Shown here piece by piece: positions 1-64,000 of a stretch of DNA of 64,000 nucleotides. A model generated the notes under the pieces. The model was given only the letters and a program-made list of their open reading frames with translations. It ran no database searches and was not told where the DNA came from. The DNA comes from an uncultured Actinomycetes bacterium (GTDB taxonomy: Bacteria > Actinomycetota > Thermoleophilia > UBA2241). The position numbers were made by a program, and so were the translations under genes. Within the stretch, counting starts at the first letter, position 1; every line of letters begins with the position of its first letter. Location: NCBI GenBank assembly GCA_963725665.1, contig CAVRZA010000011.1:576001-640000 (forward strand), in the 5' to 3' direction.

Positions 1-1
1 C

Positions 2-1423
2 GAGATCGCGCTGAACATCCTGCTCGCTGGCCTGACGATCACCTTTCTCGTCGCGGTCGTCACCTTGCGGCCCTACGGACTCTATGCGCACACCAGCCTT
101 TCGCAGACGGTGCTGATCGCACTGCTCGTCGCCCTGATCCCGACCACGATCGGTGCCCTGCTCTCAGCGATCGGCATCGCCGGTATGGACCGGCTCGTGC
201 AGCGCAACGTGCTAGCCATGTCAGGGCGCGCAGTCGAGGCGTCGGGCGACGTTGACGTGTTGCTCCTCGACAAGACCGGCACGATCACGCTGGGCAATCG
301 ACAGGCGGTCAACTTCATCCCCGCTCCCGGTGTGGACGAGCGGGAGTTCGCCGAGGTCGCGCAGCTGGCGTCGTTGGCCGATGAAACCCCCGAGGGTCGT
401 TCCATCGTCGTTCTCGCAAAGGAACGCTTCAACCTGCGTGAGCGCACCCTGGGGGAAGAGGAAGTCGAGTTCGTGCCGTTCACTGCCGTCACACGTATGA
501 GCGGCGTCAACCTCGAGGGCAGCATGATCCGCAAAGGCGCCGCCGACGCAGTAAGAGGCTTCATCGAGGAACGCGGCGGCACCGCCATCCCCGCCGAAAT
601 CCACGCGACCGTACAGAGGGTCGCCGAGGAGGGCGGGACGCCCCTCGTCGTCGCCAAGGACGGCTCCGCACTCGGTGTCATCCAGCTGAAGGACGTCGTC
701 AAGGGTGAGCTGCGTGAGCGCTTCGACGGCATGCGGAAGATGGGCATCCGCACCGTGATGATAACGGGCGACAATCGAGTCACCGCAGCTGTGATCGCCA
801 AGGAGGCCGGTGTCGACGACTTCCTTGCGGAGGCAACGCCGGAGGCAAAACTCGCACTCATCCGCGAGGAGCAGGCGCGCGGCCGTATGGTCGCCATGAC
901 CGGTGACGGCACTAACGATGCCCCGGCGCTGGCCCAGGCCGACGTGGGCGTGGCCATGAACGCCGGGACCTCCGCCGCCAAGGAAGCCGGCAACATGGTC
1001 GACCTCGACAACAACCCGACGAAGCTGATCGAGATAGTAGAGGTCGGCAAGCAGCTCCTGATCACCCGCGGCGCCTTGACCACGTTCTCGATAGCCAACG
1101 ACGTGGCCAAGTACTTCGCCATCCTGCCGGCGATGTTCGCCTTCACGTATGCGACGCATCCCGGCGAGCGCGGGCCGCTCAACTCGCTCAATATCATGCA
1201 CCTGGGAGATCCGAAGAGCGCGATCATCTCCGCGATCATCTTCAACGCCCTGATCATCGTGGCGCTCATCCCCCTCGCCCTCAAAGGCGTCCGCTACCGC
1301 GCCATCGGCGCCACTGCGCTGCTGCGGCGCAACCTCCTGATCTACGGGCTCGGCGGCATCGTCTTGCCGTTCGTGGGGATCAAGCTGATCGACCTCGTCG
1401 TCCACAACGTGCTTGGAGCTTAG
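2..1423 (+). CDS. kdpB: K+-transporting P-type ATPase subunit B (5' end outside window)
   Basis: DKTGT phosphorylation motif, TGDN, GDGTND, LIPTTIG and [10 protein letters not shown]; frame open from the window start. Confidence 0.97.
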
Positions 1424-1531
1424 TGCAGCGGTAGCGCGGCCCGTCGAGTGTGTGGCAGGGCAATGGCCGGTCCTCCGTGCGGCAGAGCGAGCAGAGTCCC
1501 AGCATCTCTTTTGATGCTGTCGTGGAGCGCA

Positions 1532-1596
1532 TTAAGCGCATCTTTATGCCGGCAGAACTGCCCTTTACGGGTGATTAACGCGGTGCCGGGTAGCTT
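1532..1596 (+). promoter_or_regulatory. Putative KdpE-type promoter: four phased boxes plus -10
   Basis: TTAAGC(1532)-N5-TTTATG(1543)-N15-TTTACG(1564)-N5-TTAACG(1575)-N10-TAGCTT(1591); AT-rich island; resembles E. coli KdpE site TTTATA-N5-TTTACA; same layout at 6653-6717. Confidence 0.7.
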
Positions 1597-1689
1597 CTGC
1601 GGGCGGGCTGCGTCCTTGGCGGCGCAACCCGCTGTCTCGTGCGCCGTTTTCGCGGGGCGCTGCACCGGACGTCAAGCAGGAGGCGGGCT

Positions 1690-3525
1690 GTGGCGGTCAC
1701 AGCTCTCAAGAAGAGCCCAACGAATGAGCGGGTCGGATTCCTCTCGCGCCTCGAACTGTTCAAGGGACTCGACCAGGACGAGCTCGAGCGGATAGCAGCG
1801 GCGATCTCGGTGCAGATCGCCGCTGCCGGAGAGGCGGTCCAAGTGGAGAGCGGCATCCCCGGCGACCACCTGTTCGTTGTGCTTGACGGCACCCTCGAGC
1901 TCATCCACAAGGGCGCCGTCGTGGCCATCCTCTCCAAAGGGGAGGTGTTCGGACACTCTACCCTGCTCACCGGACTGCCACCCGAGTTCACGACACGTGC
2001 GGGAACCCCTTCCACGCTCTGGCGCATCCCGAAAGACATCGCCGTCGACCTCCTGAGTCGGCCTGCAGGGGTGAGGTTCGTCGCCGACACGCTGCGCGAG
2101 CAGCTGATCCAAGCGGCGCGATCCACGAACGGGGCTGCCGATCTCGCTGCGCGGCCGGTGGTGTCGCTGGTGCGCGGAGCACCCGTGTTCTGCGAGGCGG
2201 ACGCGACGATCCGTGAGGCGGCGACGCTCATGAGCGCCAGCAGAGCGAGTGCGCTCTTGGTGCGGACGGTCGGGGGTCTTGGCATCGTCACTGACTCCGA
2301 CCTGCGCGAGAAGGTCGTGGCCGGCGACGTTCCCCGAGACGCCGCGGTCACTGCCGTCATGACGACCCCGGTGGAGAGCGTCGCTGCCGACCGGCTGGGT
2401 CCCGAGGCCGCGGTCCAGATGATGGCCGCCGGCGTCAACCATCTCGTTGTCGAGGACAAGGCCGGCAGGCTCGTCGGCGTCCTGTCGGCCGCGGACCTCG
2501 TTTCCCTCGACGCGCGCAGCCCCTTCGCCCTGCGGCGCCGGATTCAGGAGGCACGGAACGAAGACGATCTTGTGGCGGCATCCAGGGATCTACCTGCCCT
2601 GTTCGCCGAGCTGCTCGACGCCCGGGTCGATGCCCCTGCTGTGGCTCGGATCCTGACCGTGCTCTGCGATGCCATGACAGTGCGTCTGCTGGAGCTCTTC
2701 TTCGACCGGCATGGCCAGCCACCAGTCGGCTACGCCTGGCTTTTGTTCGGCAGCAGCGCCCGGAACGAGCTCACTCTGGCCTCCGACCAGGACAACGGCA
2801 TCGCCTACGAGGACGGCGACGACCCCCGCGTCGAGGACTACTTCCGCGAGCTGGCCGAGGACGTCAACGACGGGCTGGTCCGCAGCGGCTTCGCCGCCGA
2901 CCCCCACGGCACGGTGGCGCAGAACTGGCAGTGGCGCCTGCCCCTCTCGCTGTGGCGCTCCGTCTTCGCCCGCTCGCTCGAGGACAGGGACGTCAATCGC
3001 CTCGCCCGTGCCAGCGTCGCCTTCGACTTCCGGCAGCTGGCCGGGGACTTGGCGGTGGCCGGGCCACTGACCGAGATCATGCGCGAGGCGCCCGGCCACC
3101 GCCGCTTCATGAGCGGTCTCGCCCAGCTCGCGACGCGCAACCCCCTGCCGTTGTCTGGCCTGCGCCAGCGGGTGGCGGGTCGGCTCGACGTGAAACGGGA
3201 GTGCCTGCGGCCGATTCAGAACTTCGCCCGCTACCAGGCCCTGCTGGCGGGCATCAGCGCGCACTCCACCCTAGATCGACTCGCGGGGGTGCGCGAGGCG
3301 GGCCTGCTGGACCGTGAGAGCGAGCAGTCGCTGAGCGACGCCTTCACGATCCTGCTGGGCCTGCAGCTGCGACATCACGGCGACGCCCTGGGCGAGGGGC
3401 GCCCCCTCGACAACGAGCTCTACGTGGAGAGCCTTCGCCCGCTCACACGGGCCAGCCTCCAGGAGGCGCTGCGCGTGGTGGCGGCCACACAGCGGCGCTT
3501 CCCGCGGCTGCCGGCCCTGGGCTGA
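1690..3525 (+). CDS. cNMP-binding + CBS pair + DUF294 putative nucleotidyltransferase
   Basis: GGAGG RBS then GTG at 1690; N-terminal cNMP fold (LFVVLDG...GEVFG), CBS (GIVTDSDLR), GSSARNELTLASDQDNG nucleotidyltransferase motif, DUF294_C-like tail. Confidence 0.9.
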   Translation: MAVTALKKSPTNERVGFLSRLELFKGLDQDELERIAAAISVQIAAAGEAVQVESGIPGDHLFVVLDGTLELIHKGAVVAILSKGEVFGHSTLLTGLPPEFTTRAGTPSTLWRIPKDIAVDLLSRPAGVRFVADTLREQLIQAARSTNGAADLAARPVVSLVRGAPVFCEADATIREAATLMSASRASALLVRTVGGLGIVTDSDLREKVVAGDVPRDAAVTAVMTTPVESVAADRLGPEAAVQMMAAGVNHLVVEDKAGRLVGVLSAADLVSLDARSPFALRRRIQEARNEDDLVAASRDLPALFAELLDARVDAPAVARILTVLCDAMTVRLLELFFDRHGQPPVGYAWLLFGSSARNELTLASDQDNGIAYEDGDDPRVEDYFRELAEDVNDGLVRSGFAADPHGTVAQNWQWRLPLSLWRSVFARSLEDRDVNRLARASVAFDFRQLAGDLAVAGPLTEIMREAPGHRRFMSGLAQLATRNPLPLSGLRQRVAGRLDVKRECLRPIQNFARYQALLAGISAHSTLDRLAGVREAGLLDRESEQSLSDAFTILLGLQLRHHGDALGEGRPLDNELYVESLRPLTRASLQEALRVVAATQRRFPRLPALG

Positions 3526-3719
3526 GTCGTGCCGCAACAGATGGTCATGGCAGAGGCGCTGTTGTCCCACCTCTGGGGCGACTCTCAGCGCTCGCGGGTC
3601 CTATTCCACACTCCCTTTGCGGCGCTCTGGGCGCTCAGACCGCGTCATGATCGCGCCGACCGGGCTCACAAGACGATACTGTGAGGATGCGTCAGAGCGA
3701 CTTCGTCGATGGGGTGTGG

Positions 3720-3763
3720 GCGGACGGGCCCGCCGAGCCGTGAGGTTCGGCGGGCCCGTCCGC
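3720..3763. other. 20-bp hairpin with GTGA tetraloop
   Basis: GCGGACGGGCCCGCCGAGCC-GTGA-GGTTCGGCGGGCCCGTCCGC, one G-U pair, no U-tract. Confidence 0.7.
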
Positions 3764-3808
3764 GAACAGCTGGCGGCACGTGTTGTGTGAGGAACATCGC
3801 CAGCGGGG

Positions 3809-3817
3809 TGCTACCAT
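3809..3817 (+). promoter_or_regulatory. Extended -10 promoter candidate for kdpE
   Basis: TG-C-TACCAT about 130 nt upstream of the kdpE start. Confidence 0.45.
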
Positions 3818-3948
3818 ATACAGGGGGGAATAGAGGACGGTCTCTGTCAGCACGGGTCCGTTGTGCCGGGAGGCGCGGCCAACCGATGCACGCACCACCC
3901 TACGGCTGCGCGTGCGGGATGCCGGTTTAGGCCGGCGCGGAGGGGGCA

Positions 3949-4662
3949 GTGAGCGGAATCCCCGAACGTCCGACTCGCATCCTTGTCGTCGACGACGAGG
4001 AGCAGATACGGCGCGCCGTTGGCTCGATTCTCCGTGCCAGAGGCTATGCACTTGACCTTGCGGCGACTGCCCACGAGGCGCTGCTCACCGCCATCGACCA
4101 TCCGCCCGATCTCGTCGTGCTCGACCTCGCGCTGCCCGATCGCAGCGGCATCGAGGTCTGTCGTGAGTTGCGCTCGTGGACGAGTGTCCCAATCCTCGTT
4201 CTGTCGGTGCGCTCTGCTGAGCACGACAAGATCCAGGCCCTGGACGAGGGGGCCGACGACTACCTGACGAAGCCCTTCTCGGCGGGAGAACTGTTGGCGC
4301 GCGTGCGCGCCCTCCTGCGACGGGCGGCGTCACGGACGATACCGCCGCCCGTGGTGGAGGTGGGCGATCTCGTGGTCGACATCGCGCGGCGGCGCGTGAC
4401 TCTCGCGGGCGACGATGTATCCCTCACGCCGACCGAGTTCGACATCCTCGCCTATCTGGCCCGCAACGCCGATCTCGTCGTGACGCAGCGTCAGATTCTC
4501 GAGGAGGTATGGGGACCTGAGTGGGCCGAAGACGCGCAGACGTTGCGCGTGCACGTCAGCCACCTACGCAGGAAGATCGAGCCGACGCCAAGCGGCCGTC
4601 GCTACATCATCACGGAGCCGCGCATAGGCTTTAGGTTCTCGACCGCTGAGGACTCTACTTGA
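3949..4662 (+). CDS. kdpE: OmpR-family response regulator, KdpE-like
   Basis: ILVVDDE, LDLALPD, GADDYLTKPF, LTPTEF, LRVHVSHLRRKIE, TEPRIGFRF; kdp context. Confidence 0.88.
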   Translation: MSGIPERPTRILVVDDEEQIRRAVGSILRARGYALDLAATAHEALLTAIDHPPDLVVLDLALPDRSGIEVCRELRSWTSVPILVLSVRSAEHDKIQALDEGADDYLTKPFSAGELLARVRALLRRAASRTIPPPVVEVGDLVVDIARRRVTLAGDDVSLTPTEFDILAYLARNADLVVTQRQILEEVWGPEWAEDAQTLRVHVSHLRRKIEPTPSGRRYIITEPRIGFRFSTAEDST

Positions 4663-6232
4663 CCCGTGACCGTATCGGCAGCGAGACGGTGAAGCGGGCC
4701 CCTGTGGCCTGTGCCGGCTCCACCCAGACCTCGCCGCCGTGCGCTTTGACGATCTCACGAGTGATAGCGAGGCCGAGGCCGGTACCGGAGGGGGCTTTCG
4801 TCCCGGCGCGCTGCCCCCGGTAGAATTTCTCGAAGATCCGCTCCCGCTCCTCCTCGCCGACGCCGGGCCCCTCGTCCTCGACCCACATCTCCACTGAGCC
4901 CACACCAGCTCTCGCGCCCACTCGCACGGGCGACGACTCGCCCCCGTAGATGATGGCATTCTCGATGAGGTTCTGGAGGACGCGCGCCCATTGCACGAAG
5001 TCGACCTCGATGAGAGGCAGGTCATCGGGCAGCGAGACCTCCACGCGAGCGCGCTGGTGGGCCGGAAGGGCGTCCGTGCTGGCGGAGACGATGTCGGAGA
5101 GCTCGTAGAGGTCCAGTGACGGTTCCCACGAGCGGGCCTCGAGCCGTGAGAGATCGAGCAGTGAGTTGATGCTGTTGTTCAGACGGGCGATGTCGTCGAC
5201 GATGCCGCGCAGTTCGTCGTGGACGAGGCGCTCGTCCCAGGCGACATCGCTCTCGAGGAGGTTGCTGACAGTTGCAGTGAGGGCCGCCAGCGGCGTCTTG
5301 AGCTCGTGCGACACAGAAGAGAGCAGACTCGATTTGAGTCGATCCGCCTCCCGCAGCGCCTCGGCGCGGGTCGCCTTGGCCTGAAGGTTCTGGCGCTCGA
5401 GAAAGACGCCGATCAGGTTGGCAAGCGATGCCATGAGCCGCGCCTCGGCAGCGTCATACGGGTGCCCGTTGGGCCGGCCGCGCACGGCGAGCACACCCGT
5501 GACGCCCGCGCCCGAGTGGAGCGGGATGAAGGTGCCATTGATGCCTACGAAGGCCTCAGCTGCCGGTTCCCGTAAGAAGGAGGCTCCTTGGAGTTGCTCC
5601 TGTCGATGGCTCGCTGGAAAGCCGAGCGTGCAGTCGTGGCTGTAGGCCCACTGAGCTCCGTCCACAGTGTCTCGGTCGGGCGGCCCGGAAGGTAGCGAGG
5701 CGCAGAAGGACAGCAACCCGCTATCGCTGCCTATGAAGAGCGCCGCCGAGGATGCGCCCACGACATCGATGATCTCTTCGAGGACGGTGTAGGCCATCGT
5801 CTCGGTGGACGTTTCCGAGACCAAGCGGGCGCTCAACCTGTTGAGCACTGCAGTCTCATGCTCTCGTGCGTGGGCTCGCTCCTCGCGGTTCCGCATGCGA
5901 CCTGTTTGCACCCCCATGGCCAGACCCACGGCGAGGAAGGCCAGCAGCGACAGGTAATCCTGGGGATCCCTCACCACGAGGGTGTGGTAAGGAGGGAGAA
6001 AGAAGAAGTCCCAGGCGAGGAAGGCGAGGATTGCGGCGACCACCGCCGGCCCCGTGCCGCTCGCCCCCGCGACCAGGACGACTATGAGAAGGTAGAGGAG
6101 CGCCCACTGCCCCTTGGCGAAGTGGTCGCGGCCAGGGAGAAAGATGGCCGTCGACACTGCGATTGCCAGGACGGCGAGCACGTAGCCGTGACGGGCGAGT
6201 CGCCTCTGCAGGTCTTTGACCGTGACCCTCAT
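4655..6232 (-). CDS. kdpD: KdpD-like sensor histidine kinase (DUF4118 TM region + GAF + HisKA + HATPase), lacking the N-terminal KdpD/Usp domains
   Basis: WDFFFLPPYHTL, SVSHELKTPL H-box, NLIENA, DEGPG, GTGLGL; TAGAGT -10 at 6247-6242 just upstream of the ATG. Confidence 0.85.
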   Translation of the reverse strand: MRVTVKDLQRRLARHGYVLAVLAIAVSTAIFLPGRDHFAKGQWALLYLLIVVLVAGASGTGPAVVAAILAFLAWDFFFLPPYHTLVVRDPQDYLSLLAFLAVGLAMGVQTGRMRNREERAHAREHETAVLNRLSARLVSETSTETMAYTVLEEIIDVVGASSAALFIGSDSGLLSFCASLPSGPPDRDTVDGAQWAYSHDCTLGFPASHRQEQLQGASFLREPAAEAFVGINGTFIPLHSGAGVTGVLAVRGRPNGHPYDAAEARLMASLANLIGVFLERQNLQAKATRAEALREADRLKSSLLSSVSHELKTPLAALTATVSNLLESDVAWDERLVHDELRGIVDDIARLNNSINSLLDLSRLEARSWEPSLDLYELSDIVSASTDALPAHQRARVEVSLPDDLPLIEVDFVQWARVLQNLIENAIIYGGESSPVRVGARAGVGSVEMWVEDEGPGVGEEERERIFEKFYRGQRAGTKAPSGTGLGLAITREIVKAHGGEVWVEPAQATGARFTVSLPIRSRVK

Positions 6233-6382
6233 GCCAAACACACTCTATCGCTGACGGAGGCCCCGGTGGACCTGGCAGACAGTGCCGACGGGGAGCCAGC
6301 ACACGCGGCTGCAGCGCGTGTGTGCTTGGATTTCAGGAGCGAAGCTCAGAAAGGAAGCCCTTGAAGGGCGAGCTTCCCGGGC

Positions 6383-6616
6383 TCAGCGCGCGCGATAGGC
6401 CGTCACGGCGGTGCGCCGCTCGGGCGAGCGGCTGAGCTTGCCGCGGACGACTTCGGCTGGCTTGCGTCCGAGCCGGTGAACGCTGACCCTCGCGCGCTGA
6501 CGAAGAGGTCGGACAGTGGACTTCTCGAGGAGGACCATGGCCGCATACGTGAGTCCCAGCACCCACGCTGTCGCGGCCGCAAACAGAAGCACGTCGATGA
6601 TAAGCTTCACGTCCAA
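6383..6616 (-). CDS. Small single-TM protein (77 aa) with basic tail
   Basis: Hydrophobic IIDVLLFAAATAWVLGLTYAAMVLL then Arg-rich tail; RBS-like GGGGA/GAAGG; directly downstream of a KdpE-type promoter. Confidence 0.6.
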   Translation of the reverse strand: MDVKLIIDVLLFAAATAWVLGLTYAAMVLLEKSTVRPLRQRARVSVHRLGRKPAEVVRGKLSRSPERRTAVTAYRAR

Positions 6617-6652
6617 CCTTCAGTCCCCAAGCCAAGTAGGCGATTCGTAATT

Positions 6653-6717
6653 AGGCTACCCGTGGGTGTGTTAAGGACGTGTGAAGCGAACGCACCAGAA
6701 CATAAAGGTTCTGTTAA
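6653..6717 (-). promoter_or_regulatory. Putative KdpE-type promoter: four phased boxes plus -10
   Basis: Minus strand TTAACA(6717)-N5-TTTATG(6706)-N15-TTCACA(6685)-N5-TTAACA(6674)-N10-TAGCCT(6658). Confidence 0.7.
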
Positions 6718-6822
6718 GACGCAGCGCCCGTCCGGGCCCCACGATGTCCGGCAAGTAGTAGCGCGTTAGGCGTCGCTGGCCCCGCGCGACGATCGGCCGG
6801 GCCTCCGCGCCTCGCGCATCAT

Positions 6823-7344
6823 TCAGGCGGCGCGCCGGCGGCCTTGTTGATCCGGTCCGGTGTCCGGTCGCGGGACGATGCCGCCCACGCGCTGCCTGTA
6901 GTCGCGATAGTCGTCGCCGAAGACGGCTTCAAGGTGCGCCTCTTCCCTCGGTATCAGGAGTCGGTACAGGCCGTACGCGACGAACGGGATACTCAGGCCG
7001 GGCCACGAAGCGACGACGATGACGACCGCCGGGCAGACCAAGAAGATGTAGGCCGCGTAGATGGGGTGGCGTATGTGCCGGAAGGGGCCGTCGGTGACGA
7101 GTCGTCCAGTGGCCCCCGCCTCGCGCACCGCCGTGATGGCGCGCACGTAGAGGAGGCCGGCTGCGACGAGCAGGATGACGCTCACGAGGCGCAGCGCGCC
7201 GTTGTGCAGCGCCGCGATGCGGAGCCCCGGAGCGGCGCGGTCGACGGCCACCACCAGCACGATGTAGGCCAGTGCAAGCGTGACCAAGAGCGGGCCCACG
7301 CCCATGGTCGAGCGCGAAGGGTTGAAGTAGACGCGTCGAGCCAT
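6823..7344 (-). CDS. Isoprenylcysteine carboxylmethyltransferase / PEMT family membrane protein
   Basis: LVTDGPFRHIRHPIY and REEAHLEAVFGDDYRDY motifs. Confidence 0.85.
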   Translation of the reverse strand: MARRVYFNPSRSTMGVGPLLVTLALAYIVLVVAVDRAAPGLRIAALHNGALRLVSVILLVAAGLLYVRAITAVREAGATGRLVTDGPFRHIRHPIYAAYIFLVCPAVVIVVASWPGLSIPFVAYGLYRLLIPREEAHLEAVFGDDYRDYRQRVGGIVPRPDTGPDQQGRRRAA

Positions 7345-7494
7345 GACGAGCGCTTGATTCCCGCAGCGCGGTCTAGGCAACGCGCCGGGCGTTTGCGCGG
7401 CGGTCGTCGTGATCGACGACCGCCGCATCCCTCGGTGTCAGTTCGGAGCTCGTCGCGCCGACTGACCGGTCGGCGCGACCGAGCCGGAGACTCC

Positions 7495-9048
<1,554 letters not shown>

Positions 9049-9349
9049 GAAAAAACGGCCTTCCTTTCGCGAGAAGGCCGCCGGTTACAATCGAGCTTCT
9101 CTGTCAGTTTGGGTTCTTCTGTGGGGAGGAGCCCCGTCGCGCCCTATGGGCGACGGAAGGACACTGAACCGGCTCCCCGATACTTACGATGGCAACAATA
9201 GCAAGTCTTGCCGGCGCTTACAAGGACGAAACCCCAGCACAGCAGGAATGAGAAGGTCGAACGTGCCGGCCACGGTCGTGCCGGAGACCGTCGCGGGTGG
9301 CGGATGTCGTCCCCGTCAAGCCCCGCCGACCGGCGGGTCAAGAGCTGTT

Positions 9350-9643
9350 TCAGGTACCTCCGCCGGGAATCACGCCGGAGCGCGATGCCATGATCCACAG
9401 CGTCAGGCTGATGGCCGCCAGCGTGACCCCAAAGACGATCGTGTCCCAGCGCGTGCGGCCGCGGTAGGCGGCGTACGCCGCGTAGAGGCCCAGCGCGAGC
9501 GCACCGAGGTCGGCGCACAGCACCAGGTAGCGGCCGGTCGTGCCGGCCATGAGCAACGGGCCGGCCAGGAAGCCCAGGACGCCGAGGACGGCACAGGCTG
9601 GGCCACCGACGGTCTCGAGCAGAGTGTCGTCCACGCGTTCCAC
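9350..9643 (-). CDS. Small hypothetical membrane protein
   Basis: 97-aa ORF with about three hydrophobic segments. Confidence 0.55.
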   Translation of the reverse strand: MERVDDTLLETVGGPACAVLGVLGFLAGPLLMAGTTGRYLVLCADLGALALGLYAAYAAYRGRTRWDTIVFGVTLAAISLTLWIMASRSGVIPGGGT

Positions 9644-9829
9644 ACTGCGAGTAGTCGACCGACATGTGTCTCCGCTTGAACTAACGGGATGAACCGAGGC
9701 CGGGCGCCGGCCAAGAGCCCGCCGGCTGGTCGCCTGTTGGTCGTGCCGCTATCCCGCGCTCGCGGGAGCGGTCGTCGCTGTGGCCAGGCGCTACTGCTCG
9801 GGATACGCTGAAAGAGTCCCCGACGGGAG

Positions 9830-10568
9830 GTGTCGGTGTCGCAGGAGTTCTGGTCGCACTGGGCGTGGCCGGCGGCGACGGCCGTGCTCGGGTTCGTCTT
9901 CTTCGCACTGGTGTTCCGCCAGTACCTCCAGCGTCGCCGTCCTCACCAGCTGGCCTGGTCGGTCGGCCTCCTCTTCTATGCCATCGCCGCAGTGATGGAG
10001 GCGTGGTCGGAGTACACCGGTTCCTGGAACCCGACGGTGTATCGCATCTACATCGTCCTCGCCGCCTCGCTCGTCGGCTTCCTCGGCCTGGGCTCGCTCT
10101 ACCTTCTCGCGCGGCGACGCCTGTGGGGCGACCTCTACCTGGTCTTCCTTCTCGTGTGCCTGGCGGTCTTCTTCTACGGGACGTTCACGACGCCGCTGGA
10201 GACCGACAAGCTCGTGCCGGGCATCACGGTCGGCGGCCAGGCGCTCGGTCCGAGCCTCTCGTTCCCGCGCGTGATGTCGCTGCCGTTCAACATCACCGGC
10301 TCGATCCTGCTCATCGGCGGCGCCGTCATCTCGGTCTGGCGCTTCGCCAAGAAGCGCGAGTTCGCCTACCGCATGTGGGCCAACGTGCTCATCGCCGCTC
10401 GGGGCGGTGCTCATCGCGGCCGTCGGCTCTCGCGCGCGCCTCGGCGACACGACCGGGCTGTATCCCGGCGGAGATGGTCGCCTCGGCGATGATGATGGCC
10501 GGCTTCCTCATGGCGGGGACGCTGAAGAAGGGGGCGCGGGCGCGCCGCGCCGCCGGCGCGACCGAAGG

Positions 10569-10572
<4 letters not shown>
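9830..10572 (+). CDS. Multi-pass membrane protein (two apparent frameshifts near 10400 and 10468)
   Basis: GGAG RBS; about seven TM segments; hydrophobic sequence continues in the 10407 frame then the 9865 frame. Confidence 0.7.
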
Positions 10573-14265
<3,693 letters not shown>

Positions 14266-14269
<4 letters not shown>

Positions 14270-15213
14270 GCCGGCTCGAGCGTGCGTTCGTAGAAGATCC
14301 AGCGCTGGTCGACGTGCATGCCGGCGCGCTCGTAGAGGCGGCCGGCGCCCGACTCGTTCTCGGAGTCGACGCCCAGGCCGACGGTCGGCCGACCGCGAGC
14401 GTAGAGGGCGGCGAAAGCGTGCGTGAGGAGGGCGAGGCCGAGGCCGCGGCCCCGCCAGGGGGCGCGCACGCCGAGGCCCTGGACCCAGCCGATGTCGCCG
14501 AAGTCGTAAGCCGCGACGACCCCGGCCACATCCCCGCCGTCCCAGGCGACCAGCCAAAGCGCGGGGTCGAAATCGGGGCGCTTCAGGAGACGCTGCTCCC
14601 AGTCCTCGTGTGCCTGCCGCCGCGCGCGGAACTCGTCGGCGAAGGCCTCATCGAGGGCGGTGTGCACGGCGCGCGCATCGGTCGACGGCTCGAAGACGCG
14701 CAGCTCGAGATGAGCGGGGAGGGGCGCGGGATCCACCGGGCCGGCGAGATCGATGCTCATGCGGAAGAAGGCGCGCGCCGGCGCGAATCCCGCGTCCGTG
14801 AGCAGCACGCGCTTCCACTCGTTGACGGCGGCGCAGAAGACGCCCAAGTGCATGCGCGCGTCGGGCGTCGCGCCGACGACATGCTCGGCGGCGCGCCGCC
14901 CGACGCGCCCGACAAGCTCACGCCCCAGGTCCCCGCGGCGGTGCGCGGGATGCACGAGTACGTCGGCCTCGATGTCGACGTTGGGCGTGCGCTCCTCGAC
15001 CCAGGCGTAGGCCACGATCTGCTCATCGCGATCGACGGCGAGCCAGGCGTCGCGCTGCAGATCGAAGCTGCGTTGTCCCCACTGCGTGGCCAGGTCCTCG
15101 ATCGTCGAGTCGGGCTCGCCGTGCTCGTCGACGTCGCAGGCCACCTGCAGCTCCAGGACGGCGTTGATGTCGTCGTCGGTCGGTGGGCGGATCTGGTAGC
15201 CCTGGCCGGTCAC
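14266..15213 (-). CDS. Tandem GNAT N-acetyltransferase
   Basis: VHPAHRRG and [13 protein letters not shown] acetyl-CoA motifs, [19 protein letters not shown]; GTGA overlaps at both ends. Confidence 0.88.
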
Positions 15214-16793
15214 GCTGTTTCGGTGGCGCCGGGGATCGCGGGACGCGTCTCGGGCGGCGCGCCGGCGAGCACGTCGCGGGCCGCCCGATGTCCGGCCTCG
15301 AGGGCGGTCGGCACGCCGCCGCGGAAGAGCGCCGAGAGCGCCTGGTGGCCGGCCATGTAGAGGCCGGCTACGGGGGTGAGCACCAGCTCGCGCGGCCGCC
15401 AGTCGCCCTCCGTTGCCGCCCACGACCAGCCGGCCACGGCGCCCTCGGCGCGGCCGCCCCGTTCTTCGAAGGTGAGCGGGGTGGCGACGTCGACGACTCG
15501 GACGGCGTCCGTCAGGCCGGGGACGAGACGCTCGACCTCGTCGGCGAGTGCCTCGCCGAGTCGCCGCTTGTAGGCGGCGTACTCGGGGACGCGCTTGCGC
15601 ACAGCCGGACGGTACCTAGCGAAGTGGGCGTGGTCGGCCTTTGTGCGGATGACCAAGACTGCGCCGTCGCGTGGGGCGAGATGTGCGTCGTCGCGGCTCC
15701 AGAGCGCGACCTCGAGCTCCTGGCGGGCGAGGAGGGCCGGGTCGACTGGACCGGGCGCGGCCCAGTCGACCCGGCCCTCCTCGCCGAGCTCTACCCGAGG
15801 GCTGCGGTAGATGATCCTGGCACCGTCGTCGAAAGCCGACAGGTCGCAGCGCGAGGCGTCGAGGCCCAACGCGACCTGCAGGTTCGAGGCCGTCTGGCGC
15901 GCCGCCGCCACGGCGGCGCGCCACTCGTCGGGGATCTCACGCGCGTCGAGCAGGCGCAGGACGGTCGTCTTGTAGTCGGCGTCCGAGACGACGGCCTTGG
16001 CGTCGACTACGGTGCCGTCGTCGAGCTCGACTCCCCGTGCGCGGCCGCGCGTGACGCGGATGGCGGCGACGCGACTGCGTAGCCGCACCTCGGCTCCCGC
16101 GCCGCGCGCGGCCGTCCCCAGCCGCTCGCAGAACGCTCCCATACCGCCGGCCGGGTACCAGATGCCGACCTTGCCCATGAGGCGCCACATTGCGGCCAAG
16201 AGCGGCAGGCCGAACGAGGGAGGTTCCGTTCCCATGGAACCGAGGATGCGTTGCAGCCGCCGGTCGCCGACTGTCCCCGCGAGATACTCGGCGACGAACA
16301 CGCGCTGCGCCTGTTCGAGGAGCGCTGCGCCGTGCGGCTGGTCGGGCGACCGGAGTGCCTGAGCAAGTTCGTCCAGGCGGGCAAAGAACGCCCCGATTCC
16401 GCGCGCGTCCGCGGGAAAGCACCGGGTGAGCTCGTCGACCGGCCTTGAGTGCGGCAGCGATAGCGGCGCCTCAACGCCGTAGGCTCGCACGCTGTATGCG
16501 ACGCGTCTGAAACGGAGTCCTTCGCCGAATCCCCCTTCCCCCCCAAGTCGCTCGATACGCCGGCGCACGTAACGTGGCGAGCTGAAACCGAGCGGTCCTG
16601 TCGGAAAAGTGAATCCCCCTCGCCGGTAGCAGGATGCCGTGCCGCCGACGTGCGGCTCGCCGTCGAGCACGAGCACCGACAGCCCGGCGAGGCCGAGTTC
16701 GGCGGCGGCGCACAAGCCGCCGACGCCGGCGCCCACGATGACCACATCCCGGCGCTCTGAAGCCTTGGGGCCTGCCGGTCGGGGAGCGCTCAC
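15210..16793 (-). CDS. Phytoene desaturase (CrtI)-family FAD oxidoreductase
   Basis: IVGAGVGGL Rossmann motif, YPAGGMG, VATPLTF, GLYMAG...GGVPTA. Confidence 0.85.
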   Translation of the reverse strand: MSAPRPAGPKASERRDVVIVGAGVGGLCAAAELGLAGLSVLVLDGEPHVGGTASCYRRGGFTFPTGPLGFSSPRYVRRRIERLGGEGGFGEGLRFRRVAYSVRAYGVEAPLSLPHSRPVDELTRCFPADARGIGAFFARLDELAQALRSPDQPHGAALLEQAQRVFVAEYLAGTVGDRRLQRILGSMGTEPPSFGLPLLAAMWRLMGKVGIWYPAGGMGAFCERLGTAARGAGAEVRLRSRVAAIRVTRGRARGVELDDGTVVDAKAVVSDADYKTTVLRLLDAREIPDEWRAAVAAARQTASNLQVALGLDASRCDLSAFDDGARIIYRSPRVELGEEGRVDWAAPGPVDPALLARQELEVALWSRDDAHLAPRDGAVLVIRTKADHAHFARYRPAVRKRVPEYAAYKRRLGEALADEVERLVPGLTDAVRVVDVATPLTFEERGGRAEGAVAGWSWAATEGDWRPRELVLTPVAGLYMAGHQALSALFRGGVPTALEAGHRAARDVLAGAPPETRPAIPGATETA

Positions 16794-17785
16794 GGCGACT
16801 CGCGGATCTCCGTCTCCATGAACAGCGTGGACTGCGCGACACGCATGCCCGCGCGCTGGTATAGGGCGAGCGCCCCGGTCTCGTTCTCGCTGTCGACGCC
16901 CAGAACGACCTTCGTCTGACCGCGCGCCTCGAACCGCGCGAAAGACTCCAGCAACAGCGCCAGGCCGAGCCCACGTCCGCGCCACGGCTTGCGCACAGCG
17001 AGATCGTCCACGTAGCCGCGGTCGGGATTGTCGAGCGCGACGCAGGTCCCCGCCACCTCGGCACCATCCCAGGCTACGAGCCAAAGCCTGGTGTCGAGGC
17101 CCGTGTAAGCGAACTGATGGCGCTCCCACTCGTCGAGCCTCATGGGAGCGAAGCGGAAGTGCTCGGCGAACGCCTCCTCAAGCGCCTGGTGCACGGCCGA
17201 TTCGTCGCGCCCGCGTCGGAACTCGCGCACCTCGATGCCGCCGGGCCAGACGGGTCGGGCAAACCCCTCGCGCAGGTCGATGCGCATTCGGTAGAAGCGT
17301 CGCGTCTCGGCCAAGCCGTGTCTCGCGAGAAGGTCGAGCTTCTCACCGTGCCCCTCCGCGGCGGGGATGCCCAGAAGGACGCGCGCGCCGCCGGCTGCGG
17401 CCCGATGCTCCCGCGACCTCGCCACGATGTGGGCCAGCAGGTGAGCGCTCAGGGCCTCCCGGTGGGGATCCTCGGGGTCGACGTTGAAGTCGCCGTAGAG
17501 CTCGACGTGCGGTCTCTCGTACCAGACCCAGGCATAGCCGGCCGCTCGATCCCCCGGGGACTCGATGAGCCAGGCGTCGCGCTCGAGGTAGAAGCGCGGC
17601 AATTGATAGTCGGCGAGAAGTTCATCCTCGGTGACGTCGGACTCGCCGATGAGCGCTATCTCCTCGGCGCGGATCATCTTCACGATGGCGGCGATGTCGC
17701 CGCGCTGCGGCCTCCGGCAGCGGTAGCCGTCGGGGAGCGGCGCGGCGGAGAGCTGGGGGTGTGTGGGCTCTGAGGGGGCGTCCAT
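16790..17785 (-). CDS. Tandem GNAT N-acetyltransferase (paralog of 14266-15213)
   Basis: [36 protein letters not shown]. Confidence 0.88.
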   Translation of the reverse strand: MDAPSEPTHPQLSAAPLPDGYRCRRPQRGDIAAIVKMIRAEEIALIGESDVTEDELLADYQLPRFYLERDAWLIESPGDRAAGYAWVWYERPHVELYGDFNVDPEDPHREALSAHLLAHIVARSREHRAAAGGARVLLGIPAAEGHGEKLDLLARHGLAETRRFYRMRIDLREGFARPVWPGGIEVREFRRGRDESAVHQALEEAFAEHFRFAPMRLDEWERHQFAYTGLDTRLWLVAWDGAEVAGTCVALDNPDRGYVDDLAVRKPWRGRGLGLALLLESFARFEARGQTKVVLGVDSENETGALALYQRAGMRVAQSTLFMETEIRESP

Positions 17786-17788
17786 CGG

Positions 17789-18862
17789 TCAGGCCGTGTG
17801 CTTGAAGTTGATGACGTCGCCGTCCTGCACGACGTAGTCCTTGCCCTCGACGCGCAGCACTCCCCGATCGCGGGCGGCGTGGAACGAGCCGGCCTCGAGC
17901 AAAGCTTCGAGGGGCACCACCTCGGCGCGCACGAAGCGGTTCATGATGTCGGTGTGGATGCGTCCCGCCGCCTGGCGCGCGTTCCAGCCCCGTGGGAGCT
18001 GCCAGGCGCGCGACTCTGACGACTTGTGGTCGCCGGTGAAGAAGGTGATGTAGCCGAGCACGCGGTAGGCGGCGGCGATGACGTGGTCGAGCCCCGGCGC
18101 GACGTCGCCCAGGTCGGCGCGGAACTCCGCCGCCTCGTCGGGTTCGAGCTCGGCCAGCTCGGCCTCGAGCTTGGCCGAGACGGCGACGACCTCGTCGCCC
18201 CGCGCGTGCGCCCAGGCGACGAGGTCGTCGCCAGGCACGCCGCCCCCGTCGCCGGTGTTGAGCACGAAGAGCACCGGCCGCTCGGTGAGCAGCGCCAGCT
18301 CACGGATGAGGGACTCTTCGTCGGGAGTGATCTCGACCGAGCGCGCCCGGTGTCCGTCTCGCAGCGCTGCGGCCAGCTTCTCGAGCGTGGTGAGTTCCTT
18401 CTGCGCCGCCTTGTCGCCGGCCTTCGCCGCTTTGCCGGTCTTCTGCATGCGCCGCTCCACGAGCTCGAGGTCGGAGAGGATGAGCTCGGTCTCGACGTCG
18501 TCGGCGTCGGCGATGGGGTCGAGCGCCGGGCGCACGTGCGGCACGTCGGGATCCTCGAAGGCGCGCAGCACGTGGGCCACCGCGTCGACGCCGCGGATGT
18601 CGGCGAGAAAGCGCAGGCCGAGGCCCTCGCCGGGCGAGCCGCCGCCCATCCCGGGGATGTCGACGACCTCGATCGTGGCGTTGACCTTCTTCGGCGTCTC
18701 CAGACGCTCGTGCAGCCGGTCGAGGCGCTCGTCGGGCACCGACACGACGCCGCGGTTCGCCTGCGCGGCGGTGTACGAGGAGGTCGCCGCGTGGCCGAGC
18801 GTGAGTGCGTTGAACAGCGTGGTCTTGCCGCTGTTGGGCAGGCCGACGATGCCGAGCTTCAT
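17789..18862 (-). CDS. ychF: Redox-regulated ATPase YchF
   Basis: GIVGLPNSGKTTLFNALT, VDIPG, GEGLG, IHTD, EGKDYVVQDGD. Confidence 0.93.
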   Translation of the reverse strand: MKLGIVGLPNSGKTTLFNALTLGHAATSSYTAAQANRGVVSVPDERLDRLHERLETPKKVNATIEVVDIPGMGGGSPGEGLGLRFLADIRGVDAVAHVLRAFEDPDVPHVRPALDPIADADDVETELILSDLELVERRMQKTGKAAKAGDKAAQKELTTLEKLAAALRDGHRARSVEITPDEESLIRELALLTERPVLFVLNTGDGGGVPGDDLVAWAHARGDEVVAVSAKLEAELAELEPDEAAEFRADLGDVAPGLDHVIAAAYRVLGYITFFTGDHKSSESRAWQLPRGWNARQAAGRIHTDIMNRFVRAEVVPLEALLEAGSFHAARDRGVLRVEGKDYVVQDGDVINFKHTA

Positions 18863-19024
18863 GGCGTCCCCAGGGTCGAGGAGAAGGCGGGCGAGGGCGA
18901 CGGCGAGCCCGCCGGGCTCGCCGTCGCCCCGCGCACGGCGCGCCACTCGTTCGTGCCACTCACGAGTTGCTCCAGAGCCTCGGTGTAACTGGCGTTCATC
19001 ATTCTACGGGCCGCCCACGGCGGG

Positions 19025-19600
19025 CTACGTCAGCGCCCGGAAGAGGAGCACGAAGACGACCCCGAGGACGCTCCCCAAGGCGACGCCGGCGAGCACGTCG
19101 AGCAGGTAGTGCACGCCGAGATAGACGCGGCTGAAGCACAGCAGCGCGGTCAGCAGGGCGAGGGCCGGGAGCCACACGGGGTAGAGGCTGCTCATGGTGA
19201 GCAGGCCCGCCATCCCCATGCTCGCATGCGAGGAGGGGAACGAGTGGCTGCGCGGCAGGGGGATGTGGCCGCCGAGCGTCGGGTCGACGAGCGCCGGCCT
19301 CCGGCGACCGACGATCAGCTTGAGGCCGTAGGTGATCCACTCGGTGACCAGCACCGACCCGGTGACGAAGACGAAGGTGCGGGCTCCATGACTCGCGCCG
19401 GAGATCCAGGGTACGGCCGCGATGACGAACCAGAGCAGACCGTAGTTGGCGCTCAGCGAGAGCGCGCCGTAGGGCGCTGTCAGCCAGCGGGGGTGGGGCA
19501 GGCGCGCGACCGCCTGGGTGGCGGCGCGGTCGCGCCGCAGCAGGCGGTCGCGCCGGGTCTCGGCCGGCGAGGCAGCTTCAGGTTGGGCGGGAGAAGGCAT
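19025..19600 (-). CDS. PAP2-family phosphatase
   Basis: K-x6-RP, SFPSSH, SRVYLGVHYLLD; TATACT -10 seven nt before the ATG. Confidence 0.9.
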   Translation of the reverse strand: MPSPAQPEAASPAETRRDRLLRRDRAATQAVARLPHPRWLTAPYGALSLSANYGLLWFVIAAVPWISGASHGARTFVFVTGSVLVTEWITYGLKLIVGRRRPALVDPTLGGHIPLPRSHSFPSSHASMGMAGLLTMSSLYPVWLPALALLTALLCFSRVYLGVHYLLDVLAGVALGSVLGVVFVLLFRALT

Positions 19601-19757
19601 CCCGGCGAGTATACGGAAAACGCGCTCTCGGGCGGTGACTCGTGTTCGGCGGACTACCGCGCCGGCTGTGAGAACAGCAGGTGTGGGGACGGCTACCGCG
19701 GGGGTGGGGAACGGCTATACTATCCGGCAGTCCGCGCCACCTATCGACAGGTCCTTT

Positions 19758-20033
19758 ATGCGCACCACCGTCATCGTCACCGCTCTCGGTCCCGATCGCC
19801 ACGGCCTGCTGGCGGCGATCGCGAGCACGATCGCCGCCCAGAACGCCAACGTCGACGACGTCAGCCAGACCGTCTCCAACGGCATGTTCACGATGATCAT
19901 GTTCGTGTCATTCGACGAGACCGAGACGACGATGGCCGAGCTGCAGGAGGCGCTCGCTAAGAGCGGCGAGGAGATCGGCCTGCAGATCCACGTGCAGCAC
20001 GAGAACATCTTCAAGTACATGCACCGCATCTAG
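19758..20033 (+). CDS. ACT domain protein (UPF0237)
   Basis: GPDRHG, DVSQT, C-terminal QHENIFKYMHRI. Confidence 0.9.
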   Translation: MRTTVIVTALGPDRHGLLAAIASTIAAQNANVDDVSQTVSNGMFTMIMFVSFDETETTMAELQEALAKSGEEIGLQIHVQHENIFKYMHRI

Positions 20034-20067
20034 GGCTCGCCGCCGCCCGCGACCTCCCGAGCAGCCC

Positions 20068-21432
20068 GTGGTCTTCATCACAGCAGAAGAGATCCTCGAG
20101 ACCGTACGCATGATCCAGGCGGAGAACCTGGACGTGCGTGCGGTCACCATGGGCATCTCGCTGCACGACTGCGCCTCACGCAACGTCGACGACGCCTGCC
20201 GCCGCGTCTACAAGAAGATCGTGGCGCGCGGGCGGAGGCTGGTGCCGGTGGCGCGCGAGATCCAGGACAAGTACGGCGTGCCGATCGTCAACCAGCGCAT
20301 CTCGGTGACGCCGATCGCCCAGGTGGTCGCCGGCGACGACGTCGAGGGCTACGTCAAGGTCGCCCACGCGCTTGACGCCGCGGCGCAAGAGATCGGCGTC
20401 GACTTCATCGGCGGCTTCTCCGCCTTGGTGCAGAAAGGCTTCACCAAGGGCGACGCGGCGCTCATCGAAGCCGTGCCGGAGGCCATTGCCGGAACCGAGC
20501 GTGTGTGCTCGTCGGTGAACGTCGCCTCGACGCGCGCCGGCATCAACATGGACGCCGTGCTGAAGATGAGCGAGGTGCTCCTGGCGGTGGCCAGGGCTAC
20601 CGCCAAGCGTGATTCGATCGGCTGCGCCAAGATAGTCACCTTCTGCAACGTGCCCGAGGACAACCCCTTCATGGCCGGAGCCGTCCACGGCGCCGGGGAG
20701 CCCGAGGTCAGCGTCAACGTGGCGATCTCGGGGCCTGGGGTGATCCGCAACGTCGTTGCCAACAATCCCGACATCTCCTTCACCGATCTCGCCGACCTCA
20801 TCAAGCGCACGACGTTCAAGATCACGCGCATCGGGGAGCTCGTGGCGCGCGAGGCGTCCGAGATGCTCGGGGCGCAGATGGGCATCATCGACCTTTCGTT
20901 GGCTCCCTCTCCCAAGGTCGGCGACTCGGTGGCGGAGATCCTTGAGAGCATGGGATTGGAACGTGTGGGCGCCCCCGGCTCGACCGCCGCGCTGGCGCTC
21001 CTCAACGATGCCGTCAAGAAGGGCGGCACGATGGCGACCTCGTCGACCGGAGGTCTCTCGGGAGCGTTCATCCCCGTGAGCGAAGACGCGGGCATGGCGC
21101 GGGCGGCCGAGGAGGGTGTGCTGACCGTCGAGAAGCTCGAGGCGATGACCGCCGTCTGCTCCCTAGGGCTCGACATGATCGTCGTGCCGGGGGACATCTC
21201 GCGTGACTCGCTTGCTGGACTCATCGCCGATGTGATGGCGATCGGCATGATCAACAGCAAGACCACCGGCGCCCGCCTGATCCCCGCTTTCGGCAAGAAG
21301 GTCGGCGACCAGGTCACATTGGGTGGGCTCTTCGGCGCCGCGCCGGTGATGCCGGTCAGCAGCGCCGGCAACGGGGCGTTCATGGCCCGGCGAGGACGGA
21401 TACCGGCCCCGCTGCAGAGCCTCACGAACTAG
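20068..21432 (+). CDS. PFL-like / UPF0210 (DUF711) protein
   Basis: ENLDVRAVTMGISL, EDNPFMAGA, GGLSGAFIPVSED, GRIPAP; usual partner of UPF0237. Confidence 0.92.
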   Translation: MVFITAEEILETVRMIQAENLDVRAVTMGISLHDCASRNVDDACRRVYKKIVARGRRLVPVAREIQDKYGVPIVNQRISVTPIAQVVAGDDVEGYVKVAHALDAAAQEIGVDFIGGFSALVQKGFTKGDAALIEAVPEAIAGTERVCSSVNVASTRAGINMDAVLKMSEVLLAVARATAKRDSIGCAKIVTFCNVPEDNPFMAGAVHGAGEPEVSVNVAISGPGVIRNVVANNPDISFTDLADLIKRTTFKITRIGELVAREASEMLGAQMGIIDLSLAPSPKVGDSVAEILESMGLERVGAPGSTAALALLNDAVKKGGTMATSSTGGLSGAFIPVSEDAGMARAAEEGVLTVEKLEAMTAVCSLGLDMIVVPGDISRDSLAGLIADVMAIGMINSKTTGARLIPAFGKKVGDQVTLGGLFGAAPVMPVSSAGNGAFMARRGRIPAPLQSLTN

Positions 21433-21625
21433 CGGGGCCGCTCACTCCCACTACGTCGAGTAGTTCCGCGCCGCTGCAAGGTTCTACGAACTGGCGGCGC
21501 GGGTCGCTCCAGCTACGTCGATGAAGCCCGGCACCTCAACAGAGACTGCCGAGCTCGCGCCGCCGCCCTTGCCGTTGTCGCGCGCCCAACGCGCGTCGAA
21601 AGTGCGGGATGTGGTGACGGAAATG

Positions 21626-21656
21626 GGAAGGCGGCCGCTATCGGCGGCCGCCTTCC
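21626..21656. terminator. Hairpin between convergent genes
   Basis: GGAAGGCGGCCGC-TATCG-GCGGCCGCCTTCC. Confidence 0.6.
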
Positions 21657-21710
21657 TGTCCCGAGCGTAGGGGGGGTACGCGCCTCGGGGGTCTTGGTGT
21701 TGCTCAAAAC

Positions 21711-22593
21711 CTAGTCTTTGAGTTCCTTGATCATGGCGCGGATGAGTCGCGCCTTCGAGGTCAGCCCCAGCGCGTTGCAGGCCTTCTCGGCCTCGGTGAG
21801 CTGGAGCACGGCGTCGACGGTCTGCCCCTGCACCTTGTACTGCTGAGCCAGCTCGATCTCGTCCTCGATCAAGTCCTTGATGAGGCGCCGGACCTCGGGA
21901 TCGTCGAGATCTATCTGCTGTTGGTTGGTCGTCACGATGATGTCCGAGAGAGCTACGCTGGCGGCCGCGCTTGCCGCCTCCTCGGCCGGGGTCGGCGGCT
22001 CCTCAGCCACGATTGACTCCGCCTTCGCTGGGCTCGGTTCCTCCTCCGCTGGGCTCGGCTGCTCGAGCGCTGGGCTCGGTTCCTCGACCGCGCTCGCCGC
22101 CTCCTCCATGCCCGGCGCCTCCTCCTCCAGGCTCGGGGCCTCCGCAGTCGGCTCCGGCTCCCTCGGCTGGGCCTCTCCGAGCCCGGCCACACCTGCCCCT
22201 GCGGCGGTCCCGACGGCTTCCGCCGTGGGTGAGACGGCGGCTTCGAGCTCGGTGACCTCGGGAACGCCGCCTTCGGCCGGCGTCTCGTCGGCCACGGCGG
22301 CCGCTCCCCGCCGCCGCGGCCCCGGCCATGGCGACGTCGGCCGCGGCCGGAGCTGCCGCACCCGATACCGTTGGCGGCGTCTCGACGGCCTTGCCGAGCT
22401 CGGCCAGCTCGTCGCGTGGTGCCTCGTCGAAGATGGATCCCGGCGCCGTGGCAGGCGAGGTCATGCTGCCTGCGGACGTCGGCGTCTCGGCGGCCTTGGC
22501 GCCGCCTCGGCCGCGCGTCACGACGAGCGTGACGATCAGCACGATCAGCACGATGATCGCGACCGCAAGACCGATCAACTGGATGGTGCTCAT
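21711..22593 (-). CDS. Membrane-anchored protein with acidic linker and C-terminal helical domain (frameshift near 22330-22360)
   Basis: N-terminal TM in the 22003-22722 frame; A/E/P-rich linker and C-terminal domain in the 21711-22361 frame. Confidence 0.7.
22028..22092. repeat. 21-bp tandem coding repeat (EEPSPA-like)
   Basis: GCTGGGCTCGG recurs at a 21-bp period, three copies. Confidence 0.75.
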
Positions 22594-22693
22594 GGATTCC
22601 CACCGCCTTACGCTTGGCGCCTGCGCGCAGTGTCTTCTGCCTGGGCGCGTGAAACCCTCTTCGGCAGTCCCGTCTGCCGCTACAATCGTACTC

Positions 22694-23704
22694 GTGATCG
22701 ATCCCCAGCAGCTACGCGACACGCTTGCCGCACTCGGCGAGCCGGCCTATCGCACACGGCAGGTCTACCACGCGCTTACGAGGGGTCTTGCGACCTCCTT
22801 CGCCGAGATGTCGACGCTGCCCCTGCGTCTGCGAGGGGAGCTCGAGGAGCGTCTGACGCCGGTGACGCTCGCGGAGGTGGAGGCGCGCGTCGCCGCGAGC
22901 GGCGACGCGCGCAAGGTCCTCTTTCGCACCCGCGACGGCCTGCCGGCTGAGGCCGTCCTCATGGTCTACCGGCGGCGGGCCAGCGTGTGCGTCTCGACCC
23001 AGGTCGGCTGCGCGGTGCGCTGCGCCTTCTGCGCATCGGGCTCCCGAGGTCTGCGCCGCAATCTAACGGCGGTGGAGATGGTCGACCAGGTGCTGCATTT
23101 CGCGCGGTTGTTGCGCGACAGCCAGCGGCAGGTCACGAACGTCGTCTTCATGGGCATGGGGGAGCCCTTTCTGGCCTACGACGAGACGCTCGGTGCCTGC
23201 CGTCTGCTGAACGACCCTGATGGGTTCGCCCTCGGCGCGCGCGCCATCTCGGTGTCGACGGCCGGGGTCGTGCCGGGGATCCTGCGCTTCGCACGCGAGC
23301 CGTTGCAGCTCAACCTGGCCGTGAGTCTTCACGCCGGCACGGACGAGCTGCGTGACAGGCTCGTGCCGCTCAACAGGACTTACCCGCTCACGGAGGTGTT
23401 CAAGGCTTGCGATCGCTACGTCGAGGCGACGAGACGCAAGCTCTTCTTCGAGTACGTCGTCTTGGCCGGATTGAACGACACGGAGGAGCAGGTGCGCGCC
23501 GTGGCGGGGCGCCTTCGGCGGCCGCTCTACCACCTCAACTTGATCGCCTACAACGACACGGGCGGCGAGTTCGCGCGACCGTCGTCGCGCCAACTCGCCG
23601 CCCTGCGTCAGGCGTTCGAACGGGCCGGCGTCGCGGTGACCGTCAGACGCTCACCCGGCGGCGACATCGACGCCGCGTGCGGCCAGCTCGCCCTCAGGCT
23701 ATGA
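22694..23704 (+). CDS. rlmN: 23S rRNA m2A2503 radical SAM methyltransferase
   Basis: CVSTQVGCAVRCAFC, FMGMGEP, DIDAACGQL; TACAAT seven nt before the GTG. Confidence 0.93.
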   Translation: MIDPQQLRDTLAALGEPAYRTRQVYHALTRGLATSFAEMSTLPLRLRGELEERLTPVTLAEVEARVAASGDARKVLFRTRDGLPAEAVLMVYRRRASVCVSTQVGCAVRCAFCASGSRGLRRNLTAVEMVDQVLHFARLLRDSQRQVTNVVFMGMGEPFLAYDETLGACRLLNDPDGFALGARAISVSTAGVVPGILRFAREPLQLNLAVSLHAGTDELRDRLVPLNRTYPLTEVFKACDRYVEATRRKLFFEYVVLAGLNDTEEQVRAVAGRLRRPLYHLNLIAYNDTGGEFARPSSRQLAALRQAFERAGVAVTVRRSPGGDIDAACGQLALRL

Positions 23705-24090
23705 GGTGGCCTGCACGAACTCGGCCTCGATGCTGAGCTTCACGTCGTCGCCGACGAGCAACCCTCCCGCTTCGGTGACCACGTTCCAGGTCAGGGCGTA
23801 GTCCTTGCGGTTCAGCTTGCCCGTGGCGCTCAGGCCCAGGCGCGTGCCGCCCCAGGGATCCACTACGGGCCCGGTGACGTCCTCCTGGAGCGTGACCTCG
23901 CGGGTTATGTCTTTGATCGTCAGGTCGCCGGTGATCGCGTAGTCGGCGCCCGATCCCTCGACCCGGGTGATGGTGTACTTCATGTCGGGATAGGTCTCGG
24001 CGTCGAAGAAGTCAGGCGAGCGCAGGTGGGCGTCGCGTTGGTCTTCGCGGGTGTTGACGCTGGCCGTCTTGACGGCGACGGTGCCCCTCG
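23699..24090 (-). pseudogene. 5'-truncated YceI-family gene
   Basis: ASVNT...RDAHLRSPDFFDAETYP, GDLTIKDITREV, DPWGGTR, VGDDVKL present; N-terminal third missing; no start codon between the GalT stop and the homologous region. Confidence 0.75.
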
Positions 24091-24104
24091 TCCCGGTGCG
24101 GCCA

Positions 24105-25058
24105 CTACAGGGCCGCGCGCAGGAGCGCTGCCGCCTCAAGGGGGTCGACGATGTTCACGGTGATGTCGGTGCCCAGCTCGAAGCCGGCGAGGACGGCCGT
24201 CTTGGGGGCGATCTCGATGTGCCAGTGGTAGGGGCCGTGGCCGACGAAGGGCGCCGTGTGCAGCCAGTAGTTCAGGGCACTGTTGCCGGTCACGGCGTTC
24301 AGGGCGCGCAGGGCTCGCTGCAGCGCCCGGGCGACGACGGGCGCTGTTGCGAGCGCGAACGACTCCTCGTGCTCGCGTGGCGCCAGCCAGAGCTCGTAGC
24401 CGAAGCGCGAGGCGTCCGGCGTCCAGGCGACGAGCTCGTCTGCGAAGACCAGCCGCTCGCCAGCCGCTCGCCAGAGCGAGCACAGGAGGCAGCCGCCCCG
24501 CTCTCTTTCGTAGGTGGCGAAGCGCTCCAGCTCGGTCTGGAGCAGCGGCGGGACGATCGGCATGCCGAAGAGCTGCGAGTGGGGGTGGGCGAGCGAGGCG
24601 CCCGCCTCGCGGCCGCGATTGAGGATGATCGTCGCGGCCGCGTCCCCGGCCGCCTCGCTCGCCGCCAGCCGACGCTGGTACATGTGTACCACGTCGGTGA
24701 CCTGCTCGGGCGAAAGCCGTTCCAGGTCGTCGTGGTGCTGGGGGGAGTGCGCGATCACCTCGTTGCGCCCCTGCGGCGGCGCCAGGGCGGGGTACTTGTT
24801 GGGTACGACGCGCACCCGCCAACCGGGCTGGTCGGGGGCGCTCGGGTCGTCGCGGAACGCGTCGAGCTCCGGCGGCGTCAGCGCCTCGTTGCCCTCGCAG
24901 AAGGGGCAGACGGCTGAGGAACCTCCGAGGTCCGAGGGACGCACGCCACGCGCAGCTGTGATGGCCGTCCACTTGCCCGAGAGGGTGTTGCGACGCAGGA
25001 TCGGCCCCGGCACGGAGGGGGAGAGACGCGACTGAGCGCGTGGTGGCTCGTCGGTCAC
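24105..25058 (-). CDS. GalT-like HIT-family nucleotidyltransferase
   Basis: CPFCEGNE, VPNKYPAL, GASLAHPHSQ, YHWHIEI, AGFELGT. Confidence 0.9.
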   Translation of the reverse strand: MTDEPPRAQSRLSPSVPGPILRRNTLSGKWTAITAARGVRPSDLGGSSAVCPFCEGNEALTPPELDAFRDDPSAPDQPGWRVRVVPNKYPALAPPQGRNEVIAHSPQHHDDLERLSPEQVTDVVHMYQRRLAASEAAGDAAATIILNRGREAGASLAHPHSQLFGMPIVPPLLQTELERFATYERERGGCLLCSLWRAAGERLVFADELVAWTPDASRFGYELWLAPREHEESFALATAPVVARALQRALRALNAVTGNSALNYWLHTAPFVGHGPYHWHIEIAPKTAVLAGFELGTDITVNIVDPLEAAALLRAAL

Positions 25059-25082
25059 CAGCGCGTGTCCTTGCGGCGGGGA

Positions 25083-25850
25083 CTAGGTCTCGGCGTCGAG
25101 CGTCGAGCCGAAGTCGGTCTTCTGCTCGCGGTGGGTCGTCTCGAGGTCCGTCTTCTCGACGGTGTCGCGTGACTTGTACAGCTTGCGCGAGTCCTGGACC
25201 TGCTCGTAGGCGTCATCGATGACCGCTCCCATCTTGCGCCACAGACAGACGTCCCTCTTGAGGTACTTGGTCTTGATCACATCGTCGCAACGCGGTTCCA
25301 GCGGGCAGGCGAAGCATACCTCGTTGTCGACCACCGTCTTCTGCACGCGGGCTACCTCGCCCTCGTCGATGCGGCGGTAGGCATCGAGCAGGAGCTGCTG
25401 GACGTTGGCCTGGATCGACACGCGAAAATCGGGCATCCTCTCGGGCTCGTCGTAGAGGAAGACGCCGTTCTGCCACTGCGCGAGGGCGAAGACCTGGTCC
25501 GTCAACTGGCGCGCCATGACCTCCTGCACCGTCTGCGCGTTGGTCCACCCCTTGTCGATGAGGCGCTGGCCGAGTGGCTTGGCCTTCTTCTCCTCGTGCG
25601 TCATCGTGGCCTCTTCCATGAGCGCCTCGGCGAGCTGCTGATCCGTGAGGGCGCCGGCACGCACGAGGCGGTTGCCGAGCTTCTCGTCGGTGACGGGGAG
25701 GGAGATCGCCTCGACGTGCCCGCCTACAAGGTAGACGAAGCCGAACTCGTCGAAGTCGCGCACCTCGACCACGCCGCTGGCCTCAGCCTGGGCCAGGAAC
25801 TGCAGCACGCTCGCCAGGTTGAAGCGCCGTATCGAGCCCTCGAGCAACAT
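25083..25850 (-). CDS. DUF4388 domain protein with MshEN-like repeats and a Cys-rich C-terminus
   Basis: LEGSIRRFNLASVLQFL, WQNGVF, LLLDAYRRIDE; KLG..LV..G and PLG..LI..G repeats; CFAC-x5-C-x13-C. Confidence 0.8.
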   Translation of the reverse strand: MLLEGSIRRFNLASVLQFLAQAEASGVVEVRDFDEFGFVYLVGGHVEAISLPVTDEKLGNRLVRAGALTDQQLAEALMEEATMTHEEKKAKPLGQRLIDKGWTNAQTVQEVMARQLTDQVFALAQWQNGVFLYDEPERMPDFRVSIQANVQQLLLDAYRRIDEGEVARVQKTVVDNEVCFACPLEPRCDDVIKTKYLKRDVCLWRKMGAVIDDAYEQVQDSRKLYKSRDTVEKTDLETTHREQKTDFGSTLDAET

Positions 25851-25976
25851 ACCCCCCTTAGTCGGCAAGATGCCGGTGGATACTTAGTTCGCTGCGCGGT
25901 CCTCGGGGCGTCCGACAGGCGAGCGCCGGCGGTCTGGCGTCGAGCGGGGGACGGGCGCGAGGGGCGGTCGGCTTCG

Positions 25977-26006
25977 TTGACCGCCCCTCGCGCCCACGTC
26001 TATACT
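25977..26006 (+). promoter_or_regulatory. Housekeeping promoter of the rpmH operon
   Basis: TTGACC-N18-TATACT. Confidence 0.7.
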
Positions 26007-26068
26007 CCACTCTTTGGATACGCGCGAGACCGTCGGCGCCCGCCGCCTGCTACACAAGTGAGGACCAC

Positions 26069-26203
26069 GTGAAGAGGACGTACCAGCCGAACACCCGCAA
26101 GCGCAAGAAGACCCACGGCTTCCGCAAGCGCATGAGCACCAAGGCTGGTCGTTTGGTCATCAAGCGCCGTCGGCAGAAGGGTCGCAAGCGGCTGTCGGCG
26201 TAG
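26069..26203 (+). CDS. rpmH: 50S ribosomal protein L34
   Basis: Hand translation [44 protein letters not shown] (too short for the ORF track). Confidence 0.97.
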
Positions 26204-26212
26204 CGGCGCGAG

Positions 26213-26605
26213 GTGAAGGCTCGCTCGCGCCTGTCGCGCTCCAGCGACTTCCAGAGGGTCTACCGCCAGGGCAGCTCGACCGCGTCGCGCTTCCTGGTCT
26301 TGTACTACTTCAAGCGTTCGTCCGAGGCGGCCGGCGAGGGGTCGCGGATTGGCCTCTCGGTCTCGAAGAAGCTCGGTGGAGCCGTTGTTCGCAACCGGAT
26401 CAAGCGTCTGCTGCGCGAGGCCTTCAGAGGCTGTGAAGCGCGGCTGGCGCAGGAGTTCGATTACGTTGTCATCGCACGTCCCCAGCTTCTCGAGCTCGTG
26501 GGGGACGACAAGAAAGGCGCCGTGACGCAAGCCCTCGTCGAGCTGCTGGAGAAGGCCTCCCTCCTCGGGCCGACCGATGCCTCCGCGTCGGAGAGGGCAG
26601 GCTAG
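26213..26605 (+). CDS. rnpA: RNase P protein component
   Basis: RIGLSVSKKLGGAVVRNRIKRLLRE. Confidence 0.96.
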   Translation: MKARSRLSRSSDFQRVYRQGSSTASRFLVLYYFKRSSEAAGEGSRIGLSVSKKLGGAVVRNRIKRLLREAFRGCEARLAQEFDYVVIARPQLLELVGDDKKGAVTQALVELLEKASLLGPTDASASERAG

Positions 26606-26614
26606 GAAGCTAGC

Positions 26615-26836
26615 ATGAGCAGGATCCTCATCGCCCTGATCAGGGCCTACCAGTACGCCATCTCGCCGCTGTTGGGCGCGCGCTGCAAGTACTACCCGAG
26701 CTGTTCCGCCTACACGCTCGAGGCCATCAAGGTCCATGGGCCGCTGAAGGGCGTGGCTATGGGCGCCTGGCGCATCCTGCGCTGCAACCCGTTCAGCAAC
26801 GGCGGCTTCGATCCTGTGCCGCCGAGGCGAGCCTGA
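26615..26836 (+). CDS. yidD: Membrane protein insertion efficiency factor
   Basis: [25 protein letters not shown]. Confidence 0.95.
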
Positions 26837-26837
26837 C

Positions 26838-27911
26838 GTGTCACACCTCGCCTTCTTCTTCCCGCTGACGGCCGACCTCGCCCACGCGCTGTGGGGTCTC
26901 CATCATCTGCCGACCGTCGCCGCGTCGAGTCCTTTCAGCGGCCTGAAGGAGCTCTTCAACTTCCTCTTCGGATGGCTCTACGACCTCCTCAAGTGGCTGC
27001 TCACCGAGCTGCACACGTGGCTCGAGCCCACGTTCGGTTCGCAGGCGTGGGGCGTGGCCATCATCGTGCTGACGATCATCGTCCGCCTCGTCCTCTTCCC
27101 GCTCACCTTCAAGCAGTACCAGGGCGCCCTGCGCATGCAGGCGCTGCAGCCGAAGATCAAAGAGCTGCAGCGCAAGTACAAGAACGACCGCGCCCTGCTG
27201 CAGCAGGAGACCATGAAGCTCTACCAGCAGTACCGGGTGAACCCCTTCGCCTCGTGCCTGCCGGTGCTGCTGCAGCTACCCGTCTTCATCTGCCTTTACT
27301 ACGCCATCCGCAACACCGAAGCTCTCAAGACGGCGCCCTTCCTGTGGATCCCCGAGCTCGGCCAGCCTGACCCCTACTACATCCTCTTCGTCCTCTACAT
27401 CGTCACGCAGATGATCTCGACCGAGCTGACGATGACGCCGTCCACCGACCCGCAGCAGAAGTGGATCATGCGCGCCATGCCGATCTTCTTCGTCTTCATC
27501 CTCTACCGCTTCCCCTCGGGCCTCTTCCTCTACTGGGTCACGACCAACCTGTGGACGATCGGGCAGCAGCTCATCATCCGCCGCACGATGCACGTCGAGC
27601 TCACTCCCGTAGCTGAAGGTCAGCAGCGAAGACACGGACGTTTCATGTCTGCTTTGATGCAGGCTCAGGAACAGCGAGAGACCCAGGCGGGGAAGAAGGG
27701 TCCGTCCGGTCAGCCTGCTGGCGGCAAGACCCCCGGCGCGAAGCGCACCGGCGCGAGCTCGGGCGGCAAGGGGACGAAGCCGCGCCAGGGCAAGCCGACC
27801 GGCAGACCCGCCCGCGGCACCAACCCTCCGTCGGGCGGCGGGCAGCGACCGCCGGGCAAAGCCGCCGGGCCCGGCAAGAAGACAACCCCCGGCGAGAGGC
27901 CGAAGAGCTAG
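26838..27911 (+). CDS. yidC: YidC/Oxa1 membrane insertase with basic C-terminal tail
   Basis: LTIIVRLVLFPL, LQPKIKELQ, SCLPVLLQLPVF, GLFLYW; start uncertain. Confidence 0.93.
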   Translation: MSHLAFFFPLTADLAHALWGLHHLPTVAASSPFSGLKELFNFLFGWLYDLLKWLLTELHTWLEPTFGSQAWGVAIIVLTIIVRLVLFPLTFKQYQGALRMQALQPKIKELQRKYKNDRALLQQETMKLYQQYRVNPFASCLPVLLQLPVFICLYYAIRNTEALKTAPFLWIPELGQPDPYYILFVLYIVTQMISTELTMTPSTDPQQKWIMRAMPIFFVFILYRFPSGLFLYWVTTNLWTIGQQLIIRRTMHVELTPVAEGQQRRHGRFMSALMQAQEQRETQAGKKGPSGQPAGGKTPGAKRTGASSGGKGTKPRQGKPTGRPARGTNPPSGGGQRPPGKAAGPGKKTTPGERPKS

Positions 27912-27931
27912 AGAAGCGGGAGCGTGCAGCG

Positions 27932-28693
27932 ATGGACGATCTCAACGGGACACCTCCCGACCAGACCGCCGACGACCAGGCGGCCGAAGACCAAACGGCG
28001 GATATCGCTGAAGAGACCGAGTTCGCCACTGTGGCCAGCGGGCCGACGGTCGAGGCGGCCAAGGCCAAGGCGCTCGAGCAGTTGCGCAAGGTCGTGCCGT
28101 ACGTCAGCGAGGTCGACGTCGAGTTCATCGTGCTCGACGAGGGTGGCCAGGGCGGCTTCCTCGGCATGGGCAAGAGTCACCCGCGTGTCGAGGCGCACCT
28201 GCGGCCGAGCGGCGAGCGGGTCGACGAGGGGATGCCGGCGGCGCGCGAGCAGTTGCGCGAGTTCATCGAGCACGTAACCGAGGCCATGGGGCTCGACGTG
28301 CACATAGACGTCTCAGAGACGCCGGAGTCGATCGTAGCCGATGTCGCCGGCGACGACCTGGGCATCCTCATCGGGCGTCACGGCCAGACGATCGACGCCT
28401 TGCAGTACCTGGCGGCCATCGCGGTCAACAGCCACCGCCAGAGCCGACGGCAGATCGTCATCGACGCCGAGGGATACCGCGAGCGGCGGGAGTCGTCACT
28501 CAAGGCGCTGGCCGACCGCACGGCGCAGAAGGTGACCCGCAACGCGGCGCCCATCGAGCTGCTGCCCATGACGGCCACCGAGCGCAAGATCATCCACCTG
28601 CACCTCAAGGACCACCCCCGCGTCGAGACGGTCTCCGAGGGCGTCGAGCCCTACCGCAAGGTCATCGTCTCACTCAAGCGCCGCGGCCAGTAG
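27932..28693 (+). CDS. jag: Jag/KhpB RNA-binding protein (KH + R3H)
   Basis: GGFLGMG, LIGRHGQTIDALQYL, ERKIIH, SEGVEPYR. Confidence 0.93.
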   Translation: MDDLNGTPPDQTADDQAAEDQTADIAEETEFATVASGPTVEAAKAKALEQLRKVVPYVSEVDVEFIVLDEGGQGGFLGMGKSHPRVEAHLRPSGERVDEGMPAAREQLREFIEHVTEAMGLDVHIDVSETPESIVADVAGDDLGILIGRHGQTIDALQYLAAIAVNSHRQSRRQIVIDAEGYRERRESSLKALADRTAQKVTRNAAPIELLPMTATERKIIHLHLKDHPRVETVSEGVEPYRKVIVSLKRRGQ

Positions 28694-28809
28694 GTCCGTC
28701 CGGCGACGCGCACGTCAAGTGCGGCGTCGCCTCAGCCGATACACGCTAGCGGGCCGCACATCGCGGCACTGCTGCGCCTCGTGGCAACAGACCATCCCGG
28801 GAGGGTGTG

Positions 28810-29826
28810 ATGCGCCGAACAGTGCGGATCGCCGGACTCGCCGCTGCGCTGCTCGTGGCTGCGCTCGCGCTGGCCGCCTGCGGCGTCCAGAAGATCGACG
28901 GCATGACTGCCACCGACATCGTGGCCAAGAGCAACGCCGCCATGCGGGACGTCAAGAGCGTCGCCATCGACGGCAGCCTCGAGATCACCATCACGGGCGA
29001 CAAGGACAAGGCCGGCGACCCCACGAGCGCGCTCCTGTTGGGTGCTCCCCTGAGTCTCACCATGAACGGGGTCGTCTCGGAGGAGCCGGTCGCCATGGAC
29101 ATGACGATCAAGGTGCCGCTCCTCGCCATGGTGTCCCCGGGGACTGAGACCATCCAGGAGCGTGTGATCGGCGACCGGATCTACCTCCGCTTCGGCGAGC
29201 AGTGGTACGGGATGAAGCAGCCCACGGCCAAGCCAGCCACACCGAGTCCCTCACCGTCGGTCTCCACCGAGCAGGTCCTCGGGGCCCTGAAGGGGCTGGG
29301 CGTCGACATCAACGCTTGGGTCAAGGACAAGCAGGACTTGACAGCGGAACAGCTCGACGGCCACGCGGTCTACCGCGTGAGCGAGGAGGTCGACGTCGAC
29401 GCCCTCGCTGACGGTGTCGCCAAGCTGCTGGCGCACGCCGGCTCGCTGCAGGAGCTGGTTCCGAGTGAGCAGAGTGAAGTCACGCAGCAGCAGCTCGACA
29501 TACTCAAGGCGCAGAGCGGCCGCGTCGCCGAGTCCTTGAAGGAGTACCTGAGAGGCGCGACGGTCGATCTCTGGATAGAGAAGGGGAGCTTCTACCTCGA
29601 CAAGATGGCGTTCAGCGCCGATATCGACCTGCCCGATGAGGCTGTCGAGAAGGGCATGAGCAATGTGAAGCTCGCCCTAAGCTTCGCTCTCTCCCGCTTC
29701 AACGAGCCGGTACAGGTCGAGAAACCGACCGACGTCAAACCACTCGCCAAGGCGCTGCCGGGGATGTGGCAGACGGGCGGCGCCGCGGGCGGCGCACTGC
29801 TGCCCGGAGCTTCACAGAGCTTCTAG
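28810..29826 (+). CDS. Lipoprotein, possibly LolA/LppX-like fold
   Basis: Lipobox LAAC; C-terminal LSRFNEPVQVEKP. Confidence 0.75.
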   Translation: MRRTVRIAGLAAALLVAALALAACGVQKIDGMTATDIVAKSNAAMRDVKSVAIDGSLEITITGDKDKAGDPTSALLLGAPLSLTMNGVVSEEPVAMDMTIKVPLLAMVSPGTETIQERVIGDRIYLRFGEQWYGMKQPTAKPATPSPSPSVSTEQVLGALKGLGVDINAWVKDKQDLTAEQLDGHAVYRVSEEVDVDALADGVAKLLAHAGSLQELVPSEQSEVTQQQLDILKAQSGRVAESLKEYLRGATVDLWIEKGSFYLDKMAFSADIDLPDEAVEKGMSNVKLALSFALSRFNEPVQVEKPTDVKPLAKALPGMWQTGGAAGGALLPGASQSF

Positions 29827-29897
29827 AGGCGGCTCTGGATCCCCTCGGGGGGACGTGCCTTTCGGTAGGCGCGAACGCGCGCGACTTCGACGGCAGG

Positions 29898-31322
29898 CTA
29901 GCGGCCCCAGTCGAAGTCGCGCGCGTTCTGGTTCTCCCAGGGTACGACGGCTTCGTCGTCGGTGCGCTGTCCCATCATCGACTTCGAGATGATCACCCCG
30001 CTGGTGACGCTCGCAGTCGAAACACTAGGCTCCACGTCCGCGGCCGTCTCTTCTTTCGGAGTCGGACGCTTGCCAAACGTCGGCGAGAGCTGCACCGTGC
30101 CGTCGCTCCTGACCGTGCCGTTGGGCTGGAGCTCGGCGAGCTCCTCATAGCCCCGCTCGGCCAGGCTCACGCCGCCGGAGCCCTCAGTGAGTACCGAGAA
30201 GCGGTACCAGCCGAGCGGCCAGACGTAGGTCACGCTGATGCTGGCATCGGGCTCGACGGCGACGTGCACGAAGGGCACACCGAGGCTCGCGCTCGTTTCG
30301 GCGATCTTCTTCGGCACTGCGCTCACGTTGAGGATGTCGACACCACGCTGCACAAGGTGCAGCTCCTCGTCGGTCAGGTAGTCGTCCGCGGCGCCAGTGT
30401 CCACCGGCCAGGCGTGCTCGCCTTCGTCCGCGGCAGCGGCGCTCTCGGCTGCGATACCGTCAGCCGCGCCCTCGGCAGCGACACCGGCAGCGGCGCTCTC
30501 GGCGGCGAGGATCTGATCGCTGGTGAGGGTCCCCGGCAGCGTGTCCTCGAGGTCTCCCTCACGCTCCTCGTCGACAGGCGGCCCCGGCGATTCCTCTGCG
30601 GCCACGCCGGCCGCCGCGACGTCGGCCACGGCCGGCGTCATCTCATGCTGAGCCGGTGCTGCGACGCTCTCGGCCTCCGCCGTCTCGTGCTGAGCCGGCG
30701 CGGCCATGCTCTCGGCGGCTGCCGCCTCGGAATCGGGAGCTGCGGCGGCGTCGGGCTCCGACATCGTTTCGAGAGCTGCGGCGGCGTCGGGCTCCGACAC
30801 CGTTTCCAGAGCCGCAGCGGCGTCAATCTCCGGCGCTGCATCCGGAGCCGCGGCGGCAGTGGGCTCAGATACGGCCTCTGGAGCAGCAGCGTCGCGCTCT
30901 GGCGCCGAATCGAGCGCCGCACCACCACCACCCGGCTCCGCCGCCTCGAGAGCGGCGTCGCTTGCGCCACGAAGGACGGCGAGCTCGGCGAGCAGCTCTT
31001 CCTTCTCGGCCTCGGTCTGCTCGAGGCGCGCGCGCAGATCCTCGATCTCCGCGTCCTTCTCCTTGAGCGCGAGCCAGAAGGCGTCGCTCCTTCGCTTCGT
31101 CTCGCGTCCGTTCGCGGAAGCCGGCTGGTCGCCGTCGGCCATCGGCATCTCCACGGCGGGCGACCGGCTCGAGCGTGACTGGCTGCAGAGGGAGCACAGG
31201 AGCACCTCGTCGCCGTCGTCTGCGATCATCCTCTGAGTCCACTCGCCGGCGAGGAGCGTGCGTCCGCACGAGGCACAACGGGTCTCGTCGGCAGGTTCTC
31301 TCTTGCGACCGAAGGGCCACAT
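29898..31322 (-). CDS. Hypothetical protein: CxxC...CxxC finger, coiled coil, A/E/P repeats, C-terminal globular domain
   Basis: CASC and CSLC; acidic repeat linker; GGGG RBS; TATAAT upstream on the minus strand. Confidence 0.75.
   Translation of the reverse strand: MWPFGRKREPADETRCASCGRTLLAGEWTQRMIADDGDEVLLCSLCSQSRSSRSPAVEMPMADGDQPASANGRETKRRSDAFWLALKEKDAEIEDLRARLEQTEAEKEELLAELAVLRGASDAALEAAEPGGGGAALDSAPERDAAAPEAVSEPTAAAAPDAAPEIDAAAALETVSEPDAAAALETMSEPDAAAAPDSEAAAAESMAAPAQHETAEAESVAAPAQHEMTPAVADVAAAGVAAEESPGPPVDEEREGDLEDTLPGTLTSDQILAAESAAAGVAAEGAADGIAAESAAAADEGEHAWPVDTGAADDYLTDEELHLVQRGVDILNVSAVPKKIAETSASLGVPFVHVAVEPDASISVTYVWPLGWYRFSVLTEGSGGVSLAERGYEELAELQPNGTVRSDGTVQLSPTFGKRPTPKEETAADVEPSVSTASVTSGVIISKSMMGQRTDDEAVVPWENQNARDFDWGR
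30737..30808. repeat. 36-bp tandem coding repeat
   Basis: GAGCTGCGGCGGCGTCGGGCTCCGACAYCGTTTCSA, two copies with degenerate flanking copies. Confidence 0.8.
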
Positions 31323-31442
31323 GGTGTACCCCCGTGGTGTCGGATGGGATGGCAGCCCGGGGGCTGCAAGGTTGCCGATTATAGCACGGAGGATCGTCGC
31401 CGAGACGCGCCGCTGAGCCCCTGGCCACCGGCTCGCTCTGCG

Positions 31443-32624
31443 TCAGGGGACAAGCTCGTAGACGCTGCCTGAGAGCGAGACCAGGTAGAGCTCGCCCGAG
31501 GCGTCGCGGCCGAAAGACGAGATCTGCGTCACCTGCCGCGAGACGGGAGCCTCCGCGACGCGGCCGCCGGGCCCCTTCATCATCCAGACTCGCCCGGAGC
31601 AGAAATCGGCGAAGAGGTAGTAGCCCGCCAGGGAGGGGATGGCGTTGCCGCGATAGACGTAGCCTCCGGTCACAGCGCAACCCTGGGTGTGCGCGTACTC
31701 GAACACCGGGAACTTGAGTCGCGCACGGTCTATCGGCTGCTGCTTGTAGACGTGATCGCCCTCGTAGTAGCTCCAGCCGAAGTTGGCGCCCGGCGGTGTG
31801 CCGGCCTTGAGGAAGTCGACCTCCTCCCATCTGTCCTGGCCCACGTCGCCGATCCACAGGTCGCCGTTCGCCGGGTCGAACGAGAAGCGCCAGGGGTTGC
31901 GCAGGCCGTAGGCGTACGTGTCGACGCGGGTCGGGGAGCCCCCGACGTCGAGGCGCAGGATCTTGGCCAGACGCACGCGCAGGTTCTGCCCGTAGTCGTG
32001 GGGGTCGCCCTCGCTGCCGCCGTCGCCAAGCCCTACGTAGAGCCTGCCGTCGGGTCCGAACTGGAGCTGCCCGCCGTTGTGGTTCGCGTAAGGCTGGTCC
32101 ACGGTGAGGATCACCTTGCGCGTCGCGGGGTCGATACGGTCGGGCTCGCTCTGGCTCGCGGTGTAGCGCGCCACCACGGTGTCACCGGCGACGTCCGTGT
32201 AGTCCACGTAGATGCGGCGGTCGGTCGCGTAGGTGGGGCTGAAGGCGAGCGAGAGGAGACCCTGCTCGGTCGCGGTACTCACCTCGGCAGTGAGGTCGAG
32301 GAAAGGCGTTGCGCGCAGGGTCCCGTCCCTGATGATGCGGATCGTGCCGCCCCTCTCGACGATGAACAGGCGGTGCGTGTCGCCCGGCGGAGAGGCGACG
32401 TAGACCGGCTGCGACAGACCCTGCGCGACCGGCTTGAGCACGAACTCGGGCGAGGCGGCGGGGGCGGGCGCGGAGGACACGGGCGAAGTGGTTCCCGCCG
32501 CCGGCGAGGATGACTGCGCGCTGGAGGGGCTTCGTGCGGGCTGGCCGCAGGCGGAGACGAGGGCGGCCAGCGCGACCGCGGCCAGCAGACCCAGGCCAAG
32601 CCGACTGCGGCGGCGGTTCTTCAT
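31443..32624 (-). CDS. PQQ-dependent sugar dehydrogenase (GSDH family) lipoprotein
   Basis: LVSAC lipobox, EQGLLS, NHNGGQLQFGPDG, GLRNPWRFSFD, DVGQ, NFGW. Confidence 0.9.
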   Translation of the reverse strand: MKNRRRSRLGLGLLAAVALAALVSACGQPARSPSSAQSSSPAAGTTSPVSSAPAPAASPEFVLKPVAQGLSQPVYVASPPGDTHRLFIVERGGTIRIIRDGTLRATPFLDLTAEVSTATEQGLLSLAFSPTYATDRRIYVDYTDVAGDTVVARYTASQSEPDRIDPATRKVILTVDQPYANHNGGQLQFGPDGRLYVGLGDGGSEGDPHDYGQNLRVRLAKILRLDVGGSPTRVDTYAYGLRNPWRFSFDPANGDLWIGDVGQDRWEEVDFLKAGTPPGANFGWSYYEGDHVYKQQPIDRARLKFPVFEYAHTQGCAVTGGYVYRGNAIPSLAGYYLFADFCSGRVWMMKGPGGRVAEAPVSRQVTQISSFGRDASGELYLVSLSGSVYELVP

Positions 32625-32673
32625 CGGGCGCCGGCGAGAGTTCTCAGTGCACGTGCGCCGAGAGTCCGAGCCG

Positions 32674-32919
32674 TCAAAGCTCCGCCGGCGCCTCGTACTC
32701 GAGGTCGTCGTCTTCGGCGCTGGCGATGAGTTCCTTGGCGAGCGCCAGGTCCTCGCGGGGCACAAGCACGTCGATCTCTCCGATCCCGGCCACGCCGGGG
32801 TAGACCGACTGCACACCGCCGTCGCGCAGGACGACGTCGATGCCGGCCGACTCGAGCATGCCCTTGATGATCGACGCGAGCCCGATGTCGGGTGCTGTGG
32901 TGGCTACGCTGAGATCCAT
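32674..32919 (-). CDS. DUF2007 domain protein
   Basis: ASIIKGMLESAGI, VLVPREDLALAKELI; GGAG RBS. Confidence 0.8.
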   Translation of the reverse strand: MDLSVATTAPDIGLASIIKGMLESAGIDVVLRDGGVQSVYPGVAGIGEIDVLVPREDLALAKELIASAEDDDLEYEAPAEL

Positions 32920-33093
32920 ACTCCACCCCCGTCTGTCGTTCGTCGCCGCACGCTCTCCGGCGTCGTGCCCTTTCGCCTCCAGTATACCGCCGCTCCCCGT
33001 GAGTACCCGCCGAGAGCGGCAGGCACTCCTCGACGTTTGCCTCCTGGTCGTCCATACCGCAGCGGTGCCCCTCGGCGGCCAGGCCGGAAGCTT

Positions 33094-33939
33094 TCAGTGC
33101 CTCATGCTGCGCAGCAGCTCCATGTTCTGCTCATCAGGTCCGTGGCCGTCGAAGCCGGGGACCTCGGTGATGCCGGGAAGGTCGTCGAACGCCGGATGGT
33201 TCACGATCGTGGCCATCGACGCGAGCCCGAGCCGGCCCTCGCCGATGTTCTCGTGCCGGTCCACGTTCGAGGCGAGCGGCGTCTTGGAGTCGTTCAAGTG
33301 GAGCATGACGAGGCGCTCGAGGCCGGCGGCCGCGTCGAGCGCCTCGAGCGCCTCGTCGAGCCCCGCGCGCGTGGCGATGTCGTAGCCGGCCTCGTAGAGG
33401 TGCGCCGTGTCGAGACAGAGGCCGAGCTTGGGGTCGCGGCCTACGCAGTCGATGATGGCTGCCAGGTCCTCGAAGGTGCGCCCCATGGTGCCGCCGGCGC
33501 CGGCCGTGTTCTCGAGCAGAACGCGCACGTTCGAGTCGGCGCACTCCTCGAGTGCCTTGCCGAGGGCGTCAGCCACCCGCGTGAGCCCGTCGTCGAAGCC
33601 CGATCCCTGGTGGGAGCCGACGTGGGTGACGATCGCCTCCGCCCCGAGCTGCTCGGCGGCCACGACCGCGCCCACGAGCGACTCCACCGACTTGCGGTAG
33701 AAGTCCTCGTTCGACGTCGCCAGGTTGATCAGGTAGATGGTGTGGATGACGAGGAAGCGGATGGCGGACGCGCCGCGCTCCTCACGGAAGCGCGCCGCGT
33801 CCGCCTCCTTGTAGAGCATCGGCTTCCAGGTGCGAGGACTGCCGGCGAAGAACTGGATCGCCTCGGCGCCGAGGCGCCGGCCGTTGTCGATAGCGCTCCA
33901 CACGCCGCCGCTGGCCCGAACGTGCGCTCCCAGGTACAT
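33094..33939 (-). CDS. nfo: Endonuclease IV
   Basis: GAHV, HTIYLINLA, LLENTAG, CLDTAH, HLNDSK, DRHENIGEG. Confidence 0.95.
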   Translation of the reverse strand: MYLGAHVRASGGVWSAIDNGRRLGAEAIQFFAGSPRTWKPMLYKEADAARFREERGASAIRFLVIHTIYLINLATSNEDFYRKSVESLVGAVVAAEQLGAEAIVTHVGSHQGSGFDDGLTRVADALGKALEECADSNVRVLLENTAGAGGTMGRTFEDLAAIIDCVGRDPKLGLCLDTAHLYEAGYDIATRAGLDEALEALDAAAGLERLVMLHLNDSKTPLASNVDRHENIGEGRLGLASMATIVNHPAFDDLPGITEVPGFDGHGPDEQNMELLRSMRH

Positions 33940-34044
33940 GGTCGTCTCCTTGTGCCGTGACACGGCCAGTGTACCTTGGGGAACGACAGCGCTTCACGAC
34001 TCGCCCCGTCGGCGACGGAGCTCGCAATCGGGGGACGTGATCGA

Positions 34045-35916
34045 CTAGTCGGCCGGCGAACTAGCGGACGGCGTGGGGCTGGCCGATGGCTCGCCGTCGG
34101 AGCTGAGGCGATAGAGCGTCACGATGCCGGTGCGCGAGGGCGCTTTGCCCCCGACCAGGATCCGCCCCGCGTCTGCGACACGAAGGAGCAGTCCGGGCGC
34201 TGCCGCGCGCTCGCCCAGACGCACCGCGTCCTTCTGCGCGAGGTCGAACGCCCACAGCGCGCCGTCCGCCCCCTCGTAGAGCAGGTACCCGTCGGCGAAC
34301 CAGGGTGAGGACAGTCCGCCCCCGAGAAGGTAACGGTTTCCGGCGGGATCGCGGGCGATGAGTGATCCGCTCGCACTCTCATCTGCCGCTGTGCTCGTGC
34401 TCTGGATCCAGGCCATCCAACCGGCCTCGGCGGCGAAGGCGGCGACCGTGCCGCGCGGGGCCAGTACGACGCGCACCTTGGAGAGCCGCCTGCCCGTCTG
34501 CAGGTCGAGGTTGACGAAGCTGTGCGACGAGCTCCGCCAGAGCACGACCTCATCGTCGTCGACAGTGAAGACGGGGCGATCCACCGACCTGGCGAGGGTC
34601 GTGAGGCGCCCGTTCGAGAGGTCGGCGCTCATCAGCGCCCAGACCGGGCGTGGCCGTGCTGTGGTGACCGTCGCGGATCCCTCGGAGGCAGTCGGCTCGG
34701 AGACGCTCCCCTTCGCGGTCGCGGCCGGCGCCGGTGTCTCCGACAACGAGGCCGGAGAGGCGGCAGCGCCCCCTTCTGCGGCCCCCTCCGTCGGCGTAGC
34801 AGTCACGGTCGGCGTTGGCGACGGGGACGCACTGGGTGCGGTGGACGGCGTCGTGCTCGTCGTGGCTGACGGCTCTGGCGAGGGCGTGACCGCCGTGGCG
34901 GTCGGCGCCGGCGACGGCGAGGCCGGCGGCGGCTGCGACGAGGCGGCGGAGGGCGCGTCGTAGACGACGCGCTCCCCACTGACCGCGAACGTGAACGGCC
35001 CGGCGGCCTTGAGGGCTGCCGTCGGCGCGGCGCGGCGCTGCGCGACGAGCCGCGCCTGTCCGAGGGCGGGCCCGTCGAGGATGCGGGACGCGTAGAGCCC
35101 GTAGGCGGGGCCGTCAGAGGTCGAGCCGCTCTCCTGCCAGACGACCCAGTTGTCGGAGACGCGCACGCCGTCGATCTTCCACCCCGACCGGGCGTGGGCC
35201 GGCCGCGTCACCAGGCGGCTGACCTTGCCGCTCGCGAAATCGAGGACCGCCAGCGACTTGGTGGCGGCCGGTTTGGCGGTGGCGGGTGTGGCGAGCACGG
35301 CAAAGCGGTCGCTGTAGTCGCGCACCGCCAGATGGCGCGGGATGCGGTACTGCAACAGGGCGACCTCGGGGACGTCGCGGGTGGCGGCGACCGGGGTCGC
35401 GGATGGCCCCGTCCGACCCGATCGCGTCGCCAAGATCGCACCGACCGTGGCCACGACGGCGATCGAGGCGGCGACGGCGGCGACGCGCAGCCAGGTGCGC
35501 GCGCCGCGGCGGCGGGCGGCGCGCGCGAGCAGCGAGGCGACCACGCCCTCCTGCTCGCGCGCACCGCCCGCCGCCGCGATGTTGGCCACGAGACGGTTGT
35601 AGAAGCCCTCACTAAGCTCGGGGACGGGCAGTCGTGCGAGCTCTTCGCCGAGCGCCGCGTCGCGCGCCTCGACGGGAGTGGCCTCAGGCACAGCGCCCAG
35701 CGCGGCGGCGCTCGTTTCGTCGGTCGTCTCAGCCTCGGCAGAGGCCAACCGCTCGCGTCCCCCGGCGTCGGCCGCGATGTTGGCCACGAGACGGTTGTAG
35801 AAGCCCTCACTAAGCTCGGGGACGGGCAGCGCGTCGAGCGCCTCGGCGAGGCGCAGATCGCGCTGCCCGTCGCGCTCCAGGCGCTCGCGGCCCATCTCGT
35901 CGTCTCTCTCGCTCAC
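34045..35916 (-). CDS. Putative anti-sigma factor (cytoplasmic N-terminus, TM, extracellular beta-rich domain with P/T/S linker)
   Basis: GTGA overlap with the ECF sigma stop; TM VAAVAASIAVVATVGAILA. Confidence 0.7.
   Translation of the reverse strand: MSERDDEMGRERLERDGQRDLRLAEALDALPVPELSEGFYNRLVANIAADAGGRERLASAEAETTDETSAAALGAVPEATPVEARDAALGEELARLPVPELSEGFYNRLVANIAAAGGAREQEGVVASLLARAARRRGARTWLRVAAVAASIAVVATVGAILATRSGRTGPSATPVAATRDVPEVALLQYRIPRHLAVRDYSDRFAVLATPATAKPAATKSLAVLDFASGKVSRLVTRPAHARSGWKIDGVRVSDNWVVWQESGSTSDGPAYGLYASRILDGPALGQARLVAQRRAAPTAALKAAGPFTFAVSGERVVYDAPSAASSQPPPASPSPAPTATAVTPSPEPSATTSTTPSTAPSASPSPTPTVTATPTEGAAEGGAAASPASLSETPAPAATAKGSVSEPTASEGSATVTTARPRPVWALMSADLSNGRLTTLARSVDRPVFTVDDDEVVLWRSSSHSFVNLDLQTGRRLSKVRVVLAPRGTVAAFAAEAGWMAWIQSTSTAADESASGSLIARDPAGNRYLLGGGLSSPWFADGYLLYEGADGALWAFDLAQKDAVRLGERAAAPGLLLRVADAGRILVGGKAPSRTGIVTLYRLSSDGEPSASPTPSASSPAD
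35573..35829. repeat. 59-bp exact direct repeat (35573-35631 and 35771-35829)
   Basis: Encodes LPVPELSEGFYNRLVANIAA twice; 198-bp period keeps the frame. Confidence 0.9.
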
Positions 35917-36566
35917 GGCTCGTCGCTCCTGGTCGTCGTGCGCGTCGAGGTGGTGTAGTCGGCAGCCTGCAAGGTCGCGCGCAGGGTGGCGCGCGCGTGC
36001 GAGAGGCGCGAGCCGACGGTGCCGGCCGGGATCCCCAGGACCTCTCCGGCGGTGTCGTAGTCGAGGCCCTCCTGATCGACGAGGAAGACCACCACACGCT
36101 GGTCGGGCGGCAGCGTCGCAAGGGCGGCGGCCAGATCGTTGCGCGCGGAGATCACATCGGCCGTGTCGGGCACGTGCTCGTCGGGCTCGGGGAGCTCACC
36201 GTCGATCGAGAGGAGCTCGCGGCGCTGCTTGTGAAGCTGAGTGACGCACGTGGTGAAGACGATGCGACACAACCACGTGCCGAGGGCGGCGTCACCGCGG
36301 AAGCTGGGGAGTGCGCGGTAGGCCTTCAGGAAGGCTTCTTGGAGGGCGTCCTCCATGGCCTCTTGGCTACCGACGACGCGGTAGGCGATCACGCGCAAGC
36401 GGTACTCGTAGTGACGGACGATGGCGGCGAAGGCTTCGGCGTCGCCGCGCTGCGCGGCGGCGACGATGGTGGGACTGATCTCGCCGGATCGCTCGCCCAC
36501 GCGCACTCTCCGCACGTAGCTCCTGCCGTGACGCCCGAGCGGCGCCGAGGCGACCGCCTCCATCAT
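35913..36566 (-). CDS. ECF RNA polymerase sigma factor
   Basis: EDALQEAFLKAYR, TWLCRI, GIPAGTVGSRLSHAR; GAGGAGG RBS. Confidence 0.93.
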   Translation of the reverse strand: MMEAVASAPLGRHGRSYVRRVRVGERSGEISPTIVAAAQRGDAEAFAAIVRHYEYRLRVIAYRVVGSQEAMEDALQEAFLKAYRALPSFRGDAALGTWLCRIVFTTCVTQLHKQRRELLSIDGELPEPDEHVPDTADVISARNDLAAALATLPPDQRVVVFLVDQEGLDYDTAGEVLGIPAGTVGSRLSHARATLRATLQAADYTTSTRTTTRSDEP

Positions 36567-36709
36567 CCTCCCTCTTCAGCCTCGGCGCCACCAGCCGCAG
36601 GCACCCCACGAACGGGTTCCCGCCGCCTCGATGTCACGACCCGCGGGAACAACGAGGGTTAGACAACGCGAGGGAGGAGATCCTTCGCCGACCCGGTCAC
36701 GGAGCGACC

Positions 36710-37027
36710 ATGAGTGACGAGAGCCGAAAGCCGGACTTCAAGACCGAGTCCCAGGGCTTCGACGAAGAGAACCGCGGCCTGCACGAGTGCATGCAGTGCG
36801 GCGCGAGCATATCGGCCAGCTCCGAGTTCTGCCGCCTGTGTGGCGCCGAGCTGAGCGGCGGCGGCTGGGAGGCGGGAGCCTCGTCTAGGCGGAGAGCACC
36901 CGGGTCCACGAACCTGCCGCCTGGGTCGTCGCCGCCCAAGCCTCCTCTCGACGAAGACACGGTGCCGTATCGAGTCCTTCCCGTCGGCCTTCGCCTGGTA
37001 CATGAGCTGGTCCGCCTGGTCGATTAG
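36710..37027 (+). CDS. Small zinc-ribbon protein (3' end uncertain)
   Basis: GGAG RBS; CMQCGA...FCRLCG; the part after about 36885 overlaps the GGDEF gene. Confidence 0.6.
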   Translation: MSDESRKPDFKTESQGFDEENRGLHECMQCGASISASSEFCRLCGAELSGGGWEAGASSRRRAPGSTNLPPGSSPPKPPLDEDTVPYRVLPVGLRLVHELVRLVD

Positions 37028-37832
37028 CTCGTCGACGGAGGCTGGCGGCCGCTCGAAGGTCGCGAGCCCGATGCAGCATGTCATGGGGTAGCTGGTTTGC
37101 CCCGCGGCCTTTTGAAAGGCCTCGTGACTCGTCGCATGACAGGCGCCGCATCGACTCGCCCCCGTCTCCGGCATGAGGATGGCGAACTCGTCGCCACCGA
37201 GACGGGCGACTGTGTCGACCGACCTGACCGTCGCCCGAGCCACGCTCGCCATCGCCTGCAGCACGCGGTCTCCTTCGGCGTGACCGCGAAGGTCGTTGAC
37301 GAGCTTGAAGTCGTCGATGTCGATGTAGGCGAGCGATAGATGCGTGACCATAGCGGCGACTGCGCTCGATCTCTCCGGCGACACAGGCTGCGAAAGGCAC
37401 GCGAGTTCGCCAGACCGGTCAGGTCGTCCGTGAGGGCCAGCTCCTTCTGCTGCGCTACGAGCATCTGGACTCTCTCGATCAGGTACAGGACCACGCAGAA
37501 GAGCGCCAGCCGCACCAGGGCGTTCCACGAGGCGACGAGTGCGGACTGGTGCCTGAAATGGGCCTCGTAGGCCTCGGCGGGCACGGTCGCGACGGCCGCC
37601 ACAGCGACGATGAATCCGTACATCGTCGAGCGAGTCAGCCAGGCGACCATGATGACGGGAAGTAGGTAGATGACCGACAGCGACACCTCGTACCGGTGGC
37701 GAAGTCCGCCCAGGCGATGGCGGCTACCATGGCAAGCCCAAAGAGGAGGATGCCCTTGCGGGGCAGCTCGCCCAAGTGTTGCGCCAGATCGCCCATCCGA
37801 AGCCGAGGCGCCGGTTTCGAGAGCGCGTTCAT
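36885..37832 (-). CDS. Membrane-bound GGDEF diguanylate cyclase (multiple frameshifts; ends approximate)
   Basis: TM region, TDDLTGLANSR, DIDDFKLVNDLRGHAEGD, RLGGDEF, ADQLMYQAK in different frames. Confidence 0.82.
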
Positions 37833-37925
37833 GTGCCCGGGTATCGGCGGGCGACGAGGGCGCTTGAGGGGAAGTGTTCGTTAGAGAGGTGCGGCCTCAG
37901 GGACCGCCAGACGGGGCGTATGAAG

Positions 37926-38001
37926 TGGTGCCCCCAACGGAATTCGAATCCGTGCTGCCGGCTTGAAAGGCCGGTGTCCTAGGCCGCTAGACGATGGGGG
38001 C
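37926..38001 (-). tRNA. tRNA-Glu (TTC)
   Basis: 76-nt cloverleaf GCCCCCA...CCGGC-CTTTCAA-GCCGG...TTCGAAT...CCA; TATACT upstream. Confidence 0.97.
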
Positions 38002-38214
38002 ACGCGCTGACTCAGGCAGGGAGTATACCCGACGGCAGGGCCGCTGCTCGACGCGGGCGGTGGGCCATGCGCGGCGCCCTTTCGGCTGCGCCAGCTCCGG
38101 CGCTGCTTGTCGGCCGCGCCGCGCGCCGATAGCCTGCCATCGACAAGGTGGTGCATCGTTCTGTGACCCTATGTGTGCGCGGCGACACGCACGCGGCGAC
38201 GGAGGAGACGGAGC

Positions 38215-39626
38215 ATGACGGAGGGCTCGACAGCGGAGAGTGCGCGCGGCCGCGGCGGCGAGCGCCGCGGCAGCCAAGACGTCGCGCGGATGCGCGAGCG
38301 GGTCGCCGCGGTGCTCCCCGCCGTGCGCCGCGACCTGGAGCGTCTGGTACGCATCCCGTCGATCGCCTTCGAGGGCTATCCGCAAGAGCCGGTACGCGGG
38401 CGGCCGCGGCGGTGGCGGAGCTGGTCGCCGCGGCCGGCATACCCGGTGTCGAGCTGCGTGAGGTCGCGCCCGACCCGCCGATGGTCTACGGCGTCAAGGA
38501 GGGACCGCCCGGAGCGCCCACGGTGCTCCTCTACGCGCACTACGACGTGCAGCCGGCCGGTGATGAACGCGACTGGAAGAGCGATCCGTTCGAGCCGGTC
38601 GAGCGCGAGGGGCGTCTGTACGGGCGCGGAGCGGCCGACGACAAGGGCGGCATAGCCGCCCACCTCGGCGCGCTCCGCGCCTTGGGCGACGAGCTCGGGG
38701 TCGGCGTCAAGGTGCTCATCGAGGGAGCGGAGGAGGCCGGCTCGGCAGGTCTCGACCGGCTTCTGTGCGAGCACCCCGAGCTCGTCGCAGCCGACGCCAT
38801 CGTCGTCTGCGACCTGGGCAACGAGAGGCTCGGCGAGCCCACGATGACGACGTCGCTGCGCGGTATAGCCGTGCTCGACGTCGAGGTGGCGACGCTCGCC
38901 GAGCCGACCCACAGCGGCTCGGGGGGCGCCGCTCCCGACGCTCTCATGGCCCTCATCCGTCTGCTCGACACACTCCTCGATGAGGAGGGTGACGTCGCCG
39001 TGCAAGGGCTCGCGCGCGTGCCGTATCGTGGCGTCGAGATCCCGGAAGAGAAGTACCGTGCCGACGTGGGCGTGCTCCCGGGAGTCGATCTCATCGGGAG
39101 CGGGAGTGTCGGCGACCGGGTCGCCGGCGGTCCGGCGATCAGCGTGATCGGCATGGAGACGCCCGACATCCGCAGCGCGCGCAACATCATCATTCCCGTC
39201 GCCCGTGCTCGCGTGAGCGTACGTCTCGCGCCGACGCAGGACCCCGCCGAGGCGCGAGCGCTCGTCGCGCGCCACCTCGAGGAGCACGTCCCCTGGCACG
39301 TCGGGCTCACAGTCACGGAGGGTGAGATCGGCCGAGGCTACCTGGCCGCCAGCGGCGGGCGCGTCCACGACCTGGCGCTGCGGTCGCTACAAGACGCCTA
39401 CGACCGTCCGGTGAGCGAGGTCGGCGAGGGGGGATCGATCCCGCTCGTGGCGGGGTTCAACGAGGCTGCTCCCCAGGCCGAGATCGTGCTCATCGGTGTT
39501 GCCGACCCCGCCTCGCGGGCCCACGCCGCGAACGAAAGCCTTGATCTCGGCGAGCTCGAGCGCACGACCGTTGCCGAGGCCTTGATCCTGCAGCGGCTCG
39601 CCGAAGCGAGCGACATCGACACGTGA
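38215..39626 (+). CDS. M20-family dipeptidase (frameshift near 38400)
   Basis: YAHYDVQP, YGRGAADDKGG, EGAEE, GGSIP, AHAANES; N-terminus in the 38173 frame. Confidence 0.9.
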
Positions 39627-39712
39627 CTCGAGCGACCCGCACACAGGGGCACAACGACGGCGACATCTGAGCGCCGACACCCCACCGACGAGCGACCCCG
39701 GGAGGTCCCGCA

Positions 39713-40819
39713 GTGAAGTACGTCCGCATGGCGATGGAGGAGGAATCGCCGGAGCAGTTCGGCTATGAGCGCATCAAGTACAACCTGTCGGAGAGCTCCG
39801 TGCGCGACCGGTCGTTGGGGGAGCTCGGCATCGACCTCGATGATCTGGTGCTCTTCTACGGCGACCACGAGGGGCACCCGGGCCTGCGCGAGATCGTCGC
39901 GGCCGCGAGTGGCGTCGACGAGCACGAGGTGCTCGTCACCGCCGGCGCGGCCGCCGCTCTCTTCATCATCGCCACGACGCTGCTCGGCAAGGGCGACCAC
40001 CTCGTCGTGTTGCGTCCGAACTACGCCACCAACATCGAGACGCCGCGCGCCATCGAGGCGGACATCACATGCATCGACCTCAGCTTCGACGACGGCTTCA
40101 CGATCGACGTCGACCGCATCGTCGCCGAGATCACGCCGCGCACGAAATACGTGAGTGTCACCGTGCCGCACAACCCCACCGGCCAGATGGTCACGGAGAC
40201 CGACCTGCGTCGTCTGGTGGCCGCTGTGGAGAGCGCCGGCTGCCGTCTTCTCGTCGACGAGACCTACAGGGAGATGACCTTCGGCGAGCCGCTGCCCGCG
40301 GCGGCGTCGCTGAGCACGCGGGCCGTCAGCGTCTCCTCGCTCTCGAAGACGTACGGCATCCCCGGCATCCGCATCGGTTGGCTCCTCTGCAAGGATCCCG
40401 ACCTCATGCGCACGTTCCTCGCGGCGAAAGAGCAGATCGGCATCTGTGGCAGCGTCGTCGATGAGGAGATCGCCTATCAGGCTCTGCGCCAACGGGACGT
40501 GTGGCTGCCAGAGCTCAATGCGCGCATCGAGAGTGCGCTGGGCGTCGTGCGCGAATGGATCGCGCACGAGGACCGGATGGAGTGGGTCGAGCCGCGCGGC
40601 GGCGTCGTGAGCTTCCCGCGCGTCAGGCCCGATGCCGGTGTCGATCTCGACGAGTTCTACCGTGTGCTGACCGATGAATACGGGACGTACGTGGGGCCAG
40701 GACATTGGTTCGAGCAACCGCGCGCCCATATGCGCGTGGGGTTCGGCTGGCCGACGCTCGACGAGTTAAGTGGGGGTCTCGCGGGAATCTCCGCGGCGCT
40801 GCAGGCCGCAGCTCGGTAG
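39713..40819 (+). CDS. PLP-dependent aminotransferase class I/II
   Basis: PHNPTG, DETY, SLSKTYGIPGIRIGW; GGAGG RBS. Confidence 0.92.
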   Translation: MKYVRMAMEEESPEQFGYERIKYNLSESSVRDRSLGELGIDLDDLVLFYGDHEGHPGLREIVAAASGVDEHEVLVTAGAAAALFIIATTLLGKGDHLVVLRPNYATNIETPRAIEADITCIDLSFDDGFTIDVDRIVAEITPRTKYVSVTVPHNPTGQMVTETDLRRLVAAVESAGCRLLVDETYREMTFGEPLPAAASLSTRAVSVSSLSKTYGIPGIRIGWLLCKDPDLMRTFLAAKEQIGICGSVVDEEIAYQALRQRDVWLPELNARIESALGVVREWIAHEDRMEWVEPRGGVVSFPRVRPDAGVDLDEFYRVLTDEYGTYVGPGHWFEQPRAHMRVGFGWPTLDELSGGLAGISAALQAAAR

Positions 40820-40940
40820 CCGCCCGGCCGACCGGCGGTGAGTCATGGGTGATCGGGAGGTGCGTCGCGCCGGCGGCGCGCATCGGTGGCGCTGAGTGCG
40901 TGACCGATCAGATGTGGTCTACCGTCGCTGTCGTCGGTAG

Positions 40941-41138
40941 CTACAGTCTCGGCGCGTAGCCGTTCCCGCCGGCAAGCTTCTTGAGCGCCTCACGATGTCT
41001 CGTCAACTCCGAGATGAGTCGCTCGATCTCGAGCGTGCCCTCAGGATCGTCGGTCAGTCTGCACCTGAGCCGCTCGAGATCGTCAAGCAGGCGGTCGGTC
41101 CCGACGATAGGCGCATGGTCGCCTTCCCACACTTCCAC
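40941..41138 (-). CDS. Small hypothetical protein (about 65 aa)
   Basis: TACAAT -10 at 41173-41168, AAAGGGGG RBS, GTG; charged helical sequence. Confidence 0.5.
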   Translation of the reverse strand: MEVWEGDHAPIVGTDRLLDDLERLRCRLTDDPEGTLEIERLISELTRHREALKKLAGGNGYAPRL

Positions 41139-41402
41139 TCCGGCCCCCCTTTGGCCTGATGGCGGCCATTGTAGCTGTGCTTGCGCGTCTTCAGAAGGGC
41201 TGCGGCCGTTGTTCCGTAGCCAGGGTGGGAGACTCCGTAGTCGACGTACTAAATTCCTCGGTGAGAATCCCTGCTCAGGGCGAAGTGCATGGCCTCTTGG
41301 CGGCGCGTAGCGTCTCCGCGGGTGGACACGGTGGCGGCAGATGCCTCCCGTCAAGCGGCGGCTAGCGAGTGCGCCGAGTCCGGGTGTCTGCTGGCCGTGG
41401 AC

Positions 41403-41419
41403 GGTGGGCCGCACAAGGA
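41403..41419 (-). repeat. Copy of the tRNA-Lys 3' end (att-like)
   Basis: GGTGGGCCGCACAAGGA vs GGTGGGCCGCACAGGGA at 41646-41662, 16/17 identical. Confidence 0.55.
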
Positions 41420-41463
41420 GCCCTGACGACCGCGGGGCCGAAAGGGACGGCCGCGCTGCTCGC

Positions 41464-41600
41464 TTACGTCTGCAGGCGCATCAGCGTCGAGTCGTAGTAG
41501 ATCGTCATGCGCACGACTTGGCCGCCTCGCCCTCCATGACCGTCGCTCCCGGCAGGGCCAGCTCCACGCCGGTCGAGAAGGCCCGTCCTTGCCCTGAAGT
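41464..41600 (-). pseudogene. 3' fragment resembling a SnoaL/NTF2-like gene
   Basis: Two frames join to give GVELALPGATVME / RGGQVVRMTIYYDSTLMRLQT-stop. Confidence 0.4.
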
Positions 41601-41644
41601 CGGACGGGCCGGCCGGGGGGTGCAAGGCTGCATGCAGGACCTTA

Positions 41645-41720
41645 TGGTGGGCCGCACAGGGATCGAACCTGTGACCTTGGGATTAAAAGTCCCCTGCTCT
41701 ACCGACTGAGCTAGCGGCCC
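41645..41720 (-). tRNA. tRNA-Lys (TTT)
   Basis: GGGCCGCTAGCTCAGTCGGTAGAGCA...CTTTTAA...TTCGATC...GCGGCCCACCA; TACACT upstream. Confidence 0.97.
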
Positions 41721-41922
41721 CCGGCCGGTGAAGTGTACCACCGGACCATCCCGTCGAGCTGGGTTGCAGTTGCGCCGCGACGGCACGGTGGTAGCGTTTG
41801 GCTGCAGCAGGGATCGCTTGGGGGAGTCCTCTCGCGACTCGCACGGCCGCCACGCTCGGCTGCGAGGCCGTGGGCAGGGCGGTCCCAACGGGGTGCAATC
41901 GGGGGCGACCAAGGGGGGGATC

Positions 41923-43770
41923 ATGACGAACCGATGGAACAATGTGCGGCGAGTAGCCCTGCTCGCTGGCGCGGTGGCCGCGCTCACGGCCCTCACCGGA
42001 GGCCTCATCGTCTCGCGTGCAGCTGCGGCAAGTCAGTCTCCGGCGGCGAGTTCTTCAGCGACCACCGGCAAGGTGATGCTCAAGATCGGGTGGATGGAGT
42101 CACCCGACAACATGAACCCGTTCATCGGCTGGAGCAACAACGTCTACGAGATCTACGGCAACGAGTACCTGCGCTTCGTCGAGCGGGACACAAAAACTCT
42201 GAAGCCGGGCAGCAAGGGTGTCGCCAAGAGTTGGGAGGTCTCTCCCGACGGCCTCACGTGGACCTTCCACATCAACAAGGGGATCACCTGGCACGACGGC
42301 ACGCCGCTGACGGCCGACGATGTCGCCTTCACCTTCAACTACATCGTCGACAACAACATGCCGCTGCTCAGTACTGCCACCAACAACATCAAGAAGGCCG
42401 TCGTCGTCGATCCCTACACGGTGAAGATCATCTGCACGCGACCCAAGGCGAACATGCTTTACGCGTGGATGATCATCCTGCCCAAGCACATCTGGTCGAA
42501 GCTGCCGCCTGATTTCGCGGGCAGCAAGTTCCAGAACCCGCCGCCCATCATCGGCAACGGTCCCTGGCAGGTCGTCGACTGGAAGCGTAACGACTTCGTC
42601 CGGCTGGTCGCGAGGAAGGATTTCTACCTGGGGCCGCCCAAGATCGATGAGCTCCTCTTCGTCGTCTACCAGAACGCCGATTCGATGGTCGAGGACCTCA
42701 AGTCGGGCAACCTCGACGCGGCCTACCTCTTCCCGGCAGCCCAATACGAGCCGCTCAAGAACACCGCCGGTGTCGCGCTCGAGAAGTACACCTGGTTCAA
42801 CTGGGACTACCTGGCCTTCAACTGCTACACGGGCAAGTCACACGGGAACCCGGTGCTGCGTGACCAGCGCTTTCGCGCCGCGCTCGAGTACGCGGTCGAC
42901 CGCACGCAGATCGTCGACGTCGCCTACAACGGCTACGCGATCCCGGGCTACACCTTCATGCCGCCCGGCGACTGGAAGGACCCCGACTACAGCTGGCAGC
43001 CCCCCGACGGGGTGCGCCGCGACTTCGACCTCACCAAGGCCAACCAGCTGCTCGACCAGGCCGGTTACGCCGACAGCGACGGCGACGGCATCCGCGAGTA
43101 CAAGGGCAAGGACATCGTGCTGCGCCTGTGGGCCAACAACGCGTCTCCGGAGAGCCAGCGCGCCTCCAAGCTCATCGCCGGCTGGTTCCGCCAGGTAGGC
43201 GTGGGGACCAGGCTCGCGGTCTACGACGACGGCGTCTACTTCGCCCGCGTCTGGAACTACGACGGCAACACGTTCGCGCCCGACTTCGACATGTACCTCT
43301 GGCAGTGGGACGGCTACTTCGACGCCGGCCAGACGCTCGACTGCTTCACCAGCGCGCAGATCGAGTACAACAACGAGCTTGCCTGGTCGAACGCGGAGTT
43401 CGACCGGCTCGACGCGGTGCAGAACAGGACGCTCGACCCGTACCAGCGGGCCGAGGTGATCAAGCAGATGCAGCAGGTGATGTACCAGGATGCGCCGGTC
43501 ATCGTGCTCAGCCATCCCTACAAGCTGGGCGCCTATCGCACCGACAAGTGGCAGGGCTGGGAGCCCTCCGACTACGGCAGAGGGCCTGTTTTCGCCGGCC
43601 AGATCAACCCGTGGGCGTACTACACCCTGCAGCCCAAGACGGCTACGGCGGCTGGGGGCGGCACGAGCTCGACCTTGACCGTCGTCATAGTCGTCAGCCG
43701 CGGTCGTCGCTGCGGTTGCGGCCTTCTTCCTCGTGCGGCGCGGGAGGCGCGGACGGGCCGAGGAGGAGTA
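41923..43770 (+). CDS. OppA/DppA-family ABC substrate-binding protein with C-terminal TM anchor (frameshift near 43697)
   Basis: AKSWEVSPDGLTWTFH, WHDGTPLTADDVAFT, IGNGPW, ANQLLDQAG; shifted frame gives AVVAAVAAFFLVRRGRRGRAEEE-stop. Confidence 0.88.
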
Positions 43771-43960
43771 GGCGGTCAGGCCTGGCCGATACCGGAGTTG
43801 ACGGTGGGGCGCACCAGGCTGATGCCGGACTGACTACGGTCGTGGGTCGCCCGGCAGCAGCGCGTGGAGCACGTGGTCGTTGCTCGCTGTACCGGACCCG
43901 TGCCGAGGGTGCAGGGGAGGTAGTCGGCGTCGGCGATCAGTACAGACGACGGGGCGAGCC

Positions 43961-44443
43961 TTACCATGGGGCACTCCACCACGAGCGGTGATCCTTGACG
44001 GTCACAAGCCAGGTGCTGCCCTTCCGGGCATCACCTTGACCGCGTAGGCGCCGGGGACCAGGTCGTTGAAGCTGGAGCGTCCCGGAGCTCTTGAGCTCCT
44101 CTGTCACTCTGAAGCCACGAGGATGAGCGGCATCCGGTGGGACCGTCGCGTGGTCCGCGCTGAGCCGGATCCTGACCGCTTGCGCCACGCCCGGCGACAC
44201 CTGCTCAGCGTCGATCCGCAGCTCGCCTCCCGTACGGACCCACAGAACGCTGGCTCTTGAGGTCTCGACCGACCCGACGTCGACCCACTTGGGGACGACG
44301 GCCCAGACGGTCACCCCAGCTATGACGCACAGTGTCCCGATGATGAGCCACTTGAAGGCCCGCCACGACAGCTTCGCCCCTTCGTCGCTTGCGGACGTTC
44401 CTTCGGCGTACTTGCCGGCCTTGCCGAACTCGGTACCGCTCGT
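43961..44443 (-). CDS. Hypothetical single-TM protein with apparent ACG start
   Basis: GGAGG-N5-ACG in frame with the 43961-44314 ORF; TM WLIIGTLCVIAGVTVWAVV. Confidence 0.5.
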   Translation of the reverse strand, partial: TSGTEFGKAGKYAEGTSASDEGAKLSWRAFKWLIIGTLCVIAGVTVWAVVPKWVDVGSVETSRASVLWVRTGGELRIDAEQVSPGVAQAVRIRLSADHATVPPDAAHPRGFRVTEELKSSGTLQLQRPGPRRLRGQGDARKGSTWLVTVKDHRSWWSAPW

Positions 44444-44464
44444 GGCGGCCTCCGATCGGGACCG

Positions 44465-46006
44465 CTAGTGCAGGAAGTGGCGCCGGCTGGTGAAGACGAG
44501 CGCGGCGCCGTGCTCGTCGCAGGCGTTCACGACATCGTCGTCACGCTTCGAGCCCCCGGGCTCCATGAAGGCCATGATGCCGTTCTCCATGGCGAGCTCG
44601 GGTGCGTCCTGGAAGGGGAAGAACGCGTCGGAGCCGATCGAGGCGCCCTTGAGGTCGCCGCGCGCCTTCTCGATGGCGATACGCGTCGAGTCGACGCGGC
44701 TCATCTGCCCCGCTCCGACGCCCAGCGTGGCCAGGTTCTTGGCGATGACGATGGCGTTGGACTTGACGTGTTTGGCCACGCGCTGGGCGAAGATCAGGTC
44801 GCCCCACTCGGCCTCGGTCGGGTGGCGCTTGGTCACGACTTTCATCTGGTCGCGCTCTTCGATATCGGTGTCCTTGTCCTGCACGAGCACGCCGCCCAGG
44901 ACGCGTTTGTAGTCCATGTCGCCCGGGTTCATCTGGCGACGCTCCTTGTCGACCAGGATGCGGATGTCAGCCTTCTTCGTCAGGATCTCGAGCGCGTCGG
45001 GGTCGAAGCCGGGTGCGAAGAGCACCTCGATGAACAATTCCGCCATGCGCTCCGCCGTCTCGACGTCGACAAGGCGGTTGACGGCGATCACCGAGCCGAA
45101 GGCGCTCACGGGATCGCACTCGTAGGCCTTCTCGTAGGCGCTGCCGAGCTTGTCCCCGAGGGCGCAGCCGCAGGGGTTGTTGTGCTTGATGATGACGCAG
45201 CAGGGCAGAGCGAACTCGCTGGCGATGGCGCGCGCGGCGTTCAGGTCGTAGAGGTTGTTGAACGAGAGCTGCTTGCCGTGCAGCTGGGTGACGCGCGAGA
45301 GGAGGTGGCGCCTGGCGCCGACCTCGGCGTAGTAGGCCGCGCGCTGGTGCGGGTTCTCGCCGTAGTTGAGGTCCATGACCTTCTCGTAGTCGCGCAGGAT
45401 GTGGCCGGGGAAGTCACCCTCGGTCTCGCTGAACCAGTTGGCGATGACGGTGTCGTAGTGCGCCGTGCGGTGAAAGGCCTTGGTCGCCAGAGCGCGCAGC
45501 GTCTCGATCTTGAGCTCGCCCCCGCCGGCCTTGAGCTCCTCGAGGACGGGTTCGTAGTCCCCGGGGTCGGTGACCACGGCGACGCCGGCGTGGTTCTTGG
45601 CCGCCGCCCTGATCATCGTCGGCCCACCGATGTCGATGTTCTCGATGACGACCTCTTCGGTGACCCCGCGGCGGCCGGCTACCTCCTCGAAGGGGTAGAG
45701 GCTCACGACGACCATGTCGATGGGTTTGATGTCGTGTTCGGCGATCGTGCGCATGTGCTCGGGCACGTCGCGCTTGGCGAGGATGCCGGCCTGCACCTTC
45801 GGGTGCATGGTCTTGACCCGTCCGTCGAGCATCTCGGGGAAGCCGGTGACGTCTTCGACCAGCGTGACGGGGATGCCGGCTTCACTGAGCGTGCGGGCGG
45901 TGCCGCCCGTCGAGATGATCTCGACGCCGAGGTCGGTGAGGCCGCGGGCGAACGTCTCAAGACCGCGCTTGTTGAACACAGAGATGAGGGCACGCTGGAC
46001 CTTCAC
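44465..46006 (-). CDS. purH: Bifunctional AICAR transformylase / IMP cyclohydrolase
   Basis: RALISV, GRVKTMHP, IDIGGP, YGENPHQ, KHNNPCG, GAGQMSR, SDAFFPF; AAGGAG RBS. Confidence 0.97.
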   Translation of the reverse strand: MKVQRALISVFNKRGLETFARGLTDLGVEIISTGGTARTLSEAGIPVTLVEDVTGFPEMLDGRVKTMHPKVQAGILAKRDVPEHMRTIAEHDIKPIDMVVVSLYPFEEVAGRRGVTEEVVIENIDIGGPTMIRAAAKNHAGVAVVTDPGDYEPVLEELKAGGGELKIETLRALATKAFHRTAHYDTVIANWFSETEGDFPGHILRDYEKVMDLNYGENPHQRAAYYAEVGARRHLLSRVTQLHGKQLSFNNLYDLNAARAIASEFALPCCVIIKHNNPCGCALGDKLGSAYEKAYECDPVSAFGSVIAVNRLVDVETAERMAELFIEVLFAPGFDPDALEILTKKADIRILVDKERRQMNPGDMDYKRVLGGVLVQDKDTDIEERDQMKVVTKRHPTEAEWGDLIFAQRVAKHVKSNAIVIAKNLATLGVGAGQMSRVDSTRIAIEKARGDLKGASIGSDAFFPFQDAPELAMENGIMAFMEPGGSKRDDDVVNACDEHGAALVFTSRRHFLH

Positions 46007-46128
46007 GAGGGACTCCTTTGTCGGCGTGGCTCGGCGCGAGTCTATAGGGTGGGACTGCGGCGGTCGAGGGGGGTCGTACTGAAGGTCGCGAGGGTACCAG
46101 CGCCGCCTCGCCGGGCGGCTGCGGTCGG

Positions 46129-46563
46129 CTATGCCGAGCGCTCGACCTTTGGCGATTGGTCGCGAGCTCCCCGCGCCAGGACGAACCCGAGGAGCCCGGC
46201 GCCGACCAGCACGACCCCCGCGACGAGCCACGGTCGGGGGTCGGGGTACTGGTCGGCGCCGCTCGCCGTTGCAGTGTGCCAGTACACCGTGCCGGGCCCC
46301 TTGCGGTTGAGCCAGGCGATGACGAGGGCGACGACGCCGGCCCCGCCGAGAAGTCCGAACGCGGGGCGGTGGAGGCGTCGCGCGGCGGCCAAGACGATGA
46401 GCGCGACGACCGCCGCAAGCCCGAACATGGGGCCTGGCCCGAGCCAGCTTATGCTGCCCAAGGCGACCATCGCACCGGCTGCAGCCCAGGCTGCGAACTG
46501 CCACCAGTCGCCGGACGTCGGGCGGGTAGGTGTCGAACGATGTGTGGCAGTCTGCGTCGTCAC
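46129..46563 (-). CDS. Hypothetical membrane protein
   Basis: About four hydrophobic segments; TACACT -10 at 46606-46601. Confidence 0.65.
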   Translation of the reverse strand: MTTQTATHRSTPTRPTSGDWWQFAAWAAAGAMVALGSISWLGPGPMFGLAAVVALIVLAAARRLHRPAFGLLGGAGVVALVIAWLNRKGPGTVYWHTATASGADQYPDPRPWLVAGVVLVGAGLLGFVLARGARDQSPKVERSA

Positions 46564-46657
46564 AGAGCGACCTCTGAGCTTGGATGGTGTTCCTCGGGTA
46601 AGTGTACCGCGCTCGGTGGTGCTGTGAACGGACGGTCGGAGGGCCGACGGCGGGCGG

Positions 46658-47717
46658 TCAGCCGAGGCGGGCGACGCGCTCGCCGCGTACGCTCGTCCGG
46701 GCCTTGGCGGAGGCCTCGGCGAGCGCGTCGCCCGCCTCGGCCACGATGCCGACGACCGCCGCCGCCTTGTCGCGCGGCTTGAGCTTGTCTCCCGGCTTCG
46801 GCTTTGGCCAGCAGGCGCACGGCGTCGATGACGGCCTCCCGCCCTCCACGGGCGAACGACTTCGCCAGGTCGATGGTGGGCGCGACGTCGGCGCTGGCGG
46901 CGGCGAACTCCGCCGCCGCCAGCGCGTAGGCGTTCCCGTTGAAGCTCAACGCGACGCCGCCCTCGTCGCGCACGGCGTTCAGGGCCGGTACGTCGGTGAT
47001 GGAGTCTCCCACGTACATCACGTTCGCCAGCGTCGTCTCGTTCTCGGCGGCGACCTCGAGCAGCTCGGTGAGCTTGGCGCCGCCGCCGATGGGACGCACC
47101 TCGTCGAGCATCCGGCCGCTCTCGAGGCCCTCCATCGCGTACCAGAAGAGCTGGTTGAGCTCGCCCACGGTGCGCTGGTCCCGGGGCGAGAGGTCGGCCA
47201 TAGAGGTCGCTCCCTCTGGGATGTCGATCACCGGGCGCGCCAGGATCGCCAGCGCCTGCTCGCGCAGCCACTCCTTCTCTCCTTGGGGCATGCGCCGGGC
47301 GTCGAGGGTCACGTCGGTGCAGCGTACGTGTTCGAACGGGAAGCGCGTCACGTCGCAGAGCGCGCGCAAGTAGGGCGTGTACGAGGTCGAGATGACGTAG
47401 GCCGGCAGCAGAGGCGTGAGCTCATCGATCAGCTTCAAGACGCCGGGGACGAGGAGGACGTTCTCGGCGCTGAACTGCTCGACCTCCTCGTCGCTGACCT
47501 CGTAGGCGAGCAGGAACGGCGGCAGCAAGCGCAGTGTGTCGCCGGCGTTGTAGCCGGGCCGCTGCTCGACGTCGGCGAGAAAGTCGTCGTAGCGCGACAG
47601 GCGGGCGAAGAGCTCGTCCCCCGCGGGGATGAAGCGCTCGGCGATCTCGAGGGCGTTGTCGTTGCGCGAGAGGGGCCCCTCGCAGTCGGTGACGAAGATG
47701 CGGCGGATGTGGTTCAC
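46658..47717 (-). CDS. EhaR-like HAD-superfamily protein (frameshift near 46810)
   Basis: FVTDCEGPLSRNDNA, SRYDDFLA, GYNAGDTL, ISTSY, YVGDSITD, SFNGNAYA; C-terminus SAKARTSVRGERVARLG in the 46658 frame. Confidence 0.8.
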
Positions 47718-47718
47718 C

Positions 47719-48597
47719 CTACGACCTCGCTCTGAGCTCCCCCTCGACGAGGGCCGTGAGGTCTACCGGCAGGTCGAGCGGCGCACCCGTGTCGGGGTCA
47801 CGAGCGTACACCACGCCCGCGTCCGCGCACAGGTCGCCGAGCACGAACTGCCTCACGGTCTGGTAAAGGAGCGGGATCTCGCGCTCCTCGCCGCGGCGGC
47901 GGATCTCGGCGAAGAGAGGCTCGGCCTCGCCCTCGGCGTCGCTGACGCCGTCGAGGCCGAGCCTCTCTTCTTTGGCCAGATACTCCCGCCAGAGCGCGTC
48001 CCACTCGTCGCCCCTGATGGGGAAGCGGACGAGGGCGATCGCCGGCCCGCGGTCGAGCTCAGCCGTCGCCAGGTGCATCATCGCCCCGGTCTCGGCGGCG
48101 CGGGCGCGAAGGAGCTCCCAGATGACCTCCTGCCAGGTTCCCGTTGGTCCGCCGGGGAGCGCCGGGTGGAGGTTGAGGAGCGGGTAGCGGGCGCACATCT
48201 GGGGGCTCGCGATGAGCATGTAACCGGCCAGCACGAGCACGTCGAGGTCGCGGAACTTCAGCTCCCACATGACCTCGTCGTGGAACTGTTCGCGCCAGAG
48301 CGTGCGGCAGGCTACCGGGTCGACGTCGCAGTCGCTCAGCCGCTCCCGCCAGCGCCGCCGGCTGGCCGTGCTCGAGATCGCCGCTACATCGAACCCGAGG
48401 CCCTGGGCGGTCTCGAGGAAGCGGTCGCTCGCCTCGCTCTCGCCGGGCTCGCGGTCACAGAACACGCAGGCGATGTCGAGAGGCAGCCCGTCTGAGGCGG
48501 CGCGGCGCACGACCTCTTCGAGGAGGCGCCGCGCCGCCACGTCGCGTCCGGTCGAGAGCCAGCCGATGCGCGCCGGTCCGCGCTCGGGACGGATCAC
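47719..48597 (-). CDS. purN: Long-form phosphoribosylglycinamide formyltransferase-like protein
   Basis: WLSTGRD, LAGYMLI, LNLHPALP, MHLATAELDRGP; located in the purM operon. Confidence 0.8.
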   Translation of the reverse strand: MIRPERGPARIGWLSTGRDVAARRLLEEVVRRAASDGLPLDIACVFCDREPGESEASDRFLETAQGLGFDVAAISSTASRRRWRERLSDCDVDPVACRTLWREQFHDEVMWELKFRDLDVLVLAGYMLIASPQMCARYPLLNLHPALPGGPTGTWQEVIWELLRARAAETGAMMHLATAELDRGPAIALVRFPIRGDEWDALWREYLAKEERLGLDGVSDAEGEAEPLFAEIRRRGEEREIPLLYQTVRQFVLGDLCADAGVVYARDPDTGAPLDLPVDLTALVEGELRARS

Positions 48598-49583
48598 CGT
48601 CCAGCCTCGCCCAGCGCGCGCTCGTCTGCGACTCGCGCGCGCCATTGCTCCTCGCTCGGGTAGGTCGACCGGCCGATCCCGGTGATGCCTTGAGAAGCGG
48701 CCCAGGCGGCGAGGTGGCCGGCCGCTTCGAGGCCGAGACCCTCCAAGAGGCCGCCGATGAACCCGGCGGCGAACAGGTCGCCGGCGCCGGTCACATCGAC
48801 GACCTCCGCGGGGTGGGGCGGCACGTAGAGGTCGAGTCGCTTGCCGATGATGCGCGCTCCCCGCGCGCCCATCTTGCAGACGACGAGGCCCGTGCCGACC
48901 TTGAGCAGGAACTCGACCGCCTCGTGTGGCTGGAGTCCGCAGAGCAGCCCGAGCTCGCTCTCGGTGGCGAACACGAACGAGGCGCGCTTGAGGAACGGGA
49001 TGAAGCTCTTGACGCCACGGCGGGCGTAGATCTCGCCGGGGTCGAACGCGACCTCGACCTCGCCCGGTAGGCGCTCGAGCAGGCGGAGCTGGGTCTCGAG
49101 CGGCTTCTCGCCCACGAACGAAGAGAAGTAGGCGTAGCGCGTTGTCGGCGCGTGTCGCGGAAGGTCCTTCACGTCGAACTCGTCGTTGGCCCCCGGCCAG
49201 ACGAAGTTGCGGCGCTCGCCGGCGTCGTCGAGGAGGATGTAGACGCGCCCGCTCACGCCGGCTCGGCGCACGTAGCGGCCATCGACCGCGCCCAGCTCGT
49301 GGAGGAGGAACTCGCCCGTGGCGTCCTCGCCCACCCGTCCCATCATGGCGACGGAGAACCCCATGCGGCCGAGGGCGTAGGCGGCGTTGGCCGCCTGTCC
49401 ACCGCCCGACTGTCGGGGCTCGAGGTAGGCCACGGCGTCGTCGATGAACTGTCGCAGCTCCTCGGTGAGGCTCTGCTCGGAGCCCGGCGGCGGCAGCTCG
49501 CCCCACAGCGGGAAGCTCGCCGGCAGCCGGTAGATCAGGTCGAGGTTGAGCGCCCCGCAGCCGACGAGGTCGTACGATCTCAC
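48594..49583 (-). CDS. PfkB-family carbohydrate/nucleoside kinase
   Basis: GALNLD, GGQAANAA, FDPG, DVTGAGDLFAAGF; GTGA overlaps with purM and purN. Confidence 0.9.
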   Translation of the reverse strand: MRSYDLVGCGALNLDLIYRLPASFPLWGELPPPGSEQSLTEELRQFIDDAVAYLEPRQSGGGQAANAAYALGRMGFSVAMMGRVGEDATGEFLLHELGAVDGRYVRRAGVSGRVYILLDDAGERRNFVWPGANDEFDVKDLPRHAPTTRYAYFSSFVGEKPLETQLRLLERLPGEVEVAFDPGEIYARRGVKSFIPFLKRASFVFATESELGLLCGLQPHEAVEFLLKVGTGLVVCKMGARGARIIGKRLDLYVPPHPAEVVDVTGAGDLFAAGFIGGLLEGLGLEAAGHLAAWAASQGITGIGRSTYPSEEQWRARVADERALGEAGR

Positions 49584-50635
49584 AGCGCCAGCTCGCCTCG
49601 GTAGCACACCACGTCTCCGCCGTCGCGCCGCACGACCTCGCCGACGACGCGCGCGGCGAACCCACCGCGCTCGATCACGTCGAGAGCCTTGAGCGTCTGT
49701 CCGACGGGCAAGATGACGACCATGCCGAGGCCGCAGTTGAAGGTCCGCAGCATCTCGTCACGGCTCACGCCGAGGCTGTGGAGCCAGGGGAAGACCGGCG
49801 GCGGGGTCCAGCTCGAGAGGTCGATGAGCGCGCCGAGCCCTTCGGCCACGGCGCGCCCGACGTTGTCGGGAAAGCCGCCGCCGGTGATGTGCGCCGCGGC
49901 GTGCACCTCGCAACCGTGTCCGAGGTCGTGCAACACGGGGCTGTAGATGGCCGTCGGCGTGAGGAGCACCTCGCCGACGGTCCGCTCGACATCGGTGGTG
50001 AAACGGTCGCCGAGGCCGATCGCGTGGTCGCGCAGCAGCGCGCGCACCAGGGAGAAGCCGTTCGAGTGCAGTCCGGTCGAGTCGATGCCGACGAGCGCGT
50101 CGCCCTCGCGGACGTTCGCCGGCCCCCAGAGCTCGTCCTTCGCGGCGAGACCGACGGCGAACCCGGCCATGTCAAAGTCGCTGTCGTCCTTGAAATGGCC
50201 GGGATGCTCGGCGGTCTCGCCGCCCAGCAGCACGCAGCCGGCCCGCAGGCAACCCTCGTCGACGCCGGCCACGAGCTCGGCCACCTGCTCGGGGTCGACC
50301 TTGCCGATCACGAGGTAGTCGAGGAAGAAGAGCGGCACGGCGCCGACGGCGGAGACGTCGTTGACGCTCATCGCCACGAGGTCGATGCCGACCGTGTCCA
50401 GGCGGCCCATCTCCCTGGCGATGAGCACCTTCGTGCCCACGCCGTCGGTCCCGGCCACCAGCACAGCGTCCTTGATCGGCGGCAGCCGCATCACGCCTCC
50501 GAAGCCGCCGATGCCCTCGACCACCAGTGGGTGTCGCGTCGAGCGCAGACGCTCCTTGAGCAGACGCACGGCTTCGTTTCCGGCCGCGATATCGACGCCG
50601 GCGTCCTTGTAGGTGAACCCGTGATCCTCGCTCAT
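49580..50635 (-). CDS. purM: AIR synthetase
   Basis: TYKDAGVDI, TDGVGTK, GGETAE, GLHSNGFSL, HITGGG, TFNCG; TAGAAT -10 at 50702-50697. Confidence 0.97.
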   Translation of the reverse strand: MSEDHGFTYKDAGVDIAAGNEAVRLLKERLRSTRHPLVVEGIGGFGGVMRLPPIKDAVLVAGTDGVGTKVLIAREMGRLDTVGIDLVAMSVNDVSAVGAVPLFFLDYLVIGKVDPEQVAELVAGVDEGCLRAGCVLLGGETAEHPGHFKDDSDFDMAGFAVGLAAKDELWGPANVREGDALVGIDSTGLHSNGFSLVRALLRDHAIGLGDRFTTDVERTVGEVLLTPTAIYSPVLHDLGHGCEVHAAAHITGGGFPDNVGRAVAEGLGALIDLSSWTPPPVFPWLHSLGVSRDEMLRTFNCGLGMVVILPVGQTLKALDVIERGGFAARVVGEVVRRDGGDVVCYRGELAL

Positions 50636-50869
50636 CGTCCCCGTGCGCCTCCCGGAAGGGATGCCGCACTCGCCCGGCGGCGAAGCGGCGAGAGCCATTC
50701 TACGGCACGAGAGGCGCCTGCGGCGCAACAAGCGACCTTGGCGTGCCTCGTCGTGCAGCCGAGTCCGGCAACCTGTTGTGGGCATCAGCGAGTGAGCGGG
50801 CGGCGTGGACGCCACCGGCGTCGTCTGAGAGGCTAGCGACCGCGAGGCCAGAGACGGGAGGGAGGACTC

Positions 50870-51860
50870 ATGGGAACAGAGCAGATGGCACGCACGCGAC
50901 GCGCGCGCCGCGGCGGATCGCCTGCGCGCGGTCGCCGATATCGTCGCGGCGCCGGACTTCGTGCGTCCGCACCTGGGGTCCTTCTACGAGCCCGACGACC
51001 TGACGCTGCTCGAGGCGCTCGGCGCCGGCGAGCGGCCGGTCGGCGATCTGCTCGCGGAGTTGCCCGCAGTGACGCCTGAGGGTCTGCGCCGCGCCCACCG
51101 CCGCGCCGTGATCACCCTCTCGCAGCGACGCCACGAAGGCCGCCGCCGCCTCCTTCTCCGACCGCTTCGAAGCGTGGATCGTCTTCGAAGGCTGGAGGGA
51201 TCTGCCGGCCTCCGTGCGCGAGCGCCTCGCGGCGTGGGACCTCGACAAGTACGTCGAGGAGATCAGAGAGCCCGTCGCGCAGATGGCCGCTGGCCGCAGG
51301 CCCAAAGAGGGCACCGGCAACGACACCTTCGTCCTGCTGGACGAGGCCGAGGCCATCGTCAGGGAGGCGAAGAGGGTGTTCGTCCGGCCCTGCTCCTGCC
51401 GCCGCATCGCGCAGACCTGCGACAAACCGGTCGACGTCTGCCTGTGGATGGACGAGGACGAGCGCGACGAGGGCTGGGAGATCTCACGCGAGCGCGCGAT
51501 CGAGATTCTGCACGAGGCGGACGGGGCCGGTCTCATGCGCACCGCCAACGACGCCGACACCGCGGCCGCCACCTGGATCTGCTGCTGCTGCCCCGACTGC
51601 TGCTACCCTCTCCTCGCCGGCCGAGCGTCTGGGGGCCGCCGACGTCTATCCGACCCGCCGCTACCTCGCCGCCCTCGACGACGATGCCTGCACGCGCTGC
51701 GGCATCTGCGTGCGGCGCTGCCCCTTCGTGGCCTGGAGCCTGCTTGGGAAGGGAGAAGATCGAGTGCTGCGTCTGGAGGAGCTCGAGTGCCGCGGCTGTG
51801 GCGTGTGCGCCACGGGCTGTCCCGAGGGCGCGATCACGATGATGAAGCGGCAGGCGGTGA
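50870..51860 (+). CDS. Cys-rich 4Fe-4S dicluster protein (several frameshifts; ends approximate)
   Basis: CSC-x6-C-x6-C, ICCCCPDCC, CTRCGICVRRCP, CRGCGVCATGCP; GGAGG RBS. Confidence 0.75.
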
Positions 51861-51901
51861 GCGGCACTTCCCTGCAGTCTCGCCCACGTCCGGGAGTCGA
51901 C

Positions 51902-52897
51902 ATGAGCGTGCTCTCGAGAGTGATCGACGCCGGCCGCGACTACCGCAACCCCCTCGACGAGGTCGAGGACGGGCTGTTCGTCGGCACTCGGCGCCCGCAA
52001 TGCCAAGCTCACCCAGTTCTGGGTCCTTCTGGTCCTCGCCAGCGTCATCGCGGCGGGCGGTGTCGTCGGCGGATTCGACGCCGGCAGTGATCGGAGCCAT
52101 GATCGTCGCGCCGCTGGCCACCCCCATCTACGGCGTGGCGCTCGCTACCGTCGTCGGGTCGCGCCGCCATCTGCGCGACGCGCTGCTCCTGCTGGCGTCC
52201 GGCATCGTCGTCAACATCCTGCTGGGCATGCTGGTGGGTCTGGTCACCTTCGACCGCGTGCCGCTCGAGGCCAACCCGCAGATCACCGGTCGAACGGCGC
52301 CGACCGTGCTCGACCTGGCGCATCGCCGTCGCGGTCGGCGTCGCGGGCTGCTTCGCCCTCGTGCGCCGCGACGTCGTCAACATCCTGGCCGGAGTCGCCA
52401 TCGCCATCTCGCTGGTGCCGGTGCTGGCCGTGGTGGGCATCACCCTCGGCTCGGGCCGCCTCGACCTGGCGTGGGGCGCCCTCGTCCTCTTCCTCACCAA
52501 CGCCGCCGCCATCATCGTGGCCGGCGTCGTCGTGTTCACGGCCGCCGGCTACCAGCGCGACGCCGCCGCGCGCGGGGCGCGCGTCGGGCGTCGCGCCAGA
52601 GTGCTCGTCGCCGTCCTCGTCATCGCCCTCGTCATCCCCCTCAGCGTGGCCTCAGTCCGGACCTATCGCTCCGAGCGCTGGGTGAGCGCCACCGAGGCGG
52701 CGACCGAGCACTGGGTCGCCGGCACGGACTGGCAGGTGACCGGCGTCCACGCCGTGGGCGACGACATCGTCGCCAGCGTGATCGGCGGCGGCGAGCCGCC
52801 GCCGATCGAGGTCCTTCGCGCGGACGTGCGACGCTCGGTGCCGGCGGGGGTGACGGTCAGGATCGTCGAGGACAGCGGAAGGACGGTCGAGCTCTAG
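51902..52897 (+). CDS. DUF389 membrane protein (frameshifts near 52000 and 52320)
   Basis: DSTPAVIGAMIVAPL, RTAPTVLDL, GVAIAISLVP, LFLTN. Confidence 0.85.
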
Positions 52898-52955
52898 GAA
52901 CGCAGCGCCGACGAGCGCTGCGGCGGCCCTGGGCTTCGTCAGCGCTGCGGCGTCT

Positions 52956-54446
52956 CTATTCCTGCGGCGTCCGGCAGCTGTCGCGCAGGGAGTCACCGCA
53001 GGCATCGCCCCAGTCGTCTTTGCGCTTGCCGTGCTCCCCTCCGGCTTCGAAGCGCAGCTTGGTGAGAGCCAGCTCGTCCGGGACCTCGATGGGGTAGTCG
53101 CAGGTGAAGCAGGCGCGGCAGAACTGCGACTCCGGCAGCCCGGTGCTCTCCTGTAGGCCGGCGAGCGTGAGGTAGTGCAGTGAGGTGGCTCCCACGTGGC
53201 GGCGGATCTCCTCGATGGAGAGGTTGGCGGCGATCAGCTCCGCCTTGGTCGCCATGTCGATGCCGTAGAAGCAGGGGCAGGTGATCGGCGGGGAGCTGAC
53301 GCGCAGGTGCACCTCGCGCGCGCCGGCCGAGTACAGCATGTCGACGAGCTGCCCGGTCGTGTTGCCGCGCACGATCGAATCGTCGACGACGACGAGGCGC
53401 TTGCCGTGGATGGTTTGCTGCAAGGGGTTCAGCTTCATGCGGATGCCGAGCTGGCGCAGGTGCTGGTCGGGCTGGATGAAGGTGCGGTAGACGTAGCGGT
53501 TCTTGATGAGACCCTCGCCGAACGGGATGCCGCTCTCGCGGCTGTAGCCGATCGCGGCCGAGATGCCGGTATCGGGCACCGGTATGACGAGGTCGGCCTC
53601 GACCGGCGCCTCCATGGCGAGGTGGCGGCCCATCTCGATGCGGCACTCGTGCAGGTTGCGGCCCAGCATGACGGAGTCGGGCCGTGCGAAGTAGATGAAC
53701 TCGAAGATGCAGAGGGCGGGACGCGCTCCGGGGAGCTCGACGCGCTCGCTGCGCACCCCGCCTGGGTCGGCAAGGACGATCTCGCCGGGGTCGATCTCGC
53801 GCACGAAGCTCGCGCCCACGATGTCGAGGGCGCAGGTCTCGCTGGCGATGATGGGATCGCCTTCGAGGTCGCCCAGGCAGAGCGGGCGCACGCCGTAGGG
53901 GTCGCGGAACCCGACGAGGGCGTCGGAGGCGAGCACCGTCGCCGAGAAGGCGCCGCGGATCTTCTCGACGGCGGCGCGCACGGCGGCCTGCAGGTCGCCC
54001 TGGGCCTCGTGGGCGATGAGGGCCGTGATGACCTCGGTGTCGGTCGAGGAGGAGAACTTGACGCCCTGCGCGCGGAGCTCGTCGCGCAGGGCCGTCGTGT
54101 TGACGAGGTTGCCGTTGTGCCCGAGGGCGATCGTGCCCCCGTTGCGTCGGCGCACGAAGGGCTGGGCGTTCTGCCACGCCGTCGACCCCGTGGTCGAGTA
54201 GCGCACGTGGCCGATCGCCATCTGCCCGCTGAGACTGGTCAGCGTCTGCTCGTCGAACACCTGCGCGACGAGCCCCATCTCCTTGATCACCGTGATCTGA
54301 CCGTCGTCGGAGACGGCGATCCCGGCGCTCTCCTGACCGCGATGCTGCAGGGCGTAGAGGCCGAAGAAGGTGAGCCGGGCCACGTCGCGCTCGGGCGCGA
54401 CGACCCCGAAGACGCCGCAACTGTCGTGTAGGCGTTCGCCGTGCAT
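52956..54446 (-). CDS. purF: Amidophosphoribosyltransferase
   Basis: Propeptide then CGVFG, LQHRGQE, GHVRYST, VDDSIVRG, Fe-S Cys motifs. Confidence 0.97.
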   Translation of the reverse strand: MHGERLHDSCGVFGVVAPERDVARLTFFGLYALQHRGQESAGIAVSDDGQITVIKEMGLVAQVFDEQTLTSLSGQMAIGHVRYSTTGSTAWQNAQPFVRRRNGGTIALGHNGNLVNTTALRDELRAQGVKFSSSTDTEVITALIAHEAQGDLQAAVRAAVEKIRGAFSATVLASDALVGFRDPYGVRPLCLGDLEGDPIIASETCALDIVGASFVREIDPGEIVLADPGGVRSERVELPGARPALCIFEFIYFARPDSVMLGRNLHECRIEMGRHLAMEAPVEADLVIPVPDTGISAAIGYSRESGIPFGEGLIKNRYVYRTFIQPDQHLRQLGIRMKLNPLQQTIHGKRLVVVDDSIVRGNTTGQLVDMLYSAGAREVHLRVSSPPITCPCFYGIDMATKAELIAANLSIEEIRRHVGATSLHYLTLAGLQESTGLPESQFCRACFTCDYPIEVPDELALTKLRFEAGGEHGKRKDDWGDACGDSLRDSCRTPQE

Positions 54447-54448
54447 GG

Positions 54449-56725
54449 CTAACCGAGGCGGGCGGGGAGCGATTCGTAGGCGGCGAGGAGCTCGTCGACC
54501 GGCAGGTCGACGAGCTCCTCGCCGCCGGACGTGATGCGCAGCCGCCCGCCGGCATCGACGCTGCCGAGCACGGCGAGCGGCACGATGCCCTCGCCGTCGT
54601 CCGCCACCAGGGCGCGCAGCTCGGCGAGCCGCTCGGGGGCGCAGGTGACGACGATGCGCGACGGGCCCTCGCCGAAGAGCGCGATGTCGTCGCGCATCGT
54701 CGTCTCGAGGACGATCGCGGCGCCCCTGGCCGGCGGCGGGGCCGCCGTCTGGGCGCCGCCGGTCACGCCCGAAGCGAGACAACACTCGGCCAGGGCGACG
54801 CCGAGGCCGCCCTCGGCGCAGTCGTGCGCCGACTTCACGGCGCCTGCGGCGATGGCCCGCCGCACGACTCGTTGCAGCGCCTTCTCGAGGGCGAGATCGA
54901 CGTCGGGGACGCGTCCCTCGACGCGCCCGAAGCGGCGCTTCTGGTACTCCGAGCCGTCGACGGCCGCCGTGTCGAGCGGTCCGAGCAAGACGACGGCGTC
55001 GCCGGCATCCTGGAACCGTTGGTCGACGCGTACGCTCACATCGTCGATGACGCCCAGCATGCCGACCATGGGCGTGGGGTAGATGGCGTTGCCGAAGCTC
55101 TCGTTGTAGAAGCTGACGTTGCCGCTCACGACGGGAGTCTCGAGCGCCTCGCACGCCTCGGCCATGCCCTCGACCGCCTGCTCGAAGGTCCAGTACATCT
55201 CGCCCTTCTCGGGGTTGCCGAAGTTGAGGCAGTCAGTGACGGCCACGGGCAGCGCTCCGGCGCATGAGAGGTTACGCGCCGCCTCGGCCACGGCCGCCTT
55301 GGCGCCGCGGTAGGGGTCGAGGTAGCAGTGGCGCCCGTTGCAGTCGTTGACGAAGGCGATGCCCCTCGGCGTGCCCTTGATACGGAGCACGGCGGCGTCG
55401 GAGCCGGGGATCTGCACGGTGTTGGCCTGCACGATGTAGTCGTACTGCTCCCAAGCCCAGCGCTTGCTGGCGATGTTGGGGGCGGCCAGCAGCTCGAGGA
55501 GCGCGGCGCCCAGGTCGCGAGGCGCCGGGTATGCGCCGTCGGTCACCGCCACCGGCTCGTCGGCCAGGTACGGCGGCTTGACCGACGGCGTACGGATCAC
55601 CGGCGCCTCGTCGGCCAGGCGCCGCGCGGGGATGTCGGCCACGCGCTCACCGTGCCAGTAGATGCGCAGCATCTTCGAGTCGGTGACCTCGCCGATCACC
55701 GTGCAGTCGAGGTCCCAGCGGTCGCAGACCTCGCGCACCGCCTCGAGCTGGGCCGGCTCGACGATCGAGAGCATTCTCTCCTGGCTCTCCGAGATCATGA
55801 TCTCCCAGGGTTCCATGTCGGCCTCGCGCAGGGGCACGCGGTCGGCGTGGATATCGAGCCCCACCATGCCCTTGCTGGCCATCTCGGAGGAGGAGGAGGT
55901 GAGCCCGGCGGCGCCGAGGTCCTGCATGCTGACGACGAGGCGCCGATGCAGGAGCTCGAGGCAGGCCTCGATCAGCTTCTTCTCGGTGAACGGATCGCCG
56001 ACCTGCACCGAGGGGCGCTTCTCCTCGAGGGTCTCGTCGAACTCCTGGCTCGCCAGCACCGAGGCGCCGCCGATGCCGTCGCGGCCGGTCTTGGAGCCGA
56101 TGAGCACGACGCGATTGCCGGGTCCGCTGGCGATGGCGCGTACGATCTGGTCGGTGCGCAGCAGACCGGCACTCATCGCGTTCACGAGGCAGTTGCCGGC
56201 GTAGCTCTCCTCGAAGTACACCTCGCCGCCCACCGTGGGGATGCCGAGGCAGTTGCCGTAGAAGGCGATGCCGCCGACAACGCCGTCGAACAGGAAGCGC
56301 TGGCGGACGTTCTCGTCGCCCTCGATCTCGCCGAAGCGCAGGGAGTCGAGGCTGACGCAGGGCCGCGCGCCCATGGTGAAGATGTCGCGCACGATGCCGC
56401 CCACGCCGGTGGCGGCGCCCTGGAACGGCTCGACCGCCGACGGGTGGTTGTGGCTCTCGACCTTCATCGCCACCGCCCAGCCGTCGCCGACGTCGATGAT
56501 GCCGGCGTTCTCGCCCGGTCCCTGCAGGATGCGCGGGCCGCTGGTCGGAAAGCGCTTGAGGATCGGCTTGGAGTGCTTGTAGCTGCAGTGCTCGCTCCAC
56601 ATGAGCGAGTAGATGGCGAGCTCGACATACGTCGGCTCGCCACCCTGGATGCGGCAGATATGCTCGTACTCATCGGGGGTGAGCCCGAGCTTGACGGCGG
56701 CCTCTAACGTGGCCCGCTCGCTCAT
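54449..56725 (-). CDS. purL: FGAM synthase subunit PurL
   Basis: WSEHCSYK, ESHNHPS, QDLGAAG, SESQERM, CLNFGNPE, SGNVSFYN. Confidence 0.97.
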   Translation of the reverse strand: MSERATLEAAVKLGLTPDEYEHICRIQGGEPTYVELAIYSLMWSEHCSYKHSKPILKRFPTSGPRILQGPGENAGIIDVGDGWAVAMKVESHNHPSAVEPFQGAATGVGGIVRDIFTMGARPCVSLDSLRFGEIEGDENVRQRFLFDGVVGGIAFYGNCLGIPTVGGEVYFEESYAGNCLVNAMSAGLLRTDQIVRAIASGPGNRVVLIGSKTGRDGIGGASVLASQEFDETLEEKRPSVQVGDPFTEKKLIEACLELLHRRLVVSMQDLGAAGLTSSSSEMASKGMVGLDIHADRVPLREADMEPWEIMISESQERMLSIVEPAQLEAVREVCDRWDLDCTVIGEVTDSKMLRIYWHGERVADIPARRLADEAPVIRTPSVKPPYLADEPVAVTDGAYPAPRDLGAALLELLAAPNIASKRWAWEQYDYIVQANTVQIPGSDAAVLRIKGTPRGIAFVNDCNGRHCYLDPYRGAKAAVAEAARNLSCAGALPVAVTDCLNFGNPEKGEMYWTFEQAVEGMAEACEALETPVVSGNVSFYNESFGNAIYPTPMVGMLGVIDDVSVRVDQRFQDAGDAVVLLGPLDTAAVDGSEYQKRRFGRVEGRVPDVDLALEKALQRVVRRAIAAGAVKSAHDCAEGGLGVALAECCLASGVTGGAQTAAPPPARGAAIVLETTMRDDIALFGEGPSRIVVTCAPERLAELRALVADDGEGIVPLAVLGSVDAGGRLRITSGGEELVDLPVDELLAAYESLPARLG

Positions 56726-56780
56726 GGCCGCGTCCTTGCCGGCGGCGCCGGCGTGCCGGTCGCCTCTCGCGCCACGCGCT

Positions 56781-57524
56781 TCACGCCCGCACCGTCCGCT
56801 GTGCTCGCTCCACCAGCGCGTCGACCATCGACTGGAAGAAGTGGCGGCCGTCGACGCCTCCGGCGACGGCCGCCTCGACCGAGTTCTCGGGGTGCGGCAT
56901 CATGCCGAACACGTTGTGCGTCTCGTTGCAGACGCCGGCGATACCGTCGAGGGCGCCGTTGGGGCTTGACGAGCCGGCCATCGTGCCGTCGGGTTCGCAG
57001 TAGCGCAGCACGACCTGGCCGTTCGCCTGCATGTGCGTCAGGGTCTCGGGGTCGACGCGGTAGTTGCCCTCGTTGTGCTTGACCACGATGCGCAGCACCT
57101 CGCCCTCGCGGCAGGTCGAGGTGAAGGGCGTGTCGGCGTTCTCGACGCGCAGGTTGACGTAGCGGCAGACGAACTTGAGACCGGTGTTGCGGATCAGCGC
57201 TCCCGGCAGCAGGTGCGCCTCGCAGAGGATCTGGAAGCCGTTGCAGATGCCCAGCACGAGGCCGCCGCCGGCGGCGAAGTCGGCCACGGCCTGCATGATG
57301 GGGCTGAAGCGCGCGATGGCGCCGCAGCGCAGGTAGTCGCCGTACGAGAAGCCGCCCGGCAGGACCACGGCGTCGACGGCGCGCAGATCGGTGTCCTTGT
57401 GCCAGAGGTAGACGGGCTCGGCGGCGGCGAACGTGCCCACAGCGTGGTGGGCGTCGGCGTCGCAGTTGGAGCCGGGAAAGACGACGACGCCGAAGCGGAA
57501 GGGGTGCTCGCTTGTGTCGCTCAC
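56781..57524 (-). CDS. purQ: FGAM synthase glutaminase subunit PurQ
   Basis: FPGSNC, GGFSYGDYLR, GICNGFQIL, MMPHPE. Confidence 0.97.
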   Translation of the reverse strand: MSDTSEHPFRFGVVVFPGSNCDADAHHAVGTFAAAEPVYLWHKDTDLRAVDAVVLPGGFSYGDYLRCGAIARFSPIMQAVADFAAGGGLVLGICNGFQILCEAHLLPGALIRNTGLKFVCRYVNLRVENADTPFTSTCREGEVLRIVVKHNEGNYRVDPETLTHMQANGQVVLRYCEPDGTMAGSSSPNGALDGIAGVCNETHNVFGMMPHPENSVEAAVAGGVDGRHFFQSMVDALVERAQRTVRA

Positions 57525-57597
57525 GGACGTCCTTGGGTCGGGGTCGGGCCGACTCGCTGATTCTTGGAGGCTCGAGTGCGTGACGCGGGCGCGGCGC

Positions 57598-57864
57598 TCA
57601 CCGGTCGTCGATGGCGAAGGTGAAGTCTTCGATGATCGGGTTGGCGAGCAGCTTGCGGCACATGGCGTCGATCTCGGCCCGCGCCGCCTCGGGTTCGGCG
57701 CCGTCGGTCACCTCGAGATCGAGCTCGATGAACTTGCCCACGCGCACCCCGGAGACGCCGTCGAAACCGAGGGCAGGGAGGGAGCGCTCGATGGCCACGC
57801 CTTGGGGATCGAGGATCCCTTTCTTGGGGGTGATGTAGACGCGGACGTGCATCGGCTTGCTCAC
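57598..57864 (-). CDS. purS: FGAM synthase subunit PurS
   Basis: ILDPQG, VRVGK, LLANPIIE; TAGCGT -10 six nt before the GTG. Confidence 0.96.
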   Translation of the reverse strand: MSKPMHVRVYITPKKGILDPQGVAIERSLPALGFDGVSGVRVGKFIELDLEVTDGAEPEAARAEIDAMCRKLLANPIIEDFTFAIDDR

Positions 57865-58018
57865 GTTGTAACGCTACCGGATGGAAGGGACGAAGTCCAC
57901 GCCGAGGGGGCGTTCTGGCGTCCGTTCGACAGCTCGGGGTGAAACGGCAGGGCGAGAGGGCGGCGGGTGCTCCGAAGAGCGCCCGCCGCCCCGCCATGAC
58001 GCCTGCGGCAAGGACATA

Positions 58019-58055
58019 AAGGGGAGGGCCGCCTCGTCGAGGCGGCCCTCCCCTT
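58019..58055 (-). terminator. Intrinsic terminator after the multicopper oxidase gene
   Basis: AAGGGGAGGGCCGCCTC-GTC-GAGGCGGCCCTCCCCTT; TTTAT tail on the minus strand. Confidence 0.85.
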
Positions 58056-58080
58056 CTCGTGCGTGTGCCCTACGTTGGCC

Positions 58081-60054
58081 CTACTTCACGACCATGAACG
58101 GTCGCATCATGTCGTTTTCCTCGTGCTCCAGGATGTGGCAGTGGTACACCCAACTGCCGAAGCTCCCGGTCTTCCAGTTGAAGTCCAGGAGGGACGTCGC
58201 GTTCAGCGTGAACTTGGCCCTCGTCCACGTCACATAGCCCGGCGGGGCCTTCACGGTGTCCTTGTAGCCCATCTCTTCCGGGGCCGGCGGGAACTCAGGC
58301 CCTTCTAGGTAGGGGAACCCGGACGAAAGAGATACCCCGGTAACGTTGGGCTTGGGGTGTAGGGGGTCATTCCGTCCAGACTCGACATAGGCGGCCCAAT
58401 CCGTCTTGTAGTCTTCGACCCCTTCGACTACGTCTTCTGTGCCCTGAACGTCTCGGAACGCCTGCCGCTTCACGACCTGGACCGCCACCAGGTGCGGGTG
58501 CATCGGGTGAGCGTCCACGGTGAGGTTGATCCACCGCCACGTCTCGGTCGTGCCGGCCTTGATGATGTCCGTCGTCGGGTCCGTGAAGTGGTAGCCGTTG
58601 AGCAGCACCTCGCTCGGCACCAACTCCTCAGGGTCGAACCCCGGAACCATAGTCTCCTTGGCCACGACATCCCGCGGCGGAAGACCCGGCGTTGCGGCCA
58701 GACGAGCGACGGCCGGCAGCTTCAGAGCAGCAGGAGCCACGGTAGCGTCGATACCGGCCAGTGGCTGGTTGACCTTGATCTTCATGAGGTCGGTCACAGA
58801 GGGAGCGTCGCCATCCGGATAAGGCTCGTTGGCGTCGTTGGTCATCATGACCACCGGGGTTTCCCCCACCACCGGGCTTTTCGCCAGACGGAAGTCCACG
58901 ATCACGTCGTAGCGCTCGCCGGGGGCGATCAGGAGGCTGGTCTTTGCCACCGGAGCGGGTAGAAGACCACCCTCGGACCCAATGACATAGAAGGTGAGGT
59001 CCTTCACCCCATCATTGAAGTGCAGGTTGTAGAAGCGGGCCTGCGAGCCGTTCAGGAGGCGCAGCCGGTATCTCCTGGGCTCGGCATTCAAGTAGGGATA
59101 GGCCTTGCCGTTGATCACCGGGGTGTCGCCGAAGAACTCCGGAACCCATACCGGGTGAATGGCGCTGATGCCTTCGGTCGGATAGAAGAGCGTGCCATTC
59201 TCATTGACGTCGGGGGTGTCAGGGTCATCGTCGTTGAACTGCTTGTCCTGGATCACCAGCGGCAGGTGGTACTTGCCGTAGCCGGCCGGGACCTTCTGAA
59301 CATGCTTGATCAACTTGCCATACTTGTCCTTGTCGGGGCCGTTGACTGTGATCGTGCTGCCGTTGTCGACGTTGTCGAAGAGCAGGTAGCCCGCGGCCAA
59401 ACCGAGATAGGGCTTGAACCGCGTGGCCCCCATCGTGTGGTCGTGGTACCAGAGCAGCGTCGCCGACTGGTCGTTCATGTAGGTGAAGGTCTTGGTGACG
59501 AAGTCCTCACCATGCTTCCCATCGGCAGTCCACCACTGCATGGGTGTCCCATCGAAGCGCGCCGCGGTGTGCCCGCCGTGGAGGTGTGGGATCGCAGCGC
59601 CCGGGGGCACTGGCGTGACTCCAAACTCATTGACTCCTCCAAACCCCGGCGCGCCGCCGATGGTGGGGTCGATGGCGTTCTTCAGTGGGAAGGCGTCGAG
59701 GGCAGTGGGAAGGTTGTTGACCCATTTGACCACCACGGGCCGGCCCGTTTTCGCCACGATCGTCGGGCCGAGGAGGACGGGGTCCTTCCCGGGCTGTCCG
59801 TAGGTCCAAACGGTAGCCGGACCCAGGCTGGAGTTGAACGTGTGCTGGCTGGCCCGCATGTCGATCACGTAGTAGTCGGCCCACCCCGAGTAGAGCGGGT
59901 TGAACGTCTCCGTTGCCACAGGCGGAACGGGCAGCGCATCTGCCCACTTGGCCATCGGCGGGCTCTGAGCGTAGGCTGGGGCACTTATCCCCATGAGGCC
60001 GACGCCCGTCAACACCGCGATGACGATGGCGAGACTGAGTCTCCTTGGTCTCAT
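58081..60054 (-). CDS. Secreted multicopper oxidase (CotA/bilirubin oxidase-like)
   Basis: Signal peptide ending AYA; HLHGG, WYHDH, HPMHPH, HCHILEHEENDM. Confidence 0.93.
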   Translation of the reverse strand: MRPRRLSLAIVIAVLTGVGLMGISAPAYAQSPPMAKWADALPVPPVATETFNPLYSGWADYYVIDMRASQHTFNSSLGPATVWTYGQPGKDPVLLGPTIVAKTGRPVVVKWVNNLPTALDAFPLKNAIDPTIGGAPGFGGVNEFGVTPVPPGAAIPHLHGGHTAARFDGTPMQWWTADGKHGEDFVTKTFTYMNDQSATLLWYHDHTMGATRFKPYLGLAAGYLLFDNVDNGSTITVNGPDKDKYGKLIKHVQKVPAGYGKYHLPLVIQDKQFNDDDPDTPDVNENGTLFYPTEGISAIHPVWVPEFFGDTPVINGKAYPYLNAEPRRYRLRLLNGSQARFYNLHFNDGVKDLTFYVIGSEGGLLPAPVAKTSLLIAPGERYDVIVDFRLAKSPVVGETPVVMMTNDANEPYPDGDAPSVTDLMKIKVNQPLAGIDATVAPAALKLPAVARLAATPGLPPRDVVAKETMVPGFDPEELVPSEVLLNGYHFTDPTTDIIKAGTTETWRWINLTVDAHPMHPHLVAVQVVKRQAFRDVQGTEDVVEGVEDYKTDWAAYVESGRNDPLHPKPNVTGVSLSSGFPYLEGPEFPPAPEEMGYKDTVKAPPGYVTWTRAKFTLNATSLLDFNWKTGSFGSWVYHCHILEHEENDMMRPFMVVK

Positions 60055-60251
60055 CTTCTCCCCTCTTCCTCTCGCCGACCGGGCGCACCCCATGTGCCCC
60101 GGTCCTCGGTCGGCGAGACAGGGAAAACCTACCAATCAAGTCCGCATTCCAAGTAGACCGTTCTACGTGTCTTCGAGTGGACGGATGTCATACTCGCGCG
60201 CGGGGCTGAGCATGAAGCCGGAGGGACGTTGCCTTAGTTGACAACGAAATC

Positions 60252-60289
60252 GGGGCGGCGCGCTGATCTCTCGATCAGCGCGCCGCCCC
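60252..60289 (-). terminator. Hairpin terminator after the AhpD-like gene
   Basis: 17-bp perfect stem GGGGCGGCGCGCTGATC-TCTC-GATCAGCGCGCCGCCCC. Confidence 0.75.
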
Positions 60290-60353
60290 ACCGAAGCTAC
60301 ACGCTAAGGGTGGGGCCGCGGCCGCTCGGCGGCCGCGGCGCCCGAACACTCCG

Positions 60354-60752
60354 TCAGGCAGCGTGCTTCTCTGCCTGCTTGCGCAGGTGCTCACCGATCT
60401 CGTCGGTCTGGCGGCGGAACTCGCTGATGTCGAACTGCATCCCGTGCAGGTAGGTGCTCCACTTCTGCGTCTCGCTCGCCATCCGGCGCGCCTCCTCCAG
60501 CTGGCCGCTGGTCGACCCCATCATCTCGGTCGCGCTGTGATGGAAGTAGCTGCAGTACGGGCAGTGGATGGCGGCAGCCACCGCGTACCCGATGAGGTGC
60601 TTCTCCCGAGCCGTGAGCTCGGTGTCTCCCAACTGGAACTCTTTGAACGTCTCCCACTCGCGCTCGAGCTGCGCGTCGGGGAGCGGCTTGAAGAACTCCG
60701 GGACTTGTCCCAGGGTCTGCTCGATCTCGGTCTCGACGTCGCGACGACCCAT
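60354..60752 (-). CDS. Carboxymuconolactone decarboxylase / AhpD-like protein
   Basis: LTAREKHLIGYAVA, HCPYC..FH; GAGGAGG RBS. Confidence 0.88.
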   Translation of the reverse strand: MGRRDVETEIEQTLGQVPEFFKPLPDAQLEREWETFKEFQLGDTELTAREKHLIGYAVAAAIHCPYCSYFHHSATEMMGSTSGQLEEARRMASETQKWSTYLHGMQFDISEFRRQTDEIGEHLRKQAEKHAA

Positions 60753-60940
60753 CGTTCCTCCTCTGAGGATTTGCCAGACCTGACCGAACCCGGCTGCGGC
60801 TGTGGAGCCGCCGCCGTGGCTCGTCCTACTCATGCCACGTAGGCTGGCTTGAGTCTTCCGTGAGACGTCGATCGCCTACCCGTTAAGGATCGGCTCGGTT
60901 TGCAGGGACCGTCGGCGGCAGCCTTCGCCGGACGCCAGCG

Positions 60941-62749
60941 TCACGCGCCGACGTAGCGTGTGATGAACTCTACGGTGCGGCGGTCGTAGTCGATGCGGTG
61001 CGCGAAGCCGCTGATCTCGTGCCCCTCGTCGGGGTAGACCACGGCCTCGCACGCGACGTCCCGGGCGCGCACGCGCTCGACGACCTGGCTGATCTGGGTC
61101 GGCGGACAGCGCGGGTCGTTGGCGGCGGCCAGCAGGAGTAGGGGCGCTTTGAGGCAGTCGAGGTGGTTGATGGGCGAGTAGTACTCCAGGCGAGCCCTGT
61201 CCTTCTCGTAGTCGCCCGAGTTCTCGCGGTCCCACCAGCGCAGGTCCTCGCGCACGGCTTGATCGGTCTGGGCGTCGATGAAGTCGAAGAAGGGCACACC
61301 TGCCACACCGCAGCAGAAGAGGTCGGGGAACTGCGTGAGGCAGGCCATCGTCATGAAACCGCCCCAGCTCCTTCCGGTGACGGCGATCCTGGCCGGGTCG
61401 CAGCCCAGCGAGACGAGGAAGGCGTGGGCGCCGGCGCAGTCCTGTACCTCTCCCTGGCCCACGAGGTAGCGGTTGGCGAGCTGCCAGGTGCGGCCGTAGC
61501 CGTCGCTGCCGCGGTAGTTGGGATGGAGAACGACAAACCCGGCGTTGACGAAGGCCTGGCGCAGGGGGTCCCACTCGTTGGAGTGGTGCCACGTGGGACC
61601 GCCGTGGACGATCACGACTGCTCCCCCGTTGGGTTGTTCGGGCTCGCACAGCAGCCCCGGTACGTCGGCGAGGCGATCGAGACTGCGGTAGCGCACATGA
61701 CGTCCCGAGACGAACGGGTAGCCGGCAAGCTCCGCTGGGAGCGAGAAAGTGAGCTGGGTGACGCTACCGTCGTCGAGATCGATCCGGTAGAGATCGTCGG
61801 GGCCGCCGGGGCCGCTGTGGACGACCAGCAGCGCGTCGCCCGTCGGAGTGAACGCGGGCCGATAGTGGTTGCCCGGGCCGACGTCTAGTGAGCGCAGGGC
61901 GCCGGTGGGTATGTCGAGGAGTCGTAGCGACGTCTCGGCTTCGTGATCGGTCAGAAAGGCGACCAGCGTGCCGTCGGGCGAAAGGGCAGGATGATGCGCG
62001 TCGCGGTCGCCCCGCCAGAGCCACGTCACGGCGTCGCGCTGGACGTCGTAGGCGCCGATCGCGGGATGCTCGAAGGGGCCACCCGAGAAGACCAGGCTGC
62101 GTCCGTCGGACGACCAGCAGGGCTGTGACGCCAGGAAGGCGTCGCTGCCGCCGACGGCGCGCAGCGACGCCGATCCGACGTCGAAAACGAAGACCGCCGT
62201 ATCTTGCCCCCTGGTGTCGGACTCGAAGGCCAGCAAGGAGCCGTCGGGTGACCAGAGGGGCGAGTGATCGTTGGCGTAGTGGTCCGTGATGAAGCGGACG
62301 TGCGCGGCCTCGGCCTCCGCTTTGGCCGGCATGAGCGCGGCCTTGTAGCTCTCGCCGTGCTGGGCCGCCAGCGCGATGGTGGACCCGTCGGGGGAGAGGG
62401 AGAAGTCGGGCAGGGGCGAGAAGCCTGGGGAGTCGGGCAGCAGGTTCTCGAGCGCGCCGTCGATGAGTCGGAAGCGGTAGATGTCGTAACACTCACTGCC
62501 CTTGTCGTCGCGCGCGAAGTAGACCGAGGTGCGGTCGGGCGAGAACAAGGGGCAGAGACAGGCGTCGGGCACGTCTACCAGATGCCGCGGCTCGGTCTCG
62601 CCGCGGCTGTCGACGGTGTAGACCTGCCAGTCCCCGTCGCGATACCAGACGAACGCGACCGTCCTGCCGTCGGGAGAGACCGCGAACGGCCTGTAGTCGC
62701 TTTCTACGCGCGGTATCGTCGAAAGCCGTTCGATGAGCTGTCGACTCAC
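60941..62749 (-). CDS. S9 prolyl oligopeptidase family peptidase with beta-propeller
   Basis: SPDG repeats, HGGP, NYRGSDGYG, GRSWGG, NDPRC, DEGH; GGAGG RBS. Confidence 0.92.
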   Translation of the reverse strand: MSRQLIERLSTIPRVESDYRPFAVSPDGRTVAFVWYRDGDWQVYTVDSRGETEPRHLVDVPDACLCPLFSPDRTSVYFARDDKGSECYDIYRFRLIDGALENLLPDSPGFSPLPDFSLSPDGSTIALAAQHGESYKAALMPAKAEAEAAHVRFITDHYANDHSPLWSPDGSLLAFESDTRGQDTAVFVFDVGSASLRAVGGSDAFLASQPCWSSDGRSLVFSGGPFEHPAIGAYDVQRDAVTWLWRGDRDAHHPALSPDGTLVAFLTDHEAETSLRLLDIPTGALRSLDVGPGNHYRPAFTPTGDALLVVHSGPGGPDDLYRIDLDDGSVTQLTFSLPAELAGYPFVSGRHVRYRSLDRLADVPGLLCEPEQPNGGAVVIVHGGPTWHHSNEWDPLRQAFVNAGFVVLHPNYRGSDGYGRTWQLANRYLVGQGEVQDCAGAHAFLVSLGCDPARIAVTGRSWGGFMTMACLTQFPDLFCCGVAGVPFFDFIDAQTDQAVREDLRWWDRENSGDYEKDRARLEYYSPINHLDCLKAPLLLLAAANDPRCPPTQISQVVERVRARDVACEAVVYPDEGHEISGFAHRIDYDRRTVEFITRYVGA

Positions 62750-63111
62750 GTGCCCTCCGTCTGCTCGGCGCACGCCCCTTTGGGCGTGTCTCCCAGCGAC
62801 CAACGATATCCGAGCGTGCGGCCGGGCACCAAGCGCCCCTTCTCTCCACCGTGTGCGTGCCGACCTCCTACCGCGCGCCCGCCGGCCTGCGACTCCGGGT
62901 GGATGACGATCGCGGCGCCGGGGGAGCGGCGCCGCGGGCGGTTCCACCCCAGGTATGACGACAACCCGGGCGCGAGGCTCTAGCATGTGTCGTGCCAAGA
63001 CGATGTGACGCCCGCGGCGCCGCTCCTCCGGCGCCCCGTCATCGGACCACGGCCCCCGTTTCTCCTCTCGCGACCACGATCCACCGGTCGACGTCCAGTG
63101 GAGGTCCATCC

Positions 63112-63840
63112 ATGCCCGCCGCTTCGCGCCCTCAGCGATCGCTCCACCCTGCCCCGCAGCCGTGCCCGTCGGGCGCGGCCTCCTACGATCCCTCCACCCC
63201 CACCCTCCTCGCACGGGCCGGCGCCTCTCTCCCCCAGGGCGCCGGCCCACCCTCCCATCGCAACCGCCTGCCGGCGCTGCTCGACGAGCTCGACGAGCTC
63301 GTCGCCCCACACGCTCGCCTCGCCGTCGAGCAGCTCGGCTATCGAGTGCTGCCGGCGCGCGAGATGTCCTCCGGTCCCGGTGCAGCCGCGCCGATGACAG
63401 ACGGCCTCGCGGCGCGGTTCGTCGGCGCCCATGGACTCGACGCCGTCGCCAGCTGCCGCCTCAAACATCGGATCGGGCTCGCGGAGCGGCAGACCGCCTT
63501 CACGGTCGTCTACGTCGTGCGCGACGAGGTCGTGGCCGCGCTGCATCGGTTGCATCACTGCGCCGACGTGGTCGTTGTTCTGCGGCGCACGGCGGCAGGC
63601 CCGCAATTCCACCACGTGCCGTGGCCATCGCTCTTCGAGCACGCGGGGGTGACGGCGCGCGAGGCCGACGTGCTCGCGCTGCTTTTGGCCCGGCGCACCA
63701 ACGCCGAGATCGCGCAGACACTCGTGGTCTCGCCGGCCACGGTCAGGGCTCACTGCCGCTCCGTCTTCTGCAAGCTCGGCGCCGGCGGTAGGCGCGATCT
63801 CTGGGCGCGCTTCAGTCATCTCGAGGGATGCGTGGCCTGA
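63112..63840 (+). CDS. LuxR-family HTH transcriptional regulator
   Basis: VTAREADVL...TNAEIAQTLVVSPATVRAH...KLG; GGAGG RBS. Confidence 0.8.
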   Translation: MPAASRPQRSLHPAPQPCPSGAASYDPSTPTLLARAGASLPQGAGPPSHRNRLPALLDELDELVAPHARLAVEQLGYRVLPAREMSSGPGAAAPMTDGLAARFVGAHGLDAVASCRLKHRIGLAERQTAFTVVYVVRDEVVAALHRLHHCADVVVVLRRTAAGPQFHHVPWPSLFEHAGVTAREADVLALLLARRTNAEIAQTLVVSPATVRAHCRSVFCKLGAGGRRDLWARFSHLEGCVA

Positions 63841-64000
63841 TGACGGTGATCCTGCAACAGGGCGCCGCGTACCGTGTAGCGCAAGCCCTGGAGTGGTCTG
63901 ACTTCGGCTACGCCGACCGGCTACGGCTGGATGTGGATGGGCATGCCCACGGCGACCAAGGCGAACATGTTCTCGACATCCCACATATGCATGCGGATGC
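63840..64000 (+). CDS. Possible ORF running off the window
   Basis: TGATG overlap with the LuxR stop; frame open to the window end. Confidence 0.3.
   Translation, partial: MTVILQQGAAYRVAQALEWSDFGYADRLRLDVDGHAHGDQGEHVLDIPHMHAD

Follow-up and report, generated by a model that had tools for sequence, protein, structure and literature searches.

We found that two sites of the window, the stretch of 64,000 nucleotides analysed here, share a four-box layout with three further sites of the same genome, which is that of an uncultured actinobacterium. These two sites, d and e, are likely to be two of the five activator-dependent promoters of a local, K+-responsive KdpD/KdpE regulon, as judged from the sequence. 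A DUF294 enzyme and a small membrane protein encoded in front of the sensor kinase gene would probably be co-induced with the Kdp pump. The features concerned are the following (positions in the window):

2 to 1423, + strand: 3' part of kdpB1, which closes a kdpF-kdpA-kdpC-kdpB operon begun before the window
1532 to 1596, + strand: four-box promoter d (genome scan, window pattern match, weight matrix 38.2 bits), with boxes TTAAGC (1532-1537), TTTATG (1543-1548), TTTACG (1564-1569) and TTAACG (1575-1580), GGG (1588-1590), a -10 element TAGCTT (1591-1596) and a predicted transcription start near 1603
1639 to 3525, + strand: protein with a cNMP-binding domain, two CBS domains, DUF294 and DUF294_C (Pfam)
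3949 to 4662, + strand: KdpE-like response regulator (best matches in PDB and NCBIfam)
4655 to 6241, - strand: short KdpD-like histidine kinase with DUF4118, GAF, HisKA and HATPase_c domains (Pfam)
6383 to 6616, - strand: pep77, a 77-codon ORF whose predicted product has a single hydrophobic helix at its N-terminus and a basic tail
6653 to 6717, - strand: four-box promoter e (genome scan, window pattern match, weight matrix 44.7 bits), with boxes TTAACA (6717-6712), TTTATG (6706-6701), TTCACA (6685-6680) and TTAACA (6674-6669), GGG (6661-6659), a -10 element TAGCCT (6658-6653) and a predicted transcription start near 6646

The layout consists of four TTNA boxes at steps of 11/21/11 bases, followed after 10 bp by a -10 element of the form GGG-TAnnnT. 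The initial annotation had read it in one string on each strand, both of which are indeed present where it had placed them, and had proposed an extended Kdp regulon with two promoters; the sharing of the motif holds, whereas the count of two has to be raised to five. When the genome (3.73 Mb, 12 contigs, both strands) was scanned for TTNA at offsets 0/11/32/43, all 12 fixed positions were matched at exactly five places, all inside a 10.5-kb stretch of the kdp locus (C11:572219-582717) in which the two kdp operons lie together with kdpE and the kdpD-like gene. Two further places, both near the end of contig C4 and AT-rich as printed, match 11 of the 12 positions. Among 1,323 layouts tried, the spacing 11/21/11 gave five matches, 64 others gave one each and the rest none; the layout 10/11/11 has one match in this genome, 11/11/11 has none, and a spacing control with a middle step of 22 instead of 21 bp also has none. 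A stricter 61-nt pattern is matched twice in the window and never in 100 shuffles. Across the genomes of 185,579 species this strict version has only 10 matches, every one of them from an uncultured actinobacterial MAG. The recurrence of the four-box layout is far beyond chance.

In all 20 boxes of the five sites, the first two bases are TT and the fourth is A; the spacers within pairs are 5 bp long. The half-site consensus is TTNAYR with an 11-bp step, box 4 being nearly always TTAAC. Compared pairwise, the sites have a mean identity of 0.74 over the 24 columns of the boxes and of 0.34 over the 32 columns of the spacers, for which 0.27 is expected from composition alone; the spacers are unrelated, as had been claimed for the first two sites. 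A box scored at offsets 21, 22 and 23 of the five sites gave only negative values. The spacer between box 4 and TAnnnT measures 10 bp in four of the five sites and 9 or 10 bp in site c. With a weight matrix built from the boxes, a scan suggested at the outset, the five sites reach 36-45 bits, site e being the best of the genome and site d the third of the five; no further site attains 20 bits, and the next best position (18.3 bits) is the reverse strand of site d.

Site c (C11:572762) lies 3.2 kb ahead of the window start, upstream of a 27-codon ORF, kdpF, kdpA, kdpC and kdpB in this order. The initial annotation had stated that its proposal would fall if the motif were missing at the kdpA promoter, and the motif is found there. 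The -10 of site c is poor, reading either AACATG or, if the spacer is 9 bp, GAACAT. The remaining two sites precede small membrane-peptide genes heading the second kdp operon; the ORF of 86 codons that follows site a clearly belongs to the relatives' kdp-leader peptide family (E 7e-7). At a threshold of 5 bits, a scan of the locus gave the five sites and their reverse-strand shadows only, with no four-box that would serve the leader of the second kdp operon itself, kdpE or the P2-type ATPase gene that is broken in this genome. No sigma-70-type -35/-10 pair was found within 1300-7000.

The whole kdpB1 scores 1055.8 bits against TIGR01497 kdpB (cutoff 527.9), HAD hydrolase domains are found in its window part, and KdpA and KdpC match Pfam upstream. 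The regulator encoded between the two window promoters, which had been taken for the local KdpE, is a KdpE orthologue: among solved structures it matches E. coli KdpE best (4KNY, 223 bits, E 2.6e-65; next family 174), with which it aligns across 221 residues, and it is the genome's only KdpE-like protein, the others being at most 44% identical. Its best NCBIfam model is NF007820 KdpE, with 235.6 bits, below the equivalog cutoff of 325. R193, R200 and T215 are kept; in the accessible part of PMC3264566 these residues contact DNA and R193 is KdpE-specific. The short KdpD-like kinase, the sole copy in the genome, corresponds to positions 395-883 of 895 of the KdpD profile NF007793; it is without the N-terminal KdpD (PF02702)/Usp sensor part and does not qualify as a full-length KdpD. 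The second kdp operon ends with a separate KdpD(N)/Usp gene, which in this genome is frameshifted. Together, the two would function like a split KdpD, not like a full-length member of the family.

The E. coli half-site on which the first reading relied, TTTATA-N5-TTTACA, is printed in this form in the accessible text of PMC3264566, which gives a TTTA(T/C)A type with an invariant leading TT and a footprint from -72 to -50. The 20 boxes agree with this published operator definition in their leading TT and 5-bp spacer, and such a KdpE box stands upstream of the organism's own kdpF-kdpA-kdpC-kdpB (site c) and also in relatives. Another OmpR/PhoB-family regulator could in principle occupy the four boxes, the K+ link being then a coincidence, since TTNA direct repeats with an 11-bp step are common to this family. 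The genome has at least seven further OmpR-type regulators (36-44% identity to KdpE), and outside the family of related loci a loose pattern also catches sites of other regulators, for example four TTCACA-type boxes in genome G035. We nevertheless regard this as highly improbable: all five sites are at the kdp locus and none elsewhere, sites adjoin kdpE in all 20 related loci, and the half-site is the published one of KdpE. Furthermore, the box sequence shifts together with the KdpE recognition helix, genera with EDRQTLRAHVSN having TTCAC/TTGAY boxes and genera with EDAQTLRVHVSH having TTTAT/TTAAC boxes, a correspondence drawn from few independent lineages.

We then compared the locus with those of relatives. 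Each of 20 related kdpE loci has, within 10 kb, one or more sites scoring at least 18 bits; these sites, 44 altogether, lie upstream of peptide-kdpF-kdpA2B2C2-kdpD(N), of kdpA1C1B1 and of the P2-type ATPase gene; the layout is thus kept beside kdpE and ahead of kdp operons throughout the family. With the loose pattern, 15 of 41 genomes were matched, versus two matches for a reversed control. In 37 family sites picked by box score alone, TT is present in 36-37 of 37 in boxes 1-3, and the columns 7-15 nt past box 4 read G33 G25 G31 T33 A37 nnn T32, so that the -10 is retained at a fixed distance across related loci. Conservation upstream of orthologues, which had been put forward as a check for the two window promoters, gave the opposite result, with a counterpart in 0 of 20 loci: a DUF294 gene is never found within 10 kb of kdpE there, and no four-box was found upstream of the kinase gene in these 20 loci. 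In this comparison, four-box promoters ahead of the DUF294 gene and of pep77/kdpD were seen in the present genome alone. The function of sites d and e is therefore unsupported by conservation. In genus g2, a weaker four-box is present after kdpB1, before another gene encoding a 245-aa HNH_repeat protein.

Their restriction to this genome would also be expected if sites d and e were inert or incidental copies of kdp promoters left by local rearrangement, with the DUF294 gene and pep77 outside the regulon. The locus is indeed rearranged relative to that of relatives, the kinase gene being inverted and separated from kdpE, and partially decayed, frameshifts having broken kdpC2, kdpD(N) and the P2-type ATPase gene. 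However, the two sites differ in their spacers while boxes and -10 are kept, they rank among the three best of the five, and 36-94 nt after each of them begins an ORF that has a Shine-Dalgarno sequence and a codon-position GC like that of genes. In addition, the broken ATPase gene has lost its four-box (none of 5 bits or more), which shows that unused sites decay at this locus, and we consider such inert copies very unlikely.

For the DUF294 gene, the likely start as read from the sequence is GTG at 1690, after AGGAGG at 1678-1683, and PF00027, PF00571, PF03445 and PF10335 follow each other in this order, all above their cutoffs. Pep77 has a codon-position GC of 0.71/0.51/0.79, resembling that of the adjacent genes, and no family for it was found in Pfam or NCBIfam. 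Its membership in the kdp-leader peptide family of the relatives was considered and is not established (11.3 bits, E 0.72).

In the mechanism that we propose, K+ limitation would lead the short KdpD-like kinase to phosphorylate KdpE, and two KdpE~P dimers would bind at each promoter and recruit RNA polymerase. Each promoter would offer two head-to-tail pairs of KdpE half-sites, whose centres are 32 bp apart, i.e. about three helical turns, so that both pairs would lie on one face of the double helix. Of these pairs, the distal one (about -71 to -55) would take the location bound by E. coli KdpE; the proximal one (about -39 to -23) would end 10 bp ahead of the GGG-TAnnnT -10, in the place of a -35 element. 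The predicted targets are the pump genes kdpFACB, the gene of the cNMP/CBS/DUF294 nucleotidyltransferase behind site d, pep77 behind site e, possibly the kinase gene that follows pep77, and the two genes for small membrane peptides with which the second kdp operon opens. Binding, its stoichiometry, activation, the K+ signal and the transcription starts are what we infer from the arrangement of sites and genes.

KdpE might also bind the boxes while a SigB/SigF-type sigma factor reading GGGTA transcribes the genes, so that general stress and K+ limitation would both be needed. GGG stands directly before TA in all five sites of the genome, and most of the 37 sites of the family have it too (G in 33, 25 and 31 of 37). 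A SigB/F/G-family sigma factor is encoded in the genome, its TIGR02980 score of 296.3 bits exceeding the cutoff of 234.35. According to the accessible text of PMC5401905, the kdpF promoter of M. smegmatis also resembles SigF promoters, with the consensus GTTT-N15-17-GGGTA. At the sites studied here, however, there is no GTTT 15-17 nt before GGGTA, that position being occupied by box 3 and the spacer. The TAnnnT element is also compatible with the housekeeping -10 of actinobacteria, and we find this dual requirement unlikely. Control of kdp by a riboswitch or another RNA was considered as well and set aside: an Rfam search of C11:566001-578000, which covers sites a to d and not e, gave no match at E up to 0.1. 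Folding of the kdpB-to-site-d gap (z 0.98), the DUF294 leader (0.25) and the pep77-to-kinase gap (-1.39) gave no structure stabler than shuffles, and a consensus scan gave weak terminator-like hairpins only, 3' of pep77.

The proposed regulon resembles known systems in part. The E. coli KdpE operator at the kdpFABC promoter, with half-sites S1/S2 and KdpE-DNA structures 4KNY and 4KFC, shares with the present sites 6-bp AT-rich TTTA(T/C)A-like direct repeats with a 5-bp spacer, and its footprint (-72 to -50) is close to the predicted location of our distal pair. In E. coli, however, there are one pair and one target, genomic SELEX giving a single site in the accessible part of PMC5934670; here we observed two pairs per promoter at five promoters, and the boxes are more degenerate (TTNAYR). 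As for the pho box of PhoB, located 10 bp upstream of the -10 (PMC1906773, accessible text), the 11-bp repeats end 10 bp before a TAnnnT -10, in the role of a -35, and no -35 hexamer was found; the recognition sequence and the regulator differ, and pho boxes are contiguous whereas an extra 10 bp is present here. M. tuberculosis PhoP (2, 4 or 6 molecules) and GlnR are described in the accessible portion of PMC11825685 as head-to-tail dimers, the downstream one displacing the contact between sigma-A region 4 and the -35; for PhoP, such complexes have been solved. These actinobacterial regulators, which belong to the OmpR/PhoB family, bind as at least two head-to-tail dimers, but they join tandemly on successive boxes, whereas the four-box layout omits one 11-bp unit and has an inter-pair step of 21 bp instead of a constant contiguous 11-bp step. 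In M. smegmatis, the 22-bp minimal KdpE motif at PkdpF is, by our own reading of its other strand, TTGATG-N5-TTTACG, an actinobacterial KdpE site with a SigF-like GGGTA -10; the accessible text of PMC5401905 reports one KdpE pair, unlike other KdpE motifs according to its authors, and a kdpDE promoter which is not bound. In the literature that we found on multi-site KdpE operators, no two-dimer KdpE site is described.

E. coli KdpE is the textbook case of a single-target regulator in what is accessible of PMC5934670, whereas the present KdpE appears to run a regulon of five promoters. The proposed grammar, with two dimer sites three helical turns apart and the proximal one in place of the -35, is strict and would be specific enough to identify regulon members from sequence alone. 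It would also be a natural test case for dimer spacing in the OmpR/PhoB family, with 32 bp here versus a contiguous 22 bp. The regulon would link K+ limitation to a DUF294 signalling enzyme without known function, to several unannotated one-helix membrane peptides and, in relatives, to a P2-type cation ATPase.

The DUF294 protein is, by its predicted domains, a GlnD/GlnE-like nucleotidyltransferase, and DUF294_C is grouped with the C-terminal domains of GlnD/GlnE in the accessible part of PMC3710099. A literature search for the biochemical function of DUF294 found none and brought up a survey of the HEPN superfamily. A post-translational K+ branch, in which the nucleotidyltransferase induced by KdpE~P would nucleotidylylate a target and the one-helix peptide would feed back on the kinase, seems to us rather unlikely. 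The nucleotidyltransferase would then be gated by a cyclic nucleotide and, through its CBS domains, by adenine nucleotides, and the peptide, transcribed ahead of the truncated KdpD, would act on this kinase in the membrane much as MgrB does on PhoQ; were this so, the widespread DUF294 (COG2905) proteins would gain a first physiological context. Paralogues of the DUF294 gene are present elsewhere in the genome, two with 60% and 47% identity and one broken copy. When only two boxes (a single dimer) were required, 19 of the 29 matches of at least 16 bits in the genome fell outside the kdp locus, and we do not count these among the proposed regulon sites.

The two promoters described in the initial annotation, each with four TTNA boxes at steps of 11, 21 and 11 bp and then 10 bp to a GGG-TAnnnT -10 element (a four-box), are present in the window exactly as claimed. 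We scanned the whole source genome (3.73 Mb, 68% G+C, 12 contigs) with the loosest form of this layout, TTNA at offsets 0, 11, 32 and 43, that is twelve fixed bases. Exactly five perfect matches were found, all within C11:572219-582717 (C11 being contig CAVRZA010000011.1, of which the window covers 576001-640000). They are named here sites a to e, and d and e lie inside the window.

Four-box promoters of the source genome and the two kdp operons
Site a: precedes an 86-codon ORF for a one-helix peptide that heads the second kdp operon
Site b: precedes a 26-codon hydrophobic peptide
Site c: precedes kdpF-A-C-B
Site d, + strand: boxes at 1532, 1543, 1564 and 1575, TAGCTT at 1591-1596 (read from the sequence); precedes the cNMP-CBS-DUF294 gene, likely start GTG 1690, with AGGAGG ahead of it
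Site e, - strand: boxes starting at 6717, 6706, 6685 and 6674, TAGCCT at 6658-6653 (read from the sequence); precedes pep77, a 77-codon ORF, with the kinase gene 140 nt further on
First kdp operon, + strand, upstream of the window: 27-codon ORF, kdpF, kdpA, kdpC, kdpB, with the kdpB end at window position 1423
Second kdp operon, divergent, - strand, upstream of the window: kdpF2, kdpA2, kdpB2, then kdpC2, a kdpD N-terminal/Usp gene and a P2-type ATPase

Site c thus occupies the place, upstream of kdpFA, where such a motif had been expected; none was found for kdpE itself in this genome. The layout is far beyond chance and the four-box finding is real. Two places towards the end of contig C4 match 11 of the 12 bases, with AT-rich matched sequences. 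When 1,323 alternative spacings were compared, 11/21/11 alone exceeded a single match (five; 64 others gave one each). With a box weight matrix run over both strands (7.4 Mb) the five sites score 36-45 bits, and the next best position, at 18.3 bits, is the reverse strand of site d. Between sites, box columns are 74% identical and spacer columns 34%, for a composition expectation of 27%; the copies therefore share selected positions and not recent common descent, as had been proposed against a duplication.

The source genome is the sole member of its genus among the genomes compared, in a family that consists of MAGs. Of 41 related genomes, 15 match the loose pattern (for the family without the source genome, 11 of 24); a reversed-pattern control gave 2 matches, and a control with a 22-bp middle step gave 4, spread over 2 other genomes, with none in the source genome. 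We also examined the kdpE loci of 20 related genomes (20 kb each, shorter at contig ends): all 20 contain at least one site of at least 18 bits, 44 sites in total, and in genus g2 two genomes carry six and seven in a single locus. These sites stand upstream of kdpF-kdpA2B2C2-kdpD(N) and the conserved peptide (about 76 aa) in front of it, and also upstream of kdpA1C1B1 and of a 963-aa P2-type ATPase. For the -10 element we took 37 sites, the five of the source genome and 32 of at least 27 bits from 14 loci, using a matrix of box columns only. G-G-G-T-A-n-n-n-T stands at a fixed distance, its successive defined bases present in 33, 25, 31, 33, 37 and 32 of the 37, and since the sites were chosen on boxes alone, the -10 signal supports, independently of the boxes, a promoter role for the unit. 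In one genome per species over 185,579 species, a strict 61-nt pattern that requires GSGTA as well as the four boxes was found at 10 places; every one of them lies in an uncultured Actinomycetes or Actinomycetota MAG.

The genome encodes a single KdpE-like protein, the regulator at 3949-4662. Among solved structures it is closest to E. coli KdpE (223 bits; next family 174), and it retains R193, R200 and T215, required for KdpE DNA binding (PMC3264566). The kinase at 4655-6241 corresponds to the C-terminal half of KdpD (DUF4118, GAF, HisKA, HATPase_c). Genera with the recognition helix EDRQTLRAHVSN have TTCAC/TTGAY boxes and those with EDAQTLRVHVSH have TTTAT/TTAAC boxes; this covariation, in very few independent lineages, fits KdpE as the binder. 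So does the 22-bp KdpE motif of M. smegmatis printed in PMC5401905, which we read on the other strand as TTGATG-N5-TTTACG. The KdpE interpretation is supported at the level of sequence.

With the transcription start predicted about 7 nt past the -10, boxes 1-2 lie at about -71 to -55, near where E. coli KdpE leaves its footprint (-72 to -50; PMC3264566). Boxes 3-4, at about -39 to -23, stop 10 bp ahead of the -10, the same geometry as the PhoB pho box (PMC1906773). No -35 hexamer was found at the promoters. Offsets 21-23 hold no scoring box, so that one 11-bp unit is skipped. The pair centres are 32 bp apart, about three turns, on the same DNA face. In M. tuberculosis PhoP, solved tandem dimers displace the sigma region 4 contact with the -35 (PMC11825685, which also cites two-dimer complexes of GlnR). 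From the footprint likeness, the pho-box geometry, the missing -35, these precedents and the pair spacing, we infer that two KdpE~P dimers would bind each promoter, the proximal one replacing the -35 and the distal one stabilising it.

The invariant GGG ahead of TAnnnT could be an extended -10 or the mark of a SigB/F-type sigma. The genome encodes one such factor, and the M. smegmatis kdpF promoter has been noted as SigF-like (PMC5401905); however, the site sequences have no GTTT at the right distance from GGGTA.

The two window promoters seem specific to the source genome. Conservation upstream of orthologues had been proposed as a check, and neither has a counterpart: a DUF294 homologue within 10 kb of kdpE, or a four-box ahead of the kinase gene, was found in 0 of the 20 related loci. 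In genus g2 a weaker four-box lies just past kdpB1, but ahead of an unrelated 245-aa HNH_repeat protein. DUF294 paralogues occur elsewhere in the genome (60% and 47% identical, plus one broken), and the genome matrix scan detected a four-box at none of them; one paralogue has therefore come to lie behind a promoter of KdpE type. pep77 (6383-6616, - strand, one hydrophobic helix) has gene-like codon-position G+C; its homology to the conserved leader peptide was not demonstrable (11.3 bits, E 0.72), and the site-a ORF is homologous to it (E 7e-7). Transcription from site e may run on into the kinase gene; the gap between pep77 and that gene holds only weak hairpins and folds no better than shuffles.

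KdpE regulons beyond kdp have been proposed earlier, for instance by ChIP-seq in Caulobacter (bioRxiv 10.1101/2023.07.05.547876), and E. coli KdpE is described as a single-target factor (PMC5934670). What is new here is a fixed double-pair grammar with a one-turn gap, confined to one actinobacterial family, and its cargo: small membrane peptides, a P2-type ATPase in relatives, and the DUF294 nucleotidyltransferase and kinase-linked pep77 in the source genome. Our literature search found no description of multi-site KdpE operators or of DUF294 function, which does not prove their absence.

Several observations concern the surrounding genes. The first operon (C11:572923-577423) has the order kdpF-kdpA-kdpC-kdpB, as in genus g2 relatives, instead of the usual kdpFABC, and an extra hydrophobic ORF of 27-29 codons precedes kdpF in both operons. 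In the second, kdpA2 and kdpB2 are apparently intact, whereas kdpC2, the separate kdpD N-terminal/Usp gene and the P2-type cation ATPase that follows the operon are frameshift-broken, each spread over 2-4 frames where relatives have an intact gene (C11:562900-567700, 8.3-13.1 kb ahead of the window start), through either local gene decay or assembly error; this ATPase has also lost the four-box present in relatives. Just beyond site e, an ICMT/PEMT-family methyltransferase-like membrane protein (6823-7428, - strand) and a DEAD-box helicase gene (7495-9048, - strand) have no four-box.

Among relatives, 12 loci have a conserved one-helix peptide (about 72-88 aa, strong Shine-Dalgarno sequence) behind a four-box beside kdpE, and a different 49-aa peptide lies ahead of the P2-type ATPase in two genus g10 genomes; where tested, these leader peptides have no Pfam or NCBIfam match. 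In genus g6, no kdpA or kdpB match was found within 10 kb of kdpE in the 5 loci examined. There a TTCAC/TTGAY four-box lies a few hundred bases past the kdpE stop, directed back toward kdpE, and a similar one at another place stands ahead of a small membrane peptide and a transporter of the amino-acid-permease family; in this genus the transporter under KdpE control may be a different one.

On contig C2 of the source genome, strong direct-repeat boxes TTAAGC/TTAACA/TTAACG at 11-bp steps occur at C2:489243-489270, and a TTAAGA pair overlapping its own reverse strand lies at C2:396261-396280, beside an OmpR-type regulator gene at C2:396311. These two- or three-box sites are probably operators of other OmpR-family regulators.
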